A model generated the notes under the pieces. That model saw only the letters and a list, made by a program, of their open reading frames with translations. It searched no databases and had not been told where the DNA came from. Made by a program: the position numbers and the translations under genes. A DNA stretch of 64,000 nucleotides, from the NCBI RefSeq assembly GCF_009914755.1, contig NC_060933.1. One strand, given 5' to 3'. Source of the stretch: the human T2T-CHM13v2.0 reference genome, Homo sapiens. Of the stretch, positions 1 through 64,000 are shown piece by piece. How positions within the stretch are numbered: position 1 is the stretch's first letter; every line of letters starts with the position of its first letter.

Positions 1-511
1 TCACCTGCGAGACTTGGGCCATGTTCTCAAGACTTCAGCCAGCTCTGTGCCCGTGTTCACCTGGAACCCCTTTCCTAATAGAGCCCGGGAACTGATGAAG
101 CCTCCTTTGCTGCTTCCTGAGAGGGAGCCACACTCAAGGCCAGCCCGAGGCCAGCAGGCCACAGCTCTTGCTCTCGGGTGTCTGAGGGAGGAGGGAGTCC
201 CTGTGGTCCTCCATTTCCTCCACCCTCCTGGCTGCTGGGGCTTCCCCTTTCGACCCCTGCCTAGCCATGCCTCGATTCTATTCCCTTCTCTACCTCGCCA
301 CTATCCCCTCACCATCAGAACCTCTCTGTCCTGGGTCTCTTTACGTCACAGCAAGCGCTTGTTAGCTGATTAACAATTAGCCATGGCCATGAGTTCATAG
401 GCTCACCCCAAGGACTGGGCACCCCCTCCGAACTGTTTGTACATTCACAGGGAATTCGCAGAAGCACTAGCCTTTCTCAATGAACAACTTGCCAGGCACT
501 GTGCTAGATGA

Positions 512-821
<310 letters not shown>

Positions 822-1549
822 CATATGTTATCTCATTTAATTCTCACAGCAATTCTGTAATTATTCCCTATTCCTATGTTGCAGATGAAGACGGAATAGC
901 TCAGAAAGGTTAATTAACTTGCTCAAGGTCTCACAGATAATAATGAGAGCTGGGATTCAAGGCACCTGTGAGGCTTACGGGGTGAGGACTCAGTAGTGAC
1001 TGGGATGTGGCCTTGCCTTCTCTGCCTTCTGAAGAGCCAGTTCTGTTTGTTCAGCTCCTCCTATGAAAGGGCAACAGGACTTTCTGGGATTTTCAGGCAT
1101 AACCCTGAAGTTCAGGTAGAAGTTGTTTTCCCCAAATCTTTTGAGCCAGGGGCTTGTAGCCTTCCCAAAAGGGAACACAGTGGACGCATGGCTAGCGGGG
1201 ACCGAAAGCGGAAGCCCGAGCAGCCGGCTATCAACCCTCGTTTGTAGCAATACCTCTGCGGGGTGTGTGAGAGATCAAAAGCTCACAATATTGTGGGGAG
1301 CACTGAAGAGGGCCTAAGCCCCAAGCAGGATGAGTCAAGAGGATTCTGGCTCCTGAGCACTGTAAGCAGATGCCAAAGAGGCATCTCTGGCCCCTTCATG
1401 AGGTGGGCCTGTGATGCCAGGTGGCCAAGCCCACTAGGTGGCAGCAGAGAACCAGTCAGTGGCCAGCAAGGTCTAGCAGGTACAAATCCTAACCCTGGGG
1501 CTGGTGTGGGGGCTGAGCTGCCTCACAGTAACAGTTCACACTATTGTTG

Positions 1550-1750
1550 CTAGGCGTATTCTGTGCCACGTGCTGTACCAAGCACTTCCAACAGGATCTC
1601 GTTTAACTCTCACCATGAACCTATGAAGCAGATGCTGCTATTATCCCTTTCATTTCAGATGCGTGCACTGGGGCTTTCAGAGGTTTGAGATTTGCCCAAG
1701 GTCACACACACTGAAGAGATGAAGTGCAAGTGGTTTGGACTCTAGAGCTC
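1550..1750 (-). mobile_element. MIR
   Basis: ttgcccaaggtcacaca core and attatccc..tttcagatg. Confidence 0.7.
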
Positions 1751-2126
1751 CTGCTGTTAGTTTGGGACTAGATTGCCAGGGGAGAAAAGGAAGCCACTTG
1801 GAAGTGTTGAAAATGAAGGCAGGTAGGGCCTGACTTGGGCTGGCTTTGGTGTGGACTCTGAGGCCCAAGGCCGGCTCAAAAACAGAGACTAAGAGCCTAG
1901 TTAGAGGGAACTTCTAGGGGGCTTCCGGGAAACAGGATGTGGTAGGTTTTTCAAGTTGAGGTGCCCAGGGAACCCCTATTTGAAGAAGCGATCGCCAGCT
2001 TATCCTGTTCACATAGCCCTGAAAGGGCCAGGCACCTCAGAAGCTGCAAACCACTCAAAGACCCAAAGGGATGCCTGTGAAAGAGCTGGTCAGGTCTCCC
2101 TCGTTGAGCTCAAAGAACAAACAAGG

Positions 2127-2589
<463 letters not shown>

Positions 2590-3620
2590 TCACCAGAGAA
2601 CTTGAATGAGACCTGGGAACTTCACCTTGCCCTGAGATCCAGGTCAGTACTCCCTCCTCTGTGGTCTTGCCACCAGTCATACATGGGCCAGGCTATTATA
2701 GAACCCAGCTCAGTGCAATGGACTTTTCAGCTCAGAACTGCATCCCTCTTTGTAGACTAGTACTCACCACCAGGACTTTCTGGGATTTTCAGGCATAACC
2801 CTGAAATTCAGGTTGGAGTTGCTCTCTCCAAATCTATTGACACAAGGGGCTTATATCCTTCCCAATTTTTGCACAAAATTCCCTGAGATAGCCTCCACTC
2901 TGGGAACTCAGTCTAAGTCATGGTCTATTGTTCTGCCTCAAGGTCTCCAACTGGTTGTTCTTTCTGAAATGCTCTCTCTCCATCTTTTCATGGCTGACTG
3001 CTTCTTACCATTTAGGTCTCAGTTTAAATTTTCCCTCCTTTACAGATAGGCTCTCCCTGGCTTGCCTAATAAAGATCAACCCTTCTTTGTTTTCTTTCTC
3101 CCTTACCATTTTCAGTGGTGACTATCCAGTATCTGGTGGGTTGGTACTGCCCTTACACAGGACAGCCTTTGTCCATAGCTCACGATGGAAACCAGAAAAA
3201 TCACAGGATCTGAAAGGAATGGGTCCTCAGGTATTATGGGAAAGGGGACCTTAGAGGTCATTTAATCTAAGTCTTGAGCTGCTAGGACTGTCATATTCCG
3301 GTGGGGTTTTTTTTCTTTGTTTTGTTTGTTCACAATGGCTATGGAGAGCTGGTGAGCAAAGGTGACTGTTGTGTCCCACTGAAATGCTTCTGGGCTGTCC
3401 AAGATAGATCATGATGTTAAGTAGAATCAGCTCTGGGGTCAATTATTAGGTGAGTGCAAAAGTAACTGTGATTTTTGCACTGTCGGACTTTGCTGTTTGA
3501 TATTAAATACATTCTTAAATAAATGTGGTTATGTTATACATCATTTTAATGGGCATTTCTCACTTTATGTATTTTTGCTAAAGACATCACTTGTTCTTTG
3601 TTGTATGTTTATTTTAGACT

Positions 3621-5773
<2,153 letters not shown>

Positions 5774-6058
5774 TGTCATATTTTATGTGACATGGCAATC
5801 CTATGGAGGAGGGACCAACATTTAAAATAAATGGCTTCCCTAGGATAGAGCACTGGGACTGGGGAAAACAGAGGCCACAGTCAGCTGTGACTTTTTGAAG
5901 GAAGGAATAAAGTTGGTTTCTTTCATGCCAATTTAGCAATTACAGACGACCCCGTCAGAAATCTAAACCCGTGACTATCATGGGACTCAAAACCAGGAAA
6001 AAAAATAAGTCAAAACGATTAAGAGCCAGAGAAGCAGTCTTCATACACGCGGCCAGCC

Positions 6059-6086
6059 AGCAGACAGAGGACTCTCATTAAGGAAG
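6059..6086 (+). other. MLANA: MLANA exon 1 (non-coding 5'UTR; TSS approximate)
   Basis: AGCAGACAGAGGACTCTCATTAAGGAAG matches my recollection of the MART-1 mRNA 5' end and is followed by a consensus donor AAG|GTAAGA at 6087. Confidence 0.85.
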
Positions 6087-7624
6087 GTAAGAGCGTTGCC
6101 TTCTCGCCATAATCATAGTCCTCTTCTCCCAGAATAGGATTTGGGAAATTCTGGCTAAGTCCTCTGCCTACCCTCATTGCCCCGCTGATGTGTGACATCA
6201 ACAGAATTTCTCCGCAACGTTTGTCAGTCTCCAACCTCAGAGGGCTCACAAAGCCTCCTCCTGAATCCTCTCTCAGTCCTCCAACACTACCAAGAAGAAA
6301 AGCAATTATTCAGGATGGCATCTTGCTGGGGAGAAGCAGCCTCCCTGAGGTAGATGTGTTCTCCTGTCACTTAAAGAACCACTTCTCCTGGTCTGAGTAG
6401 TAAGAGGCGCATTTGCTGTTGCTGCACCATTTGCCAAGGCTCTGAGTTTGAGGTATGGGATGTATTAAAACAATTTAATGAAGAATTAAGATTCCATTCT
6501 GTCATTTTGAACACAGGGTTCAGTCCTATATTATTCACTTGAGAGGACTGGTGAGTTTGACTTTCATTTCTTTTTTACAACTGGGAAGGGCAAATTACAC
6601 ATAAAATGTCCCAGTGGAAAGGGGTCATGTGTCGAAATCCCCACTCTTCTGTCTCACCTCTCCCTGTTGTTTTAAACTGGGGCTCATTAATATAATTCTA
6701 TGGGGATCACACCTTTGAAATTCATGAGGACAGTAAGAGAGCAGAAAAATACACAATAATAAGGAAAGGAGCTTCCATTATTGGTTTTTAATGAGCGTAC
6801 TTGAATTACGGCCACTGCAGTTTATGGATATTTTTTGTTGTTCATTTGTATGTGTTATAGTTAGAAAAAAAAAGAATCCTAGCCAAGGGACTTGAACCAG
6901 AGAGAAGCAGAAATTGACTTAAGTAGGAAGGGAAACACATTGTTAGATAAAGTCAGGTCCTGGGCTTCCTCGGCTTGTTTTGGGTGGAGTGCCTGGGGAC
7001 AGGCTGAAGCCCCTGTGTGGGGTGGTTTCCTTTGCTGAAAAGCTGGGCTGGAAGATGTTGTGCTCAGTGCTCAACCTCATGCACCCTCGCGAGGCACAGG
7101 CAACGGGTGCTCTGGGAAACACACGTTATGTATCATAGCCTCTGTTTGTCTGTGGGATTGATATCCAATAATAACTTTGGAGAAAAATAACTCCTCTTAT
7201 TTTGTTAGCCACAGCCCTGGGCCAGGGAAGGTGGAGAATCAGTGAAAATGCATTTTGTTTGTTTCTCTAGAAGTTTATGGTGCAGAGTCAAATTGAAGGC
7301 AAATGAGGAATATTTTTTCACCAAATAATAACTCAACTTGCAAGTCTTTTTTGCTTTTGTTTGTAGTTTCTTCTTTGAACTTAATTTTCAGTTAGTAGGA
7401 GGGGTTAGAAACCTGAGCTATTGCTAAAGCCCTTGATATGAATGAAAGAAGCAGGTGCAAATCCCCTCACAGAGAGAAACCAAAGGGTCCTGGCTATGGA
7501 TATTGGTCACCTAGTGAGGATGCTGTTGTGGGTCTTTATGAGATGATGAATAGGGTGGCTTTGGATGCATTAATGATGCCCACATGCTCCTTCTGTTAGG
7601 TGTCCTGTGCCCTGACCCTACAAG

Positions 7625-7701
7625 ATGCCAAGAGAAGATGCTCACTTCATCTATGGTTACCCCAAGAAGGGGCACGGCCACTCTTACACCACGGCTGAAG
7701 A
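7625..7701 (+). CDS. MLANA: MLANA exon 2 coding part (exon 7600-7701): MPREDAHFIYGYPKKGHGHSYTTAE(E)
   Basis: Acceptor ttctgttAG|G at 7598-7599, ATG at 7625, donor GA|GTAAGT at 7702. Translation is the Melan-A N-terminus. Confidence 0.98.
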
Positions 7702-10700
7702 GTAAGTTCAAAACCAGACCCAGCAGGGCTTCCAGTTTGCCGTTTGCTGACACAGCCTGCTGACTTCCACCAGTACATGCCTGCTCGTAAATCTCCCTAG
7801 TGTTTATCTCCCCAGACAGTAACATCCCTGGCAACAAGGGGAGGAGATTCTGTGCTTCTATAAGGGGCTCAGTCAAGCTTCTCTGAGGCCAAACAGGCAG
7901 GAAGATGGGAATGGTATAAGGTTGGATCTTGCCATTTTTGGGTGCACTTTTGACTATTGGGTCTTATCTGTAGGTTCCCAAGTGGAAAAACATCTGTTCA
8001 GGATCACAGTGCCTCTCTCCTCAATCCTTGTTCTGTCTCCTCCACTCAAATTCCTGAAGGTGGTTTGCAGACAGAATAAAAGTGAGTTGCCAAGGAGCCA
8101 GTAAGGATGACGGGCAGGTGTGTGTGACTCAGCCCACAGCCAGACTCGAGAGGAAGATGGAGGTCACAGCCTTTGCAGTATAACTTTATCCTAAGGAAAG
8201 ACATTGGGTTTTATGAGTGAATTAAAAATAAGTATTTATATGATTAAGCATTTCTAAATGCTAAGCATTGTATACTGGCGTGAGACACTGTTTTTATCTT
8301 TGAAAAAACTCACAACTTAGTGGGAGAGTTAGGCATGAGATTAATTTCAGCAAATGTAAGTGCGGTAATGAAAACCCAGAGGCTGCAGGGACATACTCTG
8401 TATGTGCTGGGAGTGGGAAAGGGACATACTCTGTACGTGCTGGGTGGCAGGGGCAGGGGAGGCCCCACCCTCTGCGTGGGACTGTAACAGGACAACACCC
8501 TCTTATGTGGTCTGTCCAGAACTCCCTGTGAACCTGCTCTTTCTTTGGAAAGAGCTGTTGAACAATCTTTGTTAACAGTCAACCGCAGGGACCAGCAAGA
8601 TGTAAAGCCCAACAAAGGCACTGAGGAAGAGTTCAGGCAGACAGCATTTCCTCAGAAGACCCTGGTATAGGATCCTCTAATATCCCTGGCCAATTGGAGA
8701 TGAGGGCGGCGGTATCCTCTCAGAAAATGTCCTGACAGCAAAAACATACTCCTTGAGGGAGGGGAGCCCATTGCCCGTGCTATTAGTTAGGGTATCGTTT
8801 CAGCTTGTGTATAATCACTCAACAGACTCTTTAAAATATACTTTTATGTCTCGTGTAAAAATTCAAGAGTAAAGAGTTCAAGGCCTGTTCGTTTTCTTCT
8901 TGCTGGTTACTCCCTTGGGATGTCACTTTTGTCCCCATGGCTGAAGATGTTGTGCCATCACCTCCACATCTTGCCAACAGAAAGCAGGAGGTGAAGGAGA
9001 GGCTAGGACCGTTCCTTTCAAGGGGCACACGTCACTTCTGCTTATTGCTCCACCCCCGCCCCCCGCCCCGTGGCACCCACCCTGGTGGGTATCATTCTTG
9101 CTGTGTTGTAAATGAAGAAAGGTTTAGAGAAATTAGGAAATGTGTGGCCAGACATGGTGGCGCTGGGATTTAAATCCAGGTCTGTTTGCCTCCAGAGTCC
9201 ATGCTCTTAAGTGTTATGCTGCAGGCCAGCAGAGGCAAATATTTGCACAATGCCATCCGACGAGAGGCTAGGGCAGAGGTCAGTATCTCTCAGTGTGAAG
9301 CTGGAGGCTGATGCTAGTCAGCTCAGTAGGCCGAAAGTGGAGTTGTCCTTTGCCATGTAGGGCCATCATGCCCAGCTGGGGAACCTCATAGCCAGGTGTA
9401 CCCACAACCTGAACAAGGTAACTTTCAGGGTCTAGTCAGGAAGAAACCAACTAGATGGTTCAACATAGAGACTTTAATATAAGAAGCTGGTTAGACAGGC
9501 ATGGGACTGAGACTGAGGAGGCAAAGAAGGCATCGGGGCAACCAAGGCTGTACCCACAGAATGCTGCTTCTACCCCCGTGTCTGGGGTAACAAACGGAAG
9601 GGTGAGGCCATCAGGACCTAGAGTTGGGAGGAGGGACGCCACAGAAATGGGACCCAGATCTCTAAGGAGAGATTTTTGTTTGGCTGGTTCTGGTGTCTCA
9701 AGAGCTTAGAAGTGAGGGGCATGAATCAAATACTCAGGCCTCTGAGGTCAGCCAGTGCTCTGCTGGGGAGGGGCATAATGAAGCTGGCTCTGACAATGCC
9801 GGAAAACGAGCTGGTGCTTGGCATATACAGACAATGTGAGCATTGCTGGGGTGATCCTGACAGGAGCCAGAAGCACACTGGAAGGAGCTGCTCCTTCTTG
9901 ATGCCCCAGGTTTGTAGGCACCCTCTAGAGTACTCTAATGGGAGCCAGTGGGCAAAGGAGAAGTGGCATTTGCAGAGTCCAGTCCCAGCATCACAGAGCA
10001 GAGCATAGAAAGGTAGGTTTGGAGTTGAGGGACAATGGCTTAATAAAGGGCAAAGGGGGTTATGACCACTATCATGTGAAGGAACCCCTTGACTGAAGGC
10101 ACAAGCTTTCTGTGTCTTGCAACCTGAATGACGTGCATAAGCAGGGTCAGGTGGGTTATCTGACATTTTCCTTGAGAACAAGAGGGAGCCTCTGGATTCC
10201 AGCACAAAAGAAAAATACCCACTCAACCCGTATGCGTGGGAGCTATCCTTTAAAGAGAAAGTAATTCCTTTTGACATTTTGCTGTCTGTAGAAGGGTCAG
10301 ATGGCCAAAGCTTCCAGCACAATGAAACACTTAACTTCAGTCTGTGAGTGTAGGAACCCCTGAATACATGGAACATCATCATCTTGTGCAGGTACTGAAG
10401 GAGATCGGTCCAGAAAATAAGTAACTGCACATGGCCACCAATGTCAAAAGTCATTCCTCTCATGAAAAGTCCCTGCCCCCATTGCTGTTTGTTTAAATAG
10501 GTGGGATGGAGGTAGGGGAATGGGGCCATCTTCTTTTTTTTTTTTTAATTTTTTTGCATAAAATCCAGATCCTGCACAATGGGGCAATCTTCATTAAAAC
10601 AATGCATCCCTAAGATCTGAGAATATTTATCCTTCTCACAATTGTGCCAGCAGGTGGAATGAAGAAGAATGATGCAAAATAAGTTCCCACATCCAGCCAA

Positions 10701-10756
10701 GAAGGACTACATACCTGCTTTGGGTATTATGTATCTCTTTGAAACCTCAGTGGAGA

Positions 10757-10935
10757 GCAGTTCTCACAGTTGGGTGGACACAAGTCATCCATGGAACTTG
10801 TTAAAATGCAGATTTCTAGGTGCTGCCACCTAAGAGGCTGATTGGGTAGGCCAGGGGTGGAGTCCTATGATCTGCACCTTAACGTGCATCTCAGGTGATT
10901 CTGCTGCAGGTGGTATTTGGAAGACACTCTGAGGC
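10757..10935. mobile_element. MER5A-like hAT relic
   Basis: cttgttaaaatgcagatt...caggtgattctgctgcag...cactctgag motif set. Confidence 0.65.
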
Positions 10936-12706
10936 GCCCTGCCAAGCTGGGCAGTGGGTTCTTCCAATGTGTCAGGCATACCCTGGTGCTTTTCGCTCTC
11001 AGTCACTTGGGCATGTTGTGAGTACCACGTGACCATGCATAAAGTGCTGTAACAGAGCTCTGTCTGTGTCAAGATATTCAAGTGGACGCCACAGGGTAAA
11101 ATGAGAGCACAGGCATGTTGGGAGTTGAATCAGCTGCCTTCAGTCACGAGAACACACTGAACACTCCTTGTGACAGCTTCAGTTCAGGAAAGAGTGACTC
11201 TGCAGGAAAAGCACTGGCCTGGGAGACCTGGATCTGGCCCAAATTCTGGTGCTCACTTGCTTGGTCTCCCGTTCCAGTTGCTGTGAATGTTGGTTCTGCC
11301 ACTTGCTGGTCGTGCAGCCCTGGGCACTTGACCAGCATAATGTCAGCTGTAAAATGAACATCATTCCTAACTCCGAGGACTGTGGTTAGGATGAAATAAA
11401 AGCATATATGTGGGGGTGCCTAGCCCAGTGCCTGGCACAAATTGGTGCTCAATGAATGGTAGTCACTATGGTTATGGTAATGTTGATGAATCTTCATAGG
11501 TCTCAGCTTCCTGATCTATAAAGCGGGTGGACTGACCTACATAAGTCAGAGTTTCCATCTAGCACTGTCATCCCATGGTTCGCTCTATCCTGTTTGGAGA
11601 CGGACAGGATAAGCTTGATGTCTCCTCAGCCTTGAGACAGAAGTTGTCCAGTAGATGGTACTGAGCAAAAGTCTCTCCAGCAGAAGCCTTAGTTAAACCT
11701 TGCTTCTCCTGTAGCTGCTCAGTCTCTTGTAAGTCACTCAGCTCTGCAGAAACTTTCTTAGCGAGTTGACAACCACAGATAACAGAGTCAGTTCTGTCGA
11801 TTTTGATCATGCTGTGATCAGGCAGATGTTAGCTAATTGATGATGCTTGCCCGGAGTGAACAGCTCCAGGCCCTGTTTCCAGGGTCTTTGTGGTAACTTT
11901 GTGGTAACTGTAATGCTTCCCAGGGGTCACTGAACACAGGGCCCAAGAGGCTGGTGTAGACCCCCAGATTGGCACCCTGCTGCTTAGACAAGATCCTTCT
12001 CAATAAGTAATGCCACAGCTTTGCTGTAGGTTCAGCCCAGACACTTCTCCCTAGGGCTGCAAGGAGCAAAGCGGGGAGTTTAGGGAAGGGAGGGCACGAA
12101 CATAATTGAGACGGATTCAGGTTCAAATCCAGCCTCTGTTTTGTGCTAGCTCTGTATGATCACCAGCGAGTCATGTATCCTCTGCCTTTTATTTCCTCTT
12201 CTGTGAAAATAGGGGATGATAAATTGTGTCTACCCTCCAGTGTTGATGTGAGAATTGAATAAGCTAATGAATGTTTAGCACAGCACCTGGCTTTTAGTAG
12301 ATGAGTCAGTGTTAATTTCTATTTTCTCTTTGTGGGCTGAGTTGGAGAAAATGTTTTAAAACAGCCTGATGAGAAGAAAAGATAATTTAGCCCCAATAAA
12401 TACATTGTCCACATAAAGACCAGTTACTATGGCACTTCTCATACCTGGAACTTGGGTGCCTGGGCCATGCCAATTAGCAGAGTTCCTGTGGGCACACACT
12501 TGAGAGGCTCCTAAAGACCTGGGTTAGATCCAGGTGCTGGAGGCCTGGTGGGGTGCCCAGTGTGGGAGGTGGGAAACTACTTGGACACTGGGAGATGCTG
12601 CTCTGGGTCGTCAAAGTCCATATGAAGAGGAAGACTGATTTATGCTTCATCATAATGTAGAACAATGTTTCAATGACAAAGTGGATTTGTCTATCTCTTG
12701 GGCCAG

Positions 12707-12803
12707 GGCCGCTGGGATCGGCATCCTGACAGTGATCCTGGGAGTCTTACTGCTCATCGGCTGTTGGTATTGTAGAAGACGAAATGGATACAGAGCCTTG
12801 ATG
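12707..12803 (+). CDS. MLANA: MLANA exon 3: (E)AAGIGILTVILGVLLLIGCWYCRRRNGYRALM, transmembrane helix and the AAGIGILTV T-cell epitope
   Basis: ccAG|G at 12705-12706, donor ATG|GTTGGT at 12804. 77+97 nt = 58 codons keeps frame. Seen in ORF 12642..12890. Confidence 0.98.
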
Positions 12804-13011
12804 GTTGGTAAAGTTCCCACTGCTGAAATCCCTCCAAGTCCAGGGCCCTCTTTCCAGTTCTTTCCTCTGAATCTCTGGAGAGTCAGATAATTGCCTCATT
12901 ATAACCTTCAGCTCTGATTCCGGCTTCTGATGCCTCTTTTGCTACATTGTACTTTGGCAACTCTACCTTTGCCTCTGCTCAGGCATGAACCTCAACCAGG
13001 AACTTGCCCTG

Positions 13012-13688
13012 TGTCTTAGTCTGTGATTATAACATAATACGAGAGACTGTAATTTATAAATAAATGAAATTCATTTGGTTTACAGTTGGGAGGCTGGGAA
13101 CTCCAAGATCTAGGGGCCACACCTGGTGAGGACTTCTTGCTGTGTCATATCATAGTGGAAGGCATCACATGGGCAAGGGAGTGAGAGAGCAAGAGGGAGC
13201 TGAACTCATTTTTTTTTTTTCTTGAAACAGGAAATCCTGGGATGGAGCGCAGTGGTGATCATGAGTCACTGTAGCCTTGACCTCCTGGGCTCAAGCCATC
13301 CTCCTGTCTCAGCCTCCAGAGTAGCTGGGACCACAGGCACGTGCCACCACACCGGCTAATTAAAAAAAAACTTTTTTTTGTAGAGACGAGGTCCCACTAT
13401 GTTGCCCAGGCTGGTCTCAAACTCCTGGGCTAAAGTGATCCTGCCTCGGCCTCCCAAAGTGTTGGGACTACAAGTGTGAAACACTCCACATATGGCCCAA
13501 ACTCACTTTTATAACCAACCTACTTTTGCAATAACAAACACACTCCTGCAATAACAACATTAATCCATTCATGAGGACAGAGCCCTTGTAACTTAATCAC
13601 CTCTTAAAAGTCCTACCTCTTACCATTGTTGCATTGGGGATTAGGTTTCCAATACACGAATTTTGGGGGACACATTCAAACTATAGCA
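13012..13688 (-). mobile_element. MaLR solo LTR (MST/MLT1A-like) interrupted by an Alu
   Basis: TGTCTTAGTC... start, ggaggctgggaactccaagatc, attaatccattcatgagg, ...gggggacacattcaaactatagCA end. Confidence 0.82.
13209..13497 (-). mobile_element. Alu (AluJ-like)
   Basis: Antisense dimer with gacctcctgggctcaagccatcctcc. TSD-like aactca(t/c)ttt. Confidence 0.9.
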
Positions 13689-16648
13689 CCTGTCTCTTTG
13701 GTTCTACTCATAGCAGACTTGGGTACCTGGATGTTGTGTGTAGCTAAGCACTGACGGTTTATAGGGCACAGGGGAAGGGGTTTGAGGTTCCCTTATAGCA
13801 AACAGGAGTATATTAGACACCTCAGGTTTTACCACTTCTGGGAATTCTTGCTGGTTCTGTTACTCCACTTTGTGACCTGCTCTTCCTACTTTTCTTCTTC
13901 ACCCCTTTCCTCACTGGTTACCTGTGAATTCCAAGTTCTTCTGACTCTACACTAAGCATCCCAGGATATCATCAGTGCGATGAGGAAACCATCCTTCCTG
14001 CATCAGCACAAAGGGTCACTTGTGTGTTTTTTAACAGGCTGCATCCTTCTTAGATGGCCAAAGGTTTTAATAGTATTTTTTTCTTCTTTACCCAAATATG
14101 CAGGAAGCTAACACAATTACACAATCCAATCTTCTGGTACCAGTATCCTCCATGAATGGGAAACATCAACTGAGTTTATAAGCTATAAAAATTACAGGTT
14201 TCAGCAATCTTGCTTAAAGCCAGGTAGCACTTCAGCACTTCAGCACCCGAAGGCATTCTCCATAGATCTCGCTGTCTCTCTTTCTTGTTATTACAGATCT
14301 GAAAGCTTTTCAGGTTGATGCATAATGGAAAAAAAGTATCTTTCCAAAAGATGTTGGAAAGTCCCATTCCTCATTCAGCAAGCACTTCATTTAGAGGAAA
14401 AGGTCCTGTGAAAGAGAGGAGGGTTGGTGTGGGGTGGGGATTGAAGCTTGGCAAGCTGATAAGGAGAAGGTGAGAGATACAACTCTGGATTCTTTCCCTC
14501 TTTGCCAAGAAACTTGGGCAGTCTCATGTCTCATGTCTCCTGTTCCCCAATGTCTTTCCAGAGCATAAATACAAATACAAACCATCAAAGGCAAGTCAAG
14601 TCTGGGGGCTGACACACCCACCGAGCATAGCCCTCTAGTGTGCTGACATCTAGTGGGAAGGAGGAGGAGTTGATGAATCTGAACAAGACTCCAATATTGG
14701 AGGAAATACTTGAGGAAAGCCTTGGGTTAGAAAGTTAGGGATAGAATTCCTGCTCATACGGCTGTCCACAACAGGTTAGTAGGGGAGGACTTTAATCTCT
14801 GCCATAGAACTCCATTTGTAACTCTAGCATGGGGTTATGACATTGCCTTGTAATTGGCTATTTACTTTTTGCCTCTTCGACCCCTCCGCTTTCCCCTACG
14901 TATGAACCACAACAGAGAATATTTCTAACTCATCTTCATATCTCCAGTGCCTAGCACAGTGCCTGGCACATGGTAGTCACTCAATTGTGTTGCATTAGGA
15001 CTTGGTCCCATTGTCTGCCATTGAGTTGCTTGGAGACTAGAATTCAACTTCTCCAAGATTCACTAGCTCTATTTTACACCCAGACATGTTGGAAATCTGT
15101 GATGTAACACAATGTATATCCATTTTTATTTAATACATATTTTCTTCTATATTTTGATTTCATTATATATTTGTATATCAAAAACAAAATGTTTAGTCTT
15201 TCAAGAAGTAAAGCTATACAAACTCAATATGTTGGTACTCATTTCCTAACTATAATTATTAGTTTGATCCTATTGAACACAAATGCAGTAATTTTTCTTT
15301 TCTGCTTCAATGCTCTCATCTTAAATTCATTTAATTGAAAAATAACAGAGAGTCTTAATGTCATGTGCTCAGACACTGTGAACATTTTGCTTGGTAAGTT
15401 TCAAATTCAAACTCTATGCCTCCATTCCTCTAGGATTAGATCAGTGGTTTGTAGTTTCTGAGACTTTTTATTGAGAGGGAATCGTGTTTAAATTTCCTGG
15501 TTTATTTAATTTCCATATTTATTTTTTAAATTAATATTAAAATCTTATTTTGAGATTTTCATATATCTAGAAAAGTCAGTTTGGAGATCAGCAGTCTAAT
15601 AAGTTTAGGCAAAATTATGTAAAATAGTGCATTAAGTATTGCATTTAATTACATAATTACCTCCCTTTCTGTCTTCAGTGATTCTATTTTCATTTTAAAG
15701 CAAAGGGATGTAAATGACATTAAATATGAGCTTTGGGCATGTGAATTACTCCACCTTTAACAATCTTCATTAAGCTTGAAATGTCTACTTTTCAACTTCC
15801 ATTTGTCCACAGAGAGGCTGGTTGGAATTTAGATCTCTTAAAATTTCTCCCTTGGTTAACAATTCCCCTGAGCCCTGGAAAACATCTTTTGAAAGGAAAG
15901 GCTGCTTTTTGTAGCAACAGGAAGTGGGAAATGATTTGTAATAAACTGAACAGTGGTTTTTATATTAACCAGTTTTACATCTTCACTTGGAAGTTCAAGG
16001 ACAAAATACTTTTGATTCTTGGAGAATTTCATGGCCCTTGCTCTCAGCTCAGTTTACACTCATGTGTCAGGGCACTGTGTTTTTCAATGCATGGTCAGTG
16101 GTCACCTGCACTGGAATACTTTGGGGTTCTTGCTAAAAGGCAGATTCTGGGATCATCTCTGGTGGTGGGATTCAGGAATCTATATTTTAAAATGTACACC
16201 CAGTTTTAATGTAAATACAGAGAACTGGCAGTGAACCGGTAGAGTGGATCATACTCTTAACCTATGGTGAGTGAGAGGCTTAAAAAAAAAAGAAAAAGAA
16301 AAAAATGGTAATTGACAAGGGCAGTTTTATTTTTTTTTCCCAATCAGTACACCTTTTATATCCTTTTCCAGTTTATTGCATTAGTTATTTGCAACTTCCA
16401 GTATGATGCTGAAAAGGAGTGGTGAGACAGGACATCCTTGCCTTGTTCCTGATCTTAGCAGAAAAGCTTCAAGTATGATGTTAACTGTTGATTTTTTGTA
16501 CCTAGATATTCTTCAGCAAACTTGAGTAAGTTTCCCTTTATCCCTCGTTTATTGAGAGTTTTAAATTATGAATGGGTGTTTGATTTTGTCAAATGCTTTT
16601 TCTACATCTATTGATACAATCTTGCAAATTTCTTCTTTAGTCTATTGA

Positions 16649-17053
<405 letters not shown>

Positions 17054-17597
17054 TAGTTTGACTTGCTAATATTTTGTTGAGATTTTTTGCATCTGTATTC
17101 ATGAGTGATATTGAGCTGTAGTTTTCTCTTTTTGCAATATCTGTCTGGTATTAGGGTAATGCTGGCCTCATAAGCAATGAGTTACAAAGTATTCCCTTTG
17201 CTTCTATCTTCTGAAAGAGGTTATAGAGAATTGGTATAATATCTTTCTTAAATGTTTGGTAGAACTCACCACTGAACTCATCTGGGTCTGGTGCTTTCTG
17301 TTTTGGAAAGTTATTATTGATTCAATTTTTATAATAGATATAAATCTCTTCAGATGGTCTAGTTCTTCTTGCGTGGATTTTGACAGATTGTGTCTTTCAA
17401 AGAATTGTTACATTCACCTAGGTTTTCAAATTTGTGAGCATAGTTCATAGTATTCCTTGCTTATCCTTTTCATGTCCATTATTATTTCTGATAATAGTAG
17501 TTTGTGCCTTTTTATTTCTTAGCCTAGCTAAAGGCTTATCAATTTTATTGATCTTTTCCCAGAATCAGCATTTGGTTTCATTGATTTACTCTACTGA

Positions 17598-17979
<382 letters not shown>

Positions 17980-18922
17980 TGATTTCTGCTCTAATTTTTA
18001 TTTTTCCGCTTACTTTGGATTTAATTTGCTGTTCTCTTTATTTTCCTAAGGTGAAAGCTTAGATGACTGATTTTAGATCTTTCTTCTTCTCTAATATACA
18101 CATTCAATGTCATACATTTCCCTCTAAATACTGCTTGCACTGCTAAGCAGTATCCCACAAATTCTGATATCATATTTTAATTTCATTTAATTCAAAATAT
18201 ATTTAAATTTCTCCTGAGATTTCTCCTTTGACTCATGTGTTATGTAGAAGTGTGTTGTTTAATCTCCAAGTGTTGGGAATTTTTCAGTTATCTTTCTGTA
18301 TTGATTTCTGCTTTAATTCTATTATAGTCTAAGTGCAAACATGGTATAATTTCTATTCTTTTAAATTTGTTAAGATGTGTTTTGTGGCCCAGAATGTGGT
18401 TTATCCTGGTTAATGTTCTGAGCTTGAGAAGAAAGTGTATTCTGTTGTCGTTGGATGAAGTAGCCTACAGATGTCTATTATATCTAGTTAATCGAAGATT
18501 TTGTTGAGTTCCACTCTGTCACAGTATATAATTCCTTTTATATATTGTTAGGTTTGATTTGCTAATATGTTGTTGAGTTTTTTTGCATCTATATTTATGA
18601 GAGATAACGAATTGTCATTTTCTTTTCTTGTAATATCTTTGTTTTTGATATTAGGGTAATGTTGGCCTCATACAATGAGTTAGTCCTTACTGATTTTTTA
18701 CCTGCCGGCTTTGTGTTATTTCTGATAGAGAGATGTTGAAGCCTCCAACTGTAACTCCAACTTCATAGTGGATGCAACTATTTTTCCTTGCAGTTCTATC
18801 AGTTTTTATCTCATGTATTTTGATGCTGTGTTCTTAGGTACATGCAATGTTAGGTGTTCTTATGTCTTCTTGGAGAATGAACACCTTTATCGTTATGTAG
18901 TATCCCTCTTTATCCCTGATAA

Positions 18923-19435
<513 letters not shown>

Positions 19436-19565
19436 TAGACCATTGATATTCAAAGTAGTTATTGATATAGTTGGATTGATATCTACCATATTGTTACTGT
19501 TTTCTACCTGTTGCCTCTGTTCTTTGTTTCTATTTTTGTCTTTACTCTTTTTCTGCCTTTTGTGA

Positions 19566-20223
<658 letters not shown>

Positions 20224-20367
20224 TTATACTTCTTTTTTACTTTTTTTCAGTGGTTTCCCTAGAGTTTGCAACATACATTTACAACTAATTCAAATCCACT
20301 TTCAAATAACACTATACCATTTCATAGGCATTATGAGTATCTTAAAATAATCCTAATTCCTTCCTCC

Positions 20368-21089
20368 TGTAAACTAAAAACAAAATCCTAAATCCTCCAA
20401 ACAACTGAATGGACCCCCTCTTCACCAAGGGGACCCCAGGGAAACCTGAAAAACTGAGTGTTGGCCATGACGGGAAGGGAGGTGAGAGATGCCTCATTAT
20501 ACTCCCTCCCTTTTAGAGTTTTAGGTACAACTGACCAGCATTAATTTTAAAATAGAGATTACAGGACTGACAGAATGAACTCTTTGTGGCAATATCAAAT
20601 TAGGAACAAGACAATGCAAGGAAAGGGTTAAATCATGCCCTTCAAACCATAAAAAAATTTTTTTTTAATGAACCCCATATAATGTGGTATACTTTCCAAA
20701 CTGACTCTGGTATAGCATCACATGACAGATTGCAGACTCCCTTACCTTAAGCATTCCTTTATACTGACTTCAAGTCTTAAGACAGAGCTGAACTCTTTCA
20801 ACCAGCTGCTAACTAAAGAATACCTAAAACCCACCTGTGACTTGTAAGTCTCTGCTTTGCCATGTCCTGCCTTTTCAGGCTGACCCAATGTATACCTTCC
20901 GTGTATTGATTTATGATTTTTACCTACAATTCCTGTCTTCCTGAAACATATAAAACCAAATCATAACCCAACCACCTCAGGCACACTTTCTCAGGACCTC
21001 TTGAGACTATTCTCCCGGCCATGGTCATTCATATCGGCACAGAATAAACCTCTTTAAAATATTTTGCAGTTTTTTTCTTTCTGTTAACA
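20368..21089 (+). mobile_element. ERV1 (MER4-group) solo LTR
   Basis: TGTAAACTAAAAACAAAATCCTAA...actgaatggacccc start, AATAAA at 21042, ...tgttaaCA end. 4-bp TSD ctcc/ttcc. Confidence 0.8.
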
Positions 21090-21221
21090 TTCCTTTCCCT
21101 TGTATCATTGCTGTTATTAATTTCAAGTATATATAAGCATACCTAATTAAATACATTGTTGCTATTATTCATTTTTGAACAAACTATTATCTGTTAAATC
21201 AACTAAGAATAAGACAAATAT

Positions 21222-21528
<307 letters not shown>

Positions 21529-22036
21529 TTACCTTCACTTATTCCTTCTTGGATGTTCTTCCTTTATGTAGGTACAAGGTTCTGACCTATGTTATTTTCT
21601 TTTTCTCTAAAGAACTTCAAAAGTTTCCTGCAAGGCAGGTCTACTGGCAATGAATTCCCTCAATTTTTGCTTGACAAAGTCTTTATTTCTGCTTCACTAT
21701 TGATGGATAATTTCACAAGAGTGTTCCTTTTGTAGATTCACTCTTCTTATCCTTCCCTTCAGAAATATTCTTTGACCAACTATTGGGTCCCAGGTACTGC
21801 ACTAGAGCTTTACTTCTAGTTAATTCCCACAGCAATTCTGAGAGGTAGGTAGGTATTATATTCCTAGATGCAAACTCAGAATTCAGAAGGTAAAGTGATG
21901 AGACTGAAGGCACACAGCAAGTAAGTGGCAGAACCTAGATTAAAACTCATTCTTAAAACTTTGGCTTCCTTCTCTTTTCTTTAATGGATTCAGTTACTTC
22001 TTCTCACCCACTCACCTTTATCAATTTACATTTCAG

Positions 22037-22150
22037 GATAAAAGTCTTCATGTTGGCACTCAATGTGCCTTAACAAGAAGATGCCCACAAGAAGGGTTTG
22101 ATCATCGGGACAGCAAAGTGTCTCTTCAAGAGAAAAACTGTGAACCTGTG
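22037..22150 (+). CDS. MLANA: MLANA exon 4: DKSLHVGTQCALTRRCPQEGFDHRDSKVSLQEKNCEPV
   Basis: tttcAG|GAT acceptor, GTG|GTAGGT donor, 114 nt, phase 0/0. Confidence 0.97.
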
Positions 22151-22549
22151 GTAGGTTAAGATCCTTCATAAGGGTATTTTCATGAATGGCTGTTTTTAAC
22201 TCAAGTGAATACAATTATTTCCATTTAAAAAGCAAGGACAATGTGAATGTACTCATTGCCACTGAACTATATACACCTAAAAATGGTTAAAATGGCAACT
22301 TTTATGTGTATTTTATGAGAATAAAAAATAAATAATAATAAAAAACAAGGGAAGTACAGATATTTTCTTAATTGTGTTGTCACATACCCAGTGTTTCCAG
22401 GGTCAATAATGAGAGCCCTACATGTAAGATTCAAAGGAAGAATTTAGTCCTGGATACAATATTCTTTTATGTTTTTAGTTATATTTGCCTTTTTAATGGA
22501 TGCAGATATATACAGAGGGAAGGGATAAAGTACCTATTATTTATTGTAT

Positions 22550-23170
<621 letters not shown>

Positions 23171-23184
23171 GTACATATACAACA

Positions 23185-23365
23185 CAGCATAATGGTTGAG
23201 AGCACTGACTCTGGAGCCAAATTACTGTGTTTGATTCTTAGCTCCACAACTTACTAGTTGTGTGACCATGGGCAAGCGAGTTAACCTCTCTGTGCCCCAG
23301 TTTCCCATTCTGTAACATGAAAATAATAAAAACACTCCCAGAATTGTTGTGAGCATTAAATGAAG
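23185..23365 (+). mobile_element. MIR
   Basis: ggttgagagcactgactctggagcca...tgtgaccatgggcaag..ttaacctctctgtgccccagtttc. Confidence 0.85.
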
Positions 23366-23791
23366 CCCCGACACATTTGTTCTGGATACAATATCCTCTT
23401 GTTTTATATTTGGTAGTATCAATGTGCCTTTAGACACAATTACAACGATCTCTGTGGTAAAGATGCAATGTATATGGTGTCTATAAATAGCATTCAATGA
23501 TTCGTTAGTTAGGGCTTGAGACTTTTACTGTCATGGAAAATCTAGGTATAGCTAAGCTTTTGAGATTTTGGGAACTCCTTAACCCTATTTTTCTCTACTC
23601 TTGCCCCCAACAATCAGCCTATATACTTGTGAAATTTAACAATTACTTCACTGGGCAGAAATTATATGGGAACACTTAGAAATTTCAGTCCACAGGGAAA
23701 GTATAAATATGTTAACTATTTTAACTTAATCCCTTCCTAGAAACACATACACTGTTGCCAAGCCCATATTCTCCCTTTCTTGTTCTCACAG

Positions 23792-23860
23792 GTTCCCAAT
23801 GCTCCACCTGCTTATGAGAAACTCTCTGCAGAACAGTCACCACCACCTTATTCACCTTAA
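23792..23860 (+). CDS. MLANA: MLANA exon 5 coding part: VPNAPPAYEKLSAEQSPPPYSP* (two PPxY motifs); total protein 118 aa
   Basis: Polypyrimidine tract plus cacAG|GTT. TAA at 23858-23860. Confidence 0.97.
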   Translation, partial: VPNAPPAYEKLSAEQSPPPYSP

Positions 23861-24072
23861 GAGCCAGCGAGACACCTGAGACATGCTGAAATTATTTCTC
23901 TCACACTTTTGCTTGAATTTAATACAGACATCTAATGTTCTCCTTTGGAATGGTGTAGGAAAAATGCAAGCCATCTCTAATAATAAGTCAGTGTTAAAAT
24001 TTTAGTAGGTCCGCTAGCAGTACTAATCATGTGAGGAAATGATGAGAAATATTAAATTGGGAAAACTCCATC

Positions 24073-24078
24073 AATAAA
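24073..24078 (+). terminator. MLANA proximal poly(A) signal AATAAA
   Basis: First AATAAA ~210 nt after the stop codon, upstream of the 3'UTR Alu. Confidence 0.7.
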
Positions 24079-24418
24079 TGTTGCAATGCATGATACTATC
24101 TGTGCCAGAGGTAATGTTAGTAAATCCATGGTGTTATTTTCTGAGAGACAGAATTCAAGTGGGTATTCTGGGGCCATCCAATTTCTCTTTACTTGAAATT
24201 TGGCTAATAACAAACTAGTCAGGTTTTCGAACCTTGACCGACATGAACTGTACACAGAATTGTTCCAGTACTATGGAGTGCTCACAAAGGATACTTTTAC
24301 AGGGTAAGACAAAGGGTTGACTGGCCTATTTATCTGATCAAGAACATGTCAGCAATGTCTCTTTGTGCTCTAAAATTCTATTATACTACAATAATATATT
24401 GTAAAGATCCCATAGCTC

Positions 24419-24709
<291 letters not shown>

Positions 24710-24953
24710 GGATCCTATATCTTAGGTAAGACATATAACGCAGTCTAATTACATTTCACTTCAAGGCTCAATGCTATTCTAACTAATGACAAGTATTTTC
24801 TACTAAACCAGAAATTGGTAGAAGGATTTAAATAAGTAAAAGCTACTATGTACTGCCTTAGTGCTGATGCCTGTGTACTGCCTTAAATGTACCTATGGCA
24901 ATTTAGCTCTCTTGGGTTCCCAAATCCCTCTCACAAGAATGTGCAGAAGAAAT

Positions 24954-24959
24954 CATAAA
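24954..24959 (+). terminator. Candidate MLANA distal poly(A) signal CATAAA
   Basis: Variant hexamer followed ~15-30 nt later by a GT/T-rich stretch (ggtgtcattattt). Fits my recollection of a longer Alu-containing MART-1 mRNA. Confidence 0.45.
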
Positions 24960-26070
24960 GGATCAGAGATTCTGGAATGGTGTCATTATTTGCATAGCAA
25001 CATTGCAATTTGTTTTCCTTTGGCTACATCAACGTATCACCTACACTATTATTTATCTAATATTTCTCTTTCAGGCAGCTCATTTAAACTTTTTTTGGCT
25101 TTAATTCCTATTGCCATCCTGAGTGGAAAACCAGTATCATTTTCCATAGTAGAGGATAACTATAACAACGAAGATAATGAAAGTAATTTTTTTAACCTAA
25201 GAAAATACTAATGGTCACAGAAGGCTATGAACCTGAGACCTGCTCTCTTTGTCAAACAGAGATTAACAAGGATCAGAGAAAAGTTAAAGGCTGTCTTTGA
25301 CATAACTGGAAGGCTTACAAGAGTTTTAAAGAAATTACTTTCTCACTATATGATTCATTGCTATTTAACGGTGAGTCAGTAAACCACCTAAAAATCATCT
25401 TGTCTCATCAGAAACACTAGTGTAACATAACTGCATCATTTTCTACTAAAGACAAAATTTCACCAAAGGGGAAAAAGAAAACACAGGATAAAGAGATGTA
25501 TTACACACATCGAAAAAAACAACATTTAACAAAATATTAAAATATTTCCCCACTCTTCTGATACTGTCAAGTCTTACTACTTAAAATAAGGCTTCCACCT
25601 CTCCCACTTCAAACAAATAAATGAATTCTAAACCAAAGAAACTTCATCAGGCATTTGGGTACCTCCTCCCCTCACCACGAGGTCTCTGCTGAACCTCAAT
25701 CCTGTACACTGAGGAACCTGTGGCTTGAACCCTACATCCCTCCAGAACCCCCAGACTGTCACTCACTGAGGGTGCTCTCATTTCTCTGTGGAAAAGGCTC
25801 TCCTCACAGAGTTCCTCAGACAGTGTCCCAGGTGATGGACATGGAGACTTGGGCTGAGTCTGCCAGAAAGAAATTAGAAAAGTGAGATATTTTTGAAAGG
25901 AATAGAAAGTGCCAGATTCAGAAGACTTACTCCCCACTTCACAGAGGCACCCACACCTCTGAAGATGACTCCTTGGATTGGAAACCAATTGCAGGGCAAC
26001 CCTGGGAGCCATGTGTTAAGGATGGAAGGTCACATGATGCAAGGAGCCTGGGTCATTACATCACCACTGA

Positions 26071-27550
<1,480 letters not shown>

Positions 27551-28399
27551 TCACCACTGAAGGTGACCCTAACCCATCTAAGAACACTTGGATTATGTGG
27601 GTTGGGGTGGGGGGTTGGGGAACGGGCCTTGAAGAAAATTCATGAAATATTAAGACATTGCCATTCTGATACTGAAATCCAGGGCTGTTACTTTACATAT
27701 TTGTTGAGACCCTTCAGTGTTCTGTAACAGCCTGGACTGACTTAACACAAATGAGGAGAGGAGCCTTCAGGAAAGGGAGATCCTTGTGACCTTTGTAGAT
27801 AGATAGGATGAGGCTTCCCTGCTGCTGAAGGAAACCTGAACTCAGGAAAATGAGCCTCACCCATAAGCATGGGCACAGGAGTCCTCTACTGCAGCGTGCC
27901 CTTCCTTTTTGCCCTGACATACCTGTGGGCTGGGAATGGGTAATGGCATGGCACTGCTTTGATCCCCTAAGCTTCCTGCAGGCCAGGGTAGGGACTAGAG
28001 TGACCAGAGCTCATGGCTGGTCTCCTCTGGCTGCAATAAGCATTTTCCACTTGCCCATATTCACTGTACAAATAATAGTACTTTTATTTGCATGGTGAGC
28101 AAAGTTAGAGAGTATTGTTTTATAGAACCTGGGGTTCCCCTTCCTGTCCAGCCCTCAGTGGTGGTGACTGATGCTTAAGACAAGGCTCAAGTCTCTATGC
28201 ATTTCCCTGCAAGATTCTGATATGGTCTCTCTGATTGTTTTTATAGTAAAGAGCAGGCATACTTTAAGGAGGGAACAAGAGCTAGCCAAAAGATTTTCTG
28301 CCCAGGTTAAAGTCAGTGAAAATTTAGACTGATTATACAAATCAATGAAGCCTTCAAGTTATCTCTGGTGGAGACCAGTCCTCTGAAGTCACAAATGTT

Positions 28400-29330
28400 A
28401 AATTTAGCATTTAGTAAATATCTGGACAGGTTCACTTGTCACTTGAGAATATTGCAGACCTTCTCAAAAAAAGAACAGAAGGGAGTCTCTAAACTTTCAT
28501 TTCACAGTTCAACAGTTACATGATGATGCATCAAAATCTGTCAATCTCAAGTAACCGGCGCCAAAAACATCTTTAAAGTGTCTCAGAAGAACTTTCAGAA
28601 GGAAATAATGGGTTGTTTGGATGAAAACACTCATTTTTAGGAAAATCTAAAAGCGCTATCCCAAGAAGCTGTGAAATGGAATAAAAAGTGTGAGAAATGG
28701 AGGAAAAAAATGCTTGACAACTTGAAAACATAAAGAGGTTGTAAAAGAGAGCCCTTTAAAATCTCTGAAATCATATGGAAGGTGATACACTTGCCTGTCT
28801 TCTTTAGCAAAAATTACATGGGTGATGGCAACTTGAAATCAGACAAACACAAATCAGAAAATTGAGAACTTCTAGGTAAATCAAAAAGCAATTTGAAAAA
28901 ATACATTGATGCTGTTAAATGTTTCCTTAAAAAGGCTTGAAGGAGAAAAACAAGGACTATTAAAAAGAAAATCAAATAAATCACTTACAGTTCAAAGAAA
29001 TGGTCTCCCACCTGAGTAAGCATCTTTGTAGTCTAAAAATGCAGCTCATATGAAAATATCAGCTGTGTAACATCAGAAGCATGACGCCTACAGGAAGATG
29101 GCCTCGAGAAAGTCTTGGAAAGAAGCACTTTCTGCTATCAAAACTTGATCATTTCCCATGAGAAAAAATGCTCAAGAAAGTTGGATGGCAGCTTGGCACA
29201 CTTAAGAGAAAGCTCACTGAAATAAGAAAAGAAAATGATCACAATAGACAAAGTTGACTAAAGCAGTTTAAATTTCAGGTTTTCCCAAGTGGTTCCTGCT
29301 GTTCCACGTGCAGGGGATCCCATGCATCAT
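28400..29330 (+). pseudogene. Decayed intronless cTAGE/MIA2-family (cTAGE5-like) retrocopy
   Basis: 29115-29168 translates LERSTFCYQNLIISHEKK (cTAGE5 from memory: LERTIHSYQGQIISHEKK). After frameshifts come AQESWMAA and RKLTEIRKENDHNRQ. Upstream are QEAVKW, DGNLKS..SEN, NLKKYIDAVK and SLKRLEGEK, in the cTAGE5 order. Confidence 0.75.
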
Positions 29331-29489
29331 CATGTCTGCGAGGAAGGTTAAAATTGTAAGGGCTTACACATTTGGGTCACTAGGTTTGGTTCAGGTTTAC
29401 AGCAACCAACTCCTAAATATATACTGGAGGACACCTGACCGTGTTTTCCTTACTTAATAATTTAATCTCTTTTTATTGTTTTTTCTTAG

Positions 29490-29877
<388 letters not shown>

Positions 29878-31632
29878 AAATCTAGATGGTTTTAATAAAA
29901 TTCTTGACTATTTTTTAGATCATTCCATGAGACTCCCAGAATTAGATCCATTTAAGTACTGTATTTAGGCTGAATTAAATGGTTCACTATTATGTAAACC
30001 ATAATTGAATTTTGTACGATCATGGAGAGACACAAATCAATAAAGGCCATTTATATATGCTATGAACTGTTACAAAAAATGTGAATAACAATATGTACCT
30101 CAATAAATTTAGGTTTAATAAAGAGAACCCCGCCAAGCCCAACAAACAAAAGAACAAAACAACAATAACCCCCAACTAAATTTATTAGTATTTTTATTAG
30201 TTTAGCACTAAATTAATAGATTTAGGGGAGGTAACACTTTGTTCATGATATTATTTGCTATTTAAATGTTTCTAAATTTTATACAGTCAAAAATAAAAGT
30301 TTTCCCTTAAAAAATACCTTTCTTTATCCTTCTCAATCTCAACAGTTTCTGTCTCATCTCTAGCATTACTAGATACCTGATTATGCCAAATATCAGGTCT
30401 TCACACCACTTTTCTGGCCCACCTAATATCCTGACTGGTCTCCCTGTCTTTAGTCAGGTGAATGATGGCAGCTACTATTTAAGTATTTACTATGTGGTAG
30501 GCACCGGGCTAAGTACTTTAGGTAAATTATCTCATCTAACTTCACAGCAATCCTGCAAGGTAATTGTCCCCATCTTAAGTTTGACTATTACTACCTTTGC
30601 TTCAAAAGCTTCAGTAGTTCCCCCATATACTTTCGAATATTCTTCAGTCCTCTATCAGCTAGCTCAACCTATTTTTCTAATCATTCCCTATGAGTCCTCT
30701 TAACCTATAGCATTTCATTCAAATTCAACTGCTGTGTTCCCTACATGCTCCTTGGGCTTTTCTGAGACTCAGTCTTTGTGGGCCCAGTTATAAACGTACT
30801 TGCAGTCATAGCACAAATGCCACCTCTTACATGAAACCTTCTCTGGAAACTCCCTGCTAAATTCTTATAGTTCTTTATTCCTCTAACTTATTATTATTTT
30901 ACTATTTTTTGTATTGAGGACAGAATGGAATCCTACTCATCTATATCGTTCCTGCAACATCTTCTACATTATATGGTTCTCAAGAAGTGTGTAGAATACA
31001 TTTACAACTCTGGTAGATGCCTTGAATTTGTTTGATAATTACTTTAAGAATGTTTTACATGCATCATTCTTAAAGTAATTAAGATGATTACATACATCAT
31101 TTGATTCTCTAATACTTCTTCATACATTTTTAACTATATGTTTCTCACATTCACATTTTCTCTCCAGGTTGTAAGAACCTTCTAAACTATGCTATACCCT
31201 TCAACTTTTCTAAGCCTCAAGCACCATGCTGTGGATAGTAAATGCTTGCTGAATAAATGTGTAAGAATAACTGGGGCAGATGACAACATTATAGTAACAA
31301 TAAGCCAATAAGCTCAGATGATGGCAAAACTACTTCTGGAATGACTTCAGGTAAACTGTTTATCATTTCTAAGTTTTAGTAACTTTGGCTAACTAAAATC
31401 CCTATCAAATTTCTTAGATCTCTTTCAGAATTTGCCACTTTCTCAAGCTTTTAATGTTAAAAAATTCTAAATTTAGGTTGATCTACTGGATCAAGCAAAC
31501 ATTTCCACTGATTTTAGTGTACATATTCTAGCTATCACTACTTTAATCATAAAACTATTTCAATTAATTATTAAATACACCAATAAAATTGGAGACTTGG
31601 GACTTGAGCAGGACTTCAGCTATTTAGTATTA

Positions 31633-31760
31633 CACATGTATGTGTGTATATATATGTATGTGTATATATACATATGTGTGTATATATATGTATATATAAA
31701 ACTAATCACTATATATAAAACATATATAAAACATATATAACATATATATAAAACTAATCA
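31633..31760. repeat. (TA/TG)n and ATATAAAAC low-complexity repeat
   Basis: Directly visible. Confidence 0.85.
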
Positions 31761-32706
31761 CAAAGGAAAAACTTTTTGTGAGGGCAGGAAAAACCATAGG
31801 AAATGAGAGGAAAGGGAAGTGCTAACACACCAGAAGGAGGCAGGCTATTTCAGCATCTTTTAACTTAGTATTTTAGGTGATACAGAACACAGATATCCAA
31901 ATGGCTTAATTCTATACTAAGTATAAAAACATGACTCTCCAGTATCATGAATCTTTTCAGGTGGCATTGTGGTGACGTTTCTTCCTTTTCATGTATGCCT
32001 TTATAGACGCCCTTTACAGAACCCTTAATAACACTAAACACAATGAATTCAGGAATTTAACTTTGTGCTCTAGCCACGATCTCAGAAATCCACATGACCT
32101 ACAAAACTGGAGGCAAAGGAATTTGGGTTTTTGAAGATATAAATCCATTAATCGAATTTCTAGTTTAAAAAATGGAGCATTAGTTTTAAAAAGTAAACTA
32201 GACCTTAAATAAGAGGTTATCTAGATTTGTCACCCACCTACTCAACAAATATACATTGAATACAGTGTGCCAGGTGCTGGCACAATAATGATGATGATTG
32301 ATAAGGTTCCTGAAATTAAATAATTTCAAACAAGTAATTATAGTTTTGAAGAAGTGCTATGTTGTTCTCAGTCTGAGTGACTGCACAATATAATAATGCT
32401 GGCTGAGGTATGACAAGGACAGGGAGTTACATAACACGTAATAAGAACCTGTAATGGAACATTAGGTCAAAGAAGACATCTGGGAAGACCTTCAAGTGTC
32501 TTGAATTTTCTAGAAACTAAAAGAAAATTAGAGTACAGTGAACAAGAGGGAGAACAGGTTGAAATGAAGCTGGAGAGGTAGGCAGGAACAGACTGAAGAG
32601 CTTTTAAAACTTTAAGTGGGGACTTCAGTACGAAGGTTCACCAGATCACACAGAGCTATGAAGGTCATATTAGAATTTTGGATTTAGGAGTTAGAAGAGA
32701 TTTAGT

Positions 32707-33013
<307 letters not shown>

Positions 33014-33575
33014 AGAGAGAGATTTAGTGGTTAGTTTAGGTCCTTCACTGGGATTAAAGTTGGGCCATAGGTAATTCAGTAAATTAGTTTCTTAAAATGG
33101 CTTAAGAGAATTCTTCTGAGACAAAAGGCAAACAGTTTTGGGTCATTTTGTTTTAAAAGCTGAGTAGGTAAATACAGCCATTTGTTGAGCACCATCAATG
33201 CGCAATGCAATGCACTTGAAATATCACCCACTTCCCCAGGGCTTTCTTAAGTGACAGAAAAAGGGGGAGAGTGACTTGAGTAGAGCATAAACATGACTAG
33301 GAAAAGTACTTAGAGCATAAATAGCGGTTTCTGAGAGCCTTTAGTGACTTTCTAGGAATATTTTCACTACCCTCTCCACTTTGATAACAAATACACTTTG
33401 ATGTAGTCTCAAAGGAAATCTTTAGGCCTATGCTTCCATATCATTTCCAACCCCCAACAATAACTTCATGTGATGAAGTTTAACAACATTATAAATGGAA
33501 GGATGAGTATACAGTTCAGTAGCTCAAGATAATGGATATAAAGATCCAATAAATATAAAAGCTACCTTTTATTTA

Positions 33576-34065
<490 letters not shown>

Positions 34066-34188
34066 TCAAATTTCCCACCCTTAATTCTTTCTTGTAAAGG
34101 ACTGTCTTCAATTACATCCTGTATTCTTTCAATGGAACAAGAACACACGTTAAAAATGGTATTCAAACAAAGAAATACAGCAACTCAG

Positions 34189-34194
34189 TTTATT
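34189..34194 (-). terminator. BRD10 poly(A) signal AATAAA (3'UTR ~34170-34835)
   Basis: TTTATT on + strand. A U/GU-rich element (ttctttgtttg on -) follows downstream. Confidence 0.7.
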
Positions 34195-34694
34195 ACATGC
34201 AGATTCTTCTGCATTGTTGCTAACAGTTCACTGGTCCAAAATTACTAAAATACTTAAAAAACTATACATTATGTAAACAAAACATAAATAAGACAGCATA
34301 GTTCTTTGTACATATATTTAGTACAGGTTGTTAGGGATTCTGGAATATGTACAATTTTACATCATGGACTGCATTTTTCACAATGCATAAATATATATAT
34401 GTATTTTTTTTTTTACAGAAACAAAAATAAGATTTCACTAATGACACTGAATACCATATCATAGATATGCTGCAACAGTCCAAATTCAAGAAGAAACATG
34501 TCAATGTAAATGTGCAAAAGGCTAGCTTACTCTAAACTATTCAAACTTTGTTCACTTTATGTTCTACAGACAGGTAAATCCTGACTTTAAACACAGAACC
34601 TTGAAACCCTCCTCAGAACAGTAAGTGAAATGGAACAGATCTTTCCCTCCCCAAGAAAACAAAGCCTTGTTGCAAGCTAATGAAAAGATACATT

Positions 34695-34697
<3 letters not shown>

Positions 34698-34736
<39 letters not shown>
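34698..34736. repeat. (CA)~19 microsatellite in the BRD10 3'UTR ((UG)n in the mRNA)
   Basis: Directly visible, ~100 nt after the stop codon. Confidence 0.97.
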
Positions 34737-34738
<2 letters not shown>

Positions 34739-34835
34739 GTATAGTATGCTTTCAACAGTATAATAAACATTGAAAATTTTTATGGGAGTCAAAACAATGC
34801 CCCATTATTTAAAAACTGGCTCTTTTAGTCTAAAT

Positions 34836-37800
34836 TCAAGATGCAGCTCTGTCAGGCTTCTCTAAGCCCGACGACTGAAAAGCAGGGAAGACAGACGCAG
34901 GACTTCGACTGGCAGATACAACAATCTGAGAGAGAGATGGAGAGAGTGAAGAAACCTTAGATGCTGGAGTATTTATGGTATTCAAAATGGCTCCTTCTGG
35001 GCTAACCAACAATTTTTTGACAGGTGGGTCCAAATGAAACACTGAAGTGCTACTTGGCAGTGGAGGATTACTGGGGCAAATGGCAGAAACCAAAGATGTC
35101 TTAGCCAAAAGAGTAGCTGGAGACTTAATTACTGAAGTCAGTGATACTGTTGGTACAGGAGGTGGAACAGGAACCTTAGCAGTTGTGTTTATGAGTTGTG
35201 GTGATGTATGTACTGTGGGTATAGAACTTGCATTCCCAAAAGAGTTTATAAATTTTGTAGGGCTTCTTAGAGGATGTTGTAGAGGTTGGCCACTTAAGGA
35301 ATTATTTGATGCTAGTGTGATCTTCTGGGCAGAGTTATCTATTGGTGTAGATTGAATGCCTTGGCCACTGTTAAGAACTAAGGGGGCTCCATATTTTGGA
35401 TTAGTAGATATAAGGAGAACATGGCTGCCAGCTCCAAGACCTTGTGGTGGAACAATAAACCGGGTTCCGTTAATCATAATCTGAGTACCAGGTGCCAAAG
35501 GTGTACTGGTATTGATGACTATTTTTTGCTGAATACAAGGTTCACTGAACTGACTCCCGACTAGACTAGTTACATTGGATGGTGCCGAAGCCGTGTGAAT
35601 GGTAGTGCCACCTGGAGCAGAACTGTAACTGGGGGTTTTTACTAAAGCTTGCTGATTTGGCAGAGAAGCAAAATTGGACGTATTAGTTATTTTACCTGGA
35701 CTTGTTGAAAGGGACGACAATTCAGTTTGAGGTTTATTTGTGTTTACATTTGTTGGCACTGTAGTTGAAATCCCTGGTGAATGGAACTGGAGTGAAGTCC
35801 GAGATTGTCTTTTAGAAATAGATACAGAACGTGTGGCTCCTGGTACTGCTGCCGAATGTGGAACTGTGTTTATTATTTTAGGGGATGTAGTCGCAGGTGT
35901 AGGTAAGGCAACCGTAACAGGAATTTGCAAAGCTGATGTTAAACATTTAGGAGACACTACTGGTTGTGTAGTTGAAATCAGAACAGATGATGCAAGGTGT
36001 CCTGTTTTCACAGTTGATATAGCCACAGTGTTTCCGAGACTTGATGAGCAAAGTCTATTTGACAAAATAGGCATAATTCTTGAAGAGGTATCATTTCCAC
36101 TGACTAAAACAGGAGGTTGTGCCCCAGCTGAAGCAGAGGCTGAGGTCACTGGAAAGGAACCCAAAGATAAATTTGCTCCGGTAACTGAAAGCACATTTAC
36201 TGCTCTTGCTGAAGAAACCACTGATTCATTAACAGGGGTAATATTCTGACTCACAAAATTTGAGCTTACTGGAACTGAATTACCACTTGTTGACAATGGC
36301 AAAATATAGCCCTTGCTACTTTTGTCTTCTCCTTTTGGGGTTACATTTTGTAATATGTTAATTGATGGTATAGCTGGCACAGTGCCTGAAGTATTTACAA
36401 TTGCTTGACCTATGTTTAGTCCAATTTTCACATCCTTTATCTGAGACACAGCTGGTGATGAATTTATTTTTATTGGTGTGCCCACTGTAGACGGAATCAG
36501 TACTATTTGGGGTTGCTCTGGAGTCTTAACATATGCTTTATGCAATGGAGGAGGAAGAGTTTGTTTTAATGATTCTGCAACAAGAGTTGGGGTTGATGTA
36601 CCACTAGGAACTGGGGCATTAATAAAAACTAATTTCTGGGCAGAAACACCTGTAGATGTCAGCGCAGGTGTCATATTAATTGCAGTTCCATTGCCAGAAG
36701 AAAGAATAGATGGAGCTGATACCAGCATAAGTTTCTGAACTGGAGTCCCACTGATTACATCTCCATTTGTTGCTGCTGTTGCTTCTGACCTTGTAACAGG
36801 GTAACTTTTTGTGATATAATCTACTTGTTGCTGTTTAGTTGGAGTATGAATAATATTTGCATTGTTTTGTCCAAAATTTGCTGCTGATATGCTAATTACA
36901 CTTACCGAACTACTTGTTGTTGATGGTAGTAGAGTACTAGAACAAATAGAGGACTTCAAGGGAGAAGAGGGCATGTGTGAAGTTTTATCTATCACTTGGC
37001 CCAAATCACCACTGCCAGTGGTGTGGCCTAATGTAAGTTTGAGATTTTTCCCCATGGATGGGGCAAAGCTAGCTGGAATGGAAACAGAAGTTGGTGTTTG
37101 GCTAAAAGGTGAAAGACTAGATGTAGTAGTTGTTCCAGCTACAGGTGAAAAAGCAGAGGAAGAAGTTGTTGATTTTGGCACCAGAAATGCCTGCAGCTGA
37201 GGAGCAAAAGTGAAAACTGAACTTGAAGATACAGTATTGGGTGAATTTTGATCTGGGTTGGTCTGTACTTTTACAACTCCAGTGTTCCCACCTCGTGTCC
37301 TAACAAGAATTGACTGTGAATCTCTTATGCACACAGTTTTCAGCTCTTGCTTTGCTTCAGAAGAATCAGCAGTCTGTTGTGCAAAACAGTTGAAGGAACT
37401 ACCAGGATTTGTAGACCCATTTAGTGTTGTTGTTGATGACAGAGGCTGACCTGTGGAGGAAATGGTCGGTGAAGCACTGGGCAAGGAGAATGTGGCTGCT
37501 GAAACTGCATTCTTGGCTTTTCCTGCCTCACTCTGGCTAGTCTTAACTGATGGTGTTAATAAGTTACTTACAGAGGTTACAGGCGACAAAGGCTGTGGTC
37601 TAGCACTACTTATATTTGATAAAGGTGTAATTGTTTTGTTGAAAGCTGTATTTGGTAGTTGGGTAGAAACAGTTCCTGGTGAGTTGACAAAAACTGATGC
37701 TAAAGAAGAATTTATATTTGTTGTCTGTGGGAAAGATGAACAATGTTGTTCTGTACCTTTCTGTTGAAGTGGTGGCACTTCTTTTGCAACTGCTTTTCCT

Positions 37801-38461
37801 TCTTTATGCTGAATCACAAAATTCTTAGGCAGAATAAGAACTTGCTGCATGATTTTTTCTCCTGTTTTAGGATCCACCATAGGCTGCACCTGAATCTTTA
37901 CAGAGCTATTTTGAAGATCTATTGGCAACCACTGGCCACAGGGCATTTTGTATACCATTTGTAAAGGACCTTTTGTATTGGTGTGGCAGGTCAATGCTGG
38001 CTTTATCGGGCTTGCTTCCGGAGGAGATAAAACTGGTTTTTCCACAGCAAGAGCATTTCTACCTGTGGAAGGAGGCAGTTGATTTGTTAAGGTCACTTTA
38101 TTCCCAATATTCTTTGCAAGCAAAGCCTGAATGGGTTTGGTCCCTTTCTGGAGAGTAGACACTGGTACTGAATCCAATGAGGCAAATGACTCTGGAAATG
38201 ATGGCTCTGTATGCTTTGATTCACTGAAACAGTCAATCTGCACATCACTTTCTAGATTCTCAACTGTTGTCTCATTTGTGCTTAACTTTGCCTTCTTCCT
38301 TGGAGAAAGCTCTTTTGTGCTGTCATCCACATAATCAGTTTGTTTGGACTGTCGTTTAAGTGTTTTAAGCAGTGTCTTCGGTAAGTCTTTTGAAGGCAAT
38401 TCCTTTTTCAACAGCTTGCTTCTAGCCATAGGAAAATCTATTTCTGACAACTTCATATCAT
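34836..38461 (-). CDS. BRD10: KIAA2026/BRD10 terminal coding exon (~1208 codons, Ser/Thr/Pro-rich low-complexity C-terminus)
   Basis: 1206-aa ORF. Acceptor ttttcAG|AT GAT ATG at 38463-38462, phase matches the upstream exon. TGA at 34838-34836. KIAA2026 is the known convergent neighbour of MLANA. Confidence 0.93.
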
Positions 38462-39440
38462 CTGAAAATTATAAAAATGGGCATTTTGTTTATATAAAAC
38501 AGCAACTAAATAGTAATAACATCAACTGTAAAAAAGAAAGTCAATCTTTGAGCTGGCAGTGTATTAAGAAATCTACTGCAGGGTGATTCAAAAGCCTTAG
38601 CACCACTGATGAAGACAAAGGTAAGGTCATCTTTGACATGATAATCTAGATATCATAACCATGCCCAAGAAAAACCTATTATTGAGAAAATTTTTTTGGT
38701 CAAAATTTTTGGTCAAGAATTCTGCTAATTCTTCTGCCAGTGTAAGTGCAAAAAACTGTTTCATTAGAAATACCCAAATAAACAATCAGGGCTCAGAATT
38801 TAATTTGCAAAGGAATCTAGTTCTCTTTTTCTAGCTAGGAACATTTTGATACCATAGAGAGATGGTTCTCCAATCTATTCTATTTCTAGAGACTCTAAAG
38901 GACAAAAAATATCCAGCTTTTACTGATGTTCATCCTTATAGTGAAAAAATTTATGTTCATATTCGGTCAAACTAGGTTTATAAGACATTACTCTTAATTT
39001 GCCAAAGATGGAAAACAATAAGTTAATGCATTTCTAACCACTCTGTTGCCCATATTAACCTCTACATAACCAAAGAAAGTCATTAAACTAGATTTACATA
39101 ACGTAATCTGATAAACTGAAATGAATTACAGGTAATCTAATCCAGCCCTTTATCCTTATTAAAATGATGTGTTCATTCTGGTCTCATTAGGCCATCAACC
39201 ATGGTAATTCCTGAAAAAATAATCTTCACAATATTAAGAACTTGTCAAATTCTATTTCTAAAGTAAATTTCAGATACAGTGCTTCAAAAATACTAATAAT
39301 AAAAAGAAGAGCATGAACCAATTTCAAAGGGATTACAGATCAAGGGTGTGTGGTTTGTAATGGGCAATGACAGGCCTACAGTTTGCAGTCAATTACTGGC
39401 TCCTGAAACTCCTAGAAATGTAATAATGACTCCAAGAAAC

Positions 39441-39648
39441 TTTTTTTTTTTTTTGAGACAGCATTTTGCTCTGTTGCCCAGTCTAGAAAGCAGTGGACAG
39501 CTCACTGTAACCTTAAATTCCTGGCCTCAAGTGATACTCCTATCTCGACCTCTTGAATAGCTGGGACTACAGGGATGCAACCACCATGCCTGGCTAATTT
39601 TTATTTATTTTTTTGTTGAGATGGGGTCTCGCTATGTTGCCTAGGCTA
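39441..39648 (-). mobile_element. Partial old Alu (AluJ/FRAM-like)
   Basis: Poly-T, tgagacagcattttgctctgttgccc..., ends in the left arm. Confidence 0.85.
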
Positions 39649-39809
39649 GTAGAAACTTCTTATAAGGATGTGGACACTACTTCTTCAAAACATAACAGAT
39701 TTCCCTAATCAATATATTTCATTGACCATATTATCTTTTGCCTTCACAGCAAACAAAAACTTCTCTTTGTGCCTTCAGTGTTGACTTAAAAAAAAAGTTT
39801 AATGCTTAC

Positions 39810-39997
39810 CTGAATCAAAGTGATCTTTCTCCAGGATATCCAGAGGTTCTGTTGAGTCTATAGACTTACTGATTTCTCCCTTAGGAGAGTCTTTTCCAAG
39901 ATCTCCTTCACCTTCATCAGTGGTCCATAGTTCTCTATTAAATGTATCATGATCAGGTTGTCTTCTGAAATCATCATAGTCTTTCTTCAGGCGGCTC
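39810..39997 (-). CDS. BRD10: KIAA2026/BRD10 penultimate coding exon: (R)SRLKKDYDDFRRQPDHD...EKDHFDS(D)
   Basis: tttcAG|G acceptor, CAG|GTAAGC donor, 188 nt, phase 2/1. Lies within ORF 39799..40071. Confidence 0.92.
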
Positions 39998-40182
39998 CTG
40001 AAATAAAATGCCCAACATAATAAATAATACATATGATTTAAATTCTTGGAATCTAAACTAACTTTTAACATTTTAAACTACATATGGAAATATTTTTTAT
40101 TAAGTCACTAGAAATGCTTTAATCTTAAGTGTGTCTAAGATGCTTAGTTCAGTCTTGCCAATGCTCAGGAAGACAGAACCTA

Positions 40183-40561
<379 letters not shown>

Positions 40562-40906
40562 TCAGAATAAAGATTTGAACATACCATCTGATCATCTTTA
40601 TAAAGGTTGCTGTTAGACCAATTAAATGAGACAACTAATTTTTTTTCTAGCTGCACTGACAGATTAGAGTCTTAAAATTACTGACTATAACACATCTTAA
40701 AAGGTCATTTAAAAAAAGTTTAAGCCAGAAATTCTAAGCACCAGTATCTATTTTTGTGACTATCATACAGAGAGTAACAAATCTATCACTTAATCCTGGG
40801 AGTAATTGTATCTAAACCTTTCAATCTTAATAGAAATATTTTAAAAAATTATGCCTAGGAAAACAAAGCTGAAAAGTAATCTTTCACAGAGATCTTTTTC
40901 ATATAA

Positions 40907-41947
<1,041 letters not shown>

Positions 41948-42279
41948 GCTTTTAATTTTTAAAACATTAAAATTCCTTAATTTCCAAAACATTAAAATTC
42001 CTTAATTTTCTAAGCATCAGTTTACTTATTACAAATGAGAATAATAATAGTACTTACCTCTCAGTACGTGTGGCACATAAATATTCAACAAATGTTAGTT
42101 AATAATTGCTTTCAGTTTATGTAGGTTTTCAATTATTGTTAAGGGTTTTATGGAAGCACATGAGGGCTGTGAAAGGTATTAGAATGGGTTACCAAATGAT
42201 AATCATAAAATGAATTTCCCTTTCAATCTATAAGATTGGAATGAAAAAATATCTATGTGGGGATAGTATAAAGTTCTCC

Positions 42280-44102
42280 TCCCTTCTCACTCTCAGTAAC
42301 CTTCTCGGTCTCAGTTAATGGCTTTACTTCTTATTTCAAGAAAAATGGAGGCAATCAGAAGAGAACTTTCACATGCTCACACCTCATCTGCAACTCACCT
42401 TAATGTATATTCCTATTCTCCATCTCCCTACCTAAGCTAACACCTCCATTTAAATGCATCCTCTTACCTAATCAAGGATAACACTCTACCAAATGTCCCT
42501 TCCTTTACCTGAATCCATTTTTTGTCTACTAAATCATTTCCATCAGTACACAAACATGTTATTCTATCACACAAACGACAACAACAAAACACACTCTCTT
42601 AACCTCTTTTCCTTCCAGATACTGCTCCATTTCTCTATTCCACCTTATAGCAAAACTCCATGAAAGAGGACTCTTCCATTTCTCTCCCCTAATTCTCCTG
42701 AATAGACTTCTAAGACTTTTATCCACTCTTCTACTACCACAGCTCACCAAGGTCATTAATATGATCCTCATGTTGCCAAATTAAATAATAAATTCTTATT
42801 TCTCATTTCCTCAACCCATCATGAGCAGCCCTCCTTTATGAAACATTTTCTTTACCTGGTTTCCAAAACACTTCTCTTCCTTGACTATCTTCCTGTTTTA
42901 CTGAGCACTCCTTCAAAGTCTCTTCTACTGAGTCCTACTCATCTTGGCCACTTCTACATGCTGGAAGGTCTAATGCTCGCTTTTCTTTTCTTCTCTATCT
43001 ATGCTCATATACTAAGTGATTTCTACCAGCCTTATGTCTTTAAATACAATCAAGATGCTGACAGCTCCCAAATTTGTACCTCCAGACTCCCTTGAACTCA
43101 GACTCCTATACTGAACTGCTTATTCAATAACACCAATTATATGTCTAAAGAGCATATCAAAGTTAACATGTTCAAATCCAACTCTTCAATCCCCTCTACC
43201 TCTCAAATTTGCTACTCCTTGAGTTTCCCCTATCTCAGTTAATGGCAATTCCATTATTCCAGTTGTTTAGACCAAAAATAGTGGGTATCATCTTTTTCAT
43301 TCCTCACTTTCTCTCATACTCCACATATCCAATCCTTAAGCAAATTCTACCAATCCTACTTTCAAGGTATATCCAGAATCCAGCCACTCCTTGGTATCTG
43401 CACTGCTACTATCCTAGTCCAAGCCTCTACCATTTTTCTCCTGGATTACTGCTATAGTATACTGGTTTCCCTGCTTTCATCTTTGTCCTATTACATTTAT
43501 CTCCACCCAACAGAGTGATTGCTTTAAAACATAAATCAAATCATGTCCCTTCCCTGCTTAAAACCCTTCAATGGCTTCTCACCTCACTCAGTGTAAAAAC
43601 TCCAATTCTTAAAGATCTACATGATCTGGCTTCCTTCCTCCTTACCTCTCTGACTCTTGCCTGTTACCACATTTCTCTTCACTCGCTCTGCTCTGGTTAC
43701 ACTTGCCTCTTTGCATCTCCACTAAACGCCAAACATGCTATCAACTCTAGGGCTTTAGTACCTTCTATTCCCTCTGCTTTCCCCTCAGAAATCCACAGAG
43801 CTCCCTTCCTCATTTCTTTAAGGTCTCTGTTCAAACACCAACTCATCAGGGAAGCTTTCCCTGACACCTGATCAAAGAGTAACCTTCACCCTGCCCAAAT
43901 CAGCCATTTCTTAACCCCCTTACCTTGCTTTATTTTTCTTCACAGCACTTTTTTTTGCCATCTGACATTTGAGTGTGTTTTTTTCCATGAGAATGTTAAG
44001 TCACAGAGTGGAGACTTTGTTTAGTCAACAATATTTTCTCAGGGCTTAGAAAGAGCCTTGCACACAGTGGGCAGTCAAAAATATCTGCCGAATTACAAAT
44101 GA
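42280..44102 (+). mobile_element. L2 LINE 3' portion
   Basis: Pyrimidine-rich L2 hallmarks: gaggcaatcagaagagaact, tgctgacagctcccaaatt, cttaaaacccttcaatggctt, and the 3' end gccttgcacacagtgggcagtcaaaaatat. Confidence 0.85.
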
Positions 44103-44195
44103 CTGGAAAACTACTAAATGATTCCAGGACATCATCCAAAAATCGTAAATTAAGGACCATAAAATAAGTAAAACAGATTATAACATTAAAATTAC

Positions 44196-44311
44196 CTGTT
44201 TCTTTGGAAAGCCTTCATTAACTTTGGTTCCCATGGCAGCAATTCATTTAAAAGACGTATCAATGTACTATGTAATTCTTTTACAGCTTGCCTCCGATGA
44301 TACCATTTTCC
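44196..44311 (-). CDS. BRD10: KIAA2026/BRD10 internal coding exon: GKWYHRRQAVKELHSTLIRLLNELLPWEPKLMKAFQRN(R)
   Basis: tttttAG|GGA acceptor, AG|GTAAT donor, 116 nt, phase 0/2, open frame. Confidence 0.9.
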
Positions 44312-44929
44312 CTAAAAACAATGTTTAAAGTAAATCCCTTAGATTTATTCTAAAAGTAAATGTCAAAACTTATTTTCTGAGTAAAATACAAAAACACCAA
44401 TACTCCATAAAAACGTATTTCTTCTTCAGAAGCTTGCAGAAAGGGGGAAAATATCCTGTAATAAATTTTATTCAATATATGTAACAATTCTCAATTCTAC
44501 CAGAGAAATCTGAAACCTGTTTCATCCAACTGGAAGATAAAAATTTTAAAAATGTTTTAAAATTGCATCAATTGTAAATGTTTTAATAAATCATTTGTTA
44601 AATATATGTAAAAACACAAACATTTATATAAATTCATTAAGTAAGTATGACATGGGTCATTTCAGTAAAGTTACTGTAACTTTCCCAAAGACTGGGGAAA
44701 AGGGAGAAAAGGTAGGTTTGTTATCATGTCTAAAAGCAGTCTTTTTAACAAACTTCCTAGGAAATTTTACAATTATTTTATTTTACAATGTTTCTAGCCC
44801 AGAAAAGCAACCAAGCAGTTACTGTTTTCAATACCCTAATGCTATACTAAGAGTTAATAATTACTGATGTCCTCTCAATTTGCTAAGTTTTAACCTAGGT
44901 ATTTCACATATATATATATCTAGAGAGAG

Positions 44930-45090
44930 CTCTAGCATTTACAAAAAGCCTTCTGAGATGTGTGCATTGTTATGTTCACTTTACAAATGATGAAAATAAG
45001 GCTCATAGAGATTAAATGACTTGCTTAAGGTCCTATAACTTAAACCCGTATCTGCCTGATTCTGAAGTCCAAGCTCTTAGAACCACATCA
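44930..45090 (-). mobile_element. MIR
   Basis: ttacaaatgatgaaaataaggctcatagagattaaatgacttgcttaaggtc. Confidence 0.7.
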
Positions 45091-47524
45091 CTACCTCTTA
45101 AAAAGTACATCACATGAATTCAATCTGACACAGGCTATAGAAACCTCTAGAAGATACACCTCACCTGTATATATAAAATTATTTGAATAACATAGGAACA
45201 ATAAATTTATAGCTGCTAAGCCACAGTATATACCTATTATTACCATCACCTACTGTTACATAATCATGTTGGGTTTTTTTTTTGTAATGGCTTTGAGATA
45301 TAATTCACACATCACACAATCCACATGTTTTCTTTCTAACAAAAGATACATAATTATATACGTTATGGGTCACATTTAACATGCATAAACAGATTTTGTC
45401 CTACAGCAACTGTTGAGTCCATTTGCATATAAGTAGAACACTAAGGTGGAAAAATTACCACTATCTAGAGCAAAAACTATTACAAACATGTGCATAAATT
45501 TCCCAATATATATAAGGAGATTATATATATATATATATATATGACCTTCAAATTTGTCATGAAAATTTTAGTCACATATAAACCTGTGTGACGAACAGTA
45601 CAGTTTTACAAAAAATATTCTGTGCTTTAAACCAGCAGAATGTTTATGCACATTAACAGGTAAATTTCTACCTCTGAGGTTTTTATATCTTAGAAGAGGA
45701 ATTGCTTACTAGAAGAGTAGGAAGATATGAGATTATATATGTGCATGTGCACGTAATGAATATGGAACCGAGGCTCATGACTAATTCTTGTTTCTTAATG
45801 GTATGATGAATCAAAGAATTAAGAAAAAAAATTCAAGAAAAGTAATTTTTATTTCATATATTAATCTAGATAGGCCTCTTTCTTGTTAAATGTGTTCTAA
45901 AGTACACAAAGGACGCAAGTTAAAAATGAGCTACACCTTACAAGTTTATTTTTCTCAAAGAAATGTTATAAAAGTGCTTATTTTAAGCCATGAACACAAA
46001 ACTATTAAATGATACATTATAAAATTGAACAGGAAGTAACTTTCATCTAGAAAAAGTGAACTTAAAATAGAAATTAGGTAGACTTGTAACCAACATTCTT
46101 CCACTTCTCAACTATTTGGCTTCAAAAAGTCAAATGGTCAGAGTGGAAGTAAATCTTTCCTAAGTTAAAGAGAGAAGAAAGAGGAAAGATATGATAGTAG
46201 GGAGACTATACTCTTTGTGGCAGAATTAACTGGAAAACTGTTCAAAGGCTAGGGAACACCAGGCATGCTGAATTCCTCACCGGGAGTTACAGGAGAAAAA
46301 TGGCAGCTGTAGAGTTACTCTGGGCAGTATGACTGCTGCCTGGATTAGCAAGTGGTAGTGTGGTGGGGGATGCAGAAGGACTAGCAGTATTGTGGCACAG
46401 AAGACCTTACTTAGGCCTAGGTAGATGAGGCACAGGATGGGGAGACTGGGTAGCTGGGATGTTGTTATTTCAAGATATTTGTCAACTGTATTTCTGCCTC
46501 TGTTGAATTACAATATTAATTTTTGTAGAAAAGTTTTTAAAAGATTAGAAAGTTTTTACCTTTTATGTTTATTACTAATCTTAGAAATTTAATCCCACAT
46601 GGAGAAATATACTACTGAACTAGAAGACTGTATATAAGGAAGGAAGCTTAAATATTATGATCAGAGAACAGACTTCTTTCATACAACTTACCCACTAATC
46701 TGTTTTGAAATGTCTGTTATCTTTTAACATTATATGTTTTGTGGCCTTCTTCTCTTTCTTTATGTATTTTCAGTCTGGGGTAGTGGTGGTATAGTACTTC
46801 ATTCATAATTTGAAAATGCTTATTAAATCATTCTATATTTCGAAAACAAACCCAAAAGTTTATTATTTTCACAACACAAATTATAGAAAAGACTGATAAA
46901 ATGCTTTGTCTAGCAGATACATATGAATATAATGACCACAACAAAGGGCACCCCTATACCCTGCCATGGAGAATGTGAGTCAAGTTTTTATGTTGCTCAA
47001 AAGCATGCAGAGGTTTAAAAAAGTTGAAAATTAACTGTTCTGGGATTGCTATTTGAGGTAAGGTGCTTTAATTACTTAGAGTAAAAGGGAAACTCACACT
47101 GCCTGTTTTATGTATCATCTGCTTTGGTCAAAACATGGTGCTTATAACCCCAATCAAATTAAAATAATGACACTGTCCCTTTCTACTTAGTAGTGTTCTC
47201 AGAGTTGCATGGTATACAATGAAATTAATGTAAAGAGAAGAAAAGTTATATAAAAGAAATGAGATGATAATCTGCCTTATCTTGGGTCTAATATAAAAAT
47301 CTACATAAAAATCAAGCAAATATTTATTGAACTTTAAATTAGGTCATTAACTAAAAGCTACTAATAGCTTTTCTGATTGATCAACTTTATTCATATACAC
47401 GGACAAGGGAAAAACAAAGAACAATGATCATGTTTCATCTCGGATGAAATTATTAAAGTTGAAAGGAAACTAAAAGGGCATTTATTTTCTAGAAGAAAAT
47501 GGTCTAAAGTTATACAGGGAAGTA

Positions 47525-47846
47525 CAGTTGACCCTAGGTATCCAACCACAGATATAAAATAATTTGGAAGAAAAAAAATGAATGGTTGTGTCTACACTAA
47601 ACACATACAGACTTTTCTTTCTTGTCATTATTCCCTAGACAATATAGTATAACCAGTATTTAAATCACATTTACATTGTAGTAGATATTATAAGTAATAC
47701 AGAGATGATTTAAAGTCTACAGGAGGATGTGTGTAGGTTATACATAAAGACTACACCATTTTATATAAGGCACTCGAACATACATGGATTTTGGTATGAA
47801 GGTGGGGTCCTGGAACCAATCTCCCAAGGATACTGAGACACAACTG
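47525..47846. mobile_element. MER2-like TcMar-Tigger non-autonomous element
   Basis: TA-CAGTTG...CAACTG-TA ends. Internal cttgtcattattccct and gtcctggaaccaatc. Confidence 0.85.
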
Positions 47847-49501
47847 TATTTGCCGACAGAAGCAGCCATTAGACTAGAATTCTACACTCTAAATACTAAC
47901 GTCTAATCTCCTTCCACTATACAATGCTGTATTTCTTGGACCCCACAAAGACAATTCCTAAAGAAGACATAGATTATCTTGTGTAAGTACCTATATTTAC
48001 ATGTAGGTATCTCTGTATTATAAGAATTAAAATCTCTAAGACTTATTTTAACTTTTAAAATTACAATAATAATTAAAATAATAATGACCTAAAGTTAAGA
48101 GTGAATTAAAAGCAAAACAGCAAGTTCTTCTGTCTTCAAACACAAAGACAGAATGTGGATGTAATAAAAATCAGAAAGGTTCTTAAGACTCTTTCTCTAT
48201 ACTGATTAATACACAAACAAAGATAAAAATGGCAGATAGATAATTTAGTAAAAGATCATTTGTGGAGCAGTGCTATGACTTTCTCTAATAAAAATATATT
48301 TAATAAGCTTTATGCATCTAATTTTAGTTCTGACTTTCCTTTATAAACAAGTATGTGAACACAGGGATAAATTAACTGTTTCCATGTTAGAATTTTCACT
48401 ATTTTCATAGGCAAACAATACTGAGAGAATCTCAATGCATTACATGAATTTCATAATTCAAATATTTACTGAAGGTCACTTTATAAAGGGACAAGCAGTA
48501 TTTTTCTTTTATGAATCAACAAAAGTATGAATTTCAAGTGTACATTATGGAACCAAAGACATACAATATAATTTAAATTTGAAGCTTACCTTTCATGCTT
48601 TCTCATCCAATGTCCACGGCAGCTGCAGATTGCCAGCTCCCTTTCCATAAGATGGCCCAACTACCAAACACTGGAGGTTTTATAACCCCATAGGGATTGC
48701 TACAACAAGGAACTGGTCTATGGTCACAAGATTAAGTCCTTCATTATATCATGCAGTTTTATAAGTCTTTGAATGTAACAGATTAATAACTTAAGGAATC
48801 ATAAAGGAAAATAAAAAATAACTTACAAAACTACACAATATTGTAAAAAGAAAAGCTGCATCTCTATGTATGTGAAATGAGTCGGGAGGGAAACTTACCT
48901 CACAACTAAAGAACAACTGCATTCTGCTACAGTAATCTGGGATGGGTATGACAGCACCAGCATAACACTGGCTGGAGTGTGGCAAGGAGAGGGAGTTGGC
49001 AATCTACTGATGCTGGGGACATTGGATACCTAAAAAGGAAAAAAAGAGGGACATAAATAAATTCTATATTAAATGTCTCATAACAACAAATATATTTTGC
49101 ACACTTTAATTTAGATACTTTGTACATTAAACTTAGGTGAAAGTCACTTGTTTATACAAGCCATACAGTTACTTACATAGATTTTTCTTGTAATATTATA
49201 TCTAAACAAAACAGGTATCGGCAGTCATATGAAGAAAAAATTAAAATCATATAAAAATATACAAAGAATGCTTTTTAAAATGGAGATGGTATTATTGTGG
49301 AGATAACATTTTTATTTAAAAGAACAGTACAAAACATATACAACAAAAGTATGAATGCTTTTTTCCTATATGCTTTTATTTACAAATATGTTGTTAGATC
49401 ACAGACACATGAAGCACAGAACATTTTTTGTTACAAGTTTAATTCTTGTCACAGACATAAATTCTGTGGTAGAGAAGGTATTAAATATCAATATATTATG
49501 C

Positions 49502-49813
49502 TTTTCTTTTTTTTTTTTTTTTTGGAGACAGGGTCTTGCTCTGTTGCCCAGGCTGGAGTGCAGAGGTACGATGTCGGCTCATGGCAACCTCCACCTCCTG
49601 GGTTCAAGCAATTCTCCTGCCTCAGTCTCCCTAGTAGCTAGAATTACAGATGCCTGCCACCACGCCCAACTAATTTTAAATTTTTGTTTTTTCAGTAGAG
49701 ATGAGGCTTCACCATATTGACCAGGCTGGTCTTGAACTCCTGACCTCAAGTGATCCACCTGCCTTGGCCTCCTGAAGTAGTGGGATTACAGACACGAGCC
49801 ACTGCGCCCGGCC
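49502..49813 (-). mobile_element. Alu (AluS-like)
   Basis: Antisense dimer. TSD atattatg. Confidence 0.92.
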
Positions 49814-51221
49814 ATATTATGTTTTTTAATTAAAACACAAATACCTTTTAGAAAAGCTAAATGGATCCCTACAAAAAGAAGTCTTATTTAAGGGTCTCGT
49901 GCTCTACTGACTGAGTTAGCTGGACACTAAAAGATGTCTCATTTAAAATCACTAACTATATCCAAAGGTATAATCTAAACTCACATGTATAAAAACAGTA
50001 TATAATAAACTGTAACTAAGTATTTTAATAAACTAATTATTTGACATTCTCCTTAGTCTAAGTACTATTACATGAAAAGGTAATACTATATTCAATAAGT
50101 ATTCACCTATTTTTCTTACTGCTTACCTACAGAAACTACCACCATACTAACATATTCCTGCATATTCACAGTTTTGGGGGTAAAACATCATGTTAATCAT
50201 GTTGGTACACAGTCCCTGAAAAAGTGCTATTTTGACAGTATAATACATATAAATATGAAAAAAGTTAAAAAGTACTTTAACACTGACAGAAGCTCTAACA
50301 TGAACTATTATATATGCTATTATTTTCTCTTGATACTCTTACCAATTTTTACTTAAGACTAGGAGAAAAGGAACGCGTTTGTACTTTAAAGGCATCCCAC
50401 ACTGAATACATTGAATAGTATATCCAACATTTCCATTATATTTCTAAATTAGCATTTAAATAGAAAGCATGAAGGCAAACTACAACAATAACAATAATGA
50501 TAACATTTCAAGTTTCTCTGTCTTCCAGCTTTGTAGCGGGGGAAAAACTGGGTGACAGGTCACATTCCTGGTAAGGTAGTTCACTATCACCGGGGAAGAA
50601 AATCTAACAATATACATTTAAGAGACAATGTGCTACCATTTTCATTTACAAAGAATGAACCGTGGACTAGAAATTAACCACTGGTTGAGTATCTGAATTT
50701 GACTGTTTTCAATAAATTGATATTAAGCCAACAAACTGATGATATTTTAACAGATCCATATATGCTCTCAGAAAGATGGGTTCTCAAACAATTCACAGCA
50801 CAATCTAAACCACAAAGTAATGGCATGTTTATTTGGCATAAGAGGGGCATAAAAAGTTCCAAGTAAGTGAAATTAAGACGGGAAATATTTGAAAAGCAGG
50901 GACAGTATCCTACTTACTTTTATTTTTTCATATTCTCTCACAACGCCTAACTCTGACAGAAAAGGCCCACTTTAAGTGTTCCACTACATAAGCACATTTC
51001 TCATGTAACTGAGGTTTCTTCCTTAGATACAAAAGGTTATTTAAAAATTGATTAAAATGTTCCTAAAGTATAAGTCTTTCAGATTTTCTGACAATATAAT
51101 GAATATAATCTAACTTGATGACTTGGGTCATCATTATGAACGAGTTATTTTGTTAGTTTTAAACTCCTAAGACCTGCTTTTACTTATTTTTTTCAATTGC
51201 TTTTTAAAAAAATTATTCATT

Positions 51222-51520
51222 AGCCGGGCATGGGGGCTTATGCTTACAGTCGCAGCATTTTGGGAGGCAGAGGAAGGTAAATCACTTAAGCCAAAGAGTT
51301 CGAGACTAGTCTGGGAAACATGGCAAAACCCTGTCTCTACAAAATATCCAAAGATTAGCCGGCCATGGTAGTGTGCACCTGTAGTCCCAGCTACTGGGGA
51401 GGCTGAGGTGGGAGGACTGCTTGAGCCTGGAGGTGGAGTTTGCAGTGAGCCAAAATCACACTACTGCACTCTTGCCTGGGTGACAGAGTGAGACCCTGTC
51501 TCAAAAACAAATAAATGAAT
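51222..51520 (+). mobile_element. Alu (AluJ-like)
   Basis: Diverged dimer. Confidence 0.88.
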
Positions 51521-52095
51521 AATTTATCAGTGTTTCATGCTGTCAGTAAATCTGCCTTAAACATCTCCTGTCCTAATTAAAAGCAGCTGCTACTACTTAT
51601 TAGAATTACATCTTAAAGAACTGGTTTCCCATAAGGTCTTTCTATTTTAAAGTAGTGGAACATCCACATGTGTACTTTGTGCTCTCTATTTAGGCTCCTT
51701 TGTGCTCTCTGCTGGATTCTGGGTTAATTTTCCTTCAATATATGATGTATAATTTTTTTCTTTTTCTACAGAGTCTAGTAAGATGCTAAGAAAGTTTTAT
51801 TAATATTCAGTCCACTGAGTTTTGACATAATTTCCCAACTCACAAAAGGCACTGAATTAAAGTCTTTCCAAAGATTTTTATATCTTCTATAATACAAAAA
51901 CTAAGAATGATGTAAAGCTCATTTTTTTACCTTAACCTTCATAGATTTAAATTCAATTTTCCAGAACCATGGAAGGTAGTAATCAAACTGTTAAACAGAA
52001 GACAATACAAATTTATTGGGACTTTGAAAAATGTTTGACATTTAAATTACTTATATTTGAATAAGGGTATGTGATACGTGATTGAAAAAGGTTTA

Positions 52096-52714
<619 letters not shown>

Positions 52715-53338
52715 CTAGAAAGCTCTTGACTACAGAAGGATCTGTACTTAGGTCAACTCCTCTGAAACTCAACTCTGTGCTGGGATAAATGGAATATACA
52801 GCATTAACTCCCTGCCTGATGTAAAACCAATGTACAATCTTTCTTTGGAAGAGAGAGGTTTTCAAACATTGTTTTCATGCAACTTTCCCTGATGGGATTC
52901 AAACCATCAAGCCAAACTGCAGTAAGTAGAAACAGTGAGCACTGTAAACCAAAGTTAAAATCTAGTTCTTAGTTGTGCAGAGTAGAATATGAATGAAGAT
53001 AATGCATTCTCAAATAATTCAGTGACTACAGTCAACTGAAGCTTTGTTTGCCTTACCAGTCATATATATCTGGTTCACATTTCCTATCATCTAGGTCCCC
53101 TTTTTCATTATTATTCTGAACATGTCAGTTAACATTTGATTCTCCATAAAATTCATGTTATTTGCCCTTCTACCCTACTCCCAAACAACATATTAATATA
53201 AACATGTAATTAAGGGAAGTGAGCAAATGTCTATGGTGTCTGGTGACTTATGAATAAACAGCTTGAAAATAAAAGATTAAATATTTTATAAAAGGACAGG
53301 GGCTAGCCCAACCAACCCTAATTAAAAATAAAAATTTT

Positions 53339-53628
53339 AGCACTTTGGGAGGCTAAGGCAGGAGGATCAATTGAGCCCAGGAGTTTGAGACCAGCCTGGG
53401 TAACACAGCAAGACCTTATCTCTTCCAAAAGATACAAAAATTAGCCAGGTGTGGTGGTTTGAGCCTTTAGTCCCAGCTTCTCTCAAGGCTGAGGTGGGAG
53501 AATCACTTAAGCCCAGAAGGTCAAGGCTGCAGTGAGCTAGCTATGATCGTGCCATTGCACTCCAGCCTGGGTGACAGAGCAAGGAGCCCCTATCTTAAAA
53601 ATAATAAAAATAAATTAAAATAAATAAA
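53339..53628 (+). mobile_element. 5'-truncated Alu (AluJ-like)
   Basis: Starts at agcactttgggagg; aggtcaaggctgcagtgagc. Confidence 0.88.
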
Positions 53629-54866
53629 TATTTTAACCCACAGGTTGAGGATAAAATCTTACTCTGTAAGTGAATTCCTTGACTATAGGAACTTAGTTTT
53701 AATCTCTGGATTCCTACCAAGTTCCTGGTACTATACACAGCACATAGAAGACATTCAGAAAATAGTTACCTAATAAATAAGGCTAGAATCTGTAACTAAG
53801 CAGGTAAAAAGCACATTTTATCTGTTGTGCAACATTTCCAAAAGGTCATTTTAATTTTTAAAAGACAGTGTAACTATTTAAAGGTAGATTGATTTTCTCC
53901 CACAGCTGAGATAGTTTTCAGTTTTGTTAACCATTAACGAGTTTACCAGAAGATCTAGAATAAAAAATATATCGTACACATGATGTGACTGTTAAAACCC
54001 TAAATAAAACTAATTTTAAGAATAATTTAGAGATTATTACAACCAAAGCCATGAAGTAAAGTAATTAGGGCTTACTGAGAACTCTGAATATACTTAAATC
54101 TCCTTATACTGTAGTACAACAGATTTTGTATTCTAAACAGCTGGCTATAAAATAATATTAAAAATATTGACTTGATACCTTACTGAGAAAATGGGACATG
54201 AAATGGAGAGAAGAGGGAAAATTCCATTATCCTTCAATAGAATAGAATAAAATTTATTTTTTACAGGTGTTAGAAAATAAGATTAATGCACAATAATTTC
54301 TTTGCCTCATATCAGTATTCATATAGTGAAAGCCGTTATTAATGTTATAAAACCACTTATTACACGTAGTTTTATAACATAATTAAAACACTACTATTAC
54401 ATGTGTAATAAGTGGTTTTATAACATTATATGTAGTTTTATAACATTATTTTATAACATTACTTGTCAATATTTTTCCATTTACTTATGTTATCATTCCT
54501 TACAATATCTTCAGTTAAGAACATATCACATCATATTTCTAAAACTGAATAAAGAAAATACATATATAACCATATTGTTTGTAACTTATTTCCTATACTA
54601 AGGGAAGCTAAGGTCAAGAATCTTTCTTAATCATCGATGGAATCACGAAAGGTAAAGGTTAACACAGACATTCACAAGTTCCATCAAGTACAAGTCTTAA
54701 TTAGAAGTATATTATGTAATAGAATTCTCTCTATGATGGGATCTGGTATTATGATTTCAGTGATTTCTACCTAACTTTCAAAACATCAACTTGTTTTCTC
54801 TCCAAGTAAGTTGGCAGCAGTGGACAGAATGAAAGAATAAGGCCCTTAGCAAATACAGGCTTTTAC

Positions 54867-55078
54867 CAGGGTTTTACAACCTCAGCACAACTGACATTTG
54901 GGACAAGACAGTTCTTTGTTGTGGAGAAATGTCTGTGCACTGTAGGATCATTACAGTGTAGGATGTTCAGCAGCAACATTGGTTTCAATCCATTAAATGC
55001 CAGTGCCACTTCTTCAACTATGACAATCAATGTGTCCTAGGGAAGGGGAGCAAAATCATTCCTGATTGATAACCACTG
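54867..55078. mobile_element. MER20-like hAT relic
   Basis: caacctcagcacaactgacatttgg...tgtgcactgtaggatg...gattgataaccactg. Confidence 0.8.
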
Positions 55079-55331
55079 GCTCATACAGAACTCTGTGACC
55101 AAAAAACTGGGGGAGTTAGCATCTCTGATCTAAGCTTCTGACTTCTCTAATATTCAGTCTAGCTAATGTACACCCTTTGGTTAGGTAAGAGAAGTATTAT
55201 TATTGTATTCTGAATTTACCTTATTTTAAGAACATAATAAAGATTAATTTTATCCATTACTTGAAATTTCTTTCTTTTTAACATATCTTTTTACATACTG
55301 TAATCATTATGTACATATTATTTTGTATGTC

Positions 55332-55640
55332 TTTTTGTTTTGAGATAGTCTTGCTCTGTCGCCCAGGCTGGAGTGCACTGGTACAATCTTGAGCACAGTG
55401 GTGCGATCTTGGCTCACTGCAGCCTCTGCCTCCCTAGTTCAAGCAATTCTCCTGCCTCAGCCTCCCGAGTAGCTGGGATTACAGGCACGCGCCACTACAG
55501 CCTGGCTAATTTTTGTATTTTTTGTAGAGACAGGGTTTCACCGTGTTAGCCAGGCTGGTCTCGAACTCCCAACCTTGTGATCCGCCCACCTTGGCCTCCC
55601 AAAGTGCTGGGATTACAGGCGTGAGCCACCGCGCCTGGCC
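55332..55640 (-). mobile_element. Alu (AluS-like)
   Basis: Antisense dimer with a small internal duplication near 55377-55400. Confidence 0.92.
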
Positions 55641-57548
55641 TATTGTGTATGTTCTTAAAACTTAACATTTCACAAATATTTCCGTATTGTAAAAATGATC
55701 TACCAATTTTGCTAGCTATATAACAGTGTGTTAATATTGTTTGGTTAGTCACCTCGCTACTGCTGGACATATGGATTTTTTCCAAATTTCCACTACGAGG
55801 GGTGGTCTGCTAAATACACCATTGTGTACATTACTTTTGGGGGTAGGGAGGACAAATGGGGAGAAAAGTTAAATTCCAAATATCATCACAGGATCAAAGC
55901 AAACAGGCGGTTGTGCTCAATATGTATAGCTTTCCTTACATATTGATTATAAAATTTAGAAATAAATAAAATCTTAGATCTTACTCAATGTTGAGGGGCT
56001 TATCTGATAAAAGATGTATTAGAAAAGATGTGGTCTTACATTTAAAATTTAATTATCAATATTTATAAGACTTTCATTTATCATCACATAACCCAGAAGA
56101 GGTTTTTTTCCTTATAAATAACATAGTTATTGCAAAATTTTCACTTTTCCTCATACCCAATCTGTACAAGGGTCTTTCCTTAATTGAAAAAGACTGAAAC
56201 TTCTTTGAAAATCAGAACTATGATACAGAACATAAAGGGCATTAAACAAATATGAGGGAAAAGGGGATTATATGAAAAACTTAGAAATATAAGTTTGGCG
56301 AAATCTTCCAATTTTTATTATTTAGAAAGCAATACTATCTAACAAATTTCAAGTACAATAAGATCAGGTAAAGTTATCAATATCTTAGCTCTATCTTTCA
56401 GGAAAACTAATAAATTTTCTACATTAAAACAGGTATTTTTTAAATAAGCAAAATGCAAATTTTATCTGCTAACTAAAACCACAAAAATAAAAACAAAATG
56501 TTCTGATTTCTTCTTTAGATCATGAAAGAATGCTATCATGTAAATAATGATGAGAAAGCAAAAACTAAAGGGCTTTGTCAAACTACATATTTATCTCAAC
56601 CAGAGGTCTCACTTTTAACAAATACCTGGTAGATAAAAATTAAGTTCAGTACCACAGGATCTAAACGATGATGAGGACTTTTTTGACTAAACCCCTAAAT
56701 GGAGTGATGGGATCAAGTGAACTGCGTATAAATTTCAGAAAATTAAAAGCATTTTTCTCTTCACATTAACCATAAACAAAATTAGTTGCTTTGCAAGAAT
56801 GAGTAAACAATCTAAATTTTAAAACACTAAGTCTTCCAGTACAATGAGTAGTTCAATGACACAACCTCTAAAAGGTTAAAAAGACTTTGTTATGTAAACA
56901 TAAAGCTGCTCTAAAAAATAAAGTTTACTAATTAAAAACAAAAAAACTTTTAAAATGGAATGTTTACCTGAGTGAAAAAATGGGACCATTCTTCCCTGCT
57001 GCTTTTCTACTTTGGTAGGAAATACTATCTGGAAAGTCCCTGCAGAGAAGCCTCCTGATGCAGCTAGGTGTTTGTATTATATGAATCCATGTTAAATCCT
57101 CTATCACACGTGTAATTTCTATCTTTAGTAATGACACTTATAATTTATAAAAAGAAATATTTTATAAATATATTTCCAAAATATTATAATGGAATATATC
57201 TTGTTACTGGAGCCATTATCATAGATAATGAATGTTGATAATAAAAGAATTGTTTTGACTCCAGATACTTAGTTTTGACAGTGAAATACTCTTATGAAGA
57301 TCAGTATTAATACTTCATTTGTCTGACAATAGTGAAGGAAGGCTTCCTATATATAACAATATAACAATATTGTTATTCATAACGATGACCCTCAAGTCAT
57401 AAAGAAAAGGTTAAATTGTGTTTAGTACAAGGAGTCAGGGAAGTTTTTCCATTAAAGTTGTTTTAGTATCAAAGGTTTACATTTCAGTTATCTAGAAATT
57501 CAGTTAAGTGGAACACCTTACTCCCAAATGATGCTAAACTGGCAGTAA

Positions 57549-57612
57549 ACATACATAACATATAACATAACGTAACATAACATAACGTAACATACATTTC
57601 ATAACATAAACA
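57549..57612. repeat. (ATAAC)n-type pentanucleotide repeat
   Basis: acataacatataacataacgtaacataacataacgtaac. Confidence 0.85.
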
Positions 57613-57977
57613 TTCAATAAAGTTAATTCCTAGAATATCTATCACAATCAATATTAGCTTTTGTAAAAAATAAGGAACAATAGATGCAAACTTTTATTGT
57701 CTATTTGCTTTTTGCTATGTGGCTGTTTCATTGGTTAAGATAGTCTGTTCATGTAAACAATCTTTTAAACAGTTTAAATTAAGGAGAAAGAGCTCTTATG
57801 TTTAGTAATCTCAGTAAGATTATCCCTGCTAAGTACAGTTCCAAGAATTTCTACTTTTTGAAGGGTGGAAAACATATTTTAAAACTAATATGCAAACATC
57901 AGGGGGCATGGACAAGTTAAAAGTTTAGAGATACAAATCAAATCAACTAAACCCTAGGGTAATCTAAAATTTTCTGA

Positions 57978-58324
<347 letters not shown>

Positions 58325-60018
58325 GTGGTTTATGTTTTCTTTTATTCTTCTTCTACACAGTACCAATGGAAATGAGGTGAATGGCTTTACAGAAGCCTCT
58401 AGAATGCTTGCAGAAGTCTTTTTCTCCTATAATATATACCATAAGTACATAATTCAACTATGTTTAAAACTATGCATTAAAAAATGCTCTAATTTATAAT
58501 ATGGGAATAAATAAAAGTTATGTTTAACTGTAGCATAAAAAATTGGCAACTTTATTTAACAGAATTGTTTAGAACGAAATATGGACACCTCCCTAAAAAC
58601 AACCTCTGCAAAAAACAGTAACACTCTGATATTTTAAAAAGACTATTCCTTCCCATTAAGGAACAGAATTAGTCCTTTCTGAGCATAAAACATAAAAAAA
58701 AAAAAAAACCCTCTGGCTACAGAGTAAATGACATTTACATAACATAAATATTTGAGGAATATATCACAGCAGTAAATTTTAATGAAACAGATGGTCTTCC
58801 ACATCAAGAGACTGCCTATACACCTAAAGTGTATACGTATAAAAATATAAGAATCTAAACCATTTTTAATGAAAATATTTCCAAAATATGCACTTTTCCA
58901 CATTCTCAAGTTAATTATTGAACATAATGTTTTCTTGCTAATTGATGACTATCATCATGAGCATTTATTCTCTTAAATTACCATGATACTCTCAGGGTTA
59001 TCTGTCACACATGAGACTTCTGAAATGCTTAAGGCTGTTTCACCCTAGTACTAAGTAACTTCAGAAGGCTGTACTTTTATGGTACTGCAATCTCCTCCTT
59101 TCAGAGTGCTACCAACATGTCTTTCCTAACAACATATAAAATGACTAACACAAATCTGCCGATATCAAACTTGCTGAATCACTAACCATATTTTATACAT
59201 ATTTATATTAACAGGTTCTGAGCATAGATCTAAAAGTGGCTTCATGATATTCCTAAGGCGCAAAACGAAAGGTTTAAAAAAAACGATTTTCTTCAGGTTT
59301 AAAGCCTTTCCCATTTATTTACTGGTATGTAATTGTGTTTAAAATCTGTGCATAGCCCAACTATAAATGCTAGTTAAATAGGTGTTATTGATTTAATAAA
59401 TAGCACAATTGAGTGTTTTACCAAGTATCAGGTGAATAAATATATGCCCTTAAACTCTAGTCTCTCAAGAACAATAAAAATATTAGAAAATGAAAGTAAA
59501 GATTAATTATAATTTAGACGATATAGTGAAAGTTAAAAAAAAACTTTCAGCAGATAAAGGTTCTTTAAAAAGTCATATTGTTAAGTATGTGTCAAAATTA
59601 TCCGGGGCAGTATTAAACAATTTACATCTGTTTTTATGTTACACTGAATTAAAATTTTATGTTACTAAGCAATAAACTTCCATTAAAAGCATATAATTAT
59701 TAAGAATATTTGCAAGGCAAACATTACCCAAAAAACTACCAGTCAGAAAACAACCAGCCAGTATACTGGGAAATATCTAAAACTATACCTGATACAAACC
59801 AGGCAAACAAAATTAATTTAACAGCCCCTGGCACGATTTCTGTCTATTAAAAATGAAAACTAGACCACACAGGAGAAATAAAAGAAACAATGTTTCTATC
59901 TTTCATGGTAAATTTTCATGTAATCCAGGAAAACAAGATTTCAAAAAGGCTTTAGGAAAAAGCAGGAATAAATTTTAATGCTGACAATAATAGATAGAAC
60001 TTTTGGATCAACACCTAC

Positions 60019-60108
60019 CGATTTTTTTCTACTGTTTTCCAGATCTTTGAGTTCATTCTCGATTTTTGTGATTAATTCCCTGAGTTCATCAAGATTAGTG
60101 CAAATAAG
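60019..60108 (-). CDS. BRD10: KIAA2026/BRD10 internal coding exon: LICTNLDELRELITKIENELKDLENSRKKS
   Basis: Minus-strand acceptor ttttattttAG|CTT and donor TCG|GTAGGT, 90 nt, phase 0/0, coiled-coil-like. Joins in frame to the 44311 exon. Confidence 0.88.
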
Positions 60109-61934
60109 CTAAAATAAAACACAAAAACACAGCTTGATAACACATAATATAAAACACCCAAAATGTGGTAACAGAAGTTGTTTTAACACACACTGAATTC
60201 ACAATTATTTTTCTCTGTAATAGTAAAAAGCAAGAAAAGCTCTGCAGTTTATATTTTAAAATATATTTACTTGCTATGATGTATGAACTTCAGGCTTAGT
60301 ATAAAAGAAGCTGAAATTTCAACATTGGTGGTTTCATCCCACATCCCCACCTTTCAGTTTGCTTTATAATTCGGGTACTTTCTTAACATCATTAACTTTC
60401 AGCCCAGAATGACAAAGATCTGGAAACTCACCCTAGATTTCACAGGTTGTCAAATCACCTTTAAGAAATGCTTCATCAGGCAGTCTCCCAGTAGGTGAAT
60501 AAACACACTCTTGGAGAACTGTTATACCTTTGCCTTGGTTTGCTAACTATACAATTTAACAAACCTTAGTTATTGCTGTTGGGGTTGCTAAAAGGACTGC
60601 AACTATATGTAACACATTCAAAGACCTAAACAAAATGAAGTACACATTCTTAATATCAGTTTAGTAGTCTTTAATAAAACCATCTCCACAGATAGCATCT
60701 ATTTCCTTTCATAATTGTGTGGCTCATTTCATTTCACCTGGTAACATTGGCAAATGGCCAAAATAATTACTAATTACTAACAACTAAACTAGCTTGGTTT
60801 AATTACTAAAGTTTTAGTGAACTGTCAACAACAGTAACAAAAATATTAGTAACTACATCTTAGTTTTTGTAAAATTATACTGAATTTCTCCAATTCATTC
60901 AATATACTTTTTTCCTAAAATAATTTAAGCTATTTAAAAAAAATTACTGTGAAAAAGAACTAGATTTCTGAAACAAAACTACAACCGAATAGAGAGGAAA
61001 AATCTCAGATTAATGAAAAGTCTTATTGTAATGTTTATACCATGTGATAATTAAAAAAAAACTGTACTTATAAATTACTAATTCACCATTAGCTTTTATC
61101 AGCCCCAAGTTCGATACATTCATTAATTTCAGTGTCAGGGGACTGTTTTCCTAAAGGGCACTTTCTTCTGTTAGAAGAGCAAACAAAAACAATAAAAGCA
61201 AAAGTGGGTCACAACAAGATAATTCCTTGTGGCTACTGAGTGACAAAAATAAGACAGAGCCCCTTAAATTTCTTCTATTAGGTTAAACCATATGAAATTG
61301 CTGATATGCTTTTTATCCACAAAAATGGCAAGACAGTTCAACCTAAGAGATTAAGAAAAAATGATCACAGATAATTTTTATTAACAATTACATATTAGGA
61401 ATATCTATATAATTTCAAATTCATAGAATTGACCAAGTAGGGAAAATATGTATTTAAATAACCCAGATTAAACAATTTGAGAGTAGAAATAATACAATGA
61501 TGTAGTGGGACAGTGTAGCTGGTATTTATTAGAAACTACACATTCCAATTTGCCAAATTTACTTATGAAAGAAATGCTGATGGTCAAGCAGTGGACTGGC
61601 CAACCAGGTAAGTGGGTCTAGAACTAGAGAGCGTCTTCAACTTCTATTGTAACTATGAAGACTTGGAACAATTTTGTCCCTACCGTGGATTTTTATTAAG
61701 TATTCAGTGAGGACTAAACTTTTCATAGTATAATCTACTATTATGATGACGTTGTCAAATTTGCCCCAGAGCTTGCAGGTGGATGGCTATACCTCTTTCA
61801 CCGAACTTGGTGTACTTGTTAATATCAAATCATAGATTTCTTATTTGCACATATGGCAAACCACAGAGGAATTTTTACTTGCATCTCAGTTGTCTCACTA
61901 CACAAGGAATAGGGTATATTTTGCATGCAGTTTG

Positions 61935-62247
61935 TAGAAATTTACAGGAACCATGAAGACATATACCCCTAGAACTAAATGAAAACATATACTCCTACAA
62001 CTAAACATGCCCTAAAACATTTTGAGATCTTTTAATTACCAATTAGTTATGAAGTCAACAGATATTTATGTTCCATTTAAAGGAAGAGATAACACAGTTA
62101 TCTCTTCATAGAAACTTACAGGAACAATGAAGACATATACCTCTACAACTAAACATGCCCTAAAACATTTTGAGATCTCTTAATTATCAATTAGTTATGA
62201 AGTCAACAGATATTTATGTTCCATTTAAAGCAAGAGATAACACAGTT
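61935..62247. repeat. Tandem duplication: 61935-62099 (165 bp, including a 26-bp internal duplication) and 62109-62247 (139 bp)
   Basis: Manual alignment shows a few substitutions only. Confidence 0.93.
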
Positions 62248-62342
62248 CTGAAGCCAAACCACGAATGAAATCACACAGCTTAAGAGCTACATAAAATAAC
62301 ACTTTCAAGTGGCTGTATCTAGTTAGTAAACTGTACTAAATT

Positions 62343-62495
62343 AGTACTTTTCAAACTTTAATGTGCATAAGAATTGCATGGGGATCTTAATAAAACAGTT
62401 TTTTGTTTAGTAGGTCTGAGGTGAGACCTTGGATTCTGCATTTCTAACAAGTTTCCAGGTATTGCCTGCAAATAACATTTTTGAGTAGTAAGGTA
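62343..62495. mobile_element. MER5-like hAT relic
   Basis: tcaaactttaatgtgcataagaat...ttctgcatttctaacaagtttccaggt. Confidence 0.7.
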
Positions 62496-64000
62496 CTAAA
62501 TGACTATGAATTATAAATCAACATGGCTACTGGAACATTCTGGTACCATGGAGCTAATGAGTATGAAAATACAAGATTAATTTCCAAATAGGGAATGGCA
62601 TATTGAATTAAATGTACGATAAGACAATTGTTTCTTAAAATATTTTTAGCTATAATATTTATTCTGAGGTTATATTAAAATGACGTTAATAGCTACATAA
62701 CAATTTATACTTTATATATTAAAACTAATATATATTCCCTCTATATGTATATTTAATGTATACCTAATATATATACCCAATATATAGAGTCAAATTAACC
62801 TTTTATAAAACTGAATAGGAACACAATTAGTTTGACTTATGCCAACTCGATGTCATATACAACTCTACTACCTCTCTTCTGCCTCCGAAATAAGGCATAT
62901 ATGTGGCCATTACATTCAACTCAACTTCATATGATGTTTTTAAAAACAGAATCAACCCAATAAATAAAGTTCAACTTAAAAAAGGAGAACAAAGATTTTT
63001 TTTTAAAAAAGCAAAACACCTTATTAAAACCTCCTTCTCATTATCTTGCATTTGAAAAACGTATCTGAGGCACAGGGCCTGCAGGGGTGAACACGAAACT
63101 CCATAGCAGCTCAGATTACAGTCAGGTCACATTGCTAACACTTATGAGAGGAGGTTTTCAGTCAAGCCACAGAGGTTACAAGAAGAGTTTTATCTCCCAG
63201 CAAGAACCTCTCCAAGGCTGTCACACTCCCTCAAGTTAACCTTTAATTTAATATAATCCATGGCAGAGCTACAAAATCACAGATCTCAGAGCTGAAAGGG
63301 ACTAAAAATGTGTAATTTGTCCAAGCCTTAGCCTAGGCTAAAGAGACCTATCTCCAATTCATATAAAAGGTAATTAAACTAACAGAGGTAAAGTGACCTA
63401 AGATGACACACTGCTAGAGGAAACCACAGAACCCAGGACTTCTCCTACTATATTATATTCTTTTTAAAAGGGTCTTTATAACAACACAAAAATAAAGAAA
63501 TCTAACAACTGAACTTGTATTATAGTTTTAGGATTCAGTTTATATCTAAGCTTTCATTTTTATTAAATGGTAATATTAAAAGGTCCTCTCTTCAACTCAA
63601 CAAGCAGCAATGTATGTATGTGGTGGGAGTGGGGAGGCCCTGTAGAGATAAAAAAAAAAACTCCATGACCGTATCTCAGAACTACATAATAAATCATTCC
63701 TTACTTTACTGATACTTCAAACTAGAAATTATGTCCTTTGGATAGAAATTCAATAGGTCTAAAAGATATTTACTTGCTCCAAAAAAGGACATAAGGTAAC
63801 ATTAAAAAATACAAACAATATGGTAGATTATATTAAAAAGCAAAGCAAAAGGAAAACAATGTAGAAAAGTAAAAATGAATAGGTCCAGACAAAAGGGATC
63901 ACACATTCACTCCCGTTCTAATAAAAAGATCCTGTAATTTATTATAAAAATAATAAGTGAAATACTAAATGCATGGTATAAATTCAAAATTTATATTGTA

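What the first reader, a model, noticed from the sequence alone, without database searches (positions are those of the whole stretch)
48590..49029. Two candidate poison exons in a BRD10 intron that base-pair with each other
Seen on -: exon A (49029-48899, 131 nt) has a very strong acceptor (ccctctttttttcctttttAG|G) and a perfect donor (GAG|GTAAGT). Exon B (48699 or 48660 to 48590) ends in AAG|GTAAGC. Both are GC-richer than the AT-rich intron. The start of A (49027-48986) is complementary to the end of B (48646-48605) at 35/42 Watson-Crick positions plus one G-U. The helix starts 2 nt from A's acceptor and ends 15 nt from B's donor. A spliced to the 44311 exon frameshifts to TAA after ~10 codons; A+B and B alone also hit stops, so these routes predict NMD. 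A is open in frame and has the same phases (0/2) as the 116-nt exon, so A replacing that exon would keep frame. Established: RNA-structure-controlled poison exons are described in BRD2 and BRD3. Inference: an analogous unproductive-splicing switch in BRD10.
Basis: partly seen in the sequence, partly recalled or inferred. Interest (0 to 1): 0.78.

Follow-up and report, generated by a model that had tools for sequence, protein, structure and literature searches.

The report
Hairpin linking two BRD10 poison exons
Two frame-breaking alternative exons inside a BRD10 intron carry a real 42-base inverted repeat that should fold into a strong RNA stem right beside their splice sites, which may help keep them out of the normal message, but that role is untested.

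Summary
On the minus strand, 49027-48986 pairs with 48646-48605 at 35 of 42 Watson-Crick positions plus one G-U. The splice motifs, phases and premature stops are as described. Chance expects about 1e-6 such pairs per window.

The exons are not new. RefSeq already lists 48899-49029 and 48590-48888. An orangutan GenBank protein is exactly the predicted truncated product. A red-deer model also joins the upstream exon to exon A, with 30 of 43 residues identical. Exon A is therefore older than the human-deer split and evolves more slowly than neutral DNA.

The arms occur nowhere else in the genome. A control transposon arm from the same window finds 3029 places.

The stem is strong (-55.3 kcal/mol, pairing probability 0.83). 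It probably hinders use of exon A despite its excellent splice sites. Selection on the pairing is not shown: arm B could not be seen in other species, and the mismatches favour the antisense strand (-63.8 kcal/mol).

Verdict: a real structure, a plausible new example of structure-controlled unproductive splicing, and unproven.

The parts
49030..49050 (-). 3' splice site of exon A: an unbroken pyrimidine tract followed by AG (49031-49030)
   Evidence: 20 of 20 pyrimidines at -22..-3, against 13-15 of 20 for the four exons of the main BRD10 transcript in the window.
48899..49029 (-). Exon A, a 131-nt annotated alternative exon. It is open in phase 0, and including it shifts the frame.
   Evidence: Hub RefSeq table. 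Frames. Orangutan protein P0001. Deer protein P0003 with 30 of 43 residues identical. No paralogue in the genome.
48986..49027 (-). Arm A of the inverted repeat (5' arm of the RNA helix), at exon A positions 3-44
48854..48918 (-). Predicted local hairpin that buries exon A's donor GAG|GUAAGU (48901-48893). The apical loop is 48891-48884.
   Evidence: pair probabilities of 0.96-1.0 for seven of the nine donor bases (48901-48893); 48896 is unpaired and the rest of the stem falls to 0.70.: -22.8 kcal/mol, z = -3.75, 0 of 200 shuffles as stable. Comparable predicted occlusion occurs at some constitutive donors.
48605..48646 (-). Arm B of the inverted repeat (3' arm of the RNA helix)
   Evidence: It is the best partner of arm A among 1489 windows of the gene.
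48590..48699 (-). Candidate exon B, with an alternative acceptor at 48660. RefSeq lists 48590-48888 instead, so only the donor end is annotated.
   Evidence: Acceptor pyrimidine content is only 11-12 of 20. All routes through B meet a stop.
48584..48603 (-). Purine-rich end of B plus the donor AAG|GUAAGC. Predicted to pair with exon A's pyrimidine tract in some sequence contexts only.
   Evidence: 12 of 18 tract positions paired at P>=0.7 in a 631-nt context; mean unpaired probability 0.78 in a 918-nt context.
44281..44283 (-). TAA reached when exon A is spliced to the 116-nt exon

Best explanation
Exon A (49029-48899) is a genuine, old, already annotated alternative exon of BRD10. Including it breaks the reading frame, so it should send the transcript to nonsense-mediated decay.

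It shares a single-locus inverted duplication with the stretch just before the next downstream donor (48590). In the pre-mRNA the two 42-nt arms form a stable imperfect stem. That stem begins 2 nt after exon A's acceptor and ends 15 nt before B's donor.

The most likely effect (inferred, not shown) is repression. Once arm B is transcribed, about 380 nt after arm A, the stem locks up the first third of exon A next to its 3' splice site and most of exon B. A local hairpin also covers exon A's donor. Together these would explain why an exon with better splice signals than its constitutive neighbours is absent from the main transcript.

Because pairing has to wait for arm B, the balance could depend on elongation speed or on factors that open the stem.

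Shown: the repeat, its uniqueness in the genome, the frames, the age of exon A, and the predicted stability. Inferred: that the stem forms in vivo, that it lowers inclusion, and that cells use it.
For: - The repeat is real and far beyond chance.
- Duplex energy is -55.3 kcal/mol. Mean pair probability is 0.83 in both 491-nt and 1001-nt contexts.
- The 491-nt fold has z = -5.55, with 0 of 100 shuffles as stable.
- Each arm's best partner among 1489 windows of the gene is the other arm: -56 kcal/mol, against -35 or weaker elsewhere.
- Exon A has 20 of 20 pyrimidines at its acceptor and a GAG|GTAAGT donor. The main-transcript exons have 13-15 of 20.
- The donor hairpin has z = -3.75.
- Premature stops occur on every route that includes A or B.
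- The orangutan protein model equals the predicted truncated product.
- The deer model retains E5 joined to exon A with 30 of 43 identical residues, no gap and an open frame. Simulated neutral drift reaches that identity with P = 0.003 at 30% nucleotide difference and 0.04 at 25%.
- The three single-base deer changes in arm A would each keep a G-U pair if arm B is unchanged.
- Mechanistic precedent: BRD2 exon 3b and BRD3 exon 5b rise when their pairings are blocked or mutated, and fall back in compensatory mutants (PMC10789245, section 17).
Against: - There are no expression, junction or structure-probing data here.
- Arm B could not be examined in any other species, so there is no covariation test.
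- The mismatch pattern gives no sign of selection on the sense strand. Of 4 transition differences, 1 gives G-U and 3 give A.C in the BRD10 RNA. The antisense duplex would be stronger (-63.8 against -55.3 kcal/mol).
- At 6 of 6 informative mismatch positions the deer residue fits the human arm-A base. This fits a constrained exon A with a freely drifting arm B.
- The deer G-U result (3 of 3) has about a 1 in 4 chance given arm A's A+C content (27 of 42).
- The extension of the stem over the pyrimidine tract depends on context.
- Predicted donor occlusion is not exceptional. Exon A scores 0.12 unpaired, against 0.09-0.62 for seven other donors, including 0.09 and 0.14 at constitutive exons.
- Exon B's acceptors are weak and unannotated.
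Confidence: 0.45

Rival explanations
1. Neutral by-product. An old inverted duplication, or a very low-copy transposon relic, happens to sit on a leaky alternative exon. The stem may or may not form, and it has no selected or regulated role. The A- and B-containing transcripts are low-level splicing noise removed by NMD.
For: - The mismatch pattern does not favour the sense strand: the antisense duplex is 8.5 kcal/mol stronger.
- All informative mismatches are consistent with decay of arm B alone.
- A 17% difference between the arms is about what one neutral arm would accumulate since before the human-deer split (recalled rates).
- No paper in the held library links KIAA2026/BRD10 to NMD or to a regulated splicing event here (listings only).
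Against: - Exon A itself evolves more slowly than neutral DNA.
- Its splice sites are better than those of the constitutive exons, which calls for some silencing mechanism.
- A -55 kcal/mol stem 2 nt from an acceptor is unlikely to have no effect on it.
Confidence: 0.35
2. The stem promotes rather than represses. It brings A's acceptor and B's donor together, so the 440-nt block behaves as one short composite exon with the inner 199-nt intron kept. This gives a hairpin-bearing, stop-containing transcript that could also be an ADAR substrate.
For: - RefSeq lists a continuous exon 48590-48888 that spans the inner intron and B (hub table).
- The acceptor and donor sit 2 and 15 nt from the ends of the stem.
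- The unspliced block stops at the TAA inside A's donor.
- Three A.C mismatches lie in the stem. ADARs favour such positions (recalled).
- PCCRs below -30 kcal/mol are strongly enriched in editing sites (PMC8052449, passage).
Against: - The annotated exon starts at 48888, not at 49029, and no AG precedes it. It may be only a truncated cDNA end.
- Pairing next to a 3' splice site usually hinders its use (established knowledge).
Confidence: 0.1
3. Exon A is a protein-coding alternative to the 116-nt exon (mutually exclusive use). This would give a BRD10 isoform with 43 different residues, and the open frame would be what is conserved.
For: - The length class and phases match, and A in place of the 116-nt exon reads through to the normal stop.
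- The frame is open in human, orangutan and deer. The orangutan indel is one whole codon.
Against: - Both cross-species models show A joined to E5 and, in orangutan, followed by the 116-nt exon and an early stop.
- The 70% identity to deer contrasts with 29 of 30 identical residues in the neighbouring constitutive exon.
- No long protein carrying the exon was found, but proteins above 2000 residues were not searched.
- Skipping the 116-nt exon is not in the annotation table.
Confidence: 0.07

Closest known systems
[quoted passage not shown] 2024, PMC10789245)
   Same: A frame-breaking alternative exon in a bromodomain gene, with a stable long-range pairing beside it. In BRD2 and BRD3, blocking or mutating the pairing raises inclusion and compensatory mutants restore it. 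The same repressive logic is proposed here.
   Different: - There the arms are intronic and flank the exon, looping it out whole. Here the arms lie inside two exons and loop out A's donor and B's acceptor.
- Those pairings are conserved and experimentally tested. This one is neither.
- By recall, BRD10 is not a BET-family paralogue of BRD2/3, so any likeness would be convergent.
Catalogue of conserved long-range pairings in human pre-mRNAs (PCCRs; Kalmykova et al. 2021, PMC8052449)
   Same: The same kind of object: complementary regions within a gene, with energy well below the -15 kcal/mol range discussed there. The catalogue also reports links to splicing and to editing.
   Different: - That catalogue excluded all constitutive and alternative exons and all repeats by design, so a pairing between two annotated alternative exons falls outside it.
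- KIAA2026 and BRD10 have 0 occurrences in its main text and in the 3 supplementary files held.
Splice-site-masking local hairpins such as those at MAPT exon 10 and SMN2 exon 7 (recalled, not looked up here)
   Same: Exon A's donor is predicted to sit in a local stem.
   Different: Prediction only. Similar predicted occlusion is seen at constitutive donors in this window.
Short non-autonomous DNA transposon (MITE) with terminal inverted repeats, like the hairpin at 33746-33875 in this window
   Same: Two inverted arms of about 40 nt round an AT-rich interior.
   Different: - The control arm has 3029 places in the genome, while the finding's arms have only their own 2.
- No flanking target-site duplication is visible.
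- The similarity does not extend inward past the 42 nt (P = 0.36).

Membership tests
Poison (NMD-inducing) cassette exon | Alternative exon with working splice sites that is used in real transcripts | tested here: met
   Exon A 48899-49029 is in RefSeq models (hub table). Orangutan and deer protein models contain it joined to the upstream exon. Consensus splice sites. For B, only the donor is annotated.
Poison (NMD-inducing) cassette exon | Inclusion creates a stop more than about 50 nt upstream of a later exon junction | tested here: met
   the stop lies at nt 252 of the joined exons, with junctions at 337 and 525. All routes through B also stop early.
Poison (NMD-inducing) cassette exon | The isoform rises when NMD is inhibited | not testable with these tools
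   No RNA-seq data are available here.
Poison (NMD-inducing) cassette exon | Sequence conservation above the intronic background | tested here: inconclusive
   30 of 43 residues are identical to deer. P = 0.003-0.04 under simulated drift at 30-25% difference. This rests on one distant species, protein only, and a neutral rate taken from recall.
Long-range RNA pairing that controls splicing (PCCR / RNA bridge) | Stable complementary pair within one pre-mRNA | tested here: met
   -55.3 kcal/mol, pair probability 0.83. z = -5.55. Mutual best partners.
Long-range RNA pairing that controls splicing (PCCR / RNA bridge) | Both arms conserved, with compensatory substitutions | not testable with these tools
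   No other vertebrate DNA is on hand. Indirect signs are mixed: the three single-base deer changes in arm A would keep G-U pairs, but the human mismatches favour the antisense strand.
Long-range RNA pairing that controls splicing (PCCR / RNA bridge) | Arms in the introns flanking the regulated exon (loop-out geometry of BRD2/BRD3) | tested here: not met
   Arm A is at exon A positions 3-44. Arm B lies inside exon B.
Long-range RNA pairing that controls splicing (PCCR / RNA bridge) | Disrupting the pairing changes inclusion and compensatory mutation restores it | not testable with these tools
   This needs a bench experiment.
DNA-transposon / MITE relic | Other copies of the arms in the genome | tested here: not met
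   - A 27-base pattern at up to 3 mismatches finds 2 places, both at this locus.
- A gapped exact pattern finds 2 places, both at this locus.
- A 20-mer at up to 1 mismatch finds 12 places. The 10 foreign ones do not extend beyond the 20-mer.
- The positive control finds 3029 places.
- Old, low-copy families are not excluded.
DNA-transposon / MITE relic | Target-site duplication flanking the arms | tested here: not met
   The bases outside the arms (…TTTTTAGGT and GAGAAAGCA…) share no direct repeat. Decay over about 90 Myr or more could have erased one.
DNA-transposon / MITE relic | Assignment by Dfam or RepeatMasker | not testable with these tools
   No repeat library is available. window.fa carries no soft-masking. 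The hub's list of the longest masked stretches does not include this region.

The most novel reading that the evidence does not exclude
The stem is a selected exon-to-exon RNA bridge, a geometry unlike the intron-to-intron loop-outs described so far. It holds a strongly signalled poison exon silent. By depending on how soon arm B is transcribed or unwound, it tunes BRD10 dosage through unproductive splicing. When the whole 440-nt block is kept, the same stem, with its three A.C mismatches, serves as an ADAR target. Systematic catalogues would have missed it because they mask annotated exons.
Probability: 0.12. Interest if true: 0.65.

Novelty: new member of a known kind. Interest (0 to 1): 0.4.

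Why it matters
BRD10 (KIAA2026) is a poorly studied bromodomain gene in the 9p24 region. It appears in the listings of 9p deletion-syndrome papers (listing only).

If the stem really gates a poison exon, it would give a simple handle for raising or lowering BRD10 output: an antisense oligonucleotide against one arm. It would also add a case in which the pairing partners lie inside alternative exons. The main catalogue of conserved pairings excluded that class by design.

If the stem is neutral, the locus is still a clean example of how a single-copy inverted duplication can sit on an old alternative exon.

Tried and rejected
Searches for other copies of the arms:
- DNA searches of the genome with the 440-nt block and with each arm region found only the query itself and not even the other arm. 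That mode is too insensitive to say anything about diverged copies.
- I used shorter patterns instead.

Other negative results:
- Rfam found nothing in 48605-49029. The only two weak hits (E = 0.45 and 0.99) lie at 49453-49600.
- Extension of the repeat inward is not significant (P = 0.36). Outward extension is marginal (P = 0.0165).
- The exon A peptide has no paralogue in the genome. Of 7 matches, only the self match is below E = 0.6.
- The search for long proteins carrying exon A found none, but it covered only 227-2000 residues and BRD10 is longer.
- P0002, from the representative search, is a repetitive protein with 0 matched stretches. I set it aside as spurious.

A reading I corrected:
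- I first took the orangutan Phe (48989 C>T) as evidence that the human mismatch is derived. The deer Ser shows the human base is the older state, so I dropped that reading.

Literature:
- KIAA2026/BRD10 does not occur in the cryptic poison-exon paper (main text and 1 held supplement) or in the PCCR paper (main text; 3 held supplements).
- The pig splicing atlas names the gene only in correlation lists.
- The 'KIAA2026 + editing' search returned author-contribution boilerplate.
- Paper reading closed when I asked for the supplements of PMC10573301 (RIC-seq) and PMC10691357. Those files might hold a contact or a predicted pairing for this gene, and I did not see them.

Full report
**1. The observation**

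I read 48400-49200 on the minus strand.
- Exon A runs from 49029 to 48899 (131 nt). It follows ccctctttttttcctttttAG and ends GAG|GTAAGT.
- The B donor is AAG|GTAAGC at 48590|48589.
- AG dinucleotides precede 48699 and 48660.

The repeat finder reports arms 48605-48646 and 48986-49027: 42 nt, 83% complementary, 339 nt apart. Base by base there are 35 Watson-Crick pairs, one G-U and six mismatches (C.U, A.C, U.C, A.A, A.C, C.A).

With the window's base composition, P(>=35 of 42) is 1.7e-14. That gives 1e-6 expected per window and 0.05 per genome. The two arms are therefore copies of one sequence and not a coincidence.

A census of the whole window finds 14 inverted pairs of at least 30 nt within 1 kb. 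The other thirteen are:
- seven in the repeat-masked block 39500-41500 (Alu-like by recall);
- a short transposon-like hairpin at 33746-33875;
- four low-complexity or weak (71-72%) pairs;
- a 205-nt, 99% pair at 4953/5569.

**2. Frames**

From the annotated coding parts, the 90-nt exon (60108-60019, "E5") ends in phase 0, and the 116-nt exon has phases 0/2. In-silico joining gives the following:

| Route | Outcome |
|---|---|
| E5+A+116 | Stops at TAA (44283-44281) ten codons after A, 85 nt before the next junction |
| A+B (either acceptor) | Early stop |
| B alone | Early stop |
| Unspliced 440-nt block | Early stop |
| Third annotated exon 46692-46832 | Early stop |
| A in place of the 116-nt exon | Reads to the normal stop |

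GC is 0.49 in A and 0.48-0.51 in B, against 0.24-0.33 around them.

**3. The exons are already known**

The hub's RefSeq table lists 48899-49029 and 48590-48888 as exons of other BRD10 transcripts. Exon A is thus annotated exactly.

B is annotated only at its donor. Its listed 5' end, 48888, is not preceded by AG, so it is a transcript start or a truncated cDNA end and not an acceptor.

**4. Evidence from other species**

No other vertebrate DNA was available, but the protein searches found two informative models.
- P0001 is 'KIAA2026 isoform 5, partial [Pongo abelii]'. It reads E5, then exon A (93% identical), then the frameshifted tail RENGIIGGKL and stop. This is exactly the product predicted for E5+A+116.
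- P0003 is 'hypothetical protein Celaphus_00018312, partial [Cervus elaphus hippelaphus]'. It reads E5 (29 of 30 residues identical) joined to exon A (30 of 43 identical, no gap, frame open).

I simulated random substitutions on human exon A.

| Nucleotide difference | P(>=30 identical residues) |
|---|---|
| 30% | 0.003 |
| 25% | 0.04 |
| 20% | 0.23 |

Taking the neutral human-artiodactyl difference as roughly 25-35% (recalled, not computed), exon A is older than that split and has changed more slowly than neutral DNA. It has still changed far faster than the neighbouring constitutive exon.

**5. Is it a transposon relic?**

- A 27-base pattern built from the positions shared by both arms finds only the two arms in the 3.1-Gb assembly, with up to 3 mismatches allowed.
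- A gapped exact pattern also finds only the two arms.
- A 20-mer with up to 1 mismatch finds 10 foreign places, but none extends beyond the 20-mer. Alignment scores are 15-21, against 28 for arm against arm.
- As a positive control, the same kind of pattern built from the transposon-like hairpin at 33746-33875 finds 3029 places.
- No target-site duplication flanks the arms.
- Similarity does not continue inward (P = 0.36). Outward it is marginal (P = 0.0165).
- The exon A peptide has no paralogue in the genome, and Rfam has nothing in the interval.

The repeat therefore behaves as a single-locus inverted duplication. An ancient, very low-copy family cannot be excluded without Dfam.

**6. The structure**

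- The duplex energy is -55.3 kcal/mol.
- In 491-nt and 1001-nt contexts the 42 positions pair with mean probability 0.83, and 36 of them exceed 0.5.
- The 491-nt fold is -145.4 kcal/mol, z = -5.55, with 0 of 100 shuffles as stable.
- Among 1489 sixty-nt windows of the gene, each arm's best partner is the other arm: -56 kcal/mol, against -35 or weaker elsewhere.

Two further elements appeared, and both need caution.

First, in 491- and 631-nt contexts the stem continues outward. Exon A's pyrimidine tract pairs with the purine-rich end of B, including B's donor positions -5 to +1 (12 of 18 tract positions at P>=0.7). The acceptor AG|G is bulged out. In a 918-nt context the tract is mostly free (mean unpaired 0.78). 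This extension is therefore not robust.

Second, exon A's donor lies in a local hairpin at 48918-48854. Seven of the nine donor bases (48901-48893) pair with probability 0.96-1.0, and 48896 is unpaired. The hairpin's energy is -22.8 kcal/mol, z = -3.75, with 0 of 200 shuffles as stable. The same accessibility measure applied to seven other donors in the window ranges from 0.09 to 0.62, against 0.12 for A. Two constitutive donors score 0.09 and 0.14. Predicted occlusion alone does not set exon A apart.

**7. Is the pairing under selection?**

The evidence is thin and mixed.

For selection:
- The three deer residue changes in arm A that need a single base change (S2F, N3S, T12I) are C>U, A>G and C>U. 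Each would leave a G-U pair with the human arm B.
- Arm A is 27 of 42 A+C, so 3 of 3 has about a 1 in 4 chance.

Against selection:
- Of the four transition differences between the human arms, one gives G-U and three give A.C in the BRD10 RNA.
- The antisense duplex would be stronger (-63.8 kcal/mol).
- At 6 of 6 informative mismatch positions the deer residue fits the human arm-A base. The mismatches thus arose in arm B or are very old. This is what a constrained exon A with a freely drifting arm B would give.
- The orangutan Phe at codon 14 (48989 C>T) would create a pair, but it is a single event.

**8. How it most likely works**

Exon A has the best splice signals of any BRD10 exon in the window: 20 of 20 pyrimidines and GAG|GTAAGT, against 13-15 of 20 for the main-transcript exons. 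Yet it is absent from the selected transcript, so something must hold it down.

A -55 kcal/mol stem that begins two bases inside the exon is the obvious candidate. It ties up 42 of exon A's first 44 bases and 42 of the last 57 bases of B. By established knowledge, 3' splice-site recognition and exonic enhancers need single-stranded RNA.

Arm B is made about 380 nt after arm A. This leaves a short window in which exon A can still be defined, so inclusion could depend on elongation rate or on helicases.

The precedent is BRD2 exon 3b and BRD3 exon 5b. There, blocking or mutating the pairing raises poison-exon inclusion and compensatory mutants reverse it (PMC10789245; abstract, section 17).

The geometry differs, however. 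Those arms are intronic and flank the exon, while here they lie inside two exons. So this locus would work like that system, but it fails the loop-out layout.

A minority alternative is that the stem draws A's acceptor and B's donor together and favours a composite 440-nt exon. That would fit the continuous RefSeq exon 48590-48888 and would yield a hairpin transcript open to ADAR editing.

**9. What is in print**

- A search for BRD10 or KIAA2026 returned 92 papers. The 20 listed hold nothing on this intron (listing).
- 'KIAA2026' with 'nonsense-mediated' gave 2 unrelated papers (listing).
- 'KIAA2026' with 'alternative splicing' gave 9 papers: a pig atlas that names the gene only in correlation lists (passages), three circRNA surveys (RAISE, breast-cancer and prostate-cancer circRNA papers) and five unrelated papers (listing).
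- The cryptic poison-exon paper PMC11632617 does not mention the gene in its main text or in the 1 held supplement.
- The PCCR catalogue PMC8052449 excluded all annotated exons and repeats by design (passage). Its 3 held supplements have no hit.
- The supplements of PMC10573301 (RIC-seq) and PMC10691357 could not be opened, so a reported contact there cannot be ruled out.

**10. Verdict**

The repeat and the poison-exon arithmetic are real, and the exons are already annotated. The pairing appears undescribed in what I could search. Its regulatory role is plausible (about 0.45) but unproven, and simple neutrality is the main rival (about 0.35).

This is a new member of a known kind if it is confirmed. 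Interest is moderate.

Noticed in passing
window 4953-5157 and 5569-5773: A 205-nt inverted repeat, 99% complementary, with 411 nt between the arms. It brackets the annotated U13 snoRNA copy at 5300-5406. It is far younger or better kept than any other inverted pair in the window.
   Followed up: no
window 33746-33785 and 33836-33875: A short hairpin with 40-nt arms (88% complementary) about 300 nt beyond the end of BRD10's last exon. A pattern from its arms finds 3029 places in the genome. It is a common miniature transposon (MADE1-like by recall). I used it as a positive control.
   Followed up: partly
window 48888: The RefSeq exon 48590-48888 starts 10 nt after exon A's donor, with no AG before it. 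The start falls in the apical loop (48891-48884) of the predicted donor hairpin. It could be a truncated cDNA end, a cleavage site or an alignment split. This is unexplained.
   Followed up: partly
window 46692-46832: A third annotated alternative exon (141 nt) in the same intron also carries an in-frame stop. E5 followed by this exon stops nine codons into the 141-nt exon, at codon 39 of the E5-started frame. Its splice sites are weaker than exon A's. The intron thus holds at least three stop-bearing exons.
   Followed up: partly
window 44216-44311: This exon of other transcripts shares the 116-nt exon's acceptor but ends at ATG|aaggct, with no GT. It looks like a transcript end and not an alternative donor.
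   Followed up: no
window 44196-44311: Skipping the constitutive 116-nt exon alone would also shift the frame, with a stop at codon 37 of the E5-started frame. Any mutually exclusive use with exon A would therefore have to be tightly coupled.
   Followed up: no
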